Shown here: piece by piece, positions 1 through 64,000 of the stretch | Numbering within the stretch: the stretch's first letter is position 1 | Layout of the letters: the number at the start of each line of letters is the position of its first letter | Translations under genes and position numbers: made by a program | IMG/VR virus record: IMGVR_UViG_3300034157_000066 | DNA from: a virus | Taxonomy: Duplodnaviria > Heunggongvirae > Uroviricota > Caudoviricetes | Reading direction: 5' to 3' (one strand) | Length of the DNA stretch: 64,000 bases | Notes under the pieces: generated by a model | What the model saw: the letters and a program-made list of their open reading frames with translations, nothing else | Database searches by the model: none | What the model was told of the DNA's origin: nothing

Positions 1-1
1 G

Positions 2-349
2 CCTAACACTACGGGATCTTCTTGGGGAGCGGTGACTACTACTGAAGAATCCCTTTGGTGCCTAGTTACCAATAACTTTCAAGATAGCTCATTACATCCT
101 AATCCTTGCCAAGAGTTTGGTCTTGAGATGGATTACTGGCCTGAACTTTTTTGTGGGTTTTCCAACTTGGATCAATACCGTAACTGGTTGTTTAATCCTT
201 ATTGGAGACGGGCATTTGCAGAACGTGGTGTAAAAATGGTTACTTACAAAGTTCCACGGGAAGAAGTAAAATTTGGTCGTAAACAAATCCTGTTTAATAA
301 AAGCATGGCGACGAAAATCAAAGAAGAATCTTTGTCTAATTACTTTTAA
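2..349 (+). CDS. 3' part of a hypothetical protein ORF entering from upstream of the window
   Basis: Frame open from position 2 with no stop until TAA at 347-349; next promoter (ggtataat ~381) follows. Confidence 0.45.
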   Translation, partial: PNTTGSSWGAVTTTEESLWCLVTNNFQDSSLHPNPCQEFGLEMDYWPELFCGFSNLDQYRNWLFNPYWRRAFAERGVKMVTYKVPREEVKFGRKQILFNKSMATKIKEESLSNYF

Positions 350-412
350 TTAAAAAAACTCATAAATGTATTTTTTGTGGTATAATCATTCAAATTATTG
401 AGGAATGCCAGA

Positions 413-901
413 ATGTCAAATTTTGAAGTCGGTGATGTGGTTATCAATCTGAATCAACTCCACCTTTGGAATAACACCTATTACGCTAACCGTTTTATTT
501 CAGCTATGCGGGAAACTGTGACGGCAGTGAATGGCGATCTATTTACCACTGATCGTAAGCAATCTTTGTCTGAACCGGTTTCTGATAAAAGCATGGACGC
601 TCAACGTATTTTCCGTCAAGAAGATGGCCGTTGCATTGCGGATTCCAGCAGCTTTCGCTATAACCTGACCAAACATCCAGAAAGCATTCTTTACCGTGTG
701 AATGCCTATTTCGACGCAGGTTACGAAAAATTCAAAGCGGACGACAAAGAAGCCATTAATGACATTGAAAATCAAATTGCAGTGCTTCAACAAAAATTGA
801 ATGATATCTATTCTGGTAATCGTCCACTGACATCCAAGCAAACAGTTCGGGAACACCATGACGAGTGTGTAAAGGCTGTTATGGCACAATTGAAAATCTG
901 A
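413..901 (+). CDS. hypothetical protein (162 aa)
   Basis: ATG preceded by RBS GAGGA and extended -10 tgGTATAAT; ORF track 398..901 trimmed to first ATG with RBS. Confidence 0.6.
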   Translation: MSNFEVGDVVINLNQLHLWNNTYYANRFISAMRETVTAVNGDLFTTDRKQSLSEPVSDKSMDAQRIFRQEDGRCIADSSSFRYNLTKHPESILYRVNAYFDAGYEKFKADDKEAINDIENQIAVLQQKLNDIYSGNRPLTSKQTVREHHDECVKAVMAQLKI

Positions 902-932
902 CGTTTGGAAACAAAGATGGTTTAAAAAAGCT

Positions 933-961
933 TTGACATCGATCTCTAATTATCGTATAAT
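933..961 (+). promoter_or_regulatory. consensus sigma70 promoter TTGACA-17bp-TATAAT
   Basis: TTGACA at 933-938, 17-bp spacer, TATAAT at 956-961; no protein-coding gene with RBS follows for ~300 nt. Confidence 0.6.
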
Positions 962-968
962 TGTTGCA

Positions 969-1300
969 TCCGATACGGGATCAATTCTGTTCTCGTATGG
1001 CACATTCTGTTGTCAATTTTTTTGACATTGGGAGCATTGGGAGGTCTAATGTGCAGACACCCATTTCGCTGGGATTGGCCTCGACCAGTGAGGACTGCAA
1101 GGGGGAAACGCTATTAACTTTCTTCGCTAGAAAGGATCGAAAGATTATGGTAAAAGTGTTCTGTTTGCGACAGCACTGCAATCTGACTCGCTCAGATTGT
1201 ATTAGAGAGATCCTTCGATGAAGTTTTCTTTAATACAATTTCAATGAATCAAAATAAACATAAACCCTTTTGGTGTGAGCCATTAGGGTTTTTTATTGTT
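969..1300 (+). ncRNA. candidate structured non-coding RNA (or long untranslated transcript) driven by consensus promoter
   Basis: GC-richer than flanks, several local hairpins (cctcgaccagtgagg, tgtcaatttttttgaca), only an RBS-less 86-aa ORF, ends at hairpin+T-run ~1265-1300. Confidence 0.35.
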
Positions 1301-1428
1301 CTTTTTTCTTTAAATCTTCTAAAAACCTGTTCTGGTGGATTTACAAACTTTGAATTTTCTGCTAAAATAAAGGATCAAATTTCATTTATGTTATTTTTGA
1401 AAAAACTTAGAAATGATTGAAAAAACTG

Positions 1429-1457
1429 TTGTCATGGATTGAGTTCGTTGGTATAAT
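1429..1457 (+). promoter_or_regulatory. sigma70-like promoter TTGTCA-17-TATAAT (extended -10) for paralog 1
   Basis: TTGTCA 1429-1434, tgGTATAAT 1449-1457, followed by conserved leader TACCCCACACAAACAGAGA. Confidence 0.6.
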
Positions 1458-1490
1458 TACCCCACACAAACAGAGACGGAGTTACACAAG

Positions 1491-1844
1491 ATGACCACTT
1501 CCAAAGTAGCAGTTGCGAACGCCGACCGCACTACCGAAGATCTGACCAATGCTCTTGAAAAACTTCGCCAGATGATGGTTGCTGACTACAACAGCGATGG
1601 TTACAACCTTGGCTATAATGTGGAATTTGAATTCCGTCAAAAATATGTTCGCCTTATTCACACCGATGGCAAAAGCAAAAGTGGTAGCTGTGCCGGGTGG
1701 ATTGTTATCGAACGTGACAATAAACAATTTGAGTTCGGTGCTTTGTTGAAATCTGCTGGTCGCCAAGGACCAGCTAAAAACTTCTCACGCGGCAATGTGT
1801 TTGACCTCGAAGGGAAGACCATTCGCTGGACTGGTATCCAGTAA
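1491..1844 (+). CDS. hypothetical protein, member 1 of tandem triplicated 117-121 aa family
   Basis: ORF with own promoter, conserved leader and CUUCGG terminator; paralogous to 1984..2334 and 2553..2918 (MTTS(K/Q)VAVANADRTTE...W(T/A)GIQ). Confidence 0.75.
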   Translation: MTTSKVAVANADRTTEDLTNALEKLRQMMVADYNSDGYNLGYNVEFEFRQKYVRLIHTDGKSKSGSCAGWIVIERDNKQFEFGALLKSAGRQGPAKNFSRGNVFDLEGKTIRWTGIQ

Positions 1845-1856
1845 CACTAACTATAG

Positions 1857-1881
1857 AAAAGGGGCTTCGGCCCTTTTTTTG
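1857..1881 (+). terminator. rho-independent terminator (GGGGCUUCGGCCCC + T-run)
   Basis: aaaaggggcttcggcccttttttt; CUUCGG tetraloop hairpin. Confidence 0.8.
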
Positions 1882-1983
1882 ATCTTTATTTTTATTATTT
1901 TTCATATAGTATCGAAAAATGTTGTTTTTGATGAAAAACGTTGTTATAATTACCCTACACAAACAGAGATGGAGTTACACAAG

Positions 1984-2334
1984 ATGACCACTTCCCAAGT
2001 AGCTGTTGCAAACGCCGACCGCACTACCGAAGAATTGACCGAAGGTCTTGAAAAGCTTCGTAAACTCATGATTGCGGACTATGATCGCACTGGTTTCAAC
2101 ATGGGTTATGACATTGAGTTTGAATTTGGATCGAAATACATCCGGGTTATTCACAACAATGGCCGTGGTAGCCGTAGCTGTTCAGGTTTTGTCTGCTGCG
2201 ACCGTAACCACAAAAAGTTCGAATTTGGTGCCTTGCTGAAAGACGCTGGCTGGAAGGCTCCGGCCATGAACAAGGCTCGCGGTAGTGTGTTTGCACTCGA
2301 AGGCAAAACGATTGCATGGACGGGCATCCAGTAA
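1984..2334 (+). CDS. hypothetical protein, member 2 of tandem triplicated family
   Basis: ORF track 1795..2334 trimmed to ATG that aligns with paralog 1 start and follows identical leader ...acacaagATG; own promoter tgTTATAAT ~1944-1952 and terminator 2347-2371. Confidence 0.75.
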   Translation: MTTSQVAVANADRTTEELTEGLEKLRKLMIADYDRTGFNMGYDIEFEFGSKYIRVIHNNGRGSRSCSGFVCCDRNHKKFEFGALLKDAGWKAPAMNKARGSVFALEGKTIAWTGIQ

Positions 2335-2346
2335 AACTGACCAGAT

Positions 2347-2371
2347 AAAAGGGGCTTCGGCCCTTTTTTTG
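2347..2371 (+). terminator. rho-independent terminator (CUUCGG hairpin)
   Basis: aaaaggggcttcggcccttttttt identical to 1857-1881. Confidence 0.8.
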
Positions 2372-2552
2372 ATCTTTTATTTTCATTAATTGGCTCTGTT
2401 GGCTTGCTTGGATCTCTTTTTTTATGGTAAAATTAAGGATCTTTTTCTAACTACTTATTCATAAAACATTTTAAAAATTTGACTAAAAATGTTGTTTTTG
2501 ATTATTTTCTTTGTTATAATTATCACACACAAACAGAGATGGAGTTACAGCG

Positions 2553-2918
2553 ATGAACACTTCCCAAGCAGTTGCAAAAGTAGTTACTCACGCTGACACC
2601 GAGAACAAAACTGTTGAAGAACTTCTTGAAGCAATGGAAACTCTTCGTCAAATCATGGTTGAAAACTATGGTGACAACTCAGGTCGTAATGAATATGATG
2701 TCTATTTCGAAGCTGGTTCCAAATACACTCGCCTCTACTACAAAACCAGTTGCCAACGCATGTGCCTTGGCTTTATCGTGAACACCAAGAGCCACAAGAA
2801 GTTCCCATTTGGCACGCTCTTGATGTCAGCCGGTTGGAAAGCACCAGCAGTCAATAAAGGGCGTGGCAACATCTTTAATCTTGAAGGTAAAACTGTTCAG
2901 TGGACAGGCATTCAATAA
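2553..2918 (+). CDS. hypothetical protein, member 3 (more diverged) of tandem triplicated family
   Basis: Promoter aaaatgttgtttttgatt...tgTTATAAT, leader cacacaaacagagatggagttacag, terminator aagggcttcggcccttttttg at 2941-2962. Confidence 0.75.
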   Translation: MNTSQAVAKVVTHADTENKTVEELLEAMETLRQIMVENYGDNSGRNEYDVYFEAGSKYTRLYYKTSCQRMCLGFIVNTKSHKKFPFGTLLMSAGWKAPAVNKGRGNIFNLEGKTVQWTGIQ

Positions 2919-2940
2919 TTCGAATGTCGCTAACAAAAGA

Positions 2941-2962
2941 AAGGGCTTCGGCCCTTTTTTGC
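2941..2962 (+). terminator. rho-independent terminator (CUUCGG hairpin)
   Basis: aagggcttcggcccttttttg. Confidence 0.75.
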
Positions 2963-3053
2963 TATCTTCTTTTTCATTATATCTATCATTGTTGAGCGAT
3001 TTATGATATTATAGTCCAAACATTTCGAGGTTTTTTAATTGAAAATTACAACA

Positions 3054-4277
3054 ATGATTGATGACATAGAAAAAATTCTAGAAGAATCATCAGAACGGCT
3101 AAATTTAAAGCAGATTAACACTAAAGAACAACCGTGCAAGGCTGATGCTGATAATCAATTTTCTTTTAGTTCGATGGGACTTAATGATAAAATTAAAATA
3201 TATTTAATTGCCCATAAAGATGTTAGTGTTGTCTATGATTTCTTAAAACTGTCACATAAGACAATTAAAAACATCGAAAAAGCTCGAAATTTCATTGCAA
3301 ATATTATTCCAGAAGAAACATCAGTTCAGCATATTATTAACAAAATACAAATTCATACTGATGACAAAATTGAACTCTCTATCATTGGTTGTGGGTGTAC
3401 AAGTTTTAGAGTGCTTCTTCGTGATGGCTTGGTATCATTTTCTATATCACACGTCAGCAATTCATATAGCAAGGAAACCTATAATTTTGAAAACTATGAT
3501 GATTTTGATGATTTAGTTAATACAGCCGTTAATAAAATCATTCCGTCTTTTATTGAAACCATAGGATTTTCATCAGGAGACAAAAACTCACCAGACGTTG
3601 TAGATTTTATTGAAAAAACAGCCGAACAAATGTTTTTTGAAAAAGAGTTAAACCCACTTTTCAATTATATTAAGCCAAATGAGCTGGTTCATTTAGTTTG
3701 TTCTGATTTAAATTTAAATTTGAATGATGTCATGCAGTCATTAAACTACAAAGAAAATGACTCTATGAAAAGTCTTAATATTCCTAATAATTTAACAACT
3801 ATGATATCTTCTATTGCTCAACATCTGGTTAATATTGATGGCATTAAATATAAATTTGATCAACTCATTAGCCTTATCATTCTTTATAATAATATTACTA
3901 ATAAAAAAGAAAAATTTTCAGTTACTTTTTATCCAGTGCAAAAGAAAGATTTCTTTAAAGGTAATTCTTTTAATCGGTCTTACTATGTACTTAATATCAG
4001 TGAAACATTAACAATTTACATTGGTCATAAACTAGGTGATGGTAAAAAAGATGACATAGCTTATTTAGATGATAGTGATGATTTTAAATTGTTCTCATTT
4101 GTTTATTTAAAAGACTTAATGAATTATGACTACTATGAATACTTAACTAACGATATTGATTATGTTTACAATGCTATTTTAACAGATCTTCGGTCTATTA
4201 TTAAAAAGGTTCTCTGCAAAGAGGATGACACTATTAGTTTCCGAGATCTTGAAGTTTATAAAATGGCTGTATTTTAA
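3054..4277 (+). CDS. hypothetical protein (~407 aa), very AT-rich, paralog of 4388..5611
   Basis: Long ORF; TTG at 3039 or ATG at 3054 possible; shares N-term (IYLIAH(K/E)DV...DFL(K/N)LS) and C-term (ND(I/L)DY(V/I)YN(A/V)ILT...(L/I)EV(Y/F)KMA) motifs with next gene. Confidence 0.6.
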   Translation: MIDDIEKILEESSERLNLKQINTKEQPCKADADNQFSFSSMGLNDKIKIYLIAHKDVSVVYDFLKLSHKTIKNIEKARNFIANIIPEETSVQHIINKIQIHTDDKIELSIIGCGCTSFRVLLRDGLVSFSISHVSNSYSKETYNFENYDDFDDLVNTAVNKIIPSFIETIGFSSGDKNSPDVVDFIEKTAEQMFFEKELNPLFNYIKPNELVHLVCSDLNLNLNDVMQSLNYKENDSMKSLNIPNNLTTMISSIAQHLVNIDGIKYKFDQLISLIILYNNITNKKEKFSVTFYPVQKKDFFKGNSFNRSYYVLNISETLTIYIGHKLGDGKKDDIAYLDDSDDFKLFSFVYLKDLMNYDYYEYLTNDIDYVYNAILTDLRSIIKKVLCKEDDTISFRDLEVYKMAVF

Positions 4278-4387
4278 AAATTAATAACATTTATTCTACC
4301 ATTACATCTAGACACCTTGATGTCTACAAGAGGCTTGTGGTATAATTCTCAATCTATTATTTATCTTAATTTTGACGTGAGGCGATA

Positions 4388-5611
4388 ATGAACATTAGTG
4401 AAAAAATCAATGAATTGGAAATCAATATTAAATCATTTATTGCGGAAAATAATCTTCCTGTTTTAATTCCAAATAATAATTATCGCATTTCTTTGGATGG
4501 CGAAAATCAATGCGTTTTTGCTCAGAGTGGTAATTCACATCTTTATTTGATTGCACATGAAGATGTTCAAATCATGGAAGATTTTCTTAACTTAAGCCCT
4601 AATACAGTTAACAAGATAAATAAAATTCGGGCTTTTATTCGTGATATGTATGATGACACCAATAATTTCAAACATAAACGGTTGAAAGTTAAAATTGATC
4701 CAGATCAAAGTGTTGAGTTTTCGATTATCGGCCTTGGACTTGGTGGTCTTAGAATTGAATTAAAAGCCACTGAGCTTGTTGTTTCTTGGATTTATGGCGA
4801 TAACGTTAGCGTCATTTATTCTCTCGATGATGACATTGAACAGAAAGTAAATGAAGCATTGGATCTTGTTATACCAACAATATTAACTAAGCTTGGATTT
4901 TTGAAATGCTCAGAACACTCAGAAGAAGTTATTGATTTTATGAATAAATCTACTGATGATTTAATTGTTGAACATTTTTCAAAATTTGGATTTGATTATA
5001 TTCATCAAAATGAATTGATTGCAAATGCATGTTCATCGACCAAAATTAGTTTGGATGACCTTAACAACTATAATAAAAAAAATGAAAAACCTAATCTTAT
5101 TAAAATACCCCATATGATGATGTCTATTTTACCAAAAATCATGAGTAATATTTCATCAGATATTTCAGTGCATTCAAAATTTAAACAACTCCTTAGTCTT
5201 ATTTATTTTTACGACTATTTAAAACCAACAAACTCAGAAGCTCTCTTGATTTTTAAAGAATATTCAAAATTTGATTTAGCCCCATCAGCTAGTTTTCAAT
5301 CTGGATATTTTACTCTTTTAATGGGTGGTCTTCTTAGACTTGATGTAGGGCACCAATTAAAACCAGATCCAGATGATGAAGAACATCTGTTTGATAGCCC
5401 AAGTGAAAATGGTTATGCCTATATGTTTGAAATTTATCTTTATGATGTAGAAGCACCTGATGCTTTTTACAAATACTTTTGTAATGACCTTGATTATATT
5501 TACAATGTTATATTGACTAAAGTTAGAAACTTAATTAATTCAGCTATCTTAAATGTCGATGAGCCACTTACAGCCAGACAAATTGAAGTTTTTAAAATGG
5601 CGACTGTTTAA
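4388..5611 (+). CDS. hypothetical protein (407 aa), paralog of 3054..4277
   Basis: Promoter gtggTATAAT ~4337-4346, RBS gtgaggcgataATG; paralogy to upstream gene. Confidence 0.65.
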   Translation: MNISEKINELEINIKSFIAENNLPVLIPNNNYRISLDGENQCVFAQSGNSHLYLIAHEDVQIMEDFLNLSPNTVNKINKIRAFIRDMYDDTNNFKHKRLKVKIDPDQSVEFSIIGLGLGGLRIELKATELVVSWIYGDNVSVIYSLDDDIEQKVNEALDLVIPTILTKLGFLKCSEHSEEVIDFMNKSTDDLIVEHFSKFGFDYIHQNELIANACSSTKISLDDLNNYNKKNEKPNLIKIPHMMMSILPKIMSNISSDISVHSKFKQLLSLIYFYDYLKPTNSEALLIFKEYSKFDLAPSASFQSGYFTLLMGGLLRLDVGHQLKPDPDDEEHLFDSPSENGYAYMFEIYLYDVEAPDAFYKYFCNDLDYIYNVILTKVRNLINSAILNVDEPLTARQIEVFKMATV

Positions 5612-5707
5612 CTGTTAACAAAATAACCAATCACAATTGTATTTTTTTGATTGTGATTGGTTTTCATTGATTGTATAATCATGGTTCAAATCAAAAGGAT
5701 TACAGAA

Positions 5708-6016
5708 ATGGCTGCTATTATTCGTCACTTGTTTGCAAATGAAGAAATGACTTGGCGAGCAAAATCGGTTTTTGGTGACATCGTTGAAGAAGCCTACCTT
5801 TGTTTCAACAAAGAAGATGATGGCGATAATTCTGTTTTTGAAGGCTATAATGATAAGCTGACACTCTCATTAGAAAACACACAACTTCTTCGTAATTGCC
5901 TCGATTCCGAGAAACCCATTGCTATCAAGTTCAAGAATGGTCGTATTGTTGAAATGGCTTCTCATGACATGTTGATGCTTGAACGTATTGACCAAGAGCC
6001 TTTGCTGGTGGTTTGA
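5708..6016 (+). CDS. hypothetical protein (102 aa)
   Basis: tgTATAAT at ~5672-5679, RBS aaaaggattacagaaATG; track ORF 5657 trimmed. Confidence 0.6.
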   Translation: MAAIIRHLFANEEMTWRAKSVFGDIVEEAYLCFNKEDDGDNSVFEGYNDKLTLSLENTQLLRNCLDSEKPIAIKFKNGRIVEMASHDMLMLERIDQEPLLVV

Positions 6017-6052
6017 TCTTTCTCTCAATGATGTATGTAGGCAATTTTTTTG

Positions 6053-6081
6053 TTTACATACGTTGTTTTTTACGCTATACT
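6053..6081 (+). promoter_or_regulatory. T4-early-like promoter gTTTACA-17-TATACT
   Basis: TTTACA 6053-6058, spacer 17, TATACT 6076-6081. Confidence 0.5.
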
Positions 6082-6087
6082 ACCTGT

Positions 6088-6320
6088 GAATTTTAGCACT
6101 TCTGCGAAAACTTATTGAGAAGTAATTTTTCGCAGTGGTGGCGGAATTCCACCTCGTTGGCAGAGGACTAATGTGAAGGGAGTTGGGGGCAGAACCCAAT
6201 GAAATGTCACAAGGACAATACACCTTGTGTAACTCTAATGAGACAAATTGCCTTGGCGACCCGCCAGTTAAACGCACCTGCGGAATCAGGTCGAGGGGTT
6301 GAAAATTATTAACAATCGTT
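6088..6320 (+). ncRNA. candidate structured RNA or long structured 5' leader of the next gene
   Basis: ~230 nt GC-richer non-coding stretch with multiple hairpins (ctgcgaaaa...ttttcgcag; ggtggcggaattccacc; cacaagg...ccttgtg); no RBS-bearing ORF; second promoter TATACT 6342-6347 follows. Confidence 0.35.
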
Positions 6321-6378
6321 GTCCTTGGATAGTGATTGTGTTATACTACATTACATTCAAAAAGTGGAGTATTCAAAC

Positions 6379-6693
6379 ATGTCTCAGTTGACCGAAATTG
6401 CAGAATTAGAAGACAAATCTGCATTGTCTTCATTGTTGTCGCAACCCGGTGTCTTAATTGATATTGATCGGTCAGGCAGTATCACAGCCGAGGAAATGGA
6501 ATCTTTTCTCAATGAACTATCAATGATTACTGCAGCTTCTGAAAAGAAAGATCGTTGGTTGAACTTTAGTCACAAACTCCGTAACAAAGGCAAAGAAATG
6601 AAACCTCGTGTTTGTAGTAAGCGAAACGAGATCCGTTTTAAGCTGACCGAAATTAATCCTAAATATGAGTTTATGTTTACGGATGGAGAATGA
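6379..6693 (+). CDS. hypothetical protein (104 aa)
   Basis: RBS aaaaagtggagtattcaaacATG; track ORF 6319 trimmed to RBS-supported ATG. Confidence 0.6.
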   Translation: MSQLTEIAELEDKSALSSLLSQPGVLIDIDRSGSITAEEMESFLNELSMITAASEKKDRWLNFSHKLRNKGKEMKPRVCSKRNEIRFKLTEINPKYEFMFTDGE

Positions 6694-6744
6694 ACTATAA
6701 GTTATAAAAAAAACCAGCTACTGCTGGTTTTTTATTGTCTTTAC

Positions 6745-7260
6745 TTATTTCAATTCATCATATGTTTTATTAATTAGTAATGTTGACGGCCCATATGAAC
6801 ATGATATTTCATATACTTTATCATAAAATGCAGGTCTTACTACAAGATGCATATCTCTTGTTGCATCTGCTGAAAATGTTCCTATGTTTTCTGCTGTCAA
6901 AAATTGAGTGTAATAAGTTCCATTATTTAGATGGACATCAATTAAAATAACTTGACTATATCTTGAAGACTTGTCTGCAAGCTCAGCAGATGTAGAAAAC
7001 CCGCCATCAGTTTTGTATCCAATGTTGTAATATATAATATCTGGATACTTCGATATCGTTGGATAACCATTCATCAACTCAGGTGTAGAGAAGTTTTCAG
7101 GACACTCTTCCGGTTCAGCAGGTGGAGTAGGTTCTGTACTTCCGCTATCTTTATCAATAAATGAAATGGGTTCAGGCAGTTTGAAATAATAACTATATTC
7201 AGCAAATGAACTTAATGGTAATAATGTTAGTAGTGCAACAGTAAATTTTATTAATCTCAT
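6745..7260 (-). CDS. secreted protein with signal peptide and Pro-rich segment (171 aa); member of AEY-x-I/V N-terminus family
   Basis: N-term MRLIKFTVALLTLLPLSSFA|EYSYYFKLPEP; own promoter on minus strand (TTGACT...TAAAAT in 7261-7320); low GC. Confidence 0.7.
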   Translation of the reverse strand: MRLIKFTVALLTLLPLSSFAEYSYYFKLPEPISFIDKDSGSTEPTPPAEPEECPENFSTPELMNGYPTISKYPDIIYYNIGYKTDGGFSTSAELADKSSRYSQVILIDVHLNNGTYYTQFLTAENIGTFSADATRDMHLVVRPAFYDKVYEISCSYGPSTLLINKTYDELK

Positions 7261-7323
7261 AATATTCTAATTGTTTTATATTATTTTATATATCAAAAAT
7301 ATTAAGTCAATTTCATTAGATAA

Positions 7324-7351
7324 TAAAAAACCAGCATTAGCTGGTTTTTTA
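7324..7351. terminator. bidirectional rho-independent terminator
   Basis: aaaaaaccagcattagctggtttttt with T/A runs on both sides; lies between convergent gene ends. Confidence 0.7.
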
Positions 7352-7361
7352 TCTACTTATT

Positions 7362-8396
7362 TTAGTTTTTTGATTTTACATAAATTTCTTTCAAGCTGCT
7401 CACATCAAAGTGTGGAGCGGTTGCATAAGAGAAGCTTGGACAAATTCTATTTGGTCCAACTATTCCATTACCACCACAAGGACCACCCGCACCATACACA
7501 GGCCACAATCCGAATGTGTCTGTCATATCAGTAGCTCTCTGACCCGGCCAACCAGCCGCTTCTGGATAGAGTGTTTTCGATCCGATAGATGTATTGACTG
7601 AGAAACCACCTGCAATGTTTTGCCCCTTGTTAAAGGTGTTGAATGTTTGCCAAGAACCAAACATACTAGTCCATGTTGCGTTAGCATTCTTCACCATCAT
7701 CGCAGAACTTATATTCACAGAACCACTTGGGATTACTGGATAGGCTGTTGTATCGTTTGAATAACTGAGTATTTTACCCGTTTTCATTGCCACATCTTGG
7801 AAGTTACGCTTAGCAGACCCAGCCGGTAATTGTGTCCAACGACCCACCAATATCCAGTTCCCTCCAGCAGTATTCATATCAACATAAGCTTTAGCTTTGT
7901 TTCCTAAACCATCAGTAATGTCATAAATGCCGCTTTGACCTGCCACTGGGTTCATGATCATTAGATAACTTGTAGATGTTCCTACAGCATTCTTGGTATT
8001 CGTTAAGTTGCTCAATTCTTTACCAGAGGCTTCATCGTTATACGCAACACCTTTATCACGAATTTCACCTGTTACAGCATTTTTTTCTTGCTTGATATAA
8101 CTTTCATATTTCATACCCTTACAGTTTGTTGCTGTTTGAGTGTAGGTTGTATTAATCAACTCATCGGCTGGTAATGGTGCCCAGTTTGTGCATCCGTATC
8201 TATATAATGGATCTTCTTTTGGTAAATCAACTAAACCTAATGACTTTGGAGTGATTTCTAACCACTCAACTTGTTTGAATTTTATTTCAACAGTCCCCAT
8301 TATCACTTCATATTTTGCATAGGATAATCCGCAAAAAAGAGCAATTGACGCCATTGATAATATTTTTATGTTTTTATTAGTTGTCTTCATATTCAT
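7362..8396 (-). CDS. secreted protein (344 aa) with one copy of Cys-containing ~50-aa repeat (GCTNW.P...QTATNCKG)
   Basis: Signal peptide MNMKTTNKNIKILSMASIALFCGLSYA|KYEV; minus-strand promoter TTGAAA-16-TATAAT in 8397-8460; shares repeat with 8515, 16311, 56048 proteins. Confidence 0.75.
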   Translation of the reverse strand: MNMKTTNKNIKILSMASIALFCGLSYAKYEVIMGTVEIKFKQVEWLEITPKSLGLVDLPKEDPLYRYGCTNWAPLPADELINTTYTQTATNCKGMKYESYIKQEKNAVTGEIRDKGVAYNDEASGKELSNLTNTKNAVGTSTSYLMIMNPVAGQSGIYDITDGLGNKAKAYVDMNTAGGNWILVGRWTQLPAGSAKRNFQDVAMKTGKILSYSNDTTAYPVIPSGSVNISSAMMVKNANATWTSMFGSWQTFNTFNKGQNIAGGFSVNTSIGSKTLYPEAAGWPGQRATDMTDTFGLWPVYGAGGPCGGNGIVGPNRICPSFSYATAPHFDVSSLKEIYVKSKN

Positions 8397-8460
8397 ACTT
8401 TGTTCTTATTATTTTAAGTATTATAATATTTTTATTGTATATTTCAAGTCTTATATAAAA

Positions 8461-8492
8461 ATAAAAGACCTTATGGCCTTTTTATTTTTTTA
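8461..8492. terminator. rho-independent terminator for minus-strand gene 8515..9222 (hairpin aaagaccttatggccttt)
   Basis: Hairpin flanked by A/T runs just downstream (minus sense) of stop. Confidence 0.65.
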
Positions 8493-8514
8493 ATGGTAAA
8501 TCCTCTCTTATCTC

Positions 8515-9222
8515 TTAAATAGCTATTCGACAGACTTGATAAGTTGATTGCTCTGCATTAACAAGTGGCCCCATATAATATCTGTATCCACCAGAAACTA
8601 CAGATGTAAGATTTGTATGGACAGGGTTGTCAAAGATTGTTGCACCTTTCCAATAAATTGCTGTACCCCATCCATATCCAAAATAATTGTCATATCCTAA
8701 ATAATAATAAGAATTATTACTATAATCACTATAATTGTGCCATTTATAGTCACATTCTGGTTGGGCTTTTGTTCCTGTATTTGTTCTGCTTGATGATACA
8801 ACAATGATTTGATCTTCTGTGGATTGTATTCCCTTGTATCTAATAGCTTTCGTTGTTGATTCTTGTTCTCGTTCCTGTATTGAACGTGTTTGTGATTGCT
8901 GACAATTTGTAGCTGTTTGATTGAAGGATTCTCCCAAATTTACAGTAGATGGTTCAGGTGACCAATTATTACACCCAGTAATTGCTCCACTATCAATCCA
9001 TTCACTATATTCTGGGCTGATTACCAACCAATTTTCAGAAGGTGTTTCTGGAATTGTTGGTACCTCTGGATCTGTGGGTGCTTCAGTGGTTGGTTTAAAT
9101 TGAATAGATCCTGATTGTATGTGTCCACCATTATTAGATTCAAGTGGGAAATTTAACATATATCCAGCTTGAATTATGTTTATTGATAGTGCTGCAAATG
9201 ACACAAGTATTATTCTTTTCAT
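8515..9222 (-). CDS. secreted protein (235 aa): signal peptide, Pro/Thr/Glu-rich linker, Cys-repeat, Cys-bounded aromatic-rich C-terminal domain ending YQVCRIAI
   Basis: MKRIILVSFAALSINIIQA|GYMLNFPLES; GCNNWSPEPS...QTATNCQQSQTRS.QEREQESTTKAIRYKG; own TATAAT promoter at ~9262. Confidence 0.75.
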   Translation of the reverse strand: MKRIILVSFAALSINIIQAGYMLNFPLESNNGGHIQSGSIQFKPTTEAPTDPEVPTIPETPSENWLVISPEYSEWIDSGAITGCNNWSPEPSTVNLGESFNQTATNCQQSQTRSIQEREQESTTKAIRYKGIQSTEDQIIVVSSSRTNTGTKAQPECDYKWHNYSDYSNNSYYYLGYDNYFGYGWGTAIYWKGATIFDNPVHTNLTSVVSGGYRYYMGPLVNAEQSTYQVCRIAI

Positions 9223-9403
9223 ATGTTATTGTTAGTTTGTTATATATTATAGTATCATGAAGTAACATATTTAAAAGCATTATGTCTTTATTTAATAAAT
9301 TGTATACATTTTAATTATATGTTTTCATAAATGAATTTTTATTGCTTATTTTTCTATTTCCTGTATAATATGCAATTATTAATTCAAATACAGGACACAT
9401 AAA

Positions 9404-9670
9404 ATGCCTCGCACATCAGAAGATGCTTTTCAAAATGGTCAACGTTACAGCATTTGTGATAACACTGGTTTTATTGAGGCTAATGCTAGCTTCATTTACC
9501 GTGGACACTTGATTTCCTTCTCGACTATCGGGTATAATAAACCCATTCAGCAGAACCATGTTTTGGTTATCGGTAGCAATGGTAACAGCGACATTATTAA
9601 AGAATTCGATAGCGTCGAGTCGGCCATCGTCAACATCAATAACTGGTTGAGCAACCATAATCCGAGCTAA
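9404..9670 (+). CDS. hypothetical protein (88 aa)
   Basis: Promoter ctgTATAAT ~9362-9370, ATG with A-rich leader. Confidence 0.55.
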   Translation: MPRTSEDAFQNGQRYSICDNTGFIEANASFIYRGHLISFSTIGYNKPIQQNHVLVIGSNGNSDIIKEFDSVESAIVNINNWLSNHNPS

Positions 9671-9699
9671 TCAGTAATCATTTTCTTAGGAGACTTATC

Positions 9700-10461
9700 A
9701 TGCTTCGTAACGTAACCATTCAGGGCAGATACATTGAAGGCACTTGGCTGCTTTTGGAATCATTCAATGAGTTGACTGAATACATGGAGTTCACTTCGGG
9801 CCGTGTGGTTCAGCAAATCACCCGCCTGTTGAGAAGCAAGGTCAGCCCTGAACGTTGGGATCACATGATTACTCGCACACCAGAAGGCAGTATATTGGCG
9901 GCTTCCATCATCTATTGCCAAGCCCACGGCAAAAGCCCATTGATTGAAATGGATGGAATCATTCAGCAAAAGTTTTTGAACATGGCTAATAATATTTCCC
10001 AAGGCAAAAAGCTTCTGGTTAACCCGTTGGGTGGTTATTGCTACATGACAGACGACATTTCCATTCTGTCGGAAGAAGCCTTTGAAACAGGCTTTCAGTT
10101 GACTTACACCATCAATGAAAACACTCAATACATCAATCTGGAAAATGATCCAGAACTTGAAGAACGCACACGTCAGTATTTGGGTGAACGAGATCCGAAT
10201 TACTCCTACATCTTGAACCTTCACAAGTTCAGTAAAGACGATTTGATCAAGGTGTTCACCGAATTCAAAGAAAATGGCGGTTCGATTGTTCATGTGTACA
10301 CCACAGGCACCAACGTGCCACAGATGTATGAATGCTTTGACGCAGCCAAAGAAGCTGGCTTGAATGACTTTGTTTTTGAATTCAATGCTGGAACTGAAAA
10401 CGGTATTGCAGAGTTCATCAGTCATATCAAACCTTTGTGCAATCTTACTTTGGTAGTGTGA
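9700..10461 (+). CDS. hypothetical protein (253 aa)
   Basis: RBS cttAGGAGActtatcATG; long ORF. Confidence 0.65.
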   Translation: MLRNVTIQGRYIEGTWLLLESFNELTEYMEFTSGRVVQQITRLLRSKVSPERWDHMITRTPEGSILAASIIYCQAHGKSPLIEMDGIIQQKFLNMANNISQGKKLLVNPLGGYCYMTDDISILSEEAFETGFQLTYTINENTQYINLENDPELEERTRQYLGERDPNYSYILNLHKFSKDDLIKVFTEFKENGGSIVHVYTTGTNVPQMYECFDAAKEAGLNDFVFEFNAGTENGIAEFISHIKPLCNLTLVV

Positions 10462-10520
10462 TAACGGAAAAATAACCCCTTCCTTGGGGTTTTATTAAAT
10501 TCAATTAGGAGTGACAGATA

Positions 10521-11108
10521 ATGACTATGACCGCTATTGAACTTCGCAAAGACCTCCTTATTTGGGTGGATCTTGAAACGACTGGCTTGGATATTGCTGA
10601 CAAGTTGTCGGGTGCTCAGTGTCATAAAATCCTTGAAGTCGGTATTCATATTACCGATTCGAAATTCAATATCATTGATGAAGGCTTTGAAGTGGTTATT
10701 CATCATGACGTTGAAGAAGCCAAAGCACTGGCAAATGATTACGTTCGCAATATGCACATCACCAGTGGCTTGTGGGATCGTGTTGACGCATCGCCTGTTT
10801 CGTTGGCCGAAGCAGAAAAAATGATTTTGGCTTATATCGCTCAATTCAACATCGCTCCGGGTTCCAGTCCAATTTGTGGTAACAGTGTTTCGCTGGATCG
10901 CAACTTTATCATGGCCCAAATGTCAACCTTTGCGAGCATCCTGCATTACCGCATCATTGACGTAAGCACTCTTAAAGAAATCGTGTGGCGTGTGAAACCA
11001 GAAGTGGGTATGATGGTTAAAAAGCAAGAAAAACATCGTGGACTTGAAGACATTAAAGAGTCCATTGCGGAATATAAAATTTATGAAGAGTTCTTTTTTG
11101 TAAAATAA
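10521..11108 (+). CDS. orn: oligoribonuclease (Orn, DEDDh 3'-5' exoribonuclease)
   Basis: WVDLETTGLD (Exo I), SPICGNSVSLDRNF (Exo II), HYRIIDVSTLKE...W.VKPE and C-terminal H/D motif closely match bacterial Orn; RBS ttAGGAGtgacagataATG; terminator 11143-11163. Confidence 0.8.
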   Translation: MTMTAIELRKDLLIWVDLETTGLDIADKLSGAQCHKILEVGIHITDSKFNIIDEGFEVVIHHDVEEAKALANDYVRNMHITSGLWDRVDASPVSLAEAEKMILAYIAQFNIAPGSSPICGNSVSLDRNFIMAQMSTFASILHYRIIDVSTLKEIVWRVKPEVGMMVKKQEKHRGLEDIKESIAEYKIYEEFFFVK

Positions 11109-11142
11109 CATAGAATTGTTTAAACTCTACAATACACCTTAA

Positions 11143-11163
11143 AACCTCTTCGGAGGTTTTTTC
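11143..11163 (+). terminator. rho-independent terminator (CUUCGG-type hairpin)
   Basis: aacctcttcggaggttttttc. Confidence 0.75.
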
Positions 11164-11241
11164 TATTCAGATGAATTAAATCCTTTTTTTTTGAAACCAT
11201 TTTGTGTTATACTCATTTCATAATTTAAAGAGGCTTTACCC

Positions 11242-11694
11242 ATGAAAGAACATCAAAACCTGATTACTGCTACCAACGTCTATGCTTGCATTGTAAACGT
11301 CAACAAACTGAAACGAGCATTGGAAGAAAGCCCCGAAGGCTTTATTGAACGCTTGACTTCTTTGCTGCCAGATACGGGTGAAGACTTGATTAAGGCTGAT
11401 CTGGAAGAAGTGTCTGAAGCCTATATCTCTGACCCTTGCAAAGAACATCTGCAAAACCTGATGGAATTCATCATGGAAATTGACCATGTAATCATTTTTG
11501 ATAAAGTGGCTCTTGAAACCACTGAACTCAACAAACTGGCTCAGTATGCTGCAGATACTTTTCTGGATGATGACTATCCACGAGAAACTGAACTGAGCAC
11601 TTCACGGGTTAATCAGCAAATGAAGGGCAATGAAGCTGCAATTAAAGCGGCTACTGCTGCCTTTGAGAAATCCCTTCGTGAAAAGTTCATGTAA
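11242..11694 (+). CDS. hypothetical acidic protein (150 aa)
   Basis: Promoter tgTTATACT ~11205, RBS aaagaggctttacccATG, terminator aaggtcacttcggtggccttttt ~11714. Confidence 0.65.
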   Translation: MKEHQNLITATNVYACIVNVNKLKRALEESPEGFIERLTSLLPDTGEDLIKADLEEVSEAYISDPCKEHLQNLMEFIMEIDHVIIFDKVALETTELNKLAQYAADTFLDDDYPRETELSTSRVNQQMKGNEAAIKAATAAFEKSLREKFM

Positions 11695-11804
11695 ATAAAT
11701 CATCAATGAAAAAAAGGTCACTTCGGTGGCCTTTTTGTTTCTTAAAAATGTTGTTTTTAATGATGGCTTTTGGTATAATAGCTTATCAACTCGATAGGTG
11801 ACTT

Positions 11805-12095
11805 ATGAGCCAAGTATACGAATTTCCACTGTTGACCGAATCTGAATACAACGCAATGTGCATCCTGCGTCAACAACAGTCCATCTCTATCGACAAGATT
11901 GAGGACAAATCGTATGTTGATTGCATGAACACCATCATTCCCGGTCGGAGTATTTTCAACAAACTGATTAAGAAAGATCTTTGTTATGAAACCATTGAAG
12001 ACCCGATGCCAGATGGCACCGAATTTACACCGTCTATTGACTTGACTGATAAAGGTGTGGCAATGTGCCATGAGCTTGAAAAATACATGAAATAG
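11805..12095 (+). CDS. hypothetical protein (96 aa)
   Basis: Promoter aaaatgttgtttttaatg...tgGTATAAT (11740-11778), RBS aggtgacttATG. Confidence 0.65.
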   Translation: MSQVYEFPLLTESEYNAMCILRQQQSISIDKIEDKSYVDCMNTIIPGRSIFNKLIKKDLCYETIEDPMPDGTEFTPSIDLTDKGVAMCHELEKYMK

Positions 12096-12204
12096 TGGAA
12101 TATTTTTCACTTTTAAAAAGTTTTTAAAAAATATCATTTTTGCTATTTACTTAATGTGTTTTTTGTTGTATAATAAAAGTCTAATAAACAAAGGTATTTA
12201 TATT

Positions 12205-12336
12205 ATGCAAGGTTCATTTGGTGACGCAACAGAACGTTTCCGTGGTGGCAAAAAACGTGACACAGAAAAAGCAAAAACTCATGAGCAAGACAAAAACTGG
12301 CGAAAGAAGCGTCGTGATCGTCACGTTAACGAATAA
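12205..12336 (+). CDS. small highly basic protein (43 aa), copy 1 of MQGSFGDA.ERFRGGKK family
   Basis: Promoter ttgTATAAT ~12167-12175; MQGSFGDATERFRGGKKRDTEKAKTHEQDKNWRKKRRDRHVNE; paralogs at 53796 and 60667. Confidence 0.65.
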   Translation: MQGSFGDATERFRGGKKRDTEKAKTHEQDKNWRKKRRDRHVNE

Positions 12337-12352
12337 CGAATTTTACAATTTT

Positions 12353-12425
12353 GGCTGTTTGTAGTTCAGTTGGCAGAACTCCGTCGAAAAACGGTAGTCG
12401 TGGGTTCGAATCCCATCATACAGCC
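12353..12425 (+). tRNA. tRNA-like element with canonical D- and T-arms but non-canonical anticodon arm (pseudo-tRNA or unusual tRNA)
   Basis: 73 nt; D-loop AGTTGGCA, T-arm GTGGG-TTCGAAT-CCCAT, acceptor ~6-7 bp with one T.T; anticodon region CCGT-CGAAAA-ACGG gives 4-bp stem + 6-nt loop (or 3 bp + 8 nt); followed by terminator gaccactttcgagtggttttttt. Confidence 0.5.
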
Positions 12426-12620
12426 TTTATACACTAAGACCACTTTCGAGTGGTTTTTTTATTGATTTTTTATATTATGTAATGATAATCATTCTCATTT
12501 TTTTATTGACTTGACTTATTGCTGTGTTACACTATTGAATACTTTTCTATCATTATGATAAAGAATACTAAACGAATATAGATTGCGTTTTTTGCATCTA
12601 GCTATTAGGAGAATTAAATA

Positions 12621-12932
12621 ATGAAAAAGATAATGTTTGCCTGTTTACTGGTCGTCCCATTAACATCTATTGCGGTGATTGCTAATACCACTGATGTCAT
12701 TAAATCCCGAAATGATCAGTTAGCCGAATTGGTTAAAGACTCATTTTACTCTGATGTGTCTCGTTTGAACTTGACGCCCGATCAATACACCACTATTGTT
12801 AGAAAAATCAGGACTACTAATGATGGGCTGACGACTGAAATTAAAGAAGTCCTTGATGATGACCAAAAAGATACATTTGAAACCATTATGGAAGAGAAAA
12901 AAGCATCTATGGGTGATAAAATAGGCTTTTAA
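12621..12932 (+). CDS. secreted small protein with signal peptide (103 aa)
   Basis: RBS ttAGGAGaattaaataATG; MKKIMFACLLVVPLTSIAVIA|NTTD. Confidence 0.65.
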   Translation: MKKIMFACLLVVPLTSIAVIANTTDVIKSRNDQLAELVKDSFYSDVSRLNLTPDQYTTIVRKIRTTNDGLTTEIKEVLDDDQKDTFETIMEEKKASMGDKIGF

Positions 12933-13119
12933 AATTTCAATAAATTTACTTACCTTAAAAAAGAAGCCTGCAATGGTTTCTTTTTATTTTACTTTTATAT
13001 AATTAATTTTTATAATAATATCTTTTTTTAGATTAATCATATATTTAAGAATCTCTCTTGCCTTTTTACTTTAATACTATTTAATAAGAAATAAACAGTT
13101 CATTAATTCTGAGGTAAAA

Positions 13120-14004
13120 ATGACAAAGAAATATATTTTAGTGCTAATTGCTCTATCCAGTTTAGGCACTATATCGCAAGCTGATTATCAAATTAGAATT
13201 CCAATTCAACAGGCAATCTCTTTCAAGGATGTTACTTCTGGGGGTGGATCAGGCGGTAGTGGCGGCAATGGTAATGGTGGCAGCAACGGTGGTGGTGGAT
13301 TAGTTTTTACTGACCCTACTATATTAGCTGCTTATGAGGAAAAGTGTGGAGCATTTCCTAACAAAATAAATCCGTTGGCTGATCCTATACGAGACTATGA
13401 CATTAGTTGTGGTGATTATTCAAATAGAGATCTTTCTGGTTATGTGCTTGATAAAACAGGTATGCTTTTTACTAATTTTGCAAATTCAATATTAGATGGA
13501 GCTATATTAGGTGATTCTAGCTTGGCTAACAGTAATCTATCAGGAGCATCCTTAATAGGTGCTCAGTTTACCGTAAATGGCGAAAGCACTACATTAACGA
13601 ATGCTGATATTAGTAATGCTAACTTAACAAATGCTTATATGAACAAATCATATTTAGAAAAAACTAATTTTACTGACTCTAATTTAACAGGTGCTGTATT
13701 AACTAACACTAGTTTTGTTGGTGCAAACTTGAAAAATGCTAACTTAACGAATACTAATTTTGACACTTCCTATGTTATTGATACGAATTTTACTAGTTCA
13801 AATTTTACAGGAGCCACATTAACTAATACTGCATTTATTAATACTAATTTTACTAACGCAAATTTGATTGGAGCTGATCTCAGCACCAGTGCGTTCAGCA
13901 ATGTTGATTTCACTAATATCTTGTATGATGCGACCACAAAATGGCCTTCATGGTACACACCACCACAATCTAGTAATGGATATCAGTTCACACCGCAATG
14001 GTAA
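13120..14004 (+). CDS. secreted pentapeptide-repeat protein (294 aa) with Gly-rich linker
   Basis: Signal peptide ...GTISQA|DYQIRIPIQQ (same AxY.I..P mature N-term as secreted family); GGGSGGSGGNGNGGSNGGGG; >20 tandem A(N/D)L(T/S)x pentapeptides (ANLTN, SNLTG, ANLKN, TNFTS, ADLST). Confidence 0.75.
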   Translation: MTKKYILVLIALSSLGTISQADYQIRIPIQQAISFKDVTSGGGSGGSGGNGNGGSNGGGGLVFTDPTILAAYEEKCGAFPNKINPLADPIRDYDISCGDYSNRDLSGYVLDKTGMLFTNFANSILDGAILGDSSLANSNLSGASLIGAQFTVNGESTTLTNADISNANLTNAYMNKSYLEKTNFTDSNLTGAVLTNTSFVGANLKNANLTNTNFDTSYVIDTNFTSSNFTGATLTNTAFINTNFTNANLIGADLSTSAFSNVDFTNILYDATTKWPSWYTPPQSSNGYQFTPQW

Positions 14005-14183
14005 GAAAAAGATTGACAAATTTGAAAAAGTGTTGTCTAAAACAACAACCAAAATGATTGAGATCTTCAATTATCAACCATTTTGAATAAGGCATTTTAA
14101 CCAAATGTCTTATTTTTTTGTCTTAAGTTGCGTTGTTGAACCTTTTGGGCTAAAATATTTTTAAATTAACATGGGACTTTCTA

Positions 14184-14639
14184 ATGATTTTAACTATCGA
14201 ACTTGTACCTAAATCTTGCTGGTTTTCTAACTTGCGAGATCACCTCACGGAAGCACAATGGAAAGAAGTCAAGCTTAGCACATTTAAGGCTGCAGATAAT
14301 CGTTGTGAAATCTGTCATGGTGTTGGGGATAAGTGGCCGGTAGAATGCCATGAGGTTTGGGAATATGACGATATCAATAAGGTACAGCGTCTGGCAAGAA
14401 CTGTTGCTCTTTGCCCATCATGTCATCAAGTTAAGCATATAGGTATGGCGATGGTTACTGGTCGTTACAATCATGCAAAATCACATTTCTCAGCTATCAA
14501 TAAAGTCCCTATGAGACAAGCAGAACGCTATATTGATAAAGCCTTCAACTTGTTTAATGACCGATCAAAGTTTGAATGGACACTAGACATTTCTTGGATT
14601 AACCAAAACTTCGGATTCACTATTAAAGAAAAACGTTAA
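14184..14639 (+). CDS. HNH-like zinc-finger endonuclease family protein (151 aa)
   Basis: CEICHG...ECHEVWEYDD.N...CPSCHQVKH arrangement (CxxC...H...N...CxxC-H) typical of HNH nucleases. Confidence 0.5.
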   Translation: MILTIELVPKSCWFSNLRDHLTEAQWKEVKLSTFKAADNRCEICHGVGDKWPVECHEVWEYDDINKVQRLARTVALCPSCHQVKHIGMAMVTGRYNHAKSHFSAINKVPMRQAERYIDKAFNLFNDRSKFEWTLDISWINQNFGFTIKEKR

Positions 14640-14701
14640 TATATTGACTTTTTAAAGACTTTAAATAAACTATAGTAATAACATTTTGGAGTATTAGTAT
14701 T

Positions 14702-14986
14702 ATGTTTTTTTCTTTATTTTTAATATCTTATTTGATAGCAAGTTTAACATTAAGTATCGTTTATTATGACTATTATGCTGCATTTTATTTGGTTGCTGTT
14801 AATCTTATCATGATGATATTAATTATGAAAGATAGAATCTTTGTTAATTTATACAAAAAATTAGAGAAAAAAGATCCTTCTATTTCAATAGGTCTAGGCA
14901 TTTTTCAGTGTGTCTACATGATTTTAATTTTGCCTATTCTTTTCTTTAAAATCATGACAAGTATTGTTTCATATTTTGTTTCTTGA
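14702..14986 (+). CDS. small hydrophobic membrane protein (94 aa)
   Basis: RBS ttGGAGtattagtattATG; two predicted TM segments; very AT-rich. Confidence 0.5.
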   Translation: MFFSLFLISYLIASLTLSIVYYDYYAAFYLVAVNLIMMILIMKDRIFVNLYKKLEKKDPSISIGLGIFQCVYMILILPILFFKIMTSIVSYFVS

Positions 14987-15067
14987 TTAAAAAAAAATAC
15001 GATATTGCTTGCCCCAAAATCATATTCTTGATAGAATAGTCTCATCAAAACCTAGAAGGTGATTGTT

Positions 15068-15301
15068 ATGACTATCCGTTCCCGTGAAGAAATGGCTCGA
15101 AAAGTTCAAATTGACCTCGGAGGTCAATCAGGAAATTCTTTTGCCCTTATGGCTATTGCCGAAAATATCGGTAAGCAACTGGGTGTTCCGAAAGATGAGC
15201 GTGATTCTATTACCAAGGACATGATGTCAAGTGACTACGAACATCTGGTTGCCACACTGGAAAAGCATTACGGTGATTATATCGACATTTACGAGGTGTA
15301 A
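15068..15301 (+). CDS. hypothetical protein (77 aa)
   Basis: RBS agAAGGTGattgttATG; track ORF 15059 trimmed. Confidence 0.6.
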   Translation: MTIRSREEMARKVQIDLGGQSGNSFALMAIAENIGKQLGVPKDERDSITKDMMSSDYEHLVATLEKHYGDYIDIYEV

Positions 15302-15400
15302 TCTATTTTTTAGTGTGGTTTTCACTTAAAAATGATAGCCACACTCATAAAACTCTGTTATAATACATCTACACAATCAGCAAGAGCAAGGATATAAATC

Positions 15401-15724
15401 ATGTTCCCTCATTCAATCGTCACTGCCGATGTCATCAAGGTTGACTACGACTCAGCTAAGTTCGTGGTTGATGGGAAAAATGGAAAAGAAGAAGTGGCTA
15501 CACGCTTTTTCTGCACCATCCTTGTTCGGGGTGGTTTCATCTTCCGCCATACCAGTCAACTGCTGGATGAGGTAACCGCCTCCAATGTCACCGAAAAGAT
15601 TTACTCCCATGTCTTCAATGACAAGGGCACTGTAAATATGAAATTTTGGCAAGAATACCAATCGACATCCAGCACGCCACTGCTTGAAAAAATGCAGCTT
15701 GAAGCTCATCTCGAAACAGCGTAA
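15401..15724 (+). CDS. hypothetical protein (107 aa)
   Basis: Promoter tgTTATAAT ~15355-15363, RBS caAGGAtataaatcATG. Confidence 0.6.
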   Translation: MFPHSIVTADVIKVDYDSAKFVVDGKNGKEEVATRFFCTILVRGGFIFRHTSQLLDEVTASNVTEKIYSHVFNDKGTVNMKFWQEYQSTSSTPLLEKMQLEAHLETA

Positions 15725-15776
15725 ACTACTACTTCTTTGGGAGTGTTAAACTCCCACATCTCTTTTAAGGATTACC

Positions 15777-16175
15777 ATGACACAAGTTACTCAGCTAGAA
15801 CGCGAAGTTATCTCCAGTATTGCAAAACTGGGCTATCGTTCAGTCAAGACCTCCGAAATTCACACCATTTCTGACATCATTAAAAAAGCACAAGTGAATG
15901 CCGTTCTGTTGAACTTGAAACGGAAAGGCATGGTTACTATTATGGTTGATGGCATTGCTTCTCTTACCGTCCAAGGGCTTAACTCTTTCAACACCAACTA
16001 TGGTGAGCAAGCCATTTCTGATGTTCAAAGTGCTCATAATGCTAAAATGCTCTTTGGTCGCCCGATGAGCCGTAATGAATTGACATTTGTGAACAAGTGC
16101 ATCGACATTCGTAATCAGGGTGTCAAAGTAGGTAAAACCATCAAAGGGATTAAGGTATGGCTCAACCGCCGTTAA
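15777..16175 (+). CDS. hypothetical protein (132 aa)
   Basis: RBS ttAAGGAttaccATG; terminator gagaagcttaggcttctttttttt ~16196-16220. Confidence 0.6.
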   Translation: MTQVTQLEREVISSIAKLGYRSVKTSEIHTISDIIKKAQVNAVLLNLKRKGMVTIMVDGIASLTVQGLNSFNTNYGEQAISDVQSAHNAKMLFGRPMSRNELTFVNKCIDIRNQGVKVGKTIKGIKVWLNRR

Positions 16176-16310
16176 TTTGACGGTTACTGTAAAAAAAGAG
16201 AAGCTTAGGCTTCTTTTTTTTGTACATTTTGTTTATACATTTTGTTAAGTCATATAATTGACACATATGAAATTACTTGTATTATAGTATTAACAATAAT
16301 AATAAAAATC

Positions 16311-17255
16311 ATGTACATTAAAAAATTGCTCTTAGTTCCTGCACTTTCATTGTTAGGAATGAATTCTTTCGCAGAATATCAAATACAATATCCAGATGTT
16401 CCCGTTATCTTTAAAGATCTTGGTAAATGGGTTCCGGCTAATCCTATAATCTCTACTTGGGTTAATGTAGGCACTCCACATGATTGTCAAAGTGCTTCGC
16501 CACTTGAGAACACACAACAACTGGGTTTGTCATATGAAAAAACATTTTCAGGCTGCAAACAAGCACAAGAAAGAACTGTAACTACTTCTGAAAAACAGAC
16601 GTTTACAGGTGCTGTTCGTAATCAAGTGAGCACAAAAGAAACACAAGTGTTAACTAATGCTAGTTATAAAGTTAATTCTATTGGAACTACTGATTTTGGT
16701 CAATGGTTACAAACTGCTCCAGTTTATACAGGTTGGGTAAATCTTGAATCTCCACATGATTGTACAAGTGCTATACCACTTGAAAATACACAAACACTTA
16801 ATTCAACTTATGTAAAAACATTTTCTGGTTGCACACAGTCACAGGAACGCACTGTCACAACTTCTGAAAAGAATACTGTTACAGGTGTTGTTCGTAACGT
16901 AGTTAATACTAAGGAAAATCAAGTTCTCACTAATGTAACTTATACTGCAAATGCAATAGGAACAAAGGTTGTTAAAGAATGTGGTTACTCAGCAGTCAGT
17001 GGACATGCTTACAGATGGTATGATATTGCCACTTATGATGGTTATACAACTACTTATGGAATGGGGTTACAATGGGATGGTTCTACTAAAATTGATACCA
17101 CAAACATTAGTAAGACTTACCCTAAAGCAGCAACTTTTGTGAATGGTGGTTATACTTATACTCGCGGTGCATTTAAAGAAAAAGGTTCACATTATGACGG
17201 TCTACGTTCATACTATTATTACTATGAAGTGTGTAGAGAACCAATTGCACCATAA
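16311..17255 (+). CDS. secreted protein (314 aa) with two tandem copies of Cys-repeat and Cys-bounded aromatic C-terminal domain (...YYYEVCREPIAP)
   Basis: Signal peptide MYIKKLLLVPALSLLGMNSFA|EYQIQYPDVP; two ~95% similar repeats (PHDC.SA.PLENTQ.L...KTFSGC.Q.QERTVTTSEK.T.TG.VRN.V.TKE.QVLTN); start chosen at ATG 16311 (weak RBS); terminator 17262-17290. Confidence 0.7.
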   Translation: MYIKKLLLVPALSLLGMNSFAEYQIQYPDVPVIFKDLGKWVPANPIISTWVNVGTPHDCQSASPLENTQQLGLSYEKTFSGCKQAQERTVTTSEKQTFTGAVRNQVSTKETQVLTNASYKVNSIGTTDFGQWLQTAPVYTGWVNLESPHDCTSAIPLENTQTLNSTYVKTFSGCTQSQERTVTTSEKNTVTGVVRNVVNTKENQVLTNVTYTANAIGTKVVKECGYSAVSGHAYRWYDIATYDGYTTTYGMGLQWDGSTKIDTTNISKTYPKAATFVNGGYTYTRGAFKEKGSHYDGLRSYYYYYEVCREPIAP

Positions 17256-17381
17256 TTGAAAAACAAAAAGAAGCTTCGGCTTCTTTTTTCTTGCTTAAAA
17301 TAAGATTTTTAGGTATAATGACCTTATTGAAATCCACTATAAATATTGCCGAAAGGCATACTTTTAAAACGGAATATTAAC

Positions 17382-17882
17382 ATGACAGAAACTACAGCAG
17401 AATATCAGAAAATCCGCAGTGATGTGCTCAGCCACCTTCGCCGGAAAGGTTACTACACCCAACCCAGTGTTCGGGCGTATCCTGTCACCATTCAAGTCCT
17501 TAAAGATTTGATTGCAGAACGATTGGTTACTGAGAATGAGCAATACACTGGTAGTCAACGGTTGTTTAATTCCACTGATCTGATGCCTTCGACGGTGGTG
17601 GTTCGTAAGCAGTTTGGTCAAAATCTCAAAGCTGGTAATTATTTTGGTCATTCTGGTGAGTTTGTTTCTGCTTTGAATGAACGCTTTGATGAAGTTAATA
17701 ACAAAAGCTTTTTAAAAGTGGGTGTTGTTGCCGCTGTTGAAGTCAAATACATACCTAAGAACTTATGGGAAAAGCTGATTGGTCATAAGACTGAGCAGGC
17801 TGTTTTCATTACTTTGAATGATGGTAAAATCATCAAAACATTTTACAACAACATTTACCAAGTTGTTCGCACTCACCCCTAA
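17382..17882 (+). CDS. hypothetical protein (166 aa)
   Basis: Promoter ggTATAAT ~17313-17320; ATG 17382 (track start 17346 is TTG). Confidence 0.55.
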   Translation: MTETTAEYQKIRSDVLSHLRRKGYYTQPSVRAYPVTIQVLKDLIAERLVTENEQYTGSQRLFNSTDLMPSTVVVRKQFGQNLKAGNYFGHSGEFVSALNERFDEVNNKSFLKVGVVAAVEVKYIPKNLWEKLIGHKTEQAVFITLNDGKIIKTFYNNIYQVVRTHP

Positions 17883-17949
17883 ATAAAAGACTTGCCTGAA
17901 AACAAGATTTTTGCTAATATAGCGTTATCAAAATCAAGGAGTTACAAAC

Positions 17950-18354
17950 ATGCATCCAGTAGACGCCCAACTCATTAAAGACCACGGCAATGTTTCCGAT
18001 GACTATGAGACTTGGGTTTCCAGTAACGGTGTCGATGACTTCGTTAAAACCGAATTTACGTGCGGCAATTGCTTCATGCTTGCTTTGGCACTCCACTACA
18101 AAACTCAGTGGCCTATCAAGGCTAAAATGATTGATGGTGATGTTGTTCACTGCTACGTTGTGAACCCAGACGGTAAAGCGGTTGATATTTACGGTGTCCG
18201 TCCTACTGAACAGGCTCCGACTCGTTATGACGCGGACTTGACAGAAGGCTTCACGGTTATCGACGCTCGCCCAGAAACGCCTTGGCCTTCGAACAAAGAC
18301 TACCAGTGGGCAGAAGAACTGGTAAGCAAGTTCCCGGCTCACTTCGGTCTGTAA
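17950..18354 (+). CDS. hypothetical protein (134 aa)
   Basis: RBS caAGGAGttacaaacATG; terminator gacgcctttcgaggcgttttttt ~18371-18393. Confidence 0.65.
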   Translation: MHPVDAQLIKDHGNVSDDYETWVSSNGVDDFVKTEFTCGNCFMLALALHYKTQWPIKAKMIDGDVVHCYVVNPDGKAVDIYGVRPTEQAPTRYDADLTEGFTVIDARPETPWPSNKDYQWAEELVSKFPAHFGL

Positions 18355-18483
18355 TTCAATTTGTCAAAAGACGCCTTTCGAGGCGTTTTTTTCCTCTAAC
18401 TCATCAAAATATTTAAAATAAGTGTTGTTCATCAGATTGTTATTCGGTATAATTCACACATTAACTAGAACGGAATAAATACT

Positions 18484-18768
18484 ATGCAAACCACTATCAA
18501 GTTCAAAGAAAACGCTGACCAAACCAAACTGAAATCTATCAAGGTTTCCAGCGACCAATTCCATGAAATGTCGGATACTCAGCAAATCATGGTAGACATT
18601 CGCCAGTTGGTATTGAAAACCGTTGATCAGACTGTTCCTGACTATGCTGATAAGTTGGTCATCGAAGACCTTGAAACGGCTGCAAACAAAATTCGTCTGC
18701 ACTTCGTTGATATGCGTCAATACATGCTTAAAGACGAAGATTTGGCTGACAATAGCGATTACCTGTAA
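18484..18768 (+). CDS. hypothetical protein (94 aa)
   Basis: Promoter cggTATAAT ~18444-18452. Confidence 0.55.
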   Translation: MQTTIKFKENADQTKLKSIKVSSDQFHEMSDTQQIMVDIRQLVLKTVDQTVPDYADKLVIEDLETAANKIRLHFVDMRQYMLKDEDLADNSDYL

Positions 18769-18805
18769 TCGCTTTTAACCCTCTCATTTTCTGTATAGGT
18801 GTACT

Positions 18806-19330
18806 ATGAATCAGCCAGATATTCAACTTGTCACATCCAAAATCACCATGCTCTTGAAGGTTGTTGAAAATATCCAAGGCGTTAGTCTGAAAGGGTGTTT
18901 CTTGGACATTGCTAAATTGCGTGGCTTTTTGGCTGACTCTGATTATTCCAGTGCGTTGTCTTATGTTATCCATACACAAGAAACCATCGCAAGTTTCAAA
19001 CCTCATTTGGACATTGTTCAGATTTTTGAAAAAATTGAACGATATCTTTTGATTAACCTGCTTTATTTTGAACGTTATTATCAACAAGATATGGCTTATA
19101 TTGTTATTGATACTTACGAAGCAGTTTCTCGTTACTCTCGAGAGTTCCAACTGGCAATGGAATATGAAGATACAGAGATTAAACGCAAAGCATTGAACGA
19201 AGTGATTGAAGGTCTTCAGGCCGATCCCTTCAAAGGCAGTGACATGATTATCACGTTGATTAATCTTCTTCTGGATTCCAACGAACGAGTAGGTCCACTG
19301 CTGAGCCGTGTTAATAAGGATTTAGCTTAA
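18806..19330 (+). CDS. hypothetical protein (174 aa)
   Basis: RBS tatAGGTGtactATG. Confidence 0.6.
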   Translation: MNQPDIQLVTSKITMLLKVVENIQGVSLKGCFLDIAKLRGFLADSDYSSALSYVIHTQETIASFKPHLDIVQIFEKIERYLLINLLYFERYYQQDMAYIVIDTYEAVSRYSREFQLAMEYEDTEIKRKALNEVIEGLQADPFKGSDMIITLINLLLDSNERVGPLLSRVNKDLA

Positions 19331-19436
19331 TATCATTGTCGAATAGATTGATTTTTTTATTCTAAAAACTTGTTTATGATAGGTGACAGTGTTATAATTG
19401 TCTCTCTTAAACGAAATCAACCAAGGATACAAGACC

Positions 19437-19664
19437 ATGAAAGAATTGACCTCCTTCGAATTCTACAAAGCCCGTCAAGAACTGCCAGTCGGTGCTTATC
19501 GCGTTATTGAAGAAGATGAAACTGTCAGTATTGCAGTGGTTGAATCTCACGATATTAAATGGTTTGACGAAGACGAATATCTTGAAATTGAACGCCGCGA
19601 ATGTGAAGATCGCATGTGGGCTAATGATGGCATGGACTTGATTTACGGCTGCGAAGAAGACTAA
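19437..19664 (+). CDS. hypothetical acidic protein (75 aa)
   Basis: Promoter tgTTATAAT 19391-19399; RBS ccAAGGATACaagaccATG; track ORF 19398 trimmed. Confidence 0.65.
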   Translation: MKELTSFEFYKARQELPVGAYRVIEEDETVSIAVVESHDIKWFDEDEYLEIERRECEDRMWANDGMDLIYGCEED

Positions 19665-19760
19665 TTTAAGAAACAAATTGAAAAAGCTCAGAAATGGGCT
19701 TTTTTTTCGTCTCTAATACTGCTATACTTGCGTTATCAAAACTTATTAAGGAAAACATTC

Positions 19761-20393
19761 ATGTCGCTTACTCAAATCATTGAAGCTGTTCAGGCATCTC
19801 AGAAAACCCAACAAGAAATCCGTTCACAGTTGCTGCCAGTTTCTGATGCTCAAACGGTGTTCTTTGATGATCAAGACACTACCATCTCTTTGCTGGAAAT
19901 AGCCGAATCCCTGAGTTGTTCGGATGATTCTGGTTTGTCTGATAAAGCTGTTGACATGCGTGATGAAATTGTCGCTTTGTTGAAAGCTTATAATGATGAA
20001 GTGGAAGAATGTGTTAAAGAAAATAGCACTTACAATGCCGGTATTCATGGCAAAGAACGTCTTGAAGTGCTGAACATGGAAAAAATTGTAGCGACTGCTC
20101 AAGAAAAAGCATTGACCATGAAAGTGCAAATCAACACCCTCAAATTTACAGATGAACACATGAAGGCGTTCCGCGAAATTTATTTCGAACTCGGTGTTAC
20201 TCACTTCTTGAAAGAAGAACTCCGTGATGTGATCTACTTCGACCCAAAAGTAAGCCCTTATCTGCGAGATCTTATTGCAGAACGCTTCTTGGTGCGGTTT
20301 CCTGACTATGTAAATCCAAAAGGTTATATGAATGTGACTTCCGTTGACTTCATTAACCACCTTGAACGTATTCAGAAGGCTGCTGTTAATTAA
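19761..20393 (+). CDS. hypothetical protein (210 aa); member of 4-gene family with (I/V)(Y/V)Y(F/Y)(D/N)P motif
   Basis: RBS ttAAGGAaaacattcATG; ...LG(V/F)THF....RD(V/I)IYFDP; related to 21320, 44997, 45778 products; terminator 20414-20440. Confidence 0.65.
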   Translation: MSLTQIIEAVQASQKTQQEIRSQLLPVSDAQTVFFDDQDTTISLLEIAESLSCSDDSGLSDKAVDMRDEIVALLKAYNDEVEECVKENSTYNAGIHGKERLEVLNMEKIVATAQEKALTMKVQINTLKFTDEHMKAFREIYFELGVTHFLKEELRDVIYFDPKVSPYLRDLIAERFLVRFPDYVNPKGYMNVTSVDFINHLERIQKAAVN

Positions 20394-20413
20394 AAGAATA
20401 CATGTATCAATTA

Positions 20414-20440
20414 AAGGGCTTCGGCCCTTTTTTTTATTTC
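20414..20440 (+). terminator. rho-independent terminator (CUUCGG hairpin)
   Basis: aagggcttcggcccttttttttat. Confidence 0.75.
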
Positions 20441-20479
20441 TAATTTATGGTATATTACACGTCTTAATGGGAGATTTTT

Positions 20480-20716
20480 ATGTCAAATAATGGTTGGACA
20501 GAGGTTGTTCCACAAGAAGTTGGTTCATATTACTTCTATGGTGATATTTCGTTTAAAAAAGATGATCCAAATTTTAAAGCAGAACTTTCAATTTTACACA
20601 TCCATAAAATTTCGAATGGCATCATGCATGTGATTGCGGGTCAGTTCTTTTTTCCTGATGACAACGGTGGTTATGGTTTGTTTAAAAAAGTTGATTTGGA
20701 TCTTCCAAAGTTGTAA
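20480..20716 (+). CDS. hypothetical protein (78 aa)
   Basis: Promoter tggTATATT ~20447, RBS tGGGAGatttttATG. Confidence 0.6.
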   Translation: MSNNGWTEVVPQEVGSYYFYGDISFKKDDPNFKAELSILHIHKISNGIMHVIAGQFFFPDDNGGYGLFKKVDLDLPKL

Positions 20717-20743
20717 GACGCATTTAACTTAGGAGTTATTGTT

Positions 20744-21238
20744 ATGTTAGAAGTCATTAAAAATTCTATGATTACAAGTTATTCAAGCATGTTAAAAACT
20801 CCTGATATGTCTTTGGTTATTGGCGATTTATCCAATAATGAGTTTGATATTGTTACTCTTGAAGAACTTTCCACGTTATTTGAAGAAGATAATGGTCAAG
20901 ACTTGATGTTAGGGCTATTTGATCACGCAGTTGCAACAGATGTATTTAAGTTGTTTACAAGTGAAACTTATTTGAACGCATTAGAAGGTTCGGGTGATTT
21001 GGTGTTTGTTGGTCGCTATCATTTGGGTGAGCAAGACCTTATTATTTGGTCTGAAACCAATGCTACTGGTCAGGAATTACTTTCAGAACAGTTTGAAGTT
21101 CTTCATGATTTTATCTATATTTCTAGTTTTTTTGTGAATAAAGCTATGTTGGATGATAAAACAAATGAATTCAATGATAATTTCATTGAATGCCCTCAAA
21201 TTAAAGAAGCTTTGTATAAAGTCATTCTTGACGAATAA
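20744..21238 (+). CDS. hypothetical acidic protein (164 aa)
   Basis: RBS ttAGGAGttattgttATG. Confidence 0.6.
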   Translation: MLEVIKNSMITSYSSMLKTPDMSLVIGDLSNNEFDIVTLEELSTLFEEDNGQDLMLGLFDHAVATDVFKLFTSETYLNALEGSGDLVFVGRYHLGEQDLIIWSETNATGQELLSEQFEVLHDFIYISSFFVNKAMLDDKTNEFNDNFIECPQIKEALYKVILDE

Positions 21239-21319
21239 TGGTAATTTGAAAAAAAGCTGTTTAAAAATCAATTTTTTGTGCTATAATAGCTTCACTTAAA
21301 TATAAACAGGATTTTCCAA

Positions 21320-21952
21320 ATGAACGCCCAAAAAGCTCAACAACTCGCCAAAGATACCGCAGTTAAAATTGATAACCTTCAAGACAATCGGCTTCCGGTT
21401 GTTGAAGTTTTGGATATTTATGCCGAAGATGGTTTTGTGATCGGGTCTGCAGAAATCCTTGAAGCTTTCACCAAGTTCAATACTCAAAACCTTCCGAAAC
21501 GAGTTGAAGAACTGAAAAAGTCGATTATTGCTTCCATGAACGAGATGAACAAGCTTGTTGAGGCAGAAAAGGCCAAAGTGACCTTGCATAACCAAAAGAT
21601 TGATTTGGAAGTGGGCAGCCTGACGGCCACTCTGTTGGACAACATCCGTGATGTGCCTGAAAGCCGATTGACTCGAAAACTTCGGATTGGTAAAAAAATC
21701 ATTTCAGAAGCGGATCAGCCACTTTTGAAAGAAGCTTATCGAAACCTTGGATTCAAACATATCTCCATTGAACCAATCAGTGACTATATCTACTTTGATC
21801 CAGAAGCTGATGAAATCCGTCAACCGTTTCTGAGAGAGTTTCATCGTCTGACTGATAACAAATATCCTTCACTCAGTCAGTATGTTCAATATGATAATTC
21901 TCGGATTGAAAATATGGATGTGCTGTTGCATGTGGTTGGACTGAACACCTAA
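21320..21952 (+). CDS. hypothetical protein (210 aa); 4-gene family member
   Basis: Promoter tgcTATAAT ~21281-21289; ...YRNLGFKHISIEPISDYIYFDPE...; terminator aaaggggcttctgctccttttt ~21970. Confidence 0.65.
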   Translation: MNAQKAQQLAKDTAVKIDNLQDNRLPVVEVLDIYAEDGFVIGSAEILEAFTKFNTQNLPKRVEELKKSIIASMNEMNKLVEAEKAKVTLHNQKIDLEVGSLTATLLDNIRDVPESRLTRKLRIGKKIISEADQPLLKEAYRNLGFKHISIEPISDYIYFDPEADEIRQPFLREFHRLTDNKYPSLSQYVQYDNSRIENMDVLLHVVGLNT

Positions 21953-22088
21953 TCAGTCATTATGTAGTAAAAGGGGCTTCTGCTCCTTTTTGCATTTTTC
22001 CGTAATATAATACAGTTTTTGTTGATAGTTTTTTGTGTTTGGTGTATAATCAGGTTTCTTTCTTAAAACATATTTTTTGGAGTTTCAC

Positions 22089-22613
22089 ATGGCTAATAAA
22101 ACAATCAAGGCAACATTGATTATCGAAGACAAAAACATTAGTGTTGACGAACTCAACGATCTGTTTTCCGGTGCGACCAACAAGATCAAAGGATTGAGCT
22201 TCTTGCTCAGGGATCAAGCCCACAAAGCAAATACGCTCTGTAAATATCTGTTGACGGCGATTAAGGATGATAAATCAGCCGCCATCGAAATTGACGAAAT
22301 CGACATGCCAAAGTCGCTGCCTGCCATTGTGAAGCTGGCCGCAAAAGTCGGTAACAAAATTGACCCTGCTGTTTACCGTGAACCCCACGATATTTTCTGC
22401 CGAGAGCTTGAAAAAGCAGATGTTGTTTATGTTTGCACTCATTTCTTGGGCATGAAACTGTTTGTCACTCGTATGGAAGATACGAAAGGCGAGCAAAAAG
22501 GGCGTCACAACAAAGAATGGCTCGAAAACTTTGTTGATATTAACTTCAACAAAGATCGTAAAGGCTTGTGCCTTGATGTAAGTGCGGTTTTCCTGAGTTC
22601 TCAACCCGAGTAA
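22089..22613 (+). CDS. hypothetical protein (174 aa)
   Basis: Promoter gtgTATAAT ~22043-22051, RBS tttGGAGtttcacATG; track ORF 22077 trimmed. Confidence 0.6.
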   Translation: MANKTIKATLIIEDKNISVDELNDLFSGATNKIKGLSFLLRDQAHKANTLCKYLLTAIKDDKSAAIEIDEIDMPKSLPAIVKLAAKVGNKIDPAVYREPHDIFCRELEKADVVYVCTHFLGMKLFVTRMEDTKGEQKGRHNKEWLENFVDINFNKDRKGLCLDVSAVFLSSQPE

Positions 22614-22687
22614 TTGGTTGACGATTTTTTCAAAAAACTGTATAATCAAGGAGATCTTCGGATCTCCTTTTTTTTGAGATTAAAATT

Positions 22688-23152
22688 ATGAACTTACAAC
22701 TTAGACACCGTTGTCTTCAGTTTGAAACGGAAGGGACTATTGTTTACGACCCCGACCGTGGAACCATGAAGAAAAACATTGAACATTGGGCTGTTATCAC
22801 GATAGAACCGGATATCGCGGCCTACTATCGCCATCAGTTTTATCAACGGTATGGTATCGAGTTGGATAAACCTAACTGGGATGTTCATTGCTCAGTGCTG
22901 AAAGGGTATACCAATACAGATACATCTAAGCCGTGGGGCTGGCTTGACCAACAACCTGTTGAACTGCATTACACCCATGAATTGTTCTGGAATGATTCGC
23001 ATGTGTGGATAAACTGTTATTCAGCCGAGTTTTTCAAAATTCGTGAATACTATAACGTGTTGGGCACAGACCAAGGCCATATCACTATTGGGAAGTTTAA
23101 GCATTATCAAAAAGACAGGCTAAAACCCTTCAAAAACTACGTTCCAGATTGA
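22688..23152 (+). CDS. putative 2H phosphoesterase family protein (154 aa), Acb1-like candidate
   Basis: Two H-x-S/T-x motifs (HCSVL at aa 67, HITIG at aa 131) spaced ~64 aa apart as in LigT/2H phosphoesterases; size matches ~150-aa phage 2H enzymes; promoter ctgTATAAT ~22641; terminator hairpin before it. Confidence 0.4.
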   Translation: MNLQLRHRCLQFETEGTIVYDPDRGTMKKNIEHWAVITIEPDIAAYYRHQFYQRYGIELDKPNWDVHCSVLKGYTNTDTSKPWGWLDQQPVELHYTHELFWNDSHVWINCYSAEFFKIREYYNVLGTDQGHITIGKFKHYQKDRLKPFKNYVPD

Positions 23153-23200
23153 TTTATTTCTAAGTTTTTGCTATAATCAAAGCCTACTTGGAGTGTTCCC

Positions 23201-23572
23201 ATGATCAAACAAATTAAAGACAGCGTTCCTAATGAACTCTCGGAAGAATACCTGTCTCCAAAATCTATTTTTCTGGCGGTCGCTTTGTGGCGAACGTTTG
23301 GCGGTGAAATCCAAATTCGCACGGAAGATGATTTGTCGATAAAAAATATCGAACATGCGTGGCTGTCTCTGGATGGTTGCCAAATCGACATTGATGGAGC
23401 TTATCCACCTATCGTAGCACTTGATGAAAGTGATGAAGACCTTGTGTTAGGTTTAGACGAAACCACGGCCCTTGAGTTTGTGAGAACACTCGTTGAAATC
23501 AGTGATAAAGAATGGGAAAAAGAAGTTAAAAAAGCCATTAAAATTGTTAAACGTTGCTATATTGAGGAATAA
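23201..23572 (+). CDS. hypothetical acidic protein (123 aa)
   Basis: Promoter tgcTATAAT ~23170-23178, RBS ttGGAGtgttcccATG. Confidence 0.6.
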   Translation: MIKQIKDSVPNELSEEYLSPKSIFLAVALWRTFGGEIQIRTEDDLSIKNIEHAWLSLDGCQIDIDGAYPPIVALDESDEDLVLGLDETTALEFVRTLVEISDKEWEKEVKKAIKIVKRCYIEE

Positions 23573-23574
23573 AA

Positions 23575-23997
23575 ATGATCATTCTTTTGCAAATTATGCT
23601 GTTGCGATTGTTCATTTTCATGAAGTTGAAAACAGAGGTCGAGTTTTCATACTTGAACACTGATTTTTTCAGGCGAGTAGGTTGTCGGATTAAATTTAAC
23701 AGAACAACCAGCCAACCTGTTATTCATCCTTCATCTGGCAAGGTGTTGTATTATAAATATGATCATAACTCCTTGACGATTACTCTTTTTAAAGGTGGCA
23801 TGGTGGTTGACCACTGGAAAGGTGATAAATTGTATACTTATCACAGTGTTGACTTCCAGTCATTGAACTCATCAAGTGCTTTTGTTAAAATTAGATACAT
23901 GAGTTCGTTTTATGTAAAATTTGTGGAAACGATTTTACACACCATGCAAAAAAAAGATGAAAAAGTGCTTGAACTCGATGTAAAAAATTCTGTATAA
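23575..23997 (+). CDS. hypothetical protein with N-terminal hydrophobic segment (140 aa)
   Basis: RBS GAGGAataaaaATG overlapping upstream stop (coupled). Confidence 0.5.
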   Translation: MIILLQIMLLRLFIFMKLKTEVEFSYLNTDFFRRVGCRIKFNRTTSQPVIHPSSGKVLYYKYDHNSLTITLFKGGMVVDHWKGDKLYTYHSVDFQSLNSSSAFVKIRYMSSFYVKFVETILHTMQKKDEKVLELDVKNSV

Positions 23998-24132
23998 TAA
24001 CCACTCACTTGGGCTGAAAAGCCCTTCGTATAAAGCTTCATCGCAAGTGCTAAGTAGCAGAGAACAATAACAAAACCTGCCTATTGAATACGACAAAACT
24101 GCCGATATTTATTCTCAGACAGGAGATTCACC

Positions 24133-24285
24133 ATGCTTAAAACCAAACGTATGCTTTTATTATTCCTTGCCTTGGGCTTTACTGGGGGTGGGGATCACCA
24201 TCAACACCATGACCGATCACCTTCGCAATCTAAGGTTCGTCGGTGGTCTTCACTGCACTACAAAAACAAACATTCGCAGCATTAA
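24133..24285 (+). CDS. small secreted/His-rich peptide (50 aa), not in ORF track
   Basis: Strong RBS acAGGAGAttcaccATG; MLKTKRMLLLFLALGFTGGGDHHQHHDRSPSQSKVRRWSSLHYKNKHSQH. Confidence 0.45.
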   Translation: MLKTKRMLLLFLALGFTGGGDHHQHHDRSPSQSKVRRWSSLHYKNKHSQH

Positions 24286-24337
24286 ATCTAATTTTTCTGT
24301 TGTATCTAAGCCAAATACTTGGTATAATTAACCCATC

Positions 24338-24379
24338 GAAGCAGCAAGGGGCGAGCAACCCAATAAGCCTTTCCCCTTG
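24338..24379 (+). promoter_or_regulatory. conserved structured 5'-leader motif (copy A) upstream of lipoprotein gene
   Basis: gaagcagcaaggggcgagcaacccaataagcctttccccttg: 7-bp stem caagggg/ccccttg with 22-nt loop; near-identical copy at 53712-53753. Confidence 0.5.
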
Positions 24380-24422
24380 CGATTGCTCATTCGACCTTAA
24401 TTGAAACGAGAAGGATACGACC

Positions 24423-24761
24423 ATGAAAGTAATGAAAATTGTTTTTGCTGCTGTTGCCCTTGTAATGATGACTGGCTGCATGTCAACCTCTCAGTATGGC
24501 TCCTACAAAGAACGTCAAATTGAACGCAAGTGCATCGTGAATGCTGACAAACAAGCTCAAAATGCCTACATTCGCCGTCAAACTGATGTTCGGTTTGCAG
24601 ACTCTCAGAAGGAAGCCATGCGAGCTAACCAAATGTTTCAGAAAAAGATTGCCAGTATTGAAACCAGCAAAGACCGTTGTTTATCCAATGGTCAGCGTCG
24701 GGTCTTTGAAGAACAGCTTCGCCGCACGACTAACCGCATGTATAACCGTAGCTACTACTGA
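24423..24761 (+). CDS. putative lipoprotein (112 aa)
   Basis: MKVMKIVFAAVALVMMTGC lipobox-like; RBS gAAGGATACgaccATG; ~100-nt structured leader from tggTATAAT ~24320. Confidence 0.6.
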   Translation: MKVMKIVFAAVALVMMTGCMSTSQYGSYKERQIERKCIVNADKQAQNAYIRRQTDVRFADSQKEAMRANQMFQKKIASIETSKDRCLSNGQRRVFEEQLRRTTNRMYNRSYY

Positions 24762-24856
24762 CAGTAGACAGCTTAAAAAAAGCCCGCCAAGTGCGGGTTT
24801 TTTGTTTATCTTTTTTAAGTTTTATGGTATAATTTGACAAATTTTGGAGGTTAATC

Positions 24857-25156
24857 ATGCCTTATCATACTGCAGCACCTACCAAAGCCGTTATTCATGA
24901 ATCCTATAAACTGGTTTTTGAAGCTAATGGCTATACCGCTTATGAGTGGAGTGGTCGCCTATTCCTTTATCGTAAAGGTCTTTCGTTGGCTCAACTGGTT
25001 AATGGTTTTGAAAGCTTGAAGAAAAGTTATCGAAATAGCTTTGAAATCTGGATCGACAAAGTGAAAGAAAAGGATCTCGCCAAAATTGAAAGCATTAAGG
25101 CTGATATGGCGTTGATGATTAAAGATTGCGAAACCATTTTGGATGTTCATTCTTAA
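24857..25156 (+). CDS. hypothetical protein (99 aa)
   Basis: Promoter tggTATAAT ~24824, RBS ttGGAGGttaatcATG. Confidence 0.65.
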   Translation: MPYHTAAPTKAVIHESYKLVFEANGYTAYEWSGRLFLYRKGLSLAQLVNGFESLKKSYRNSFEIWIDKVKEKDLAKIESIKADMALMIKDCETILDVHS

Positions 25157-25234
25157 TCATTTTTAAGGTTTTATTGTCTTTTAATCAGATAACGTGTATA
25201 ATTCATTCATTAATTGATTTGAAGGCGATTAGAA

Positions 25235-25645
25235 ATGCTCACAGTTAAAGACATTCGTAGTATTTACCCAGCTAAAATAGCTTACACAGAACATAATATG
25301 ATTCGTGCAAACATTGCATTGGATTTTATGTGGGAAGAACGCTGTGCTGAGCGTGGGGTTAACTACAATGGTGATCGGTCTGGTAGCTGTAAGTTTGCCG
25401 CTTTGCTCTCTCGTAGCCTGTTCGGTGGCCGTTTAGTGGGCAATCAAGAGCATGTTTTCACTGTCAGTGGTTGTGACATTATCGATCTCAACATTGTTCA
25501 AAAAGACGTGATTGACTTAAATCATTTGGCTCATGTTCGACTTGATCAAGAGTTGATCCATAAAGATTATCGAGATGCCTTGACTTCATGCCTGCCCCGT
25601 GTCCATAAATGGGAACAATGGGTGTTGGATGGTTTGAAGAAATAA
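25235..25645 (+). CDS. hypothetical protein (136 aa)
   Basis: Promoter gtgTATAAT ~25194-25202. Confidence 0.55.
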   Translation: MLTVKDIRSIYPAKIAYTEHNMIRANIALDFMWEERCAERGVNYNGDRSGSCKFAALLSRSLFGGRLVGNQEHVFTVSGCDIIDLNIVQKDVIDLNHLAHVRLDQELIHKDYRDALTSCLPRVHKWEQWVLDGLKK

Positions 25646-25709
25646 CTAGACTATAATCCAGTTTTTTGGTAAAATACACCTATCATAACGACATAAAGGA
25701 TACGCCACC

Positions 25710-26264
25710 ATGACTCAGGTTAAAATCAATTTGAACAATGCGAAAGATGCTCAGTCAGCCGTTAATGCTGTGTTGTCTATTCAGTTGAAACTGGAAAAAA
25801 TTGTAGCGGCACTGCAGCATACCAATGCTACTCCTGACTACAAATACCTGATCAATTATATGGTTGGCCCAGTTGGTATGGCTATCTCGGTTAGTTCAAC
25901 CGAGTTGACAGAAGAAGGTTGCCACTTGGGTAATCGTTTGGCGGATGCTGGTGTTTTGGAACTCAAACATGAGAAACCTTACGCTGAAATTTCGACGGCA
26001 ACGCTTGATTACATGATTGATGAACACATGAAAAACAATACGCTGGTTATTAAAGGTTCTGATATTCGTTATTACCCAAAAGAACCTGTCAAAAACCAAC
26101 GTTGGGCCACATTGACTGATGATGTTAAAATCATCGTGACCAAGCTGGAACTGACTAATGAAGATCATCAGGAATTCCGTGAACGTCAAATGAAAGAAGC
26201 TCTTGCTGCTGTTGCAAAGCTTGGTTACACCATTGATGAAACCGGGACACTGGTCGTTGTTTAA
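25710..26264 (+). CDS. hypothetical protein (184 aa); distant paralog of 39301..39876
   Basis: RBS AAGGATACgccaccATG; shared block L.IKGSD(I/V)R(Y/F)..K........W..LTD.V.I(I/V)VT(K/R)L; terminator aaggccgactagttcggtcttttttt ~26285. Confidence 0.65.
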   Translation: MTQVKINLNNAKDAQSAVNAVLSIQLKLEKIVAALQHTNATPDYKYLINYMVGPVGMAISVSSTELTEEGCHLGNRLADAGVLELKHEKPYAEISTATLDYMIDEHMKNNTLVIKGSDIRYYPKEPVKNQRWATLTDDVKIIVTKLELTNEDHQEFRERQMKEALAAVAKLGYTIDETGTLVVV

Positions 26265-26433
26265 AACAGTTGAACGATACAAAAAGGCCGACTAGTTCGG
26301 TCTTTTTTTTGTCTATAAAAAATCTATAATTACAGAATGTTATTTTAAAACGGAATTATGACGACATTAAAAAAATCATGTTGTTTATTTTTTGTATTTG
26401 TTATATAATTTGGAAAATTGGAGACTTTAAAAT

Positions 26434-27000
26434 ATGTGTATATCCATTAGAAAAATTGGGCTTGGTTATGATGTTCAGTCAGTTTACAAAGAAAAGCTAG
26501 CTGACAATTATAATTATAAATCTTTGCCCAAAAACAAGATGTTTCATAATTTTTTTACGCTGGATCGTGAAAATGTTCGATTTGTTATTGGATCTGACAG
26601 CAACAATGGCATTTCTATGATGGCTTATACGGAATCTGTTGACACCAATAAGATTAATGACATTTATGTGCGTTATCTGGAATTATTCTTCAAAAATAAA
26701 TACGACCCAATGCCAGAACATGCTAGAAAATCTATGTCCTCTGATAAGGATATTACTATTTTGAATGGTGCTAGTGATTCATCAGGTGATATGGTAATTC
26801 TAGGCACAATGCTTGATCCTAAAGATCCTGAAAAAACGGTTTGGATGGCTATTTTACTTTCTCCAATAAGATTAGGATATAGAGTTCCTACCAGAACGCA
26901 ATACAGTCGTACATCTTCTGGTGATAAATCTAGCTCGATAGACCTTTGGGATGTAATTGGCACAGCCGGGACAGTGGCAGGGCTTTTTAGTTTGTTCTAA
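26434..27000 (+). CDS. hypothetical protein with C-terminal hydrophobic tail (188 aa)
   Basis: RBS aattGGAGActttaaaatATG; promoter ttaTATAAT ~26402. Confidence 0.55.
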   Translation: MCISIRKIGLGYDVQSVYKEKLADNYNYKSLPKNKMFHNFFTLDRENVRFVIGSDSNNGISMMAYTESVDTNKINDIYVRYLELFFKNKYDPMPEHARKSMSSDKDITILNGASDSSGDMVILGTMLDPKDPEKTVWMAILLSPIRLGYRVPTRTQYSRTSSGDKSSSIDLWDVIGTAGTVAGLFSLF

Positions 27001-27018
27001 TTGTTAAATTTTAAGCAC

Positions 27019-27050
27019 AAAAAAAGGTGTCCTAAGACACCTTTTCTTTT
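27019..27050. terminator. bidirectional terminator (ggtgtcctaagacacc hairpin with A-run 5' and T-run 3')
   Basis: cacaaaaaaaggtgtcctaagacaccttttctttttc sits between convergent 26434..27000 (+) and 27067..27189 (-). Confidence 0.7.
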
Positions 27051-27066
27051 TCAACTTACCGGAGAA

Positions 27067-27189
27067 TTACATCTCCTTGAGGTAAGCACGCTTATCGCGT
27101 TTGTTTTTGTCTTTGCGTTTTTTGTCTACATGAGTAGCCGCCTTATTGACGGTGTTCATGTGTTTCGCTACGAAGTTTTGAATTTGCAT
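27067..27189 (-). CDS. tiny highly basic protein (40 aa) on minus strand, not in ORF track
   Basis: Perfect RBS GAGGTGAtaccATG on minus strand; MQIQNFVAKHMNTVNKAATHVDKKRKDKNKRDKRAYLKEM; ends at bidirectional terminator. Confidence 0.5.
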   Translation of the reverse strand: MQIQNFVAKHMNTVNKAATHVDKKRKDKNKRDKRAYLKEM

Positions 27190-27357
27190 GGTATCACCTC
27201 AATAAGTTTTGTTTGGTTGTTTTGTTTCAGTGGGATTATTATACCAACATTTTAGGATTTTGAAAAGTGTTTTTTGATTTATTTTTTAAAAAAACTCCTT
27301 TTTATCTTGGATGTTCTTTGCTATAATAGCTGAAATCATTAAGTAAAGGGCTTCAAC

Positions 27358-27525
27358 ATGGCAGTTTGCAAATGTGTTAAATGTGGTGGCAAAGATGAAG
27401 CTGTTATTTGCAACAAAATGGTAGCCTTGCGGGGTGCGGTTTACCTGCAAGACAACTTCAATATTGGTGTCTTTGTTGTGGCTATTGTCTTGTGTGTGTG
27501 CGGACTTCTTGGCGTATTTAGCTAA
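27358..27525 (+). CDS. small Cys-rich membrane peptide (55 aa), not in ORF track
   Basis: Promoter tgcTATAAT ~27320-27328, RBS taAAGGGcttcaacATG; MAVCKCVKCGGKDEAVICNKM...hydrophobic C-term. Confidence 0.45.
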   Translation: MAVCKCVKCGGKDEAVICNKMVALRGAVYLQDNFNIGVFVVAIVLCVCGLLGVFS

Positions 27526-27587
27526 TTTTACGTTGACTTAAAAATTAGTTTTCTGTATACTCAACTTTCAACTTTTGGAGTTCTACC

Positions 27588-28094
27588 ATGCTGACTGCCA
27601 TTAAAGAAAAAGTATTCCTGACCTTTCAAACACTGTTTCCTGCTGAAATCTATCAGATGTCGCAAGCTGCAGTGAAAGCCGCTGATCAAGAACGGCGTGA
27701 ACGTGAAAACGCCTTTGAACATGTTGTCTTTCAAGAATTGGTTAACAAACCCGTTATTGCTGTGGGCAATGACTGGTCTAATCCGGTTATCGGCATCGGG
27801 CTTGAAGTTCAAGGCGTTTCCAAGGCTAATCGGCCCCACCTTGTCATCAAAGACTATGTGTCTGGTGAAGAAGTCATGCCATACGGTGCTGTGATGGAAT
27901 ACAATGAAACTCGTTTTGACGCCATCATGAAACTGACCCCGGCTGAAATAACCAGTCTGGTTTATCGTTATTCTACCCCGCAAACTGTGCGTGAGGATCA
28001 GAAAGATAAACGCGATTCGCGGGAAGTCATTCTTCAAAAACTGACTACCAATGGTTTCTTTGACGCTATCGCCGTTGTTAAGGCCGATGAATAA
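27588..28094 (+). CDS. hypothetical protein (168 aa)
   Basis: Promoter ctgTATACT ~27553, RBS ttttGGAGttctaccATG, terminator 28095-28115. Confidence 0.65.
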   Translation: MLTAIKEKVFLTFQTLFPAEIYQMSQAAVKAADQERRERENAFEHVVFQELVNKPVIAVGNDWSNPVIGIGLEVQGVSKANRPHLVIKDYVSGEEVMPYGAVMEYNETRFDAIMKLTPAEITSLVYRYSTPQTVREDQKDKRDSREVILQKLTTNGFFDAIAVVKADE

Positions 28095-28115
28095 GACCGC
28101 TTCGGCGGTTTTTTC
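28095..28115 (+). terminator. rho-independent terminator (CUUCGG hairpin)
   Basis: gaccgcttcggcggttttttc. Confidence 0.75.
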
Positions 28116-28198
28116 ATTTTAATGCAAAATGTTGTTGTCAAAAATGATATTTTCCATTATAATCTGTTCATCAAAACACATCATCAAGGATTAAAAAA

Positions 28199-28516
28199 AT
28201 GCCTTTCAACTTTGAAAAAAAGCCTTTGGTCTACGTCTCTGACACCCTGACCAGCACGAAACGTGTTTGGGTTAATTGCACGACTTCGATGCTTTTCAAG
28301 CAAGGTGAAGCTTCGGCACTGCTGAAATCTCAGTTCTATGCACTGGACTGCATTTCTTGCTGGGGTGGTCGTGATAAGGTGGACGAGCAATGTTCTGATG
28401 GTTCGCTGACTTCTTCGTGGGAAGTCCCCGCCGAGTTTGTTCCTGCCATGCAGCATATGATCATGAAATTCAAATGGGAAGAAGAAAACTTCTTCTTGAA
28501 AGCTGATAAAAGCTGA
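28199..28516 (+). CDS. hypothetical protein (105 aa)
   Basis: Promoter aaaatgttgttgtcaaaaatg...ccatTATAAT, RBS caAGGAttaaaaaaATG; terminator aagccctcttcggaggttttttt ~28530. Confidence 0.65.
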   Translation: MPFNFEKKPLVYVSDTLTSTKRVWVNCTTSMLFKQGEASALLKSQFYALDCISCWGGRDKVDEQCSDGSLTSSWEVPAEFVPAMQHMIMKFKWEEENFFLKADKS

Positions 28517-28576
28517 AAAAATTCAATAAAAGCCCTCTTCGGAGGTTTTTTTGATTATCATACAGGAGAACTTGCT

Positions 28577-28768
28577 ATGAATGTATGGACCGATGAACAC
28601 CCAACAGAACCCGGTTATTACTGGATAAAACGTGCTGTGACTGGTAGTAAAGATATTGTTTACCTGACCAAAGAAAGGCTTGTTCTTGAAGTCGGTAGTC
28701 GTAAACCAATCTCATCTTATTACGACATTAAAGCATGGGGTTCTAAAGTCGATGAACCAGATGAATAA
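28577..28768 (+). CDS. hypothetical protein (63 aa)
   Basis: RBS acAGGAGAacttgctATG. Confidence 0.6.
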   Translation: MNVWTDEHPTEPGYYWIKRAVTGSKDIVYLTKERLVLEVGSRKPISSYYDIKAWGSKVDEPDE

Positions 28769-28887
28769 TCATCCATTTTTTTTAAATAAGAAAGACTACA
28801 GCTATTTTTCATTTAAAAATGAGTTTTTTGTTGTAATTTGCCTCATTCTTTGTTAAAATAAACAAACGAAATTAGGAATTACCGACA

Positions 28888-29286
28888 ATGTTTACTAACG
28901 AATTTTTAAATAGCCCGATGGGACAAGCTGCAATGGATTACGCCGAACAGGTGTATGCGTCCAGCTATAAGGCCGAAGAATTCACCCTCGCCCAAAACCC
29001 AGAAATGCTTGATGAGCTGGTTTCTTATCACATGGAACCAGTTTACAAGCATCAACCGGCTGACCCCTTGTTTTTGGATGATGATGAGTTTTTTGACTCG
29101 CCTGACAGCCCAGACTTGGAAATCATCCATGAAGGAATGAGCCGTGAAGAAGCCGAGGCAATGGCAAAGGTTTCGACCTATGTTTGGCTCGTTAACTACA
29201 AGGGCGAAGGGGAAGGTTTCATTCTCAAAGAACTGGCATCAAAACTGAGCCGTTACAATGGTAAATGGAACTACTCAGAAGATTGA
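28888..29286 (+). CDS. hypothetical acidic protein (132 aa)
   Basis: RBS ttAGGAattaccgacaATG. Confidence 0.55.
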   Translation: MFTNEFLNSPMGQAAMDYAEQVYASSYKAEEFTLAQNPEMLDELVSYHMEPVYKHQPADPLFLDDDEFFDSPDSPDLEIIHEGMSREEAEAMAKVSTYVWLVNYKGEGEGFILKELASKLSRYNGKWNYSED

Positions 29287-29397
29287 AATCAGATTTAAAG
29301 ACAGCAATCTAGTAATAGGTTGCTTTTTTTTGCAAAAAAAATATTCCTAAAAAAGCTTTGTTATGTTATAATCGACAAAATTTAAAGGATATCAACC

Positions 29398-29976
29398 ATG
29401 AATGAACATTCAGTTTTGAATACGAAAGATGAACAGTTGGCTCAAGAAGTCGGTATTGCGGTAGCTCGCACTATGTTCAAAGACCACCAGAACACTAAAT
29501 ATCAGTCATTCTTGTTCTCTTGGAAGACGCATGGCAGTATAGTGGCTGAAATGGCATCGGGCAAACTGTTTATTTATTTCCGCTCTATTCCAGCGAACTA
29601 TGTAGCTTTGCAAGCTATCACGGCAGACGCCGCACTTAATGAATGGAATAAATTGGTCAGTAATTCACCCGACTCGTTGCCTGTTGCTGTTTTCACCGTT
29701 GACGAAATTGTGGAGCAATCAAAACAGTATTTCCATCGTTTCTACGAAACCCTTGAAATTGAATTCGCACGGAAATACACGCAAGAACATACAAAAGCTA
29801 ATGACCTTGACTGGAAGGTTGTTTTCAATCATTTGCACACGCCGCTTTATGTGTATAACAAAGGCATTGAGAAACTGGAAGAGATTGTGCGATATAAAGG
29901 TTTTTCAGTAGAAGAATCTGACACTATTTTCCAAAACGTGCGGCCTTATTTGAAGCGTCTTTACATTGAAGATTAA
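29398..29976 (+). CDS. hypothetical protein (192 aa)
   Basis: Promoter tgTTATAAT ~29360-29368, RBS aAAGGATAtcaaccATG; terminator aagacctagcttcggctaggtttttt 29984-30010. Confidence 0.65.
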   Translation: MNEHSVLNTKDEQLAQEVGIAVARTMFKDHQNTKYQSFLFSWKTHGSIVAEMASGKLFIYFRSIPANYVALQAITADAALNEWNKLVSNSPDSLPVAVFTVDEIVEQSKQYFHRFYETLEIEFARKYTQEHTKANDLDWKVVFNHLHTPLYVYNKGIEKLEEIVRYKGFSVEESDTIFQNVRPYLKRLYIED

Positions 29977-30070
29977 AAAAAGACCTAGCTTCGGCTAGGT
30001 TTTTTGTTTTAATGTTTGCGTATTTTTCAGTTTTTTGATATCATTGCTCTCTACATTACAGAGGATACAC

Positions 30071-30511
30071 ATGATGGGCGTAGGCAAATATTCTCCAACT
30101 GTCAGCACTTCCTACCGTAAAGATCAAGATTGGTATGAAAAAAATGGCGGCGGTTTTAGCAATGGTAAAAACCCTGATTCCGATTACGATGATGATGGAT
30201 ACGATTCGTATGGCTATAATGCCGATGGTCGTGACCGTGCGGGTCATCATGAAAATGATTATTCTTCTAGTTTTGAATGGAATGGTAATTCAGAATGTTA
30301 CCCACTGCATGAGGATGTGCAATCGGAATGGGGTTGTCGTTGTATTCTTGCTATGCGTAAGGCCCGTGAAGAAGCTGCTACTAATCCAGAAATGCAAGAA
30401 GCCTTCCGTCAGCTTGCAGAAGTTCAAGACATTCTCCGAAAAGCTGCTGAGATTGAGCGTGGATTGAAAGCCGATATTACTAAGGCTTATCCTGACCTTC
30501 TGCTCGATTGA
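30071..30511 (+). CDS. hypothetical Asp/Gly/Tyr-rich protein (146 aa), paralog A
   Basis: RBS aGAGGATACacATG; track ORF 30035 trimmed; paralog of 30622..31194. Confidence 0.65.
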   Translation: MMGVGKYSPTVSTSYRKDQDWYEKNGGGFSNGKNPDSDYDDDGYDSYGYNADGRDRAGHHENDYSSSFEWNGNSECYPLHEDVQSEWGCRCILAMRKAREEAATNPEMQEAFRQLAEVQDILRKAAEIERGLKADITKAYPDLLLD

Positions 30512-30621
30512 TTTTGTCAATACGATTAAAGACCTAGCTTCGGCTAGGTTTTTTTGTTTTAATGGTTGCTTATTTTTCAGTTTTTTGATAGTATATAATT
30601 CTAATTAAAGAGGATACACAC

Positions 30622-31194
30622 ATGGGCGTTGGAAAATATTCCCCAACTGTTAGCCGCTCTTACAGTCAAGACCAAGAATGGTTTGAGAAAAACGGCGGTG
30701 GCTTTGGTAATGGTCTGATGCCAGAATCTCAATTTGATAATCAGGGTTATGATTCGTATGGCTATTCCGGTTATACTGAACTTGATCGGGCTGGTTACAG
30801 TGAGAATGATTACCTGAATGATTCTTATGGTGATGACCAACGTGGTATCTATGACCGTGTTCGTGACTTGTGGGATCATTACAATGTGCCCACCATTCTC
30901 GACATGGCGATGATTGTTGCTACAAAAGTTGAAAATGACAAGCTTTTCGCCTTTAACCATGCGAAAATGGTAACGGTTATCAATATCTATGAAGCCGCCA
31001 ACACAGCCAAACACCAGTTGGATCAAACCTTCAAAATGGGAGCTGGTGCCGAAGGTAACGAAATGTATCAAAAAGAGTTCAAAGAATTTTTCAATGAAGT
31101 CGCCAAAAACATTGCCGAACACAGTGTTTTCTTGGAAGAGTTTTATGATAAATTCCTGACAGATTTCATCCAGCTTCAAAAGGCTTTTAAATAG
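30622..31194 (+). CDS. hypothetical protein (190 aa), paralog B
   Basis: RBS aGAGGATACacacATG; shared N-terminal 60 aa with 30071 product. Confidence 0.7.
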   Translation: MGVGKYSPTVSRSYSQDQEWFEKNGGGFGNGLMPESQFDNQGYDSYGYSGYTELDRAGYSENDYLNDSYGDDQRGIYDRVRDLWDHYNVPTILDMAMIVATKVENDKLFAFNHAKMVTVINIYEAANTAKHQLDQTFKMGAGAEGNEMYQKEFKEFFNEVAKNIAEHSVFLEEFYDKFLTDFIQLQKAFK

Positions 31195-31268
31195 CCAAAT
31201 ACGTTAAAAATGTTTGTTATGTCTCACAAAGAATGCTATAATCAATTTTCAATTTAAGAGGTGTTACC

Positions 31269-31502
31269 ATGAAAAGCCAACTTCAAGAAGACCAAGCAGA
31301 ATCGCAATCGACCAACACTGTTGAAGCCAAAGCGGTTGCCATGCTGATGGCTCGCAATGAGCGTCTTACTTCCCTGTTGGGTTGCCTTGTCGAAAGCATT
31401 ACTACCGACACCGAAGGTAAAGAAATCAGTGAACAACTGAAAGCTGACCTTGATCTGGCTAACCAGACGCTTGATGAGTATGAACAAACCCCGCTTTATT
31501 AA
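31269..31502 (+). CDS. hypothetical acidic protein (77 aa)
   Basis: Promoter tgcTATAAT ~31232-31240, RBS aAGAGGTGttaccATG. Confidence 0.65.
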   Translation: MKSQLQEDQAESQSTNTVEAKAVAMLMARNERLTSLLGCLVESITTDTEGKEISEQLKADLDLANQTLDEYEQTPLY

Positions 31503-31580
31503 TAAATAAAGCTTGTTTTAAAAGGTAATATTTGCTACACTTGCTTTTCACTAATCTAAACTAAATAAGGATACACATCA

Positions 31581-32435
31581 ATGCTTAAAAAGATTTTTGC
31601 TTCTCTTGTTCTTCTGGCATCAGTTGCCCTCAGTGGGTGTTCTGAAACCGTAGACGCTGGTTTTGTTGGTGTTGTTGAAAAACATCCCTACGTTGGTCCG
31701 GGTGGTGTAGAGAAAGAATTTTACAAAGGTGGTGATCGCTACTATATCTCGCCAACCTCCATCATGCACCGCTATGACATTAAACCTATTCAGAAAGAAG
31801 AAGCGTTTAATGACTTGGCAACCATTAACTCGACTCCGGTAGACTTTAAAGCGGTGGTTCGTTATGAAATCATTCCTGAAAAAGCTTACATCTACCATGA
31901 AAGCTTTGGTAATGCGATGTATGATAATAACTTGAAAAAAGACTTTCAAAACATGCTTCGTGACTTTGCTCGAAAACACACTGTGAAGCAACTCACTACA
32001 GAACAGACAGTGACTGACGCAGGTGAAGACGATGTTTACAAGAAAATGGTTGACATTGTTGTAGCAAAAGGCATTCCGGTTCGAATTTTGGCTGTAACTA
32101 TCGGTGCAATTATGCCACCCGATGAAGTTCTTGCAGAAACTGCTCGGACAGAAGCTCAAATTCAACGTGCATTAACTGAAATTGAACGAGCATCTGCTGA
32201 AACTCAGCGAAAAGAAGCTGAAACCAACAAAGCTGCTGCTGACAATGAATACATGAGCAAAATGAAAATGACACCTGAGCAATACTTGCGAGGTCGTGAA
32301 ATTGATAACCAGCGTGAAATTGTTGAAACGGTCAAAAAGAAAGATAACGTCAACATGTTGATTGTCTTGGGTGGTGGTGGTTCCCTTCCACAAGGGGTAA
32401 CAGTTCCACAGCCAATCGTTCAACCAAAGCAGTAA
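31581..32435 (+). CDS. SPFH/band-7 (prohibitin/HflK-like) domain lipoprotein (284 aa)
   Basis: Lipobox LSGC; TVDAGFVGVVEK start typical of SPFH domain entry; C-terminal Ala/Glu/Gln-rich coiled-coil; terminator aaaggccaactagtggccttttttg ~32447-32475. Confidence 0.5.
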   Translation: MLKKIFASLVLLASVALSGCSETVDAGFVGVVEKHPYVGPGGVEKEFYKGGDRYYISPTSIMHRYDIKPIQKEEAFNDLATINSTPVDFKAVVRYEIIPEKAYIYHESFGNAMYDNNLKKDFQNMLRDFARKHTVKQLTTEQTVTDAGEDDVYKKMVDIVVAKGIPVRILAVTIGAIMPPDEVLAETARTEAQIQRALTEIERASAETQRKEAETNKAAADNEYMSKMKMTPEQYLRGREIDNQREIVETVKKKDNVNMLIVLGGGGSLPQGVTVPQPIVQPKQ

Positions 32436-32492
32436 ATAAGCAATAAGAAAAAAGGCCAACTAGTGGCCTTTTTTGTTGTCTTTAATTAAGTA

Positions 32493-32960
32493 TTAAAGGT
32501 TAGGGTAGCGGCATATTTTATAGTAGTTATACTTGGTATCAGCTCTATTAAATGCTCCTAATACATAAGTGTATTGACCAGCAATAAATGGGAAATATTT
32601 ATTTTGAGTATATACACTGTCTATAACTATTGTGTTAGTCCATTTAATATATCTAATCATGCCTATTGGATAAGGTGTTGATGTATTAAATGTCATTGCA
32701 TAGTTAGAACTTTCTGAATAGTTTTGGCATGTATACCCTGCCCTATCTTCGTCCTTTGGTGGCACTGGCGGTTCAGGAATTACAGGGACTTCTGGCTCAG
32801 GCGGTATTGGTGGTGTTTCTGGATTTGTAGGCGGTTTGATCTTTGAAAATACGATGTCACCTTCATTTAAGTGAGCTTTTGGATGAATGACCACTTGATA
32901 ACTTGCATTCGCTATTGTTGTTACAGCCAATAAAGAGGCTATCATTATTATTTTTTTCAT
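32493..32960 (-). CDS. secreted protein (155 aa): signal peptide, Pro-rich linker, Cys-bounded aromatic C-terminal domain (...YYKICRYPNL)
   Basis: MKKIIMIASLLAVTTIANA|SYQVVIHPKA; PPTNPETPPIPPEPEVPVIPEPPVPP; own minus-strand promoter tgtatTATAAT ~32975-32990; C-term aligns with 8515/16311/56048 C-termini. Confidence 0.7.
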   Translation of the reverse strand: MKKIIMIASLLAVTTIANASYQVVIHPKAHLNEGDIVFSKIKPPTNPETPPIPPEPEVPVIPEPPVPPKDEDRAGYTCQNYSESSNYAMTFNTSTPYPIGMIRYIKWTNTIVIDSVYTQNKYFPFIAGQYTYVLGAFNRADTKYNYYKICRYPNL

Positions 32961-33110
32961 ATTTTATTTTTATTGTTCTTAATATTATAATACATCTATT
33001 TAATAAAATAACAACATAGCCAGTAATTACGGAAGTTTTTCTAAAAAAATATTGTCATTTTTCAGTTTTTGTTGTATAATTATTCCACACTTATGTTGAG
33101 AGGATTTACC

Positions 33111-33365
33111 ATGACTACCGTTCAAACTCCAAAAGAAAGCGTGATTGAAGAAGCTACTGACATGATCGACCGTGTTCTTGCTGACGCTCGGGCTAAACTG
33201 CTGAAAGCTGTTGAATGTGGTGCCCTGAACATCACCGAAGATACCTCGACACACATTGCCCTTGGTAAAGTTGTTGCCAAAGCTGTTTTGCTGGATGCTA
33301 TCGACAATCAGTTGACTTTGGGTAAACGTGATAAAGAAGTCAAGAACCTTCGCAGCCAGATTTAA
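33111..33365 (+). CDS. hypothetical protein (84 aa)
   Basis: Promoter ttgTATAAT ~33072-33080, RBS ttGAGAGGAtttaccATG; terminator aagcaggctttcggggctgcttttttt. Confidence 0.65.
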   Translation: MTTVQTPKESVIEEATDMIDRVLADARAKLLKAVECGALNITEDTSTHIALGKVVAKAVLLDAIDNQLTLGKRDKEVKNLRSQI

Positions 33366-33492
33366 GCAGTAGCGACGTTCAAAAAAGCAGGCTTTCGGGG
33401 CTGCTTTTTTTTGACTTAAAATAAGATAAATGTTGTTTTTGTTTTTCATCCTTGTTATAATTGCTCCATCAAAACCAAAGGGGTTTACCATC

Positions 33493-33771
33493 ATGTCTAT
33501 CACTACTGTAACCGTCACTTTTAAAGTCGATACTGTTCTTCGTGACGATACCACTGACTTCTTTCATTTGGACGCTGAAATCCATCATAAGAATGTTTAT
33601 GAGTTTCAGGTGCTGAGCTATGACAAAGACCGTAAACTGTGTGTGGCGGAACTCTACTTGCACAGTGCAGTAGACGAAAGCAAACTGCCAACCCTTTTCG
33701 ATGGTTCCCGACTGTCGGTTAGCGTGGATTGCCGCGAAGTTGAATACTCAGGTTTGACGATTGCTGCATAA
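33493..33771 (+). CDS. hypothetical protein (92 aa)
   Basis: Promoter aaatgttgtttttg...tgTTATAAT 33428-33468, RBS aAAGGGGtttaccatcATG. Confidence 0.65.
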   Translation: MSITTVTVTFKVDTVLRDDTTDFFHLDAEIHHKNVYEFQVLSYDKDRKLCVAELYLHSAVDESKLPTLFDGSRLSVSVDCREVEYSGLTIAA

Positions 33772-33836
33772 GGTCAACAAGGTTATTAATCAGCAGTCCT
33801 TCTGGGCTGCTTTTTCTTTTTTTAAGGAGTTCACAG

Positions 33837-34019
33837 ATGTTAAAAGAAGATCTTTATCACTGGCAAGACACCCCAGAAGAAATGCAAAAATGCGACGAAG
33901 TATTCGAAAAATTTAACGCGGCTGGTTTGCTGGATGATTTGAAATACATCATTGATAAACGCATGGCAGACGCCCGTTCAGAAGAAGCGTATAATAATGC
34001 GAATTTTTCCGAAACGTAA
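33837..34019 (+). CDS. hypothetical protein (60 aa)
   Basis: RBS ttAAGGAGttcacagATG. Confidence 0.55.
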   Translation: MLKEDLYHWQDTPEEMQKCDEVFEKFNAAGLLDDLKYIIDKRMADARSEEAYNNANFSET

Positions 34020-34134
34020 CAAGCAATCATCTTCAAGAAATTTGTAGATATTTTTCAATAATCTGTTTTTTGACTTGCCTTCACTGCTGTATTTCGATAT
34101 AATAGCCCAACTCAAACCAGTAGAGATTTGAACC

Positions 34135-35256
34135 ATGTCCAGCATCTTCCCGCGTATTGAAACCCTTGATGATATGCTTCCTCACATCAAAGACCGTGCC
34201 TATATTTCTGTTAATAAACAGGATAACGGTGCCAACATCGTTTGCTATAACATCAGCAACGGCGACTCTTTCAACACTCCGGTTGAAAAGGAAGCTCGCG
34301 GTATTACCTTTGACGACAACGGTAAAATCCTGTCGCGTCCATTGCACAAATTCTTCAACTTGGCAGAGCGTGCAGAAGTCCAACCAGCCGTTTTGGATTG
34401 GAACACGATGGTCGCCGGGTTTGATAAAATGGATGGCTCCATGATTACCACAGGGCTGTTCAACGGCGAATTTTTTGCTAAGTCCAAGAAGTCTTTCAAA
34501 TCGGATGTGGCTGTTTCTGCAGAAAGTTTTGTGTCTCGTAACCAGAAATACTACGAGTTCACCAAATATTGCTCTCAGGCCCAACTGACCCCTATTTTTG
34601 AATTCACTTCGCCAAAACATCGTATCGTTTTGCGTTATGACGAAGACAACATGACACTTCTTCATGTTCGTCACAACATCACAGGCGATTACTTAATGCC
34701 TGCTGACAAAGACCAACTGGCGTTGTTGTTTGATATTCCTGTTAACAAGCCACTGTTTGGTGAAGAATTTGATTTGGCTGCTTTATTGAAGTCGCTGAAC
34801 ACTGTTGAAGGGATTGAAGGCTACGTTATTCAGTTCGTTAACGGTAACATGATCAAAATCAAAACCAAATGGTATATGAACCTCCATCATGCGGTTAGCT
34901 TTGTTCGTGAACGTGATATTGCTCGGTTGGTGGTTGAAGAAAAACTTGATGATTATATCGCTTATTTGTCGCTGAACTCGCCAACGGCTGATTTGAGTGA
35001 GATTTATCGAATCAATGACGCTATCAAAGCTTCGATTGAAGCGTTGTCGAAAGAAGTTGATGATATTGCTGCTGAATTCCAAGGTGTTGATGTGAAAACT
35101 GCAGCAATTCAGCTTAAAGGCCATAAACACTTTGGTTTTGTTATGGGTGCAATTCGTGGTCACAAAAACGACTACCTGTATCACTACTCTAAAAACCATC
35201 TGGTGGATTGGTCGTTGGAACAAATTGAGCTTGGCGACTTGTCAGCTCCGGTTTAA
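34135..35256 (+). CDS. rnlA: RNA ligase 1 family (T4 RnlA-like) paralog A, 373 aa
   Basis: KxDG adenylation motif (FDKMDGSM), RGITFD.NG...RP..KFFNL, EGYV.QF..G...KIKT.WY.NLHH blocks; same length (373-374 aa) as T4 Rnl1; promoter cgaTATAAT ~34096-34104; terminator aagccctgcacttgcggggcttttt ~35270. Confidence 0.8.
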   Translation: MSSIFPRIETLDDMLPHIKDRAYISVNKQDNGANIVCYNISNGDSFNTPVEKEARGITFDDNGKILSRPLHKFFNLAERAEVQPAVLDWNTMVAGFDKMDGSMITTGLFNGEFFAKSKKSFKSDVAVSAESFVSRNQKYYEFTKYCSQAQLTPIFEFTSPKHRIVLRYDEDNMTLLHVRHNITGDYLMPADKDQLALLFDIPVNKPLFGEEFDLAALLKSLNTVEGIEGYVIQFVNGNMIKIKTKWYMNLHHAVSFVRERDIARLVVEEKLDDYIAYLSLNSPTADLSEIYRINDAIKASIEALSKEVDDIAAEFQGVDVKTAAIQLKGHKHFGFVMGAIRGHKNDYLYHYSKNHLVDWSLEQIELGDLSAPV

Positions 35257-35373
35257 ATCAGTATGAAGAAAGAAGCCCTGCACTTGCGGGGCTTTTTAAT
35301 AATAATCTATTTTTTGGTTGTTAATATTTAGTGTTTGATGTATAATCAATCCATCAAAACAGAGGTTTATCTC

Positions 35374-35757
35374 ATGACAACCATCCGCGATAAAGCAGCT
35401 AACGTAGACATCACCAGCAAAGGCTTTCTTGATTTTACTGCCCCATTCCGAAAAGGTCAGCATTCTGTTATTTGCTGGTCTTTGGTCGAAGATGGTTCTT
35501 GTGGCATAGAGGAAACCATTGCTTGTCCACCTAATTTTCAACTGGTGGCTATGATGTTTCCAGACGTTTCGGCGGTTGTTATGATGGAGTTGGCTCAAAA
35601 ACTGCGTAGCTTTTTCAACTCTTGGTGGATAACCGAAGAACCTGAAGCTTATGCAGAGCCGCCACGAAACTATTCGCGTTTTTCTGCAACCATTGAATAC
35701 ACTCGCCTTTACGCTTTCTATCTTGAACAGAAAGAGGCGATGGACGTAAAAGCGTAA
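35374..35757 (+). CDS. hypothetical protein (127 aa) between the two RNA ligases
   Basis: Promoter gatgTATAAT ~35338-35347, RBS acAGAGGtttatctcATG. Confidence 0.6.
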   Translation: MTTIRDKAANVDITSKGFLDFTAPFRKGQHSVICWSLVEDGSCGIEETIACPPNFQLVAMMFPDVSAVVMMELAQKLRSFFNSWWITEEPEAYAEPPRNYSRFSATIEYTRLYAFYLEQKEAMDVKA

Positions 35758-35848
35758 ATATCACAACAAAAGGCAGTCTTTGACTGTCTTTTTCATTGTT
35801 TGAAAACAATATTTCATGTATAATCCACTGATTAACACAGAGGTTTCT

Positions 35849-36166
35849 ATGACTAAATTTCGAATTGCTTATGACCCAGAAAATGGTGTTTCAACCCCAG
35901 ATGGAGTGTGTGTTGCTATTGTTGACGAGCTGATTTCTCTTCGTCAGTTTGGAGATGTGACTTACACCACTGCTACGGCCACTGTTATCACTGCATTCCG
36001 GTTGGCTGCGGCTGAAAAGAAAATCAGCGTTGACGATATTGTCTTTGTTTTTGATGGGTCTGATGTCACAATGGACAACAAATTTGAACTGTCGGCTTGG
36101 CCTAAACAGGGCGACATTCAAGGCAACATGCTTGGAAAAATCATGCAAGCACGAAAAAAAGTTTGA
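35849..36166 (+). CDS. hypothetical protein (105 aa); paralog of 54270..54584
   Basis: Promoter atgTATAAT ~35817-35825, RBS acAGAGGtttctATG; shared YDP..GV.T.DG...and FRLA...K.(L/I)S..DIV blocks. Confidence 0.65.
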   Translation: MTKFRIAYDPENGVSTPDGVCVAIVDELISLRQFGDVTYTTATATVITAFRLAAAEKKISVDDIVFVFDGSDVTMDNKFELSAWPKQGDIQGNMLGKIMQARKKV

Positions 36167-36222
36167 ATTAAAAATCAGTTTTTGATATAATCAATTCAGA
36201 CAATTTAATCGTGGAGATTCAC

Positions 36223-37344
36223 ATGACTTATCAACAAGAACTGTATGCCCAACTGATGAACCTGTTGGTGACGAATCCGGGGTCGTTCAAATACCGTGAT
36301 GAAACCTCGGCAGTAGACGGCGGGACTTACCGTGTCTTCAACTATGACATTCCAAAGCACTCCGAATTCAAACTTCCGGGTGCTAAGGATTGCCGTGGGG
36401 TCATGTTCTACATGGGCGGTGATGATCCAGTGCTGGTTGCATTGCCTATGCAGAAATTTTTCTCGCTCGGTGAAACCCCAGAGACTCAAAAGATCAAGCC
36501 AGAAGAAGCGGATCATGCTTACTTGAAGCCGGACGGTTCCTTGCTGACCAGCTATATCTCGCCGGTTAACAATACGCTTTACTACAAGAGCAAAAAGAAG
36601 CCAACTTTTGCCGATTATGACCTTGTTGAAAAGTCTATCAGCCCTGAATTGCACGCTGACATTGAACGGTTGACCCGCACAGGTGTTTCTGTTGACTTGG
36701 AATTGACCACGCCCAAAAACCGCGTGTTCATTGAATACACTGATTACGCTGTTCATATCCTAAAAGCCCGTGATATGAGCACTGGTGCTTATGTTGATAT
36801 TCGTTCGGCTGAATTCGCTGCCAAATACCCGGTTATTGCGGCCCATTTGGTGAAACGTATCCCTATCAATGAACTCAACGTCAATGACCCTGAGATTGAG
36901 GGTTATGTGGTTGAATTTGGCACTGACATGTATAAGGTGAAGACAATTCCTTACCTGAAAATGTCGGCAGTTGTCAACATTCAGGATCGGTCGAAGGAAC
37001 GTCAGGTTATTTATGAAGCAACACTTCACGAAATTCTGGATGAAATCCGTTCGTTGTATCACTACCGGACGCACAGCGACAACTTCCCACTGGCTGAAAT
37101 TCTGGCTCGCTTGGATGAAGTAGAAGACTATGCACGTAAAAGCTACCATTACCTTGTTCGCACGGTCGATAGCTTCCACAATGAGCATAAAGGTCTGGAA
37201 CGTGGCGATTACGCTCGTAAAGCCAAAGAAGTGGCTCCATTGCTTCTGTCGGTGTTGATGAGCAAGTTTTCGGGTGATGAGATTGATTACAAACAAGCTG
37301 CTATCATGGTATTTGCTCGTAAACAAGTGCCTATTCCCGAGTAA
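36223..37344 (+). CDS. rnlA: RNA ligase 1 family (T4 RnlA-like) paralog B, 373 aa
   Basis: GGTYRVFNYD...CRGVMF, MQKFFSLGETPE, YLKPDGSLLTSY (KxDG), EGYVVEFGTDMYKVKT, EHKGLERGDYARKAK closely parallel T4 Rnl1 blocks; promoter ttgaTATAAT ~36183-36192; terminator aacggccctagtcttctagggcttttttat ~37353. Confidence 0.85.
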   Translation: MTYQQELYAQLMNLLVTNPGSFKYRDETSAVDGGTYRVFNYDIPKHSEFKLPGAKDCRGVMFYMGGDDPVLVALPMQKFFSLGETPETQKIKPEEADHAYLKPDGSLLTSYISPVNNTLYYKSKKKPTFADYDLVEKSISPELHADIERLTRTGVSVDLELTTPKNRVFIEYTDYAVHILKARDMSTGAYVDIRSAEFAAKYPVIAAHLVKRIPINELNVNDPEIEGYVVEFGTDMYKVKTIPYLKMSAVVNIQDRSKERQVIYEATLHEILDEIRSLYHYRTHSDNFPLAEILARLDEVEDYARKSYHYLVRTVDSFHNEHKGLERGDYARKAKEVAPLLLSVLMSKFSGDEIDYKQAAIMVFARKQVPIPE

Positions 37345-37473
37345 GTGACTGTTTAATAAAACGGCCCTAGTCTTCTAGGGCTTTTTTATTTCTATTAAAA
37401 AATAGCTTTACGAAAATTATGTTTTTTGCTATAATTCAACTGTTGAAACATACATACTACTCAGGAGCTGAAA

Positions 37474-37761
37474 ATGCCATTCACTGCAAGCATTGTTAAC
37501 CGTCATGGTTACGCCCATGCTTTCTGCAAATCCAGCCACGGCCATTACTACATGGGTGGCCCGAAAACTGCAGAAGTGGTTTTTCAAACGGTAAAAGAGT
37601 TCAATGATTTTGTTGAACATCTGGAACATTTGACGGTTGAAGACCCGCGTGTTTCTCAGTATGACCTTGATGTGTTTGGTTTTGTTAAAGGTCGTGTTCA
37701 ATTTGATTTGATTACACCGAAAACCGCTAGACCACCAGCACCCATTCATAAACTTAAATAA
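37474..37761 (+). CDS. hypothetical protein (95 aa)
   Basis: Promoter tgcTATAAT ~37422-37430, RBS tcAGGAGctgaaaATG. Confidence 0.65.
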   Translation: MPFTASIVNRHGYAHAFCKSSHGHYYMGGPKTAEVVFQTVKEFNDFVEHLEHLTVEDPRVSQYDLDVFGFVKGRVQFDLITPKTARPPAPIHKLK

Positions 37762-37774
37762 TATTGGAGTTGTC

Positions 37775-38086
37775 ATGAAAAAATTACTGTGCTTTTTGGC
37801 TGTACCCTTTTTGCTAACAGGTTGTTTGGATGAATTAAAAACGTCCGAAGCTTCACAGGTAAGCACTGCGAATACAATCAAGTATCAAAAGGAAATTGAT
37901 ATTGCTCGGGATAACGGCCCGCAAGATATTGTTTGTAGCTCAGGTGGTGTTGTTACCTATAAGCACGAAAATGTTATCTTGTATCGTAGCATTTATTCAG
38001 ATACTAGAAACATTGATGTCTATGAACAAGACACTACTGAGAAAGTTGTTGTTTCTGGGGACTGCACCATTCGCCCACATAAGTAA
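37775..38086 (+). CDS. small lipoprotein (103 aa), paralog 1 (Llp/superinfection-exclusion-like candidate)
   Basis: MKKLLCFLAVPFLLTGC lipobox; RBS ttGGAGttgtcATG; mature part with 2 Cys (DIVCSSGGVVTY...DCTIRPHK). Confidence 0.7.
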   Translation: MKKLLCFLAVPFLLTGCLDELKTSEASQVSTANTIKYQKEIDIARDNGPQDIVCSSGGVVTYKHENVILYRSIYSDTRNIDVYEQDTTEKVVVSGDCTIRPHK

Positions 38087-38127
38087 CACATATTTTCGTT
38101 TATTTAGAACAAATTATTGGAGACTTT

Positions 38128-38421
38128 ATGAAAAAAATATTAGTTGGATTAGCTCTTTCATTGGCACTGTCAGGTTGTGATCGTGTACAACCCGCTGCTG
38201 TAGATCCTCAAAACAGGGTTATCAGTTATGAACGCGAATATGGCCCGAAAGATATCATTTGCCATTCTGGTTCAGTGGTGACTTATGATCACAAAAATGT
38301 CATTATTTATCAAAATATTCAGCATAATTCTACCATTCTCGATGTTTATGAGAATGATACTCATGAAAAGATTGGTTTGCCAGTGGCTCAATGTATTTGG
38401 CGACCTCACAAGCAAAGTTAA
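38128..38421 (+). CDS. small lipoprotein (97 aa), paralog 2
   Basis: MKKILVGLALSLALSGC lipobox; RBS attGGAGActttATG; aligns with 37775 product (DIICHSGSVVTY...QCIWRPHK); terminator aaagccgctttcgagcggtttttt. Confidence 0.7.
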   Translation: MKKILVGLALSLALSGCDRVQPAAVDPQNRVISYEREYGPKDIICHSGSVVTYDHKNVIIYQNIQHNSTILDVYENDTHEKIGLPVAQCIWRPHKQS

Positions 38422-38515
38422 CTGTTGAAAAAGCCGCTTTCGAGCGGTTTTTTGTTGTCTAATTGTTGATAAATCTGTATAATAACGATATAGATAAATC
38501 CATGAGGCTACGCGA

Positions 38516-39193
38516 ATGAAACTGACTCACGCTGAAATCATTGTTAAACGCATCATGTTGACTAGTCCGCTTACGTCAAAAAGTCGTTTGTCCGTATTGT
38601 CTCATATTCTTTTGCGTGAGCCTTTCGCACAGTGGGGTGCTGATGGGTGTGTTCATATTCACAAAGTAAAAGACACCAATCCTCGAAAAGCAGTCATGTC
38701 CATGCCGGATCATTTGGTGAAACCGCTTGACATTGACAAGGAAATTCAGAAAATGATGCCTGATTACTATGAGGCTCGATTGGTAGAGCGTGAACTTGAA
38801 ATCATGCAATATGCCTTCATGGAAAAGAACATTGATATTTATGCCAAAAAGAACCTGTCGCATCAACCCGGATTGAAAGCAGAAGTATTGACTGCCAATG
38901 CCAGCAATGCTCTCATTTTTAGTATCCCTGACAATGTTGAAGCCAGTTGGAAAAAAGCTGCTCTGGAAGTGGTTGACGCTATTATCTTGGCGTTGCGGGA
39001 AGAAAAATTTATTACTCGCAACCTTAAAGGTGAAAAAAATGACCCGTTGAAAGCTGAAAACTGGCGAATGGGGTATTGGGCTAGCATGTATGAAAAATTT
39101 CACAACGTTCGTGAAAAACTTTCTCCACCCGTTTCCAATCGTGCGGTTCTCGATATATCGGCAATGTGGGATTCGGTTGTAAATCCGAAATAA
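38516..39193 (+). CDS. hypothetical protein (225 aa)
   Basis: Promoter ctgTATAAT ~38474-38482; terminator gaccgctttcgagtggttttttt ~39215. Confidence 0.6.
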   Translation: MKLTHAEIIVKRIMLTSPLTSKSRLSVLSHILLREPFAQWGADGCVHIHKVKDTNPRKAVMSMPDHLVKPLDIDKEIQKMMPDYYEARLVERELEIMQYAFMEKNIDIYAKKNLSHQPGLKAEVLTANASNALIFSIPDNVEASWKKAALEVVDAIILALREEKFITRNLKGEKNDPLKAENWRMGYWASMYEKFHNVREKLSPPVSNRAVLDISAMWDSVVNPK

Positions 39194-39300
39194 AAACAGT
39201 TCAAACCATTAAAAGACCGCTTTCGAGTGGTTTTTTTATTGTGAAAAACTCATATTTGTTGTATAATAGCTGCATCTTAACTCGAACAGGTAAATGAAAA

Positions 39301-39876
39301 ATGTCTACTATCAATGTTGGTAAACTCTCTGAAATCAAATCCAGCTCCGAATTGAAACGCAAGCTTGAACAAATCAAGTCTGGCATCAAAATGGCCGTAA
39401 GCCAGTTGGAAAAGACTGCAGTGGTTGTTCCACAAGAATACCTGTTCACGTTCCGCATGGGTCACAAAATTTTCACCGTTGTTCCTAACACGGAAGAACT
39501 TTCCAAAGGCACCTTCGACTTGGGCCAACAGCTTAAAAAACTGGAACTGGCTGACTTCCAAAAAGTCAATCTGCTGGTTGAGCTGGAATCTGTTTCGTTG
39601 AACGACCGCATGAACAGCATGAAATCGGATGTGTTGACCATTAAAGGCAGCGATGTTCGTTTTCGTGCAAAACACATCATCAAGCCAGCACAACCCGGCC
39701 AAGAACACCTGAACGCATGGTCGAATTTGACTGATGTTGTTTCGATTGTTGTTACTCGCCTTCCAGAAAATCCAGAAGTGCGTGTTCAAGCCGAATTGGC
39801 ACACTTGAAAGACGTTATTGAAAATTCGAGCCTTTTCGCAGTAGATAAAGATGAAAATCTTTTGATTAAACTGTAA
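39301..39876 (+). CDS. hypothetical protein (191 aa); distant paralog of 25710..26264
   Basis: Promoter ttgTATAAT ~39258-39266; shared L.IKGSDVRF block. Confidence 0.6.
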   Translation: MSTINVGKLSEIKSSSELKRKLEQIKSGIKMAVSQLEKTAVVVPQEYLFTFRMGHKIFTVVPNTEELSKGTFDLGQQLKKLELADFQKVNLLVELESVSLNDRMNSMKSDVLTIKGSDVRFRAKHIIKPAQPGQEHLNAWSNLTDVVSIVVTRLPENPEVRVQAELAHLKDVIENSSLFAVDKDENLLIKL

Positions 39877-39948
39877 AAAAAGCTTGTCCAAATAAGAGTT
39901 TTTCGGTATACTACACCCATCAAATCAACGAAGTGAAGGAAATCAAAA

Positions 39949-40569
39949 ATGACTAAGACTACTGTTCTCAACCACTCCGCAATGTCCGCTAAGCTGCGTA
40001 GCATCTTCACCGCCAACAAAGATATGAAGGCTGTTTCGAAAATGCTCACCCAAGAATTCACCCTGTCGAAAACCGAAGTGCCAAACGTCATGACACTCAC
40101 CATGAAAAACGGTGAAACTCAATCGGTTACCATCATCGACAACCGTTTTGCAGTCATCAGCTACGCCAAGCCGAAGGGTGCGAAGGCCAGCACGATTTTC
40201 CTGAACAAATCGACGCCTATCACTTCGATGAAAGCCAGCAAAGTGGTTGTGGTTGACCTCGAAGAACGCACTGTCGAAAACGGCGACTCGTTCGTAGGCT
40301 TCTCGCTGAAAAACGGCGGCAACGTGCCAGTTGACTTCCTGTTGGGTAGCTCGCTGGAACTGGTCGCTGTTCGTAACTACATCAACCACACTCAACTCTA
40401 TGTTGCCACACTTGACAACAAAGTGCTGGTAGCCGATAACATCAAAGCAGTTCGTGCCTTCATCAACGCCGAAGTAAAAGTGGTTGTTGACGCTTTCGCA
40501 CCACGCGAAATGGAAGCCTTCGAAGCCGACCTGACCACTGCTCTGGAAGGTTCGGTAGCGACTGCTTAA
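39949..40569 (+). CDS. hypothetical protein (206 aa)
   Basis: Promoter cggTATACT ~39905-39913, RBS gaAGGAaatcaaaaATG; higher GC and biased codon usage suggest high expression; terminator aagcccttgaccagttcaggggcttttttc. Confidence 0.65.
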   Translation: MTKTTVLNHSAMSAKLRSIFTANKDMKAVSKMLTQEFTLSKTEVPNVMTLTMKNGETQSVTIIDNRFAVISYAKPKGAKASTIFLNKSTPITSMKASKVVVVDLEERTVENGDSFVGFSLKNGGNVPVDFLLGSSLELVAVRNYINHTQLYVATLDNKVLVADNIKAVRAFINAEVKVVVDAFAPREMEAFEADLTTALEGSVATA

Positions 40570-40697
40570 CCTTTCGAAGTAATCAAAAGCCCTTGACCAG
40601 TTCAGGGGCTTTTTTCATTCAAAAATAAGTTTTTTGTTGCCTTTAACGGCTATTTTTGATATACTTATCGCAACTTAAAATGAATGAGGATTTTACA

Positions 40698-41570
40698 ATG
40701 TTCCATACCAACGGAAACCGTCGCCCAAACCCTGTTCTGTCCATTGTGATCAATCATCATGGTAAAAGCTTCAATGAAGTGGTTCGTTTTGTAAATGGCT
40801 ATTTCAGTGAGGTTAAAAACAGTCGCGTTTCCATGCTGTTGGATAAAAAGGTTTTTGCACAGGCACTGTATCCGCTGAAAACAGTGAACCGTATTGAGTG
40901 GAAATCGGTTGAAGACACTTACAAAAGTGAAGGTAACTACACTTTGTTCAACATCACCAAAACAGCCACTAAACATGAGGCTCTGTTGAATATCTACATC
41001 ATCCCACAAGAAATGTTGCTGGAAATGCCAAAGCAAAAGGACACTAACTTTGAAGCTACGATGAATCCTGATTTTGTCGTGGAAGAAAAACGTCTTAGCC
41101 AAGGCCCGGTCATTACCGTTTTCACGACCGAAGACATTGATGGTGTTCATTACTTCAAAAGCCAGACAGAAGCCCTGTATTACGTCAAAGGCAATCAGTC
41201 TGCACTGTCTACTGTTGATGTTATTTGTGTCGGTGATGAATACTTTGAAGTGAAGGCTAAATTGCCCGCTTTCAAAGCCGTCAATGTCAATGAGCATAAA
41301 CTGTTTGCTTTCGTGCCACACAAGGCACCAAAAGACCAGACAATGTTTTCGGCCAGTGTTGACCGTGCTGATCGAAATGTCTTCACTCATGACGTGGATA
41401 GCTTCGAAGATGGCCTTTACAAAGTTCAAGGTAGCTTGACTGGGGCGGTTCTGGTTGAAACTTTGACCAGCAAAATCAAATCCAGCACTCGCAAAGCTTA
41501 CTTCTTGAAATATGGTTCGGATGAATACAAAAAAGTAGTGGCTGAAATGCCAATGGTTACGACTGTTTAA
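40698..41570 (+). CDS. hypothetical protein (290 aa)
   Basis: RBS atGAGGAttttacaATG; track ORF 40656 trimmed; terminator aagacctagcgataggtctttttttt. Confidence 0.6.
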   Translation: MFHTNGNRRPNPVLSIVINHHGKSFNEVVRFVNGYFSEVKNSRVSMLLDKKVFAQALYPLKTVNRIEWKSVEDTYKSEGNYTLFNITKTATKHEALLNIYIIPQEMLLEMPKQKDTNFEATMNPDFVVEEKRLSQGPVITVFTTEDIDGVHYFKSQTEALYYVKGNQSALSTVDVICVGDEYFEVKAKLPAFKAVNVNEHKLFAFVPHKAPKDQTMFSASVDRADRNVFTHDVDSFEDGLYKVQGSLTGAVLVETLTSKIKSSTRKAYFLKYGSDEYKKVVAEMPMVTTV

Positions 41571-41685
41571 TCATTCAAAACTATTAGAAAAGACCTAGCG
41601 ATAGGTCTTTTTTTTATTCTATAAAAAATCGACAACTCTTCATTTATTTGTTATAATTACAGTCAATTAAAAGCGAGAAAATATC

Positions 41686-42105
41686 ATGTCAAATCAAGCA
41701 GCAGCGACTATCCTAATGCCAGAAAGTGGACAACAATGGAAATGTGTTGAAGAATTTGATTTTTTGAACACTTCAATTCCGTTCACTGTTCTTGATGTAA
41801 CTGACAATGTGGTCTACTTCACTCCAGACAAAATACACTTTAAAGACGGTGCTTTTTACAATGAAATTACCATTCACAATGCTTATGGCACAACGTGTTT
41901 TTCAATGGAACCTTTTACATACAGAAAGGGCATTCCAAGCAAAATTTTGTACAAGCCTTTAAATTTTCGAAAACTTCGGCTGGATTTGTTCTTAAATGAA
42001 TTTCAGCGTGCTCCAGATGTAGTCAATGTTGTAGATAGTCACAAACCTTCGGGTTTTCTGTCTTCATGGTTTTCTAAACTCAAATCCAAAATATCAGCTA
42101 TTTGA
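41686..42105 (+). CDS. hypothetical protein (139 aa)
   Basis: Promoter tgTTATAAT ~41649-41657. Confidence 0.55.
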   Translation: MSNQAAATILMPESGQQWKCVEEFDFLNTSIPFTVLDVTDNVVYFTPDKIHFKDGAFYNEITIHNAYGTTCFSMEPFTYRKGIPSKILYKPLNFRKLRLDLFLNEFQRAPDVVNVVDSHKPSGFLSSWFSKLKSKISAI

Positions 42106-42198
42106 AAATTAAATAGCAACATCATCCTTCATTTTTATCGACACTTAGACCTTTTTTTGGTATAATTGAGGTTATCCAATAATGTCTAGGTGTTTCCT

Positions 42199-42975
42199 AT
42201 GTCTATCAAACCAAAAGCTCTCTATGACTTGTTTTTTAAAGAACACTACATTCCTTTAAGTGAAACTATTGTTCGCTTGAACATGTTGGCTAACTTTATT
42301 GAAAAGCAGCCGGGAACACTGGCTTTCAATAAAGCCCACATGACCAATGACGACACGACTGATCGTAAAGAAAGCCTTGATAACTGCAGCATTGTTGAGT
42401 GGGCAGCACAAGACCCGTCTTTCAACTCTATTGGCCTTTGGATGACTTCAAAGGAAAGCAAGCATGACCGTGATTTCGTTCTGACACCTTATCCACATTT
42501 TAAAACTTTCTATAAGCTCACCTATGCACCGGGAGCAACTACACAAAAAGAAGCAGACGCTGAGCATGATAAATTTTTCCCTATGGCCGTCTTCTTTGGT
42601 TTGCATCCAGCCGTTTATAAATACCTATTTTCTTCTCTTAACTATGAGTATGATTTTGGTATTTTCAAATACACTATTATTCACTGGTTGAAATCTCTTG
42701 ATATTCCAGAATTTTATTGGTCTACTTTGAATTTGGAGACGACTAACAAATATTTCCGTTTTGGCCCAATGGATATGGTGAAACGTATTCGACATTTTGT
42801 CAGTATTCTGGAACAATCACCATTGACCAGCACTTATGAAGCTACCTATAACATGCTGGATACCTCAGAAGGTCAGCTTGAAACAGAAGCTAATCGAATT
42901 TCTGTGAAAATTCACCACTTTATTAAAAAGATGTCGATTTTTAACTTTTTGGCTAACTTTTCAAAATCTGCTTGA
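42199..42975 (+). CDS. hypothetical protein (258 aa)
   Basis: Promoter tggTATAAT ~42159-42167, RBS ctAGGTGtttcctATG. Confidence 0.6.
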   Translation: MSIKPKALYDLFFKEHYIPLSETIVRLNMLANFIEKQPGTLAFNKAHMTNDDTTDRKESLDNCSIVEWAAQDPSFNSIGLWMTSKESKHDRDFVLTPYPHFKTFYKLTYAPGATTQKEADAEHDKFFPMAVFFGLHPAVYKYLFSSLNYEYDFGIFKYTIIHWLKSLDIPEFYWSTLNLETTNKYFRFGPMDMVKRIRHFVSILEQSPLTSTYEATYNMLDTSEGQLETEANRISVKIHHFIKKMSIFNFLANFSKSA

Positions 42976-43039
42976 TTAAAATCTAATTTTTGAGGTATAA
43001 TTCAGTATCTCATTAATTCATTACAGTTGAGGAATCATC

Positions 43040-43513
43040 ATGTATCTTGAAGAATCGAACGCCGCTCCAGCAAAACGTCCCATGTCGGTAAAAAAGACAA
43101 TGCCTGTTGTTGCAAAACAAGAACCAACACCAGAAGAAATGGCGGTTGCCTTTTTTGACCATTTTGGTTCACTCAATCTGCAAGAGTTTTTTAGTCATAA
43201 TGATTTGTTTAACGTCCGTGAAGTCATTCGTGAAGTCATGAACATTGAATCCTTTCAACTCGATCCAGAAGAGACAGGCTACAACAACCTTCCAAAAAAA
43301 GGTTTTCGCTTTGCTTATTTCCCTAATTATCTGTATGACGAAAAAAATCCACATAGTTTTGACCCCGCAACCACTGAACTGGTTGAAGCATGGGCTAAAC
43401 GCCATGATTATTTCTTCTATGTTGATGATGCGTATGCGTATATCGGCATTCCAGAAGACATGTTCCCTATGCCTTATTTCAGCAAGTTTAAGACGGCTTT
43501 TGAAGACGCTTAA
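43040..43513 (+). CDS. hypothetical protein (157 aa)
   Basis: Promoter gagGTATAAT ~42993-43002, RBS ttGAGGAatcatcATG. Confidence 0.65.
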   Translation: MYLEESNAAPAKRPMSVKKTMPVVAKQEPTPEEMAVAFFDHFGSLNLQEFFSHNDLFNVREVIREVMNIESFQLDPEETGYNNLPKKGFRFAYFPNYLYDEKNPHSFDPATTELVEAWAKRHDYFFYVDDAYAYIGIPEDMFPMPYFSKFKTAFEDA

Positions 43514-43593
43514 AAGGCAGTTTTCTCAAATAAGAAATGACATCCTTGTAAAAATGGGGTATACTTACCCCATTAATCAAATAGGTGATTATC

Positions 43594-43860
43594 ATGGTTG
43601 ATCGACATATTGTACCAAAAGATGCTTTGGAACTGATCACTACACAGAAGACCGTGCCCGCTGGATCTACTATTGTCATTCTCGCCAGTGACGTTCTGGC
43701 ATTGCGTGAAAAACTGGGGTTTTTTGAAATCATTGCAAAAGAACACCGTGACCTGTTGCAACGCCTTCGCTATTCGGATAATGATGAAGGTGATCGTGAT
43801 GCGGATCGTGCCCGCGAAACCATTCGTGTAATAAATGTGAAATTAGCTCAAAAAGTTTAA
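43594..43860 (+). CDS. hypothetical protein (88 aa)
   Basis: RBS atAGGTGAttatcATG; track ORF 43585 trimmed. Confidence 0.6.
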   Translation: MVDRHIVPKDALELITTQKTVPAGSTIVILASDVLALREKLGFFEIIAKEHRDLLQRLRYSDNDEGDRDADRARETIRVINVKLAQKV

Positions 43861-43932
43861 AATCCCCTTGTAAATGTGGTTTTTGATTGATATAATTACC
43901 CCACACAAACAGATACCTAAGAGGTTATCAAC

Positions 43933-44292
43933 ATGGCTACTCTTCAACAGTTGAAGAACAAAGAAATGTCCTACAACGAAACCAACAAAGACCAATTTCA
44001 CCGTGCCGGTAAAAAAGCACTGAAAGAACTGGCTGTGAAGCTGAATCTTCCAGCAGGTGGTTTTGAAGTTCGCAGTAACAAAGGTGGCATTGCCGTTTCG
44101 GGTGAAGTCACCCTGCACAGCGAAAGCCTGTATGTTCAAATCTCCGACTCTTCTTCGGGTCGTGGCCTGCAGGTTCTGTTCCGCACTTGCAAAGGTATGA
44201 AAGACTACTCTGGTGGTCAAAACAACTTTGCTGACATCGACCGCTTCGAATCGGAAGCTTTTGTTGAGCAACTGAAAAAAATGGCCGCATAA
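43933..44292 (+). CDS. hypothetical protein (119 aa) with the same conserved leader as the triplicated family
   Basis: Promoter ttgaTATAAT + leader TACCCCACACAAACAGA (43893-43918), RBS ctAAGAGGttatcaacATG; terminator gacccggacttggttccgggttttttat. Confidence 0.65.
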   Translation: MATLQQLKNKEMSYNETNKDQFHRAGKKALKELAVKLNLPAGGFEVRSNKGGIAVSGEVTLHSESLYVQISDSSSGRGLQVLFRTCKGMKDYSGGQNNFADIDRFESEAFVEQLKKMAA

Positions 44293-44467
44293 CCAAACGG
44301 TCTACCAAAGACCCGGACTTGGTTCCGGGTTTTTTATTTCTTAAATTTGTCTCAATTGTCAAGCCTTAAATCTAGAATAAATGTCATTTTTATTTGATAA
44401 ATTGCTTGTCGATTTATCCATACGCTGTTATAATAATCCCACTTAACCCAATCAAGGAAACAAAAAC

Positions 44468-44872
44468 ATGAAAGCATCTACTCTCTCCATTCTCATCGGT
44501 GCCTTGATCGCAGCCGTTCACCAGCTCGATAAAAACATGGCGTTGTTGGACAGCGTTACCGGCTTCGACACTGTTGACCAAGAAGCCAATGGCCGTTTGG
44601 CTAACAAGCACAAGTCCACAATCACCCGTCTTGACGGCCTCGTTTGCGACATGCGTGCCGCTGACCTTGATGGTGAACGTTCGGTTCGTCTTGACCCAAT
44701 GCAACTGCATAGCGTTAACCGGGCAGTGGCTGAACACATTGCCGAACTGGAAAAAGCAATGTCCTACTTCTGCCAAATGAAAGAAGCTGAATTTACCGTT
44801 CGCTCTTTCCAAGATAAAATCGAAGACCTGCATATGGCTGTGTTCCAAGCCAATAGCTGGGGCATTCGCTAA
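44468..44872 (+). CDS. hypothetical protein with N-terminal hydrophobic segment (134 aa)
   Basis: Promoter ctgTTATAAT ~44427-44436, RBS caAGGAaacaaaaacATG. Confidence 0.6.
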   Translation: MKASTLSILIGALIAAVHQLDKNMALLDSVTGFDTVDQEANGRLANKHKSTITRLDGLVCDMRAADLDGERSVRLDPMQLHSVNRAVAEHIAELEKAMSYFCQMKEAEFTVRSFQDKIEDLHMAVFQANSWGIR

Positions 44873-44996
44873 CCCATAGCGATAAGTCATTGAAAAGGCA
44901 TTCCAGCGATGGGGTGCCTTTTTTGCTTTCAATAAATGTTGTTTTTGTCTTCGGATAATGTTACAATGTCGGCACGATTAAAGAATCTTTCAACTT

Positions 44997-45653
44997 ATGG
45001 TGAACTTGATGAATCTGACTTATGAAGAACTTCAAACTTTGACCACTGCCTACAAATCAGCGAAAGAAGAATTGGGTAAAAAATTGGTGAGCTTGCCTGC
45101 AAGCACAAAAGTCTATAACCCAGCTACTCAGACAGAATCGAGCCTCTTTGACATTCTTCGTGCTATGAATGACGATGTTATGCCAGAAGAAGTAAAACCC
45201 GCTCATGAAGCCGCTCTACAAGCTTTGTTGACCTTTCAAAACCTCATGAATGAAAAGATTTATGAAGCCAAGGCCAACAACTACACGGTAAGCATGGCTA
45301 TTCGAAACTTGCATTCGGAATACCTTAAAGCTACTGCTATTCCAGAACGTTTGCTTTCAGCCGTCTTGTTGGTTAACAAGAAAAATATTGCAGAAGCCGA
45401 CCACTCTATTCTGGTGGATATTTATAAATCCTTGGGACTGACGCATTACTCCACCCATACTGCCCGTGACATCGTATATTACAATCCAGCCCAGCTTGAT
45501 TTGGACGGTTTGAAAAATATGGTTGTCATGAATTCACCTTCACTGTTTCAACACAATTACCCCAACTTTTGGGATAACATGACGGGTGAATACGTTGATG
45601 CGGACCCTTTGACGGCTTGTATGTTGATGGTTTTTAATGCACGAAAAGCTTAA
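44997..45653 (+). CDS. hypothetical protein (~215 aa); 4-gene family member
   Basis: ...LLVNKKNIAEADHSILVDIYKSLGLTHYSTHTARDIVYYNP... parallels 45778 product; start (44997 vs 45013) uncertain. Confidence 0.55.
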   Translation: MVNLMNLTYEELQTLTTAYKSAKEELGKKLVSLPASTKVYNPATQTESSLFDILRAMNDDVMPEEVKPAHEAALQALLTFQNLMNEKIYEAKANNYTVSMAIRNLHSEYLKATAIPERLLSAVLLVNKKNIAEADHSILVDIYKSLGLTHYSTHTARDIVYYNPAQLDLDGLKNMVVMNSPSLFQHNYPNFWDNMTGEYVDADPLTACMLMVFNARKA

Positions 45654-45777
45654 CGTCCACAATATAGGCATTCCAGCATTGGAGTGCCTTTTTCTTTTTT
45701 ATAATGTTGTTTTTGTAGTGGTTCAATGCTATAATAGCTCATTAGTTTAATCATCAAACCTACTTAGGGTGACAAAA

Positions 45778-46425
45778 ATGACATTGACTGTTGAAGACGT
45801 AAAAAAACTGACGGCTGATTTTCAAGCAGCAAAGCAAGAACTGCAAGCAAAAATTCAACGTGCCCCTGACTCTCCTGATATTTGGGATGAAGATCATGAA
45901 GAAAGTTCCTCATTGGCTGATCTGGTTCGTGGTTTGAATACAAGTTCCATGCCGCCTGCTGCATTGGCAATGCAAGAACAGCTTATTGCTGACCTTGAAG
46001 TTTTCGGTAACGCTATCAATAGCAAAATTTCCGAAGTTTCAATTCATAACACCCGTATTCAGCTTGAAATTGAAAAGCTGACCAAAGACTTCTTGGCCGC
46101 TATTCGCGTTCCTGAGAGCGATTTGGGAGCCGCATTGCTCATCAACAAGAAAATCATCGACCCTCTTGATTATGAGGCTCTGGTGTCGGTGTATCGTGAG
46201 CTGGGCTTTACCAACTTTGAAATCAAAGCTCAAAAAGACATTGTGTATTACAACCCAGACATTAAGCATTTCAACACCTTGAAGGACGAAATCTTCGAGG
46301 CTTTCCCGAAAGACTTTCGTAAAAAATATCCAACATTCTTGAACTTTATTCAAAACAGTATTGTCCGCACCAATCCTGTTTATGGGCATGGACTCATTCA
46401 AGTAATGGAAGCACGCCAAGTATAA
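45778..46425 (+). CDS. hypothetical protein (215 aa); 4-gene family member, tandem to 44997
   Basis: Promoter aatgttgtttttgtag...tgcTATAAT, RBS tAGGGTGAcaaaaATG; ...LLINKKIIDPLDYEALVSVYRELGFTNFEIKAQKDIVYYNP... Confidence 0.65.
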   Translation: MTLTVEDVKKLTADFQAAKQELQAKIQRAPDSPDIWDEDHEESSSLADLVRGLNTSSMPPAALAMQEQLIADLEVFGNAINSKISEVSIHNTRIQLEIEKLTKDFLAAIRVPESDLGAALLINKKIIDPLDYEALVSVYRELGFTNFEIKAQKDIVYYNPDIKHFNTLKDEIFEAFPKDFRKKYPTFLNFIQNSIVRTNPVYGHGLIQVMEARQV

Positions 46426-46561
46426 AAAAACCCAGTTGACGAAAGGGCAGTCCAGCGATGGAGTGCCTTTTTTGTTTATACAGCATTTAAAAATCAGCTT
46501 CTATTCTTTATTTACAGGCACAAAAAAACCGGAGTCACCCGGCTTTTCATTTCTGATGTAT

Positions 46562-46819
46562 TTAGCTTTTTACTTCGAAAAATGGTTCACGTTCGACCAG
46601 ATCAGTCATTTGGCGTTTCAGTGTTTTGCCATAATGCTTCCATGCTTCTAGTCCGCGATTAGCTATACGGTAAGCGTTATACGTGTTAACACCATACCAT
46701 TCACCGTTTTCATACCGATACCAGCTTTCACAATATTGAAAGTCTGCACTTTCAGGAGCGTAGTGTGTGGTACCAGAAGGAGCTTCATGCCAAGGAATTT
46801 CTTTTATGGGTGCGTTCAT
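46562..46819 (-). CDS. hypothetical Trp/Tyr-rich protein (85 aa) on minus strand
   Basis: Own minus-strand promoter (tatTATAAT ~46845) and terminator (ccgggtgactccggttttttt, 46520-46555 minus sense). Confidence 0.55.
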   Translation of the reverse strand: MNAPIKEIPWHEAPSGTTHYAPESADFQYCESWYRYENGEWYGVNTYNAYRIANRGLEAWKHYGKTLKRQMTDLVEREPFFEVKS

Positions 46820-46962
46820 TGTTAAGATTCCATTATGTAGTTTTGGATATCTATTATAATACTATTGATACAAAATAACAAGCCTTCATAACCTTGACAA
46901 AATCTTGATTTTGAACATTTTCAATGGTATAATTACGCCATATCTTACAGAGAGCAATCATC

Positions 46963-47394
46963 ATGTCGAACCCAACCATTTCAATGTCCAAAGTTGAAGA
47001 TGATATTTCTAAAATTGTCGCATCAATCCGTGAACGCATCAATGTTCCGGGTTACGCTTACCCAGCGATCACTGAAAAGCTCAATCTCAAAGCTTACTCT
47101 GCTGATTTGGCGTTTCTTTCTGAAATCTTGAAACATTCAGAAGTTTATTTTAACCGCGATTCTGAACTGTTTTACATGGCAGTTGCTCGCCCAAGTTGGG
47201 AAAAAGCCCCTGCATGGGCCAACTTCTTGACGGGTAGTAAAGATGGGTTTTGGTGCTGGCATGAGAAAAAACCGACGTTTCAGGCGTTTGATATGTTCAA
47301 CCCTGTTGCTCGTATGAAGTCAATTGATACTGGATTGAGCAATCCAATGTGGGGACGTGAAATTTTCGAACGACCTGCAAAGGTTGACGCATGA
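46963..47394 (+). CDS. hypothetical protein (143 aa)
   Basis: Promoter tggTATAAT ~46926-46934; stop overlaps next start (ATGA). Confidence 0.6.
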   Translation: MSNPTISMSKVEDDISKIVASIRERINVPGYAYPAITEKLNLKAYSADLAFLSEILKHSEVYFNRDSELFYMAVARPSWEKAPAWANFLTGSKDGFWCWHEKKPTFQAFDMFNPVARMKSIDTGLSNPMWGREIFERPAKVDA

Positions 47395-47816
47395 CTGCTT
47401 TGAATGTAGGTGATATTTTCGAGTATCACCAATTTAGCGATTCTTATATTGCGTTTGTCGCTAAGGATGAACGCATTGTTCTTTTTAAACCGGCTACAAC
47501 TTATAGCAAGTATTACTTGAAGTATTGTGCAGCATTAACAGAAGCTAGCCATGCCGAAGTTATTAAAGATCCTAAGTTTAAAAAATGTCACTTGGACAAT
47601 ATGCCGGATGATTTTAAAGCCTGCTATGCACAAGAGTTCTCGACATTGAAAAAAGGATCGAAAGTTGACTTCAATTATCGTGGAACCATTATTTCTGGTG
47701 TTGTTGTTCAGCGTCATACATTAGTGATGGCGAAATTTTCTCTTAATTCAACCATCATTCATATCACGGCAGAACCTTATCTTTTCACTCAGAAAACTGA
47801 TTTATGTGTAGCATGA
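47391..47816 (+). CDS. hypothetical protein (141 aa), translationally coupled to 46963..47394
   Basis: ATGA start/stop overlap. Confidence 0.55.
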   Translation: MTALNVGDIFEYHQFSDSYIAFVAKDERIVLFKPATTYSKYYLKYCAALTEASHAEVIKDPKFKKCHLDNMPDDFKACYAQEFSTLKKGSKVDFNYRGTIISGVVVQRHTLVMAKFSLNSTIIHITAEPYLFTQKTDLCVA

Positions 47817-47871
47817 AACTTCGGTTTCTGTTACAATAGATTTAACATCAATAGAACAAGGCAACGCCATC

Positions 47872-48366
47872 ATGAAATCATTCAAAAAAGACGAAAAAAT
47901 TCCCGGTTGTGGTTATTTCTTTGTGCGTGAACGTGGTGTTGATGGTATTCATGCTTTCGAAAAGCACCGTCGCCTTCGTGTCTTTTTTCATAAAGGTTTA
48001 TCTTGTGTAACGCCTAATTGCCAGAATGTGGGTAATCGGTTGATTTTTTCCCGTGATAGCCAAGGTGGTGGACATTGGGACTTGTTTACTGACGATATGG
48101 TTTTGATGACTATTGACCATATTACTGCCAAGAAAAATGGCGGTAGCAATGAACTTGAAAACCTTCAGCCTATGTGCTGCCACTGTAACACTACGAAAGG
48201 CCATCAGGTTATCACGTTGGATGAACTGGCTGTCCAAATGCTCGATTTTGAGGCAAGGATGGAAGCTAAAAAGCAAAAAAAACGTGAACGTCGAGATCCT
48301 GTTGTCATTGCAAGAAAAAGAGAAGAACGGAAGAAAAAACGCGAAATGGTTGCCGAAGCAGCTTAA
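47872..48366 (+). CDS. HNH endonuclease (164 aa), likely free-standing homing-type
   Basis: Canonical HNH core DHITAKKNGGSNELENLQPMCCHCNTTKGH plus upstream Cys pair; Lys/Arg/Glu-rich C-tail; terminator aaagccgccttcttggcggtttttt. Confidence 0.8.
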   Translation: MKSFKKDEKIPGCGYFFVRERGVDGIHAFEKHRRLRVFFHKGLSCVTPNCQNVGNRLIFSRDSQGGGHWDLFTDDMVLMTIDHITAKKNGGSNELENLQPMCCHCNTTKGHQVITLDELAVQMLDFEARMEAKKQKKRERRDPVVIARKREERKKKREMVAEAA

Positions 48367-48455
48367 AAAAACACTATTAAAAGCCGCCTTCTTGGCGGTT
48401 TTTTGTTTCATTAAACTTAATTTTGTGCTATAATTACGCCAAATTAGGAGGATTT

Positions 48456-49262
48456 ATGGCTATCAGCAATCCCATTACCGCAACGAAAAAATACTTTTCA
48501 GACAAGATTGATAGTTTCTATATCAATGCTCTCTGTCCTGTCAATAATCGTTTGGCTTGGTTTATGCGGGATATGATGAGAGCCACACCTGACCGAAAAA
48601 CGTGGAATCGTTTCTTTGTCGATAGCGATTATGATTTACTTCGTCATGCTGGTGAGGATATTGGCATTCTGGCCGAAGATTACAATGCTGTAATGGTGTT
48701 TAACGAAAACTATGTTAAATCCCTTAAAATCAGTTATCCTGAGCAATTCTTGGATTTGAGCAATCAAGTGCTGCAAGTCGCTTATATGGCTGCTTATTTC
48801 TATCCCGCCAGTAAAAATGAAGCCGTTATGATGCATAATTCAATCGGCCTTATTCAAAGTAAAAAAGGCACTTTGCAACACGATTACGAATTTCAACATA
48901 ATAGTAACTATAAAAATAATAATTTTGAACAACGCACCCAAATTTTAAAACGAAAAGGCCATGATGATATTTTCATTTGCCGTTTTGAAGTCGGTTCGAT
49001 TTACGAACATGAAAAAGTCAGTGTGTTTGTGGGTTATGATAATGAAAACTTGTATTATAATTATCACCCAAGTGAGTCTGGCTCTGTTTTTACAATAACG
49101 CCTATGAAAACTGATGAATTGATGACTAAATTTAAAGTTGTCAGTCGGGATGAACTTTTTAAAAATCTGACTGTCGATTTGATTGGTTTTATGACTGGCG
49201 TGAAACCTGCGACCATTCCAACTCAGCGTGATAAGCTTCTTTTAGACATGATTGAAATATAA
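48456..49262 (+). CDS. hypothetical protein (268 aa)
   Basis: Promoter gtgcTATAAT ~48424-48433, RBS ttAGGAGGatttATG. Confidence 0.65.
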   Translation: MAISNPITATKKYFSDKIDSFYINALCPVNNRLAWFMRDMMRATPDRKTWNRFFVDSDYDLLRHAGEDIGILAEDYNAVMVFNENYVKSLKISYPEQFLDLSNQVLQVAYMAAYFYPASKNEAVMMHNSIGLIQSKKGTLQHDYEFQHNSNYKNNNFEQRTQILKRKGHDDIFICRFEVGSIYEHEKVSVFVGYDNENLYYNYHPSESGSVFTITPMKTDELMTKFKVVSRDELFKNLTVDLIGFMTGVKPATIPTQRDKLLLDMIEI

Positions 49263-49332
49263 ATCATAGAAAATTATTGCCAAAACATGGTTTTTTGGTG
49301 TATAATAGCTTATCAATCAGGAGTTATATCGT

Positions 49333-49536
49333 ATGACCAACAAAACAGTTAAACGCGAAGGTATTGTCCATATCACCCCAGATGGCAAAATTGCTCCTGT
49401 TAAGTTTTCTGTTTCCAGTGATCTTCATTTTGATTTTCCGCGTGGTGGTTTTGGTGGGCATGTTGATGATGAACCCTTTGTGATTCCCGTTCAACGAGAA
49501 TTTAAAGAAGAACGAAGAGTCTTCCTTCCCCAGTAA
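49333..49536 (+). CDS. hypothetical protein (67 aa)
   Basis: Promoter gtgTATAAT ~49297-49305, RBS cAGGAGttatatcgtATG. Confidence 0.55.
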   Translation: MTNKTVKREGIVHITPDGKIAPVKFSVSSDLHFDFPRGGFGGHVDDEPFVIPVQREFKEERRVFLPQ

Positions 49537-49594
49537 AATTCAGTTATAATACCGCTATTCGCAAGACATTAAATGACCAAGGAGTTCCACCTTT

Positions 49595-50197
49595 ATGACC
49601 ATTCCAGTATTCAATATCAAAGAAATCATTTCTCATGTTAAGCGTTCCTTTATGCAAGTGGAACAGGTGAAAGGCTCCTATGAGAGTATTTTTGGCGGCA
49701 CCAAAGAAATCGATCATTATGTGCTCACTAAACCGTCAGCCATCTGCCTGACCCTGTATGACAAGGCGACTGATGAATTCGTTTTCGTGAAGCAATTCCG
49801 CATGGGTGCCTTCAAACATCCTGACGAAACTGATGCTTGGGTTATCGAGCCTGTGGCCGGTCATATCGACCCGAAAGAAGACCCCCTGCTGGCCGCTCAG
49901 CGTGAAGGTGAAGAAGAAACCAATATGCTGATCAAGTTGGAAGACATTCGTTACCTGTGCAAAGGCTACACCAGTGCTGGTATTTCCAACGAAATGCACC
50001 ACACCTACTTTGCCTATGTGGACTCTTCGAGCTTCGACCTGAACCGTTCGCATGGTATTGATGATGAAGACATTCAAATCATCAAAATCAGTCGTGAAGA
50101 TACCATGAAGATGATTGAAAGTGGCGAAATTCGCACTTGCAGTGCTATCATCGGTGTTTCACTGGCAATTGCAAAAGGTTTGGTGCCAGCACAATAA
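49595..50197 (+). CDS. Nudix hydrolase (ADP-ribose/nucleoside diphosphate pyrophosphatase-like), 200 aa
   Basis: Nudix box GHIDPKEDPLLAAQREGEEETNM (Gx5Ex7REUxEExGU pattern); FVKQFRMGAF resembles NudF/NudE substrate-binding stretch; RBS ccAAGGAGttccacctttATG. Confidence 0.75.
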   Translation: MTIPVFNIKEIISHVKRSFMQVEQVKGSYESIFGGTKEIDHYVLTKPSAICLTLYDKATDEFVFVKQFRMGAFKHPDETDAWVIEPVAGHIDPKEDPLLAAQREGEEETNMLIKLEDIRYLCKGYTSAGISNEMHHTYFAYVDSSSFDLNRSHGIDDEDIQIIKISREDTMKMIESGEIRTCSAIIGVSLAIAKGLVPAQ

Positions 50198-50262
50198 AAG
50201 CTTTCAATATCAAGGTCTTTGTTGTATAATGAAGACCTTCCCACCTTGTAGGAGTTTACACC

Positions 50263-50487
50263 ATGAGCCAGCCTGTTCACGCTAACGTTCCTGACAAAAT
50301 GAGCATCCCACAAATCCTGCGTATGCATCAAGCCGGTGGTGTTTTGCACAGTGAACCTGCTTTTCCAACCAAAGACCTGTTGGTGGATACGCCAGAAGCT
50401 CAACTTCTTGCCAGCTTGTGGGACGACTTCAATAAAGCTAAAAAAGCTCTTGAAGCAAAAATTGCAGAGCTTTCTGCCACCGTTTAA
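50263..50487 (+). CDS. hypothetical protein (74 aa)
   Basis: Promoter ttgTATAAT ~50222-50230, RBS tAGGAGtttacaccATG; terminator ggcctatcgcttgataggctttttttt. Confidence 0.65.
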   Translation: MSQPVHANVPDKMSIPQILRMHQAGGVLHSEPAFPTKDLLVDTPEAQLLASLWDDFNKAKKALEAKIAELSATV

Positions 50488-50587
50488 AACTAACATTTTT
50501 TCATGGCCTATCGCTTGATAGGCTTTTTTTTGTTTTTAATTCGTGTTATAATGATTGCCTAATTTGATAAACCATTTGGAGTTTGAT

Positions 50588-51031
50588 ATGAGTAAGATTC
50601 TTGTTGTAGGTGCTGACGCCGATATCGTTGAACTGCTGAAAGCAAAACTTCCAGAACACGAATTCGTTACCGAAAATTCTGGGTCGATGGCTATGCTTAT
50701 GGTTAATCTCAATGATAAAAAGATTTCAGTTACTGAGGTTGAGCATGTTCTTGTTCACGAAATCCATGAAGCTCACGAACGCATCAAACAAGAAACAGCC
50801 CGTGTTAACAAAATCCTTATTGTTGATGATGGTGTTGTAAACTTTGCTCCACTCATGTTGAGTCTTTGTGAACAACCTATGAATTCGGGAGATGTTGAGC
50901 GAATTCTGATTCATGAAATGCACGAGGCTTTTAACATGCCAATTATCGCTCATGTCAACGATCTATCAGCTCGTTATTACCATGCTTACACCAAACCTTA
51001 TGGAAAGCATCACCGTAACAAACCTTTTTGA
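50588..51031 (+). CDS. hypothetical protein with internal duplication (147 aa)
   Basis: RBS tttGGAGtttgatATG; repeats VEHVLVHEIHEAHERI / VERILIHEMHEAFNMPI; track ORF 50555 trimmed. Confidence 0.6.
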   Translation: MSKILVVGADADIVELLKAKLPEHEFVTENSGSMAMLMVNLNDKKISVTEVEHVLVHEIHEAHERIKQETARVNKILIVDDGVVNFAPLMLSLCEQPMNSGDVERILIHEMHEAFNMPIIAHVNDLSARYYHAYTKPYGKHHRNKPF

Positions 51032-51085
51032 CTTTCAATCAGGTAGCTGTTATACTGCACACCACACAAATACAGGGGACATCCT

Positions 51086-51370
51086 ATGATTATTACGATG
51101 GCAGGCGATGTGAAACATGCAATCAAAGTTACTCGCTTGCATGATTGCTGGGGTGTCCGTTGCTTTACGAATGGCACGTTGAACCAAGAAATTCGTGTCC
51201 ACTGTAAAGAAGACATCGGCGTGGCTGCAGCAGAAATGCTTCGTTTTGAAGACAAGTGCGGTAATATTTCTGAACATGCGGCCTGTGCTCGGGAACGCTT
51301 TTTTAAAGCCGATGGTGCCAACTATCGCACTTACAAGAAGCCTCATCGAGAAATCACGATTACAAAATAA
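51086..51370 (+). CDS. hypothetical Cys-rich protein (94 aa)
   Basis: RBS acAGGGGAcatcctATG; terminator 51388-51410. Confidence 0.6.
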   Translation: MIITMAGDVKHAIKVTRLHDCWGVRCFTNGTLNQEIRVHCKEDIGVAAAEMLRFEDKCGNISEHAACARERFFKADGANYRTYKKPHREITITK

Positions 51371-51387
51371 TAAAACATCTATCAAAA

Positions 51388-51410
51388 GACCCGCTTCGGC
51401 GGGTTTTTTG
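51388..51410 (+). terminator. rho-independent terminator (CUUCGG hairpin)
   Basis: gacccgcttcggcgggttttttg. Confidence 0.75.
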
Positions 51411-51475
51411 TTGTCTATTATTTGACTTATTATGCTTTTGTGCGAGGATATATGAAATTTATTTAGGAGTTTTAT

Positions 51476-52246
51476 ATGTCTGAGCATAAACCTGACCTTA
51501 CGGGGCAAGAAAATGTTGAATCTACACTTGTTCAAAAATTAATTGCAGTGCTAGTGTCCATTGTTTTAGTGCCATTGGCACTCTATTATATAACACTGAC
51601 TGTAATGAACATGATTAATCATAAAATAGCCATTAGTGCTGGTTACACGTATGCTGATTTGTTTCAACCGGGGGATTATTCATTCAACATGATAGCATTA
51701 ATGTTTTTCTTTACTTATTTTACGTTCGTAGTCGCAACTGTTTTATCTTGGATTAAACGTGATAATTTAAAAAAATCAATAATCATGACTATTCTTTCCT
51801 TGATACCTGCACTTTTCTTTGTTTATAATTATCAGAATACAGATGAATACATGTATCAACCTATTAGTGAACTTTATGAAAAATTAGTGTTGGCTAATCC
51901 AACTTTTGCAAAATCAGATATTGGATTACAGTTTTCAAAGGCTTTAACTACTCATGATTATGCATCATTGAAGAAGATCACTAATAATATGGATTCTTTA
52001 AAACCTATGGACTTTAAATTTAACAAAATATCAGAAGTTGTTCATTTACTCCCATTAAATAAATCAGTTGATTCTTTTAATAATATGACAAAAAATACAA
52101 ATGCTTTTATTTCTGTTGCTGATTATAAGAACTTCTATAATGATCTGTTAGTTGAATTTAAAGCCAGTGATATTGCAAGTAAAAAAGAGTTTATTTACTT
52201 GATTGATTCGATTAATCCTGATAGGTTTTATTTTACATTACCATAA
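51476..52246 (+). CDS. polytopic membrane protein (256 aa), very AT-rich
   Basis: RBS ttAGGAGttttatATG; several hydrophobic helices; terminator aaaggccacatatgtggcttttttt ~52250. Confidence 0.6.
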   Translation: MSEHKPDLTGQENVESTLVQKLIAVLVSIVLVPLALYYITLTVMNMINHKIAISAGYTYADLFQPGDYSFNMIALMFFFTYFTFVVATVLSWIKRDNLKKSIIMTILSLIPALFFVYNYQNTDEYMYQPISELYEKLVLANPTFAKSDIGLQFSKALTTHDYASLKKITNNMDSLKPMDFKFNKISEVVHLLPLNKSVDSFNNMTKNTNAFISVADYKNFYNDLLVEFKASDIASKKEFIYLIDSINPDRFYFTLP

Positions 52247-52419
52247 GACAAAAGGCCACATATGTGGCTTTTTTTATGCTTATTAGTTTTTTATAGACGA
52301 AAAAAAAGAGGCATTCAGCCTCTCCCAAAAAGAAGATAGGACTCCTTTTGTGCGGTAAGTGTTCCCTCGTAGCTTACCAGACTACGAAGATCTACCATGT
52401 CGGCAGAGGCTCTGAAAAA

Positions 52420-52629
52420 CTACTTAGCTACTCGGGCGTGCTTCAAAAAGAGCCATTTTGGTTCTTCTTTTACATTGCCCACATGATCAGCAAATACAGC
52501 TTTCCCATCTTTAACCCATATGAAGGTCAGGTTTACAAAAAATCCAAAACGAGCAATCGGATGGCCGATGTTAAAATTGTCTAACATTTCTTCAGTTATC
52601 GAATGTTCGTTTACTTTATTCTTTGCCAT
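52420..52629 (-). CDS. hypothetical protein (69 aa) on minus strand
   Basis: Minus-strand RBS AAGAGGtttttatcATG and promoter taggTATAAT; terminator (minus sense) gaggctgaatgcctcttttttttc at ~52290-52330; track ORF 52686 trimmed. Confidence 0.5.
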   Translation of the reverse strand: MAKNKVNEHSITEEMLDNFNIGHPIARFGFFVNLTFIWVKDGKAVFADHVGNVKEEPKWLFLKHARVAK

Positions 52630-52696
52630 GATAAAAACCTCTTTGGTTTGTGAGGCTATTATACCTAACACTTGAAGCAAAAACAAGATTTTTCTA

Positions 52697-52858
52697 TTAC
52701 TTTTGAAGCTTTTTAGAATCTATCTGGGTGATCGCTTCGCTTTTTATATCACTTGTTTTTGAGCTGTCTTCAGCCATAACACCAGTGCCAAACAATCCCA
52801 TAAACACGCTTAAAACCAATCCAGTCATTTCTTTTTTCACGTTTTCTTTCTTCATCAT
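52697..52858 (-). CDS. small membrane protein (53 aa) on minus strand, not in ORF track
   Basis: MMKKENVKKEMTGLVLSVFMGLFGTGVMAEDSSK...; RBS aaaAGGtaatATG; upstream TATACT promoter-like box. Confidence 0.35.
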   Translation of the reverse strand: MMKKENVKKEMTGLVLSVFMGLFGTGVMAEDSSKTSDIKSEAITQIDSKKLQK

Positions 52859-53007
52859 ATTACCTTTTATATTGTTAGCTTGCTATCTAATTTATAAGTA
52901 TACTCCTGTTATTTTTGATTGCAAGTGATTGATTTGTGAATGTTTTCGTTGAAAAATTGAGAAAAAAGTGCTATAATTGACACTTCAAACAACGGAGAAT
53001 CATCATT

Positions 53008-53199
53008 ATGCCACTCGCCCCGAACCCTAATCCAGTTGAAGAAGTATTTGGTATCTGCCCCGGCTGTAACACTCAGATCGAGGCTCATGAAGTGATTCAT
53101 TGCATTTGCCGTTGTGGTGACCAAGATGCGGATGTTTATGATCGCATGGCCGAAGAGATGGATGCAAAAGAAGCTCTCGACAAACAAAAACCCGAATAA
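53008..53199 (+). CDS. small zinc-ribbon-like protein (63 aa)
   Basis: Promoter gtgcTATAAT ~52970, RBS acGGAGaatcatcattATG; CPGC...CICRC. Confidence 0.6.
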   Translation: MPLAPNPNPVEEVFGICPGCNTQIEAHEVIHCICRCGDQDADVYDRMAEEMDAKEALDKQKPE

Positions 53200-53330
53200 T
53201 AGGAAATTGATATAGCAAGGAATTGAAAGAGCTTGACGTTTTTTCAGTTCTTTGCTAATATCACTCCCGTTAACGTTCTGTAGTCGAATACCTCAAGCTT
53301 TCGTTTAGATTGTCAACTGAGGATACTATT

Positions 53331-53597
53331 ATGACCAAAACAGAACTGATTCACCTGCTGCAAACTGATGTTGATGTACGTTCGGCTGTTACCGAACTGT
53401 TGAAAGAATCCATTGTTGATATGATGGAGGCTGATGTTGAGTTAAGGGCGGCTGTTGTGTCCATTGTCAAAGAAGATGTGTCGTTTGAGCTTAGTTGCTC
53501 GGATTACTATGATTACGATTACTCTGGTTATCGAATCGCACTTTCTCTTGATGGTTCAGAAGTGTCATCAGACTCTTTCACTGTAAAAAGTTCGTAA
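53331..53597 (+). CDS. hypothetical acidic protein (88 aa)
   Basis: RBS ctGAGGATACtattATG; terminator aagccccagcgatggggcttttttg. Confidence 0.6.
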   Translation: MTKTELIHLLQTDVDVRSAVTELLKESIVDMMEADVELRAAVVSIVKEDVSFELSCSDYYDYDYSGYRIALSLDGSEVSSDSFTVKSS

Positions 53598-53711
53598 TAT
53601 TAAGCCCCAGCGATGGGGCTTTTTTGTTTCTAAATTTTATTTTTTTATAGAATTGGTTTTTGATAGAAAAAGCTTGTTTTTGATTTCTGCTTTTGATATA
53701 CTAACCACGTT

Positions 53712-53753
53712 GAAGCAGCAAGAGGCGAGCAAACCAGTAAGTCTTTCCCCTTG
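53712..53753 (+). promoter_or_regulatory. conserved structured 5'-leader motif (copy B) upstream of small basic protein gene
   Basis: gaagcagcaagaggcgagcaaaccagtaagtctttccccttg; ~85% identical to 24338-24379; follows promoter ttgaTATACT. Confidence 0.5.
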
Positions 53754-53795
53754 TTAATGCTTACTCATCATAATCAGTTAAAAAGGATACAAAAC

Positions 53796-53930
53796 ATGCA
53801 AGGTTCTTTCGGTGACGCAGTAGAACGTTTTCGCGGCGGCAAGAAAAAAGACAATGAACAAGCAAAGTTCCACAAAAAAGATAACGAGTTTCGGAATAAA
53901 CGCCGGAATCGTCATCAAGACGCAGAGTAA
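53796..53930 (+). CDS. small highly basic protein (44 aa), copy 2 of MQGSFGDA.ERFRGGKK family
   Basis: RBS aAAGGATACaaaacATG; MQGSFGDAVERFRGGKKKDNEQAKFHKKDNEFRNKRRNRHQDAE; terminator gcaaagcagtagccagtctactgctttcttgc. Confidence 0.65.
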   Translation: MQGSFGDAVERFRGGKKKDNEQAKFHKKDNEFRNKRRNRHQDAE

Positions 53931-53999
53931 TCAACCAGCAAAGCAGTAGCCAGTCTACTGCTTTCTTGCTAAAGTCTTTCTTTAACGAGGTTTGTCATC

Positions 54000-54248
54000 A
54001 TGAAAAATCAATCAGAAAGTGGGCTTGGTAATCAGAAATATCTTAAAATTGCCTTGACCTTTTTGGCAAGTATCTTGATTTTATCCACTGCGGCTGGTGT
54101 TGTTTATCACATTTGGTTGGGCACTCACCTTGTGGCCGTTGCTTTGAGTATTGTTTTGGTGGTAGAAGCTTTGGCCGTGTGCTACTGTAATGCCATTGTT
54201 CAATTGTTTAAGACGTTGGATAACGTTAACGACCTTATCAGCGATTAA
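54000..54248 (+). CDS. small membrane protein (82 aa)
   Basis: Two hydrophobic helices; ATG after terminator region. Confidence 0.5.
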   Translation: MKNQSESGLGNQKYLKIALTFLASILILSTAAGVVYHIWLGTHLVAVALSIVLVVEALAVCYCNAIVQLFKTLDNVNDLISD

Positions 54249-54269
54249 GCCTATTATTTGAGGAAATTT

Positions 54270-54584
54270 ATGTTGAAAATTCCACCCGGAACACGAATCC
54301 TTCTGGTCTATGATCCAGTTCATGGTGTTCCGACATCTGATGGTCTAGCTGCTGAATTTGTGGCGGATATTGTTGAAAGTAATGATGATCAGTTGATTTA
54401 CACATCCAGTTCGCTGGTTATTGATTATTTCCGATTGGCTGTCTTCAAGAAAGAGTTGTCGCCAAACGATATTGTCATTCGTTTTAATGATAAGGAAATT
54501 CTTCTTACGAAGGAAGGCCGATTTTCTGAGTGTCCAGTTGGTTTTTGCGACTATATGGAAAACATTCTTATGCAGTTGATTTAA
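54270..54584 (+). CDS. hypothetical protein (104 aa); paralog of 35849..36166
   Basis: RBS ttGAGGAaatttATG; track ORF 54258 trimmed; YDPVHGVPTSDG / FRLAVFKKELSPNDIV blocks. Confidence 0.6.
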   Translation: MLKIPPGTRILLVYDPVHGVPTSDGLAAEFVADIVESNDDQLIYTSSSLVIDYFRLAVFKKELSPNDIVIRFNDKEILLTKEGRFSECPVGFCDYMENILMQLI

Positions 54585-54667
54585 TTCATCAAAAATGAGT
54601 TTTTACTTTACTCAACAAGGCGATTTTGATATAATACAGACAAATCAGTTAGCCTTGGTATCTCATC

Positions 54668-55057
54668 ATGAAGACCAACAATCAGACAATCCTTAATGCC
54701 ATTGTAGAACGCTGTAAAGAGCGTAAGGCTTCTGCCTATACAGAACGCTTGACTGTGAATGGCGTCGAGTATGCCTACATGTCTGAGGTCGATCCACATT
54801 GTGATGAGCCTATGGGCGATGAGCGTGTTTGGACAATTACGTTTGTTGCAGTGAAACCCGGTTATTTTTTCATTTATCATTTGGATGGCGAGCGGTTTTG
54901 TGTTGAGCCTGAACTCGACAAACCTTACCAATTCAATTTTACTGAGCTTCACGCTTTGTTGAAAAAGAAAAATGTTAAACATTTTGATAATGAAAGTATT
55001 TGGGATAATGAGATTGAACCAGATAAAAAACTGGCTTGCATTTTCACTATTGGTTAA
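54668..55057 (+). CDS. hypothetical protein (129 aa)
   Basis: Promoter ttgaTATAAT ~54635-54644. Confidence 0.55.
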   Translation: MKTNNQTILNAIVERCKERKASAYTERLTVNGVEYAYMSEVDPHCDEPMGDERVWTITFVAVKPGYFFIYHLDGERFCVEPELDKPYQFNFTELHALLKKKNVKHFDNESIWDNEIEPDKKLACIFTIG

Positions 55058-55088
55058 TTATTAAGAAAAATAATCGGAGTTTGAACTA

Positions 55089-55421
55089 ATGAAAACTAAT
55101 GCACCATTTAATTTAACTATTAAATTCATGCAATATGGAGTTAATCCAGAAGCTGATCAATATGTTCATCAATGTTATTTTAATGCTGATGGCTCTATTG
55201 TAAAGCTTTCCCCTGACATGTCTGATCGGCCTGATGAAATCTTCTTTGCAGTCGAAACAAAACATGGTTGGAAAAAGATTGAAAATCGTGATTTGGTTGT
55301 ATTAGAAAATGGTAAACCTTATGTATATCCGCTGGCTCTTTTTTTGTCAAATCCACCTGTGGTATATGAAACACCTAAATCTAAAAGTTACGGCCTTTTT
55401 GGTTTGGTTATCGTGGATTAG
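55089..55421 (+). CDS. hypothetical protein (110 aa), tandem paralog A
   Basis: RBS atcGGAGtttgaactaATG; ...QYGVNPEADQYVHQCYFNADGSIVK...FFAVETKHGWKKIENRDLVVLENGKPYVYP. Confidence 0.6.
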   Translation: MKTNAPFNLTIKFMQYGVNPEADQYVHQCYFNADGSIVKLSPDMSDRPDEIFFAVETKHGWKKIENRDLVVLENGKPYVYPLALFLSNPPVVYETPKSKSYGLFGLVIVD

Positions 55422-55490
55422 TCGATCAATATTTTTACAAAAAATAAAGTTTATGTTATAATCGTTATCACAATTTATATGAGAGACATT

Positions 55491-55772
55491 ATGAAGAATT
55501 ATAAAAGTAAAGAAATTGTTGAATGTCAAGCCTTTCAGTATGGCACTGACCCAGAAGCTGCAGAACATGTTCATCAATGCTATATGGGCTATGAAAACAA
55601 AGTTGTCAAGGTTCCCGGTGATATGATGGGAACACCTAAAAATGCATTTTTCGGTGTGAAAACTAATGATGGCTGGCAACGCATTGAAGACGGTGACTTT
55701 GTTGTCCTGAAAAATGGCGAAAAACTGGTGGTGCCTTACTCGGTATTCAAACTCACTTTCTCGGAAGTTTAA
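55491..55772 (+). CDS. hypothetical protein (93 aa), tandem paralog B
   Basis: Promoter tgTTATAAT 55454-55462, RBS tGAGAGAcattATG; ...QYGTDPEAAEHVHQCYMGYENKVVK...FFGVKTNDGWQRIEDGDFVVLKNGEKLVVP. Confidence 0.6.
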   Translation: MKNYKSKEIVECQAFQYGTDPEAAEHVHQCYMGYENKVVKVPGDMMGTPKNAFFGVKTNDGWQRIEDGDFVVLKNGEKLVVPYSVFKLTFSEV

Positions 55773-55797
55773 AAAATCCTTTTTTGGAGTTGAAATT

Positions 55798-55968
55798 ATG
55801 CAAGGTTATATGGTTTATGCGTGGGATCAGTATTATCCGACAACCGCTGACAAGCAAGTGAAAGGTGTTTTTCTTGACGAAGTAAAGGCAGAAGCCTTGA
55901 AAAAGGAACTTGAGTCATCAGGTCATTACAACTACGTTGAATGCGAGCCTATTCCTATCATTGAATAA
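55798..55968 (+). CDS. hypothetical protein (56 aa)
   Basis: RBS tttGGAGttgaaattATG; track ORF 55714 trimmed; terminator aaaccccattcttggggttttg. Confidence 0.5.
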   Translation: MQGYMVYAWDQYYPTTADKQVKGVFLDEVKAEALKKELESSGHYNYVECEPIPIIE

Positions 55969-56047
55969 GATCTCAGCTAACTTCGATCATATTAGGATAT
56001 GAATAACAAAACCCCATTCTTGGGGTTTTGTTTGTGTGTTATATAGT

Positions 56048-56914
56048 TTAGTTAACTTGGCAAACTTGATATCCGCCTGATTGATATGGCCCACGTCTGT
56101 ATAGTTTACCATCAGTTCCTCTTACATCTGGATAGTTAGTTAAGTAGTCTGGATTGACATAATTTCTATATACAACATTACCTTGCCATAAAACAGTTAA
56201 TTCTGTAATGTAACCTTCATCTTCTTGATAACCCCATTCATAAGAACTCCATGCGAAGTTACATACTGTCGCTGGTTTTGTTCCAATACTTGTTCTGGTT
56301 GATGTGGTTGTAATGGATTGATTTTCAATAGTCGATGATCCTACATTTCTTATCACATTTGTGGTTGTTTCTTGTTCACGATTTTGTTTGCTACGAGTTT
56401 GAGGTTGCTTACAATCCGTTGCAGTTTGTGTGAATGATTGACCAGATGTGACCGTTGATGTGGCTGGACTCCAGTTCGTGCAGCTTGTTACAGCCCCACT
56501 ATTAACCCATGTTGTGACATCAGCAGCAATCGCCACCCATGTTTCTAATGTGCCTACAGCACTCCGTGTTTGAGTTGTGTTAATACTTTGGGATTCATTG
56601 TAAGGATTTCCAATGTTACGAATACTGCCTGAAACATTATCAACTTCTCGATCTTGCACTGTTCTGGTTTGATCTTGCTTACAGTCGTTTGCTGTTTGTG
56701 TAAACGTATTTCCGATGGTTATTGCAGATACTGCAGGACTCCAATTTAAACATGAATGCACACTTCCTGTGTTTTCCCAATCGCCATACAATGGAGAATT
56801 TGCAGTCCAACTGGCAAATCTTACTGGTTCATCTAAGTTAAATTTAACAATATATTCAGCTTGTATTATGCCACCAGCTAATGCCAGCGTTAATGATAGT
56901 AATGTTTTTTTCAT
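56048..56914 (-). CDS. secreted protein (288 aa) with two Cys-repeats and Cys-bounded aromatic C-terminal domain (...GGYQVCQVN)
   Basis: Signal peptide MKKTLLSLTLALAGGIIQA|EYIVKFNLDEP; repeats C.NWSP..S....G..FTQTA.DCKQ.QTR..Q.RE.....IRN.G twice; lone minus-strand gene in AT-rich intergenic context. Confidence 0.75.
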   Translation of the reverse strand: MKKTLLSLTLALAGGIIQAEYIVKFNLDEPVRFASWTANSPLYGDWENTGSVHSCLNWSPAVSAITIGNTFTQTANDCKQDQTRTVQDREVDNVSGSIRNIGNPYNESQSINTTQTRSAVGTLETWVAIAADVTTWVNSGAVTSCTNWSPATSTVTSGQSFTQTATDCKQPQTRSKQNREQETTTNVIRNVGSSTIENQSITTTSTRTSIGTKPATVCNFAWSSYEWGYQEDEGYITELTVLWQGNVVYRNYVNPDYLTNYPDVRGTDGKLYRRGPYQSGGYQVCQVN

Positions 56915-57177
56915 AAATATTTTATTATTTTTTTATATTTTAACATACAATAATATAAATGGAAGATATTAAACTAAAAAAAACTTTTAATTTTGCTTAA
57001 TTAACAATATAATTATGTGTATTTTACATATATTTATTTTGTAATATTGAGTTGAATGTTGTAATTTTATTGTTACCTATTTTAATGGGATGCTGTCAGC
57101 AATATCCTTAGATGATATTTTTGCTTTTGTCAATTTATAATTCATATAACTATTTGAAAAATAAGCTAAAAAAGTTC

Positions 57178-57206
57178 TTGACCTTAACAGTGATTTTCTC
57201 TATAAT
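57178..57206 (+). promoter_or_regulatory. promoter TTGACC-17-TATAAT driving the tRNA cluster, followed by conserved TACCCCA leader
   Basis: TTGACC 57178-57183, TATAAT 57201-57206; no ORF follows; tRNAs downstream. Confidence 0.55.
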
Positions 57207-57368
57207 TACCCCATCAAGACGAAACGGAGAAACAAACATCTTGCCAGAATAAACCAGCACTTCTTATAAGCAGCTTGTTTTGGAATAATAACTTCGGTTA
57301 CCAATATAGCTTGTAAGTATGGAACACTACTCGGTGCAGATATAAATAGAGTAGTCCATATCATATTA

Positions 57369-57454
57369 AGCCCGAGTGGTGAAATGGTAGACACGGGAGA
57401 CTTAAAATCTCCTTCTCGTGAGGGAGTGCCGGTTCGAGTCCGGCCTCGGGCACC
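57369..57454 (+). tRNA. tRNA-Leu (anticodon UAA), type II with long variable arm, CCA encoded
   Basis: Acceptor GCCCGAG/CTCGGGC, D-loop, anticodon stem GGAGA/TCTCC with loop CTTAAAA, long variable arm, T-arm GCCGG-TTCGAGT-CCGGC, discriminator A + CCA. Confidence 0.85.
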
Positions 57455-57721
57455 AAATTAAAAGTTGCACAATGTTCTTGAATGGCTTAAAATAGCCTAA
57501 CTTTAATCAGATGGAGATAAACAGAGATTTTCGTAGGTTGGCATCCTGCGAATTCAAGCAGAACCAAAGACCTTTGGTAGACAAATAAATCCAAAGTAGG
57601 GGCTTCGATAAAGAGATTAGAAGTCGCTTGGAATAGATTGCTAGGTATTTATATTTTAAAATAGAGAATATATAATTGAGGATACTGGGTGGTTTAGACA
57701 TGTTTCTAAGCCACCAACCAC
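57455..57721 (+). ncRNA. inter-tRNA spacer with hairpins; possible small stable RNA or processing signals (cf. small RNAs in the T4 tRNA cluster)
   Basis: 265-nt non-coding spacer; hairpin ggtggtttagacatgtttctaagccacc immediately 5' of tRNA-Met. Confidence 0.25.
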
Positions 57722-57798
57722 GGGACTTTAGCTCAGTTGGTTAGAGCGTCCGACTCATAATCGGCAGGTCGTAGGTTCAAGTCCTACAAGTCCCACCA
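57722..57798 (+). tRNA. tRNA with CAU anticodon (Met, or Ile2 if lysidinylated), CCA encoded
   Basis: Acceptor GGGACTT/AAGTCCC, D-arm GCTC-AGTTGGTTA-GAGC, anticodon loop CTCATAA, T-arm GTAGG-TTCAAGT-CCTAC, ACCA 3' end. Confidence 0.85.
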
Positions 57799-57907
57799 AA
57801 TTGAAAACAACATTAACCACCAGATAATCTAATCGAGTGCCCGAGGTGAACTACCGATGCAGCGATAACCTTAACCTAAATCAGAGAATTTAATTAAGAT
57901 GATAATA

Positions 57908-57934
57908 AAAACCCCGTTTATACGGGGTTTTTTG
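57908..57934 (+). terminator. rho-independent terminator ending tRNA transcription unit
   Basis: aaaaccccgtttatacggggttttttg. Confidence 0.75.
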
Positions 57935-58008
57935 TTTCTACAATATAATATCTTTACATTAATTGCTTTTTTTGTTATCATAACACCATTCAAAAAAGGA
58001 ACATTTCT

Positions 58009-58338
58009 ATGACCAACACTATTGAAGAATCGTCTCGCTATCAAACATTTGTAGACCGTGCAGTAGGCAATTTTTCGGATTATGAGAAGAATCTGAAAGG
58101 TGATGGTTCTTTTCAATATTCTGACCAAGTAATTGAACTTCTTCAACTGTCCAATAAAATGAATGGAAACTTGTTGGTTTATTTGTTTGGTAAACAACTT
58201 GGACATCATTTGGCTGAGAAGTTTGTGATTGAGTGCCGTCGCAACTTGCTTGAATTCTTCAATTGTATTGACAGTCAGTATCGTTTTTTTATCTTGCACG
58301 AACTTAAAAACAACAAACATCTGTTTGCTTATTGCTAG
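58009..58338 (+). CDS. hypothetical protein (109 aa)
   Basis: RBS aaAAGGAacatttctATG. Confidence 0.6.
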   Translation: MTNTIEESSRYQTFVDRAVGNFSDYEKNLKGDGSFQYSDQVIELLQLSNKMNGNLLVYLFGKQLGHHLAEKFVIECRRNLLEFFNCIDSQYRFFILHELKNNKHLFAYC

Positions 58339-58365
58339 TCTATCATTTAAAGAGGCTATATTTCC

Positions 58366-58542
58366 ATGCACGAAGAAATTCGAAAGACCTATTACCGTAA
58401 GCGTGCTGATGGCAGTATGGGTTATGCGGAAATCAGCAGTTATAGCTATCCCGATCAGGATCGTTTCCTTCAAGCCTGTTATTTTTTTGAAGCTGATGGC
58501 TATTATGAATCCTTTGAAGCCGCTCAAGACGCCAATGATTAA
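58366..58542 (+). CDS. hypothetical protein (58 aa), not in ORF track
   Basis: RBS aAAGAGGctatatttccATG; MHEEIRKTYYRKRADGSMGYAEISSYSYPDQDRFLQACYFFEADGYYESFEAAQDAND; terminator aagccgccaatatggcggtttttt follows. Confidence 0.5.
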   Translation: MHEEIRKTYYRKRADGSMGYAEISSYSYPDQDRFLQACYFFEADGYYESFEAAQDAND

Positions 58543-58642
58543 TCTGTTTTTTGTTGTTATTAAGCCGCCAATATGGCGGTTTTTTATTGCCCATTCTTTT
58601 GTTTTTTGCTATAATAAGTCATCAACCAAAGACAGGTTTATC

Positions 58643-59113
58643 ATGATTTCTATCGAACTGTATCCTAATCCAGCCGAAAACCCAGAGATTGTAAAACTGG
58701 TGTTTCAATCCATGCGGAATAAATACACTGCAGATTCAGATCCTGCTGGATTGACATTTAAAGAGGTTCGGTCGATTATCACCACTCACCCTGTTACTGT
58801 CATCAAAGATGGTGATAAAATTGTGGGTATTGTTAACGTCAATGAAGTTCACTTTTCGCTCAAAAATAGATTGGGTTTAGAACATGAGTATTTCAACCTT
58901 GGCATGATTTATATTGCGAAAAAAGAACGTGGTAATGGCTATGCCAGTCAGGTAGTTGAACATTTCCTTAAAATTCACAAAAACCTTATTTACATTGTTC
59001 ATGAAAGCAATAAAGCAAGCAATAAAATTGCCGTAAAATATTTCAAATTCTTTAAACAGCAAGGATCTTTCAGATCATTTGAACCCTATAACGTTTATAA
59101 GATAGAACAATAA
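58643..59113 (+). CDS. GNAT-family N-acetyltransferase-like protein (156 aa)
   Basis: Promoter ttgcTATAAT ~58603-58612, RBS aaAGACAGGtttatcATG; motif-A-like IAKKERGNGYASQVVEHFLK; track ORF 58229..59113 N-terminal 138 codons rejected. Confidence 0.5.
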   Translation: MISIELYPNPAENPEIVKLVFQSMRNKYTADSDPAGLTFKEVRSIITTHPVTVIKDGDKIVGIVNVNEVHFSLKNRLGLEHEYFNLGMIYIAKKERGNGYASQVVEHFLKIHKNLIYIVHESNKASNKIAVKYFKFFKQQGSFRSFEPYNVYKIEQ

Positions 59114-59216
59114 TCTGTAAAAAAATAGTGAACAATAATCCGGCCTAGTTGTCGGATTTTTTGCTTCAGTTTGAATAAATGTGCTATAATCCAAGAATAA
59201 TTTTAGAGGTGTTATC

Positions 59217-59825
59217 ATGACCGATCTCATTATTCCTGACCATGTGTTGGCGTCAGCAAAAGATTTTTTAGAACAAGAAACCTTTTTCTTTCAGAGTCGT
59301 GTGAGTGCTGTTTTTAAGCCGATGAAAATGGTTTATGATGATGTTGGCTGTTATTGTGTCATTGCCATGCCTAATGGTGATGAGCGATTTTTTGATAGTT
59401 ATCCATCCCTGAACCAAGTTGTTCGACATAGAGTTCCTATTTCCATAAAAGAAGGCAAAAAAAGAATTCCTTATGCTATTGATTTGAATGCTATCAATAG
59501 TTCAATCAAACTGAATCATAGAAATCTTTATCGCAATAATTTGTGGTTTGAGTTTACTGGTAATGATTTAAATAAGGTCATACTTAATCAATCTATTACA
59601 CCAGATGGTTCAGAGGATGTTAGGTACTTGTTATATTCTGATGAGTTGAGCAGTCAGTTTAAGTTAAATGAAAGCAACAGTGCTGCTTTTTATGTTTTCA
59701 ATCATTTAATGACGCATACTCAGTTGAAAGAGATTTTGCCAGAAGATAACTACTTTTCACAGTTTAAACATTTTGTAAAAACAGACAGTTCTCATATTGA
59801 ACTTTTAAAGATGTATGCAATTTAA
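59217..59825 (+). CDS. hypothetical protein (202 aa)
   Basis: Promoter gtgcTATAAT ~59181-59190, RBS tAGAGGTGttatcATG. Confidence 0.65.
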   Translation: MTDLIIPDHVLASAKDFLEQETFFFQSRVSAVFKPMKMVYDDVGCYCVIAMPNGDERFFDSYPSLNQVVRHRVPISIKEGKKRIPYAIDLNAINSSIKLNHRNLYRNNLWFEFTGNDLNKVILNQSITPDGSEDVRYLLYSDELSSQFKLNESNSAAFYVFNHLMTHTQLKEILPEDNYFSQFKHFVKTDSSHIELLKMYAI

Positions 59826-59869
59826 CAATAACACGTTACAAAAAATCATAAATTATATAGGAGAACTTT

Positions 59870-60127
59870 ATGAGTAAACCGCTTTATATTTTAGTCACTG
59901 ATGGTGGTGATGGCAGTTATAGCACTTCGTTTACGTTGGATTCTGATCTCATTAAACGGCTTGAAATTGCGGCGGAGAAGGGTTTGATGGAGCATCCACA
60001 TGCTGGTTATGATGGTGATGGCTTCCATTATGACACTATTCAGGTGCCTGATGATGCAACATATGAATCATTAGATATTTCATTTGTTTTGAGTGATGAT
60101 GCCGCAGATAAATTTGACAATCTTTGA
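59870..60127 (+). CDS. hypothetical acidic protein (85 aa)
   Basis: RBS atAGGAGAactttATG; terminator aaccgtcctagtgacggttttt. Confidence 0.6.
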   Translation: MSKPLYILVTDGGDGSYSTSFTLDSDLIKRLEIAAEKGLMEHPHAGYDGDGFHYDTIQVPDDATYESLDISFVLSDDAADKFDNL

Positions 60128-60228
60128 TATTTATAACTTTTCACCAATTAACCGTCCTAGTGACGGTTTTTATTGCTTCTAAATTCAGTTTTATGGTATA
60201 ATCAATTTCCACAATCGGAGGTTTAAAC

Positions 60229-60417
60229 ATGATTTTTACACCACATGCTCAGATTTACGTTAATGGACTTGGTGCATGGTTTCGCATTATTGATCAAACT
60301 GATGATAAGGTGCGGTTGGTTAACTCGGATGGTTACGCAAAGTGGGAAAGTAAAGCTGAAATCGAATCGTTGATGGAAAAGGATGAACCTTCTCTTTGCA
60401 CTGATGGTGATCTATAA
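60229..60417 (+). CDS. hypothetical protein (62 aa)
   Basis: Promoter tggTATAAT ~60195-60203, RBS atcGGAGGtttaaacATG. Confidence 0.6.
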   Translation: MIFTPHAQIYVNGLGAWFRIIDQTDDKVRLVNSDGYAKWESKAEIESLMEKDEPSLCTDGDL

Positions 60418-60554
60418 TGTGCAAGCCTTTTGAGTGGTTCTCAGTGGAAGCTTTTCCATTGTGGTTTGTGGGCACGATGGGCTTTTGTATGCTGCTTTTC
60501 ATGGTAGCTTCGATGGTTGAACATCATGTTAAATATGAACGAGTAGTGGGTTAA
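60417..60554 (+). CDS. possible small hydrophobic peptide (45 aa) coupled to upstream gene
   Basis: TAATG stop/start overlap; MCKPFEWFSVEAFPLWFVGTMGFCMLLFMVASMVEHHVKYERVVG. Confidence 0.3.
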   Translation: MCKPFEWFSVEAFPLWFVGTMGFCMLLFMVASMVEHHVKYERVVG

Positions 60555-60666
60555 GTTGTTTTGAAGGTTTTTGAAAAAAAATGATTGACCGATAAACCGC
60601 TTCTTGATATACTTATCCCATCAAAACGAAACAACACAAACAAACTAATAGGTTAGGAGATACAAA

Positions 60667-60801
60667 ATGCAAGGCTCTTTCGGTGACGCAGTAGAACGTT
60701 TTCGCGGTGGCAAGAAAAAAGACAATGAACAAGCGAAGTATCACAAAAAAGATAACGAGTTTCGGAAGCGTCGCCGTAATCGTCATCAAGACGCAGAGTA
60801 A
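60667..60801 (+). CDS. small highly basic protein (44 aa), copy 3 of MQGSFGDA.ERFRGGKK family
   Basis: Promoter cttgaTATACT ~60603-60613, RBS ttAGGAGAtacaaaATG; MQGSFGDAVERFRGGKKKDNEQAKYHKKDNEFRKRRRNRHQDAE; terminator aaggcatccgaaagggtgccttttttg. Confidence 0.65.
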   Translation: MQGSFGDAVERFRGGKKKDNEQAKYHKKDNEFRKRRRNRHQDAE

Positions 60802-60914
60802 AATCCTGTAAAAAAGGCATCCGAAAGGGTGCCTTTTTTGTTTCCGTTATAAAAATAGATTGCTTTAAAATCTGTTTTTTGTTATACTGTCACATCAATC
60901 AAAAAAGGTGACTT

Positions 60915-61295
60915 ATGAAAAATGTTATTGTTTTTCAACCAAGCTTTGGAAAAGAAGAACGTAAAATTTACGAACTGAACGCCGAAGGCAAGTTTTATGG
61001 TTCACTTCTTGATCCGGGAACTGGTTTTTCGTGGCAGAAAGTCGCTGATAATATCAATGGTTTTCATTTTTTTGATTCGGTTGATGAAGCTCAACTGTAT
61101 ATCAAAGAAAAACACGCGGGGGTTGTTGAAAAGTCAGAAGCTGATGTGTTTTGCCCTAAATGTAATCGCGGTTATATGGCGTGTGACCATTCAGATTTAG
61201 AAGTTTTTTGGTCGTATAAAAAAACATGTGCCTGTGACCATACATTCAAAATTGAAGGTCGCCAAATCATCTTGTATAACGTAGTGTCAGATTAG
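60915..61295 (+). CDS. hypothetical protein with C-terminal Cys4 zinc-ribbon-like motif (126 aa)
   Basis: Promoter tgTTATACT ~60879, RBS aaAAGGTGActtATG; CPKC...C.CDH. Confidence 0.6.
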   Translation: MKNVIVFQPSFGKEERKIYELNAEGKFYGSLLDPGTGFSWQKVADNINGFHFFDSVDEAQLYIKEKHAGVVEKSEADVFCPKCNRGYMACDHSDLEVFWSYKKTCACDHTFKIEGRQIILYNVVSD

Positions 61296-61320
61296 TTTCA
61301 TTAAAATAGGAGAAAAGATC

Positions 61321-61674
61321 ATGACGAAGAAAAAAGTAAAAGAACCCGACATTGACCAAAAATCACCAGATTTTATTGCCTTTGTGAAGCAGTTTAACTA
61401 CCGCATGAGCAAGGATAAGAAATCTTTCTACATGGAAGCCACCAGTTCTTGCATTGCTGATGAGGCTGTTGCGAAACCTCCACATTATGAAATCACGTTG
61501 GTGTTGTTTCCTGATAGTTCGTTGACAACTTTTTTGGCAATTGCGGAAGAAATTTACAACAAGGGCCAGTCTTGCATGGATGAAATTCACGACTACTACG
61601 ACACTCACTATCCAGAATATTCTTTCCAAATCACCTTTGTTGATTTGTATCGAATTTATTTAAAACATCAATAA
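61321..61674 (+). CDS. hypothetical protein (117 aa)
   Basis: RBS atAGGAGAaaagatcATG. Confidence 0.6.
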   Translation: MTKKKVKEPDIDQKSPDFIAFVKQFNYRMSKDKKSFYMEATSSCIADEAVAKPPHYEITLVLFPDSSLTTFLAIAEEIYNKGQSCMDEIHDYYDTHYPEYSFQITFVDLYRIYLKHQ

Positions 61675-61756
61675 AAACAAGTTTTTCCATAAATCATTGG
61701 TAAGTGGCTCAGTATTTTGCTATACTGCAGTCACTTAACCAAATCGAGTGATCATC

Positions 61757-62014
61757 ATGAATAACGTTCAGCAGCCAGCCTTTGAAACGACTGTAACCAA
61801 CAAAGAACAGTTGGTCAATCTTCTTGAACGAAACCGTGTTACATGCGTTGACCAGATGGGTGCTCTGTTCGATTTTATCGAATCAAGCAAATGGTCTACC
61901 TCTTTTCATATAAAAGCCTTCTGGGTTTATTCGACTATTCATGTCCATATGACCAATGCTGATGGCTTGATTATAGGTTTTGTAGAACGTAAACCTGCCC
62001 AACAAAATCTTTAA
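61757..62014 (+). CDS. hypothetical protein (85 aa)
   Basis: Promoter ttgcTATACT ~61716-61725; track ORF 61748 trimmed. Confidence 0.5.
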   Translation: MNNVQQPAFETTVTNKEQLVNLLERNRVTCVDQMGALFDFIESSKWSTSFHIKAFWVYSTIHVHMTNADGLIIGFVERKPAQQNL

Positions 62015-62180
62015 TTGATTACTTATTGACTTATTTAATTTACTTGTTATATTGTTAATAACTGTTCCTCGACAGGTAATTGGGTAAAACAAAAAGAGAT
62101 CTTCTGATCTCTTTTTTGTTGCCTAAAATTCTTATTTTTGATATAATGAACGCCTATTCTAATGAAATGATTGGTGATTT

Positions 62181-62387
62181 ATGAAAATTATTCAAACAAT
62201 CAAAAATTTCTTCATTGAACTTAATCGTGTTTCCACCCACAACATCGCTTACGAAGCTTTGGAGCATATCAGAAAGCACAAAGAAATCATGGCTAACGGC
62301 ACACCAGAAGAAAAGAAAGCAGCTCGCTTGAAAAAGCGAGTTGAAACCAAGGCACGACTCAAATGTTATCGCAATATGAGTGCTTAA
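62181..62387 (+). CDS. hypothetical basic protein (68 aa)
   Basis: Promoter ttgaTATAAT ~62139-62148, RBS ttGGTGAtttATG; preceded by terminator aaagagatcttctgatctctttttt. Confidence 0.55.
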   Translation: MKIIQTIKNFFIELNRVSTHNIAYEALEHIRKHKEIMANGTPEEKKAARLKKRVETKARLKCYRNMSA

Positions 62388-62462
62388 ATTTAAAAAACAT
62401 TGATAATGTGTTCATTTTTTGATATAATGGACACCTTCCCAAACAGAATAAGGTAACAGAAA

Positions 62463-62630
62463 ATGAAAGAAGTATGCAAAGAAGATGGTGTAATGTCCCC
62501 AGACTTCATGGCGGCAGTGGCGGCTGGTGCAGAAGTTCAAATCAATACTGAAACAGTTGTGGGTTGGATTACTGTTTCCGGTTCTGATCTGGAATTCCGT
62601 AATAGCCTCGAATATCGCATTAAACCATAA
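62463..62630 (+). CDS. hypothetical protein (55 aa), not in ORF track
   Basis: Promoter ttgaTATAAT ~62420-62429, RBS aAAGGTaacagaaaATG. Confidence 0.45.
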   Translation: MKEVCKEDGVMSPDFMAAVAAGAEVQINTETVVGWITVSGSDLEFRNSLEYRIKP

Positions 62631-62655
62631 TCAATAACGGTTGAGGCAAAAAAAA

Positions 62656-62865
62656 ATGATCTCAGTAAATGACAAAGTGGCAATAGGAAAAAATTCATCT
62701 TGCCTTGTTATTGGTCAAATTTGTAAAATCATTCGTGTAACGGATATCCATAGTGGATCTTTGCTTTATACCGTTGAAGGTATATGTGTTGATGATGACA
62801 ATCCACCACATTACACCCGCACCTATGTATCTAGGTGCGAAATAACCAAAATAATTGGTGACTAG
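62656..62865 (+). CDS. hypothetical protein (69 aa)
   Basis: RBS ttGAGGcaaaaaaaaATG; terminator-like hairpin ~62920-62945. Confidence 0.5.
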   Translation: MISVNDKVAIGKNSSCLVIGQICKIIRVTDIHSGSLLYTVEGICVDDDNPPHYTRTYVSRCEITKIIGD

Positions 62866-63013
62866 TTATTTAGTCCGCAATTTGTGATTGCATGTTTTCA
62901 TTCATGCAATCCAACACCAAACCTGCAGAGATGCGGGTTTTTTATTGTCAAAACATAGCTTTTCGATCACCGATGTGGTATAATCAACTTTCAAAACCAA
63001 TCGAGACATTCTC

Positions 63014-63457
63014 ATGAAAAAAGTACCAGCATCTACCCTCCTGACAGCTCTCAACAATACGAGTGAATATTCTTACCCGGATATCATTCCCATTATTCAA
63101 GAAATTAAGAATGCACGGAGTCAAATTGGTGAGAAGCAACTGATTATTGAGATTAATACTGATGACGATTTTTTTGTCAATGGTGAATACTCTTACAGAG
63201 GCGTTTTTCCTATTGGCAATAGTTTTGTTTGTCAGGTTTACCTTAACGCCATCAATGGACTTACTTTCAGCCCGTTGAAAGGTAAAGAATATAAGTTGGA
63301 GCGTTTTCTTGAATTTATCCGTCAACTTTCGGTTATTTCAGACCTTGAGCAATCAGGCCGTGCTGAAACGGGTGGTAATCAAACACTTGAAGCCTACGTT
63401 CATACTCCTTCCAAAGTAATCCACTTTGGTTCTGTTGTCATTGACTTGGAAGCATAA
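63014..63457 (+). CDS. hypothetical protein (147 aa)
   Basis: Promoter gtggTATAAT ~62975-62984. Confidence 0.55.
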   Translation: MKKVPASTLLTALNNTSEYSYPDIIPIIQEIKNARSQIGEKQLIIEINTDDDFFVNGEYSYRGVFPIGNSFVCQVYLNAINGLTFSPLKGKEYKLERFLEFIRQLSVISDLEQSGRAETGGNQTLEAYVHTPSKVIHFGSVVIDLEA

Positions 63458-63482
63458 CGTCAATAATTAATAGGTGATTTTA

Positions 63483-63695
63483 ATGACTATTCCACTTTTT
63501 TCATACTTTCATGCCGAAACGGGTATTCTAACCACTCAGCAAGCCCCTTACATTGAGGATGGCTGGTATATTGAATCGCATCCTGACGGTCAGTTCAAGG
63601 TGTTTGAAATTCCACAGTATGGCGGTGGAAGCTGCGAACAAGGGGAATTCACTTCGTTTCAACTGGCTTATGAATTTGCCTTGGCGTTGACTTAA
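63483..63695 (+). CDS. hypothetical protein (70 aa)
   Basis: RBS tAGGTGAttttaATG; track ORF 63474 trimmed. Confidence 0.55.
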   Translation: MTIPLFSYFHAETGILTTQQAPYIEDGWYIESHPDGQFKVFEIPQYGGGSCEQGEFTSFQLAYEFALALT

Positions 63696-63940
63696 ATTTA
63701 ATTGAAAGGTCTTGCTTTTTTCATGACCTTTTGTTATAGTTATTAAGTCGGCCTTTGAGCCATGTTCCACGGTGTAGGCGTTCTCCTATGACTCAACATT
63801 GACGAGTGTTGTTTAGTTTCCCTTTGAGGCAGTTAGAAGACGGTTTTGACTACACAGAAAGAGATCTTCGGATCTCTTTTTTTGTTGGTCATTTTTAATT
63901 TTTATGGTATAATCATGACCTATCTTAAAGGATTAGAACC

Positions 63941-64000
63941 ATGTCCAGTATTGCTAATTTTGTCGATTTCGGTTGTGACAAACTGAATGCACTGGCGTTG
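63941..64000 (+). CDS. 5' end of a gene running off the window (partial)
   Basis: Promoter tggTATAAT ~63906-63914, RBS aaAGGAttagaaccATG; preceded by terminator aaagagatcttcggatctcttttttt. Confidence 0.45.
   Translation, partial: MSSIANFVDFGCDKLNALAL

Follow-up and report, generated by a model that had tools for sequence, protein, structure and literature searches.

This locus raises the question of why one short non-coding element stands in front of two unrelated genes, and what it does in their leaders. We analysed it in a stretch of 64,000 nucleotides (the window) of a Caudoviricetes virus. The initial annotation described the element as a 42-nt sequence present twice, at 24338-24379 and 53712-53753, and suggested that it is a cis-regulatory RNA. 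A scan with a degenerate 42-mer confirmed both sites. The window matches the pattern only there, each time on the + strand, and the two copies (hereafter A and B) are identical at 38/42 positions; 100 shuffles of the sequence gave 0 matches, so that none is expected by chance. With a covariance model, copy A scored 88.8 bits and copy B 81.9 bits, and a search for a third copy in the window with the filters off gave none, the next best hit (53206-53273, 13.5 bits, E 0.5) being at chance level.

Transcription units carrying the element

As first described, the leader is shared by unrelated genes: copy A precedes a lipoprotein ORF, and copy B the ORF of a small basic protein. The units are composed as follows.

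24320..24328, + strand: extended -10 box TGGTATAAT of the lipoprotein unit, from the sequence, with a weak -35-like TTGTAT 17 nt upstream of the TATAAT hexamer
24335, + strand: predicted transcription start (A) of the lipoprotein unit, the 7th nt past the -10 hexamer, from promoter geometry
24411..24415, + strand: Shine-Dalgarno AAGGA of the lipoprotein gene, 16 nt past the hairpin, unpaired probability 0.46
24423..24761, + strand: lipoprotein ORF, 112 aa, with a signal peptide, a lipobox (...MMTGC) and a weak LPAM_1 match
24777..24803, + strand: intrinsic terminator at the end of the lipoprotein unit, which is monocistronic; the promoter that follows begins at 24825
53602..53621, + strand: intrinsic terminator of the gene upstream of copy B, isolating the copy B transcription unit
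53694..53702, + strand: extended -10 box TGATATACT of the basic-protein unit, from the sequence, with a -35-like TTGTTT 17 nt upstream of the TATACT hexamer
53709, + strand: predicted transcription start (G) of the basic-protein unit, the 7th nt past the -10 hexamer, with the same 6-nt spacing as in copy A
53783..53787, + strand: Shine-Dalgarno AAGGA of the basic-protein gene, unpaired probability 0.75
53796..53930, + strand: small basic protein ORF, 44 aa (MQGSFGDA...KRRNRHQDAE), paralog 2 of 3 in the window

The 42-nt element had been placed right after a -10 box, and it does lie 9 nt downstream of the extended -10 box in both copies. A TGnTAYAMT box is found before nearly every gene of the + strand, with 57 matches on this strand versus 10 on the - strand; the lipoprotein promoter was missed by a simple TTGACA/TATAAT scan because its -35 box is weak. 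Most genes of this genome are followed by a terminator. The element lies in a leader, as annotated, the length of which is not about 100 nt but 88 or 87 nt from the predicted start. Over 48 predicted promoter-to-gene units, the median leader length is 26 nt with an MFE near 0, and no leader is longer or more structured than the two with the element (88 and 87 nt).

A blastn comparison of the two 2-kb neighbourhoods returned a single significant match, 24319-24379 versus 53693-53753 (62 nt, 84%), which spans the -10 box and the element. Since the similarity ends before both coding sequences, the element is not part of a larger duplication, and the reservation made at the outset, that it could belong to a larger recent duplication including coding sequence, does not apply. 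The other two copies of the basic-protein gene (12205 and 60667) lack the element, as had been noticed, and their leaders are short and different.

Fold and covariation of the leader hairpin

The 42-nt element is the core of an extended hairpin of about 60 nt, which starts at the predicted +2 and contains four helices. Thus, the conserved unit first described is real, with a larger extent, the folded unit covering about 59 nt (24336-24394 and 53710-53768). The hairpin itself also stands, with other dimensions: the stem proposed to be of 7 bp has 8 bp (G/A-CAAGGGG with CCCCTTG-C/T) and encloses 21 nt instead of a 22-nt loop. Relative to the predicted start, P1 joins +2 to +5 with +57 to +60; P2 has 3 bp, P3 8 bp, and P4 4 bp under a 10-nt loop.

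24336..24394, + strand: full leader hairpin of copy A, P1-P4, single-sequence fold at -22.2 kcal/mol
24336-24339 with 24391-24394, + strand: P1 of copy A
24341-24343 with 24384-24386, + strand: P2 of copy A
24344-24351 with 24373-24380, + strand: P3 of copy A
24353-24356 with 24367 and 24369-24371, + strand: P4 of copy A
24357-24366, + strand: apical loop of copy A
24352..24372, + strand: near-invariant apical module C-GAGCA-N4-A-N-UAAG-Y-CUUU (columns 18-38), a candidate recognition site for a trans factor
53710..53768, + strand: leader hairpin of copy B, from folds and the covariance model
53711-53713 with 53765-53767, + strand: P1 of copy B (3 bp)
53715-53717 with 53758-53760, + strand: P2 of copy B
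53718-53725 with 53747-53754, + strand: P3 of copy B, with an A.C mismatch at 53723/53749
53726-53746, + strand: P4 and apical module of copy B

Column 1 of the alignments used (A3 and A4) is the predicted start 24335. P2-P4 were predicted independently by RNAalifold on A3, and P1 was found in folds of the full leader and tested afterwards. Alignment A4 holds 14 distinct variants, all from one clade of uncultivated genomes, and in 14/14 exactly 6 nt separate the -10 hexamer from column 1. Single-sequence folds recovered the P2-P4 hairpin in 12-13 of the 14 variants. Copy B has an A.C mismatch as its fifth P3 pair (CAAGAGG), because of which its single-sequence fold is weak (-12.3 kcal/mol); a near-identical metagenomic twin of copy B (L001) has a G at the mismatch position and folds at -19.2 kcal/mol. 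Such uncompensated A.C mismatches in P3 were seen in two natural variants, copy B of the window and L002/L003. The P1 pairs +2 to +5 are predicted in the lipoprotein-type leaders and in L026, counting from the predicted start. In the basic-protein, p182 and L027 versions, P1 is weak or just 3 bp long, and a 5' tail of 4-6 nt is predicted to be unpaired on the same numbering.

The covariation that the initial annotation proposed to look for in further instances is present in these 14 versions, in the form of compensatory changes. In A4, 95.9% of the paired cells are able to pair, versus 38.5-48.9% when the partners are slid by 1-3 columns, and double-sided changes occur in six pairs (13 cells). 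For instance, CAAGGGG/CCCCTTG is replaced by CAAGAAG/CTTCTTG, CAATGAG/CTCATTG or CAATGGT/ACCATTG. P1 covaries as well, from C-G to U-A and from G-C to A-U. The observed pairing values were reached by 0/500 shuffles, a statistic that is inflated because all instances share one clade; relatedness as the whole explanation is opposed by the slid-partner control and by compensatory pairs of several distinct types. G-U pairs make up about 10% of the paired cells, including an invariant G19-U37 pair and pair 10-46, which is G-U in 7/14 variants. Since such frequent G-U pairs would be C.A mismatches on the other strand, the structure lies on the sense RNA. The fold is kept by selection on the sense strand. 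A leader peptide or overlapping ORF was considered and rejected: no start codon occurs in the leader past the predicted start, and the changes come as compensatory pairs without codon periodicity.

The most conserved part of the hairpin is its apex. Over the 14 variants, 15/21 positions of the apical module are invariant and C18 is nearly so, while 5/8 P3 pairs vary. P4, the pairing of which is a prediction, never varies. An invariant apical sequence is not something that a pure stabiliser needs. The lipoprotein ortholog at the greatest distance has 49% aa identity and matches at 45% of the four-fold degenerate sites; its leader shares 75% of the positions of the hairpin and 86% of those of the apical module. 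The element is conserved above the adjacent coding sequence, which points to purifying selection on the hairpin. The covariation and the conservation relative to coding sequence support the original view of a structured cis-acting leader RNA rather than a chance repeat or a duplication remnant.

Relatives and gene contexts of the element

The 14 distinct versions come from metagenomic and IMG/VR contigs, where the element precedes genes of four kinds, encoding a lipoprotein, the 44-aa basic protein, a membrane protein or the product of a 182-aa ORF. In this single clade of large phage-like genomes, which are uncultivated, the same module has thus been set before at least four genes unrelated to each other. 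The element is upstream of all the lipoprotein orthologs collected (P0001-P0009 and L027), and the association is kept down to 49% protein identity; the lipoprotein gene is the ancestral partner of the element. The special tie to the basic protein that had first been suspected turned out to be lineage-specific, since the lipoprotein gene always has the element while 0/4 basic-protein genes of a 290-kb relative carry it. The pattern of the element matches once in a 1.86-Mb contig and twice in the 290-kb contig. The element copies of basic-protein genes are closest to those of lipoprotein genes of the same sub-clade. Concerted evolution, with copies of one genome always alike, was also considered; it is true of the sub-clade of the window, and was rejected as a rule on L026 and L027, which differ at 11 positions.

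Searches outside this clade returned little. Two patterns of the element gave no copy in the 185,579 species genomes of GTDB, so that a host-derived origin is unsupported. The first two exact patterns had no match in IMG/VR, and a search of IMG/VR for related loci based on the lipoprotein yielded no confirmed relative. Against the deposited phage collection, megablast of both neighbourhoods and tblastn of a 407-aa ORF found nothing. The best match of the RNA ligase is to the Ralstonia jumbo phage RsoM2USA (42%). Nearly all genes of this genome are ORFans, and searches of PHROGs, Pfam, NCBIfam and PDB for clues to the function of the partner proteins gave sub-threshold matches only; the basic protein has an invariant RRxRH motif. 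Contigs of this phage-like lineage reach 1.84-1.92 Mb, which to our knowledge far exceeds any described phage genome.

Possible functions of the leader and comparison with known systems

Most likely, the hairpin controls how long the message lasts or how it is used. The reading that we favour, although we regard it as an even call, is that of a new cis-acting 5'-terminal leader RNA, which would sequester the 5' end and offer a site to a sequence-specific factor. Its action would be post-transcriptional and in cis. The lower helices would hide the 5' terminus, and a hidden 5' end would hinder 5'-end-dependent decay (RppH and RNase E in Proteobacteria), leading to a longer mRNA life. RppH requires unpaired 5' nucleotides (PMC3997798), and base pairing of the 5' terminus protects from 5'-end-dependent decay according to the account that the same article gives of Bouvet & Belasco 1992 and Arnold et al. 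1998. An unpaired tail of 4-6 nt may exceed what such protection allows. A trans-acting factor would dock at the invariant apical module and co-regulate the leader-bearing genes, always the lipoprotein gene and with it one lineage-specific extra gene; an RNA-binding protein encoded by the phage is the most plausible candidate.

The alternative that survives best is a hairpin serving only as a passive 5'-terminal stabiliser, like that of ompA, with no trans factor and with the apical conservation reflecting a folding or tertiary constraint. The position fixed relative to the promoter, the covariation of the 5'-terminal P1 and the unrelated partner genes are all consistent with it, as is the location of the hairpin apart from the ribosome binding site, itself not consistently occluded. 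However, the apex of a generic hairpin would drift like its stems, whereas here 15/21 apical positions (and one more, nearly) have stayed invariant while 5/8 P3 pairs changed and four-fold sites came near saturation; moreover, the 5' tail of 4-6 nt is predicted to be single-stranded in several variants. We consider this alternative unlikely.

The hairpin could also be the operator of a phage-specific post-transcriptional regulon, in which an RNA-binding protein dedicated to this role would recognise the invariant apical module. The candidate reader is the multi-copy 44-aa Arg-rich protein, which would act in a lambda N/boxB-like or Rev/RRE-like manner, timing or boosting the envelope lipoprotein and a few lineage-specific genes. 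We hold this version to be rather doubtful. A related proposal, which we find very unlikely, is antitermination like that of lambda N/nut or HK022 put, in which perhaps the 44-aa Arg-rich protein would bind the hairpin and RNA polymerase would read through terminators. In lambda, the order pL-nutL-N corresponds to promoter, hairpin and gene of a small Arg-rich protein, and the copy B unit has this same order, with a second site on another unit. In addition, most genes end in a terminator, the basic protein has its invariant RRxRH and the element-bearing genomes also encode this protein. Nevertheless, the 290-kb relative has four basic-protein genes devoid of the element, and members of the family are encoded on IMG/VR contigs in which the element was not detected. 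In the lambda nut consensus, a boxA (CGCTCTTA-like) precedes boxB, whose stem of 5 bp carries a GNRA-like loop of 5 nt; neither leader contains a boxA-like sequence, and the stem of 8 bp enclosing 21 nt is unlike boxB in its stem and loop sizes. Finally, the lipoprotein unit is monocistronic, with a strong terminator and then the promoter of the next gene, so that read-through would be without obvious use.

The initial annotation had listed a riboswitch-like element, an RNA thermometer, a translational operator and an sRNA target. A conserved structured leader with conserved unpaired sequence would be in line with a small-molecule riboswitch, a thermometer or a target of a trans-encoded sRNA, but we judge this group of readings highly improbable. 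The leader folds as one hairpin, the loop centre of which is variable, and the sequence from hairpin to Shine-Dalgarno differs between contexts, so that there is no shared expression platform; neither does it match Rfam, and the riboswitch-like reading is disfavoured. At gathering thresholds, a search of the whole window with Rfam 15 gave three tRNAs only, and a search of the leader (24300-24440) with E up to 10 gave two nonsense matches, at 12.5 and 8.7 bits where the thresholds are 40 and 50. Across the 14 leaders, the Shine-Dalgarno lies 15-45 nt downstream of the hairpin end, with a predicted unpaired probability of 0.33-0.76 and no consistent partner; this lack of consistent sequestration speaks against a thermometer or a direct translational operator. 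A CCUU...AAGG mini-hairpin sequestering the Shine-Dalgarno is predicted in some lipoprotein leaders, and was discarded as inconsistent across variants. As for an sRNA, the 64-kb window contains no complementary partner, the search for an antisense of the apical loop there giving just 9-10-mers at chance level.

Another reading places the element at the DNA level, as a PeSL-type cassette in which promoter and stem-loop shuffle ORFans and the hairpin has no RNA role beyond perhaps attenuating upstream transcription. The element does travel with a sigma70-like promoter, in a region of hyperplastic appearance, and is followed by any of four unrelated genes of ORFan type. Its stem shows the GGGG...CCCC character reported for PeSLs (PMC2839356), and the proximity of basic-protein copies to lipoprotein copies of the same sub-clade suggests a copy event. 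A promoter coupled to a stable intergenic stem-loop was indeed found, with the hairpin 6 nt after the extended -10 in 14/14 variants. However, PeSL stem-loops lie between -35 and -10 or over -10 and act as terminators (PMC2839356), whereas this hairpin lies wholly past the predicted start, not between or over the boxes. It was not called by the terminator scan and has no T-run after it; without a U-tract, it is not a terminator. The two promoters differ, and the homology sets in downstream of them, at about +4. The copy number is 2 in the 64-kb window and 1-2 per genome, not tens. The G-U pairs and the strand asymmetry point to RNA pairing, and a recombination patch is not expected to keep an unpaired loop sequence under long-term purifying selection. 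This reading is thus scarcely probable.

Equally hard to credit is a processing site for a double-strand- or structure-specific endoribonuclease (host RNase III or a phage nuclease) that would alter translation or stability: a leader hairpin of about 19 bp, irregular and interrupted by internal loops, would suit it, and phage precedents exist (the T7 early R sites and the lambda N leader are RNase III sites), but it has no need of a fixed 6-nt distance from the -10 box or of a paired 5' terminus, and RNase III ignores the apical loop sequence, which is here the most conserved part.

Very little has been charted of the structured cis-regulatory RNAs in large uncultivated phages. For this one, as few as 14 sequences suffice for clear covariation, its place at the 5' end is defined, and its apical motif is sharply conserved. 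It can be used as a new Rfam-type family, as a bait for the binding factor and as a portable 5' UTR module for stabilisation assays. It also marks a small, putatively co-regulated set of genes, the lipoprotein and its lineage-specific partners, and may give a foothold on the infection programme of this lineage. If it were merely a generic protective hairpin, it would be a modest addition to a known class.

Four kinds of known systems resemble the element in part. With the PeSLs of T4-type phages (Arbiol et al. 2010, PMC2839356; Comeau et al. 2014, PMC4122927), it shares a sigma70-type early promoter with a G-run/C-run stem-loop, an intergenic location in an ORFan-rich region and the use of one module before unrelated genes; however, PeSLs have dozens of copies and a proposed role as DNA recombination sites, whereas this element has 1-2 copies and RNA-type (G-U) covariation. 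Like the leader hairpins cut by RNase III (T7 R0.3, lambda N leader), it is irregular, about 50-60 nt long with internal loops, and located in what would be a phage early-gene leader, but its fixed place at the transcript start and its conserved loop are not typical of RNase III sites. The ompA 5' UTR hairpin, as presented in PMC3997798 after Bouvet & Belasco 1992 and Arnold, Yu & Belasco 1998, is at the extreme 5' end of the mRNA of an envelope protein, apart from the ribosome binding site, portable between genes and with its 5' nucleotides paired. The present element likewise belongs to an envelope-protein gene, is portable and stands apart from the ribosome binding site, while its 5'-terminal place and the pairing of its 5' nucleotides are predicted; it has no sequence similarity to the ompA hairpin and is phage-borne, clade-specific and near-invariant at its apex. 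Finally, operator hairpins (lambda boxB with N, the MS2/PP7 coat operators, the T4 gp43 operator and the eukaryotic iron-responsive element of 5' UTRs) are shorter, 15-20 nt in total versus an 8-bp stem enclosing 21 nt here; there is no boxA here, and this hairpin, unlike the operators of MS2 and gp43, does not overlap the ribosome binding site. With them the element shares a covarying lower stem and an invariant apex, and the arrangement of one hairpin on several mRNAs as a small regulon.

Two element copies in the window and their transcriptional setting

The degenerate 42-mer at the core of the hairpin matches the window at only two places, both on the + strand, and nowhere in 100 shuffles, so the two copies proposed in the initial annotation are found exactly where it had placed them. 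Their position shortly 3' of a -10 box also holds, since an extended -10 box lies 9 nt before each.

24320-24328, + strand: extended -10 box of copy A, TGGTATAAT
24338-24379, + strand: copy A of the element
24423-24761, + strand: lipoprotein ORF, 112 aa, downstream of copy A
53694-53702, + strand: extended -10 box of copy B, TGATATACT
53712-53753, + strand: copy B of the element
53796-53930, + strand: basic protein ORF, 44 aa, downstream of copy B

Two dimensions had to be corrected: the stem is 8 bp enclosing 21 nt (not 7 bp with a 22-nt loop), and the leaders span 88 and 87 nt from the predicted start (not ~100 nt). A larger duplication had been named as one threat to this observation. Sensitive blastn of one 2-kb neighbourhood against the other gave a sole match, 24319-24379 with 53693-53753 (62 nt, 84%), so the repeat does not belong to a more extensive duplication, and the coding sequences are unrelated. 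As first noted, the basic-protein paralogs at 12205 and 60667 lack the element, their leaders being short, A/C-rich and unrelated to it.

The basic protein (MQGSFGDA...RRNRHQDAE) is multi-copy, with three genes in the window (12205-12336, 53796-53930, 60667-60801) and four on a 290-kb IMG/VR contig. M1-S4, D7, A8, E10, F12, G15, K16, D19, R33, R36, R37, R39 and H40 are invariant in the window copies and the related L031-L034, and no match was found in Pfam, PHROG, NCBIfam or PDB. Some gene callers stretch copy-3-type genes to 74 aa, reading through promoter and leader. Directly 3' of paralog 1 lies a tRNA-like gene (12355-12425; Rfam tRNA, 44 bits) to which ARAGORN assigned no anticodon ('tRNA-???', anticodon 'aa').

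The window (38% G+C) carries small, tightly packed + strand ORFs. Pfam domains were found in only ~10 of 85 (two T4-type RNA ligases, HNH, NUDIX, RNase T, pentapeptide and others), and several further ORFs matched PHROGs. The ligases, T4 Rnl1-type paralogs of 373 aa each, lie ~1 kb apart (34135-35256 and 36223-37344), and two adjacent 407-aa ORFs of equal size (3054-4277, 4388-5611) have no family matches. Almost all + strand genes have an extended -10 box, TGnTAYAMT, in front of them (57 matches on the + strand vs 10 on the - strand); most of the boxes come with a TTGTTT-like -35, and many genes are followed by an intrinsic terminator. The transcription architecture is very regular, nearly every small ORF appearing to be its own transcription unit. 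Among the few - strand units of its region is a 40-aa lysine-rich ORF (27067-27189, promoter box at 27246), which keeps its position in all relatives examined (L002-L018), where it matches Pfam DUF7230.

Leaders predicted for 48 promoter-to-gene units have a median length of 26 nt and essentially no predicted structure. The element-bearing leaders are the longest and most structured of them; the element thus extends what is otherwise a minimal type of leader by ~60 nt of folded RNA. The third-longest predicted leader (12525-12621, 81 nt, MFE -8.6 kcal/mol) is unrelated in sequence. Another leader type, TATAAT-taccc(c/t)acacaaacagag(a/g)(c/t)ggagttaca..ATG, is also repeated (1449-1500, 1942-1995, 2512-2560, 43888-43940): it stands before three paralogous ORFs in tandem, each beginning MTTS/MNTS..., and a diverged form of it stands before the gene at 43933.

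Relatives and gene contexts

Fourteen distinct versions were gathered by looking up proteins homologous to the lipoprotein and the basic protein, by pattern scans of metagenome data (one) and of IMG/VR, and with a covariance model trained on the 11 variants obtained first. All belong to one clade, whose members were compared over a few kb each. The element is present on several unrelated genes, in four contexts: upstream of lipoprotein orthologs (nine versions, including L027 on the 290-kb IMG/VR contig, with a lipoprotein only 49% identical), of orthologs of basic-protein paralog 2 (three: window, L001, L019), of a 182-aa ORF without homolog in the window (one, L021/L022) and of a membrane-protein ORF (one, L026, on the same contig as L027). 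Basic-protein copies are nearest to lipoprotein copies of their own sub-clade (4-7 differences in 49 columns), and none of the four basic-protein genes of the 290-kb relative carries the element. The lipoprotein association is ancestral and the remaining ones are lineage-specific. Two patterns scanned against 185,579 GTDB species genomes gave no match, hence the element seems specific to this phage-like clade.

No close relative of the window was found among 50,697 deposited phage records. IMG/VR includes viral contigs of its lineage, 64-290 kb long. Proteins of the region also lie, in synteny with the window, on contigs of 1.84-1.92 Mb; at least five records show this, drawn from several independent assemblies of various origin (JGI, ENA, Logan).

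Megabase contigs carrying the region
L003: ERZ27281805 k141_522346, 1,843,594 bp
L013: Ga0308158_10000001, 1,859,102 bp
P0001/P0010: 1,917,244 bp
P0012/P0030: 1,851,360 bp
P0006: 1,858,324 bp

According to recent reviews, the largest phage genomes are just over 700 kb and none exceeds 1 Mb (PMC13359090, PMC13598248). The megabase contigs may be misassemblies, the chromosome of a cell that harbours the region, or one giant phage-like replicon.

Covariation and selection on the hairpin

All variants, numbered from the 7th nt 3' of the -10 hexamer (column 1), align almost gap-free, and this fixed distance places the hairpin at the predicted 5' terminus. RNAalifold independently predicted the extended hairpin, and single-sequence folds recovered it in 12-13 of the 14 variants. 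The full structure tested on their alignment was.((((.(((((((((((.((((..........).))).))))))))...)))....))))......

The covariation check suggested at the outset came out in favour of the fold: with the added variants, standard pairs fill 95.9% of cells, a share that falls to 38.5-48.9% once the 3' partners are shifted by 1-3 columns; six pairs (13 cells) changed on both sides, and none of 500 shuffles matched the real alignment in paired fraction, number of double changes or covariation score. In the 8-bp stem P3, CAAGGGG/CCCCTTG becomes CAAGAAG/CTTCTTG in L015, CAATGAG/CTCATTG in L026, CAATGGT/ACCATTG in L027 and CAAGGGA/TCCCTTG in L004; the closing pair (columns 10-46) is G-C, A-U or G-U. 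The outermost helix P1, pairing +2 to +5 with +57 to +60 from the predicted start, covaries as well (C-G to U-A between lipoprotein-type and basic-type leaders, G-C to A-U in L017 and L027). Broken pairs, each A.C, occur in only two variants, L002/L003 and window copy B, in the latter inside the 8-bp stem. G-U pairs make up ~10% of paired cells, G19-U37 being invariant, which assigns the pairing to the sense-strand transcript and not to a symmetric DNA site or an antisense RNA.

This sense-strand hairpin is under purifying selection: in lipoprotein orthologs it is 75-88% identical to window copy A, vs 45-71% at four-fold degenerate sites, and its apical module 76-95%. The lower stems covary and the apex is invariant in sequence. 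In the 14 sequences, five of eight P3 pairs vary; the apical module C-GAGCA-N4-A-N-UAAG-Y-CUUU (columns 18-38) keeps 15 of 21 positions in all, C18 nearly so, and P4, the pairing predicted within it, shows no variation. A stem that covaries below an invariant apex usually points to a ligand that reads sequence, in most cases a protein.

Lipoprotein genes also hold a complement to the element's 5' GCAGCA, a UGCUGC within the signal-peptide codons (24341-24346 with ~24446-24452; also in L002). With the first 30 nt of coding sequence added, folding of two variants predicts that these distant segments pair, which is probably a coincidence.

Proposed function and known systems

The element is very probably a functional structured RNA. 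Its predicted 5'-terminal pairing and its invariant apex on a covarying stem lead us to rank a protective, factor-docking cis leader as most likely, and we give even chances to the combined reading of a post-transcriptional leader that protects the 5' end and docks a probably phage-encoded factor. Pairing of the 5' terminus is the classic brake on 5'-end-dependent decay in Proteobacteria; RppH needs unpaired 5' nucleotides, and base pairing at the 5' end hinders RNase E (review PMC3997798, citing Bouvet & Belasco 1992). Pairing of P1 and the lower helices would likewise protect the 5' end and slow such decay, while the apical module would be the docking site of a trans-acting factor, probably encoded by the phage, which could co-regulate the lipoprotein gene with a single further gene particular to the lineage.

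A passive 5' stabiliser hairpin working without a factor is unlikely, as it leaves the apical invariance unexplained. An antiterminator of N/nut-like or put-like type would fit the order at copy B (promoter, hairpin, Arg-rich protein gene), but it is improbable: the lipoprotein unit is monocistronic, with a strong terminator and then the next gene's own promoter, neither boxA nor boxB-like anatomy is present, and the element is not consistently tied to the basic protein. The cis-regulatory RNA of the initial annotation stands as a selected sense-strand hairpin, but the riboswitch, thermometer or sRNA target it listed are disfavoured and, even together, hold little promise: no Rfam family matches, the Shine-Dalgarno is not consistently sequestered, the gene contexts share no expression platform, and the 64-kb window holds no complementary partner. 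An RNase III-type processing site, which would require neither fixed promoter spacing nor a conserved loop, is highly doubtful. Equally so is a DNA recombination cassette like the promoter-early stem-loops (PeSL) of T4-type phages: three of four testable features fail; neither the position nor the number of copies fits, nor does terminator function, and the G-U covariation is left unexplained. PeSL-like recombination may nevertheless be the route by which the module was copied between genes.

A structured 5' leader as such is unsurprising, but this motif is well supported and directly testable. It is outside every described family that could be tested and is best filed as a new leader RNA motif, putatively cis-regulatory, known so far only from a single clade of large, uncultivated phage-like genomes. 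In its presumed working, the closest combined likeness is to ompA-type 5'-terminal protective hairpins together with operator-type hairpins (boxB, MS2, IRE).
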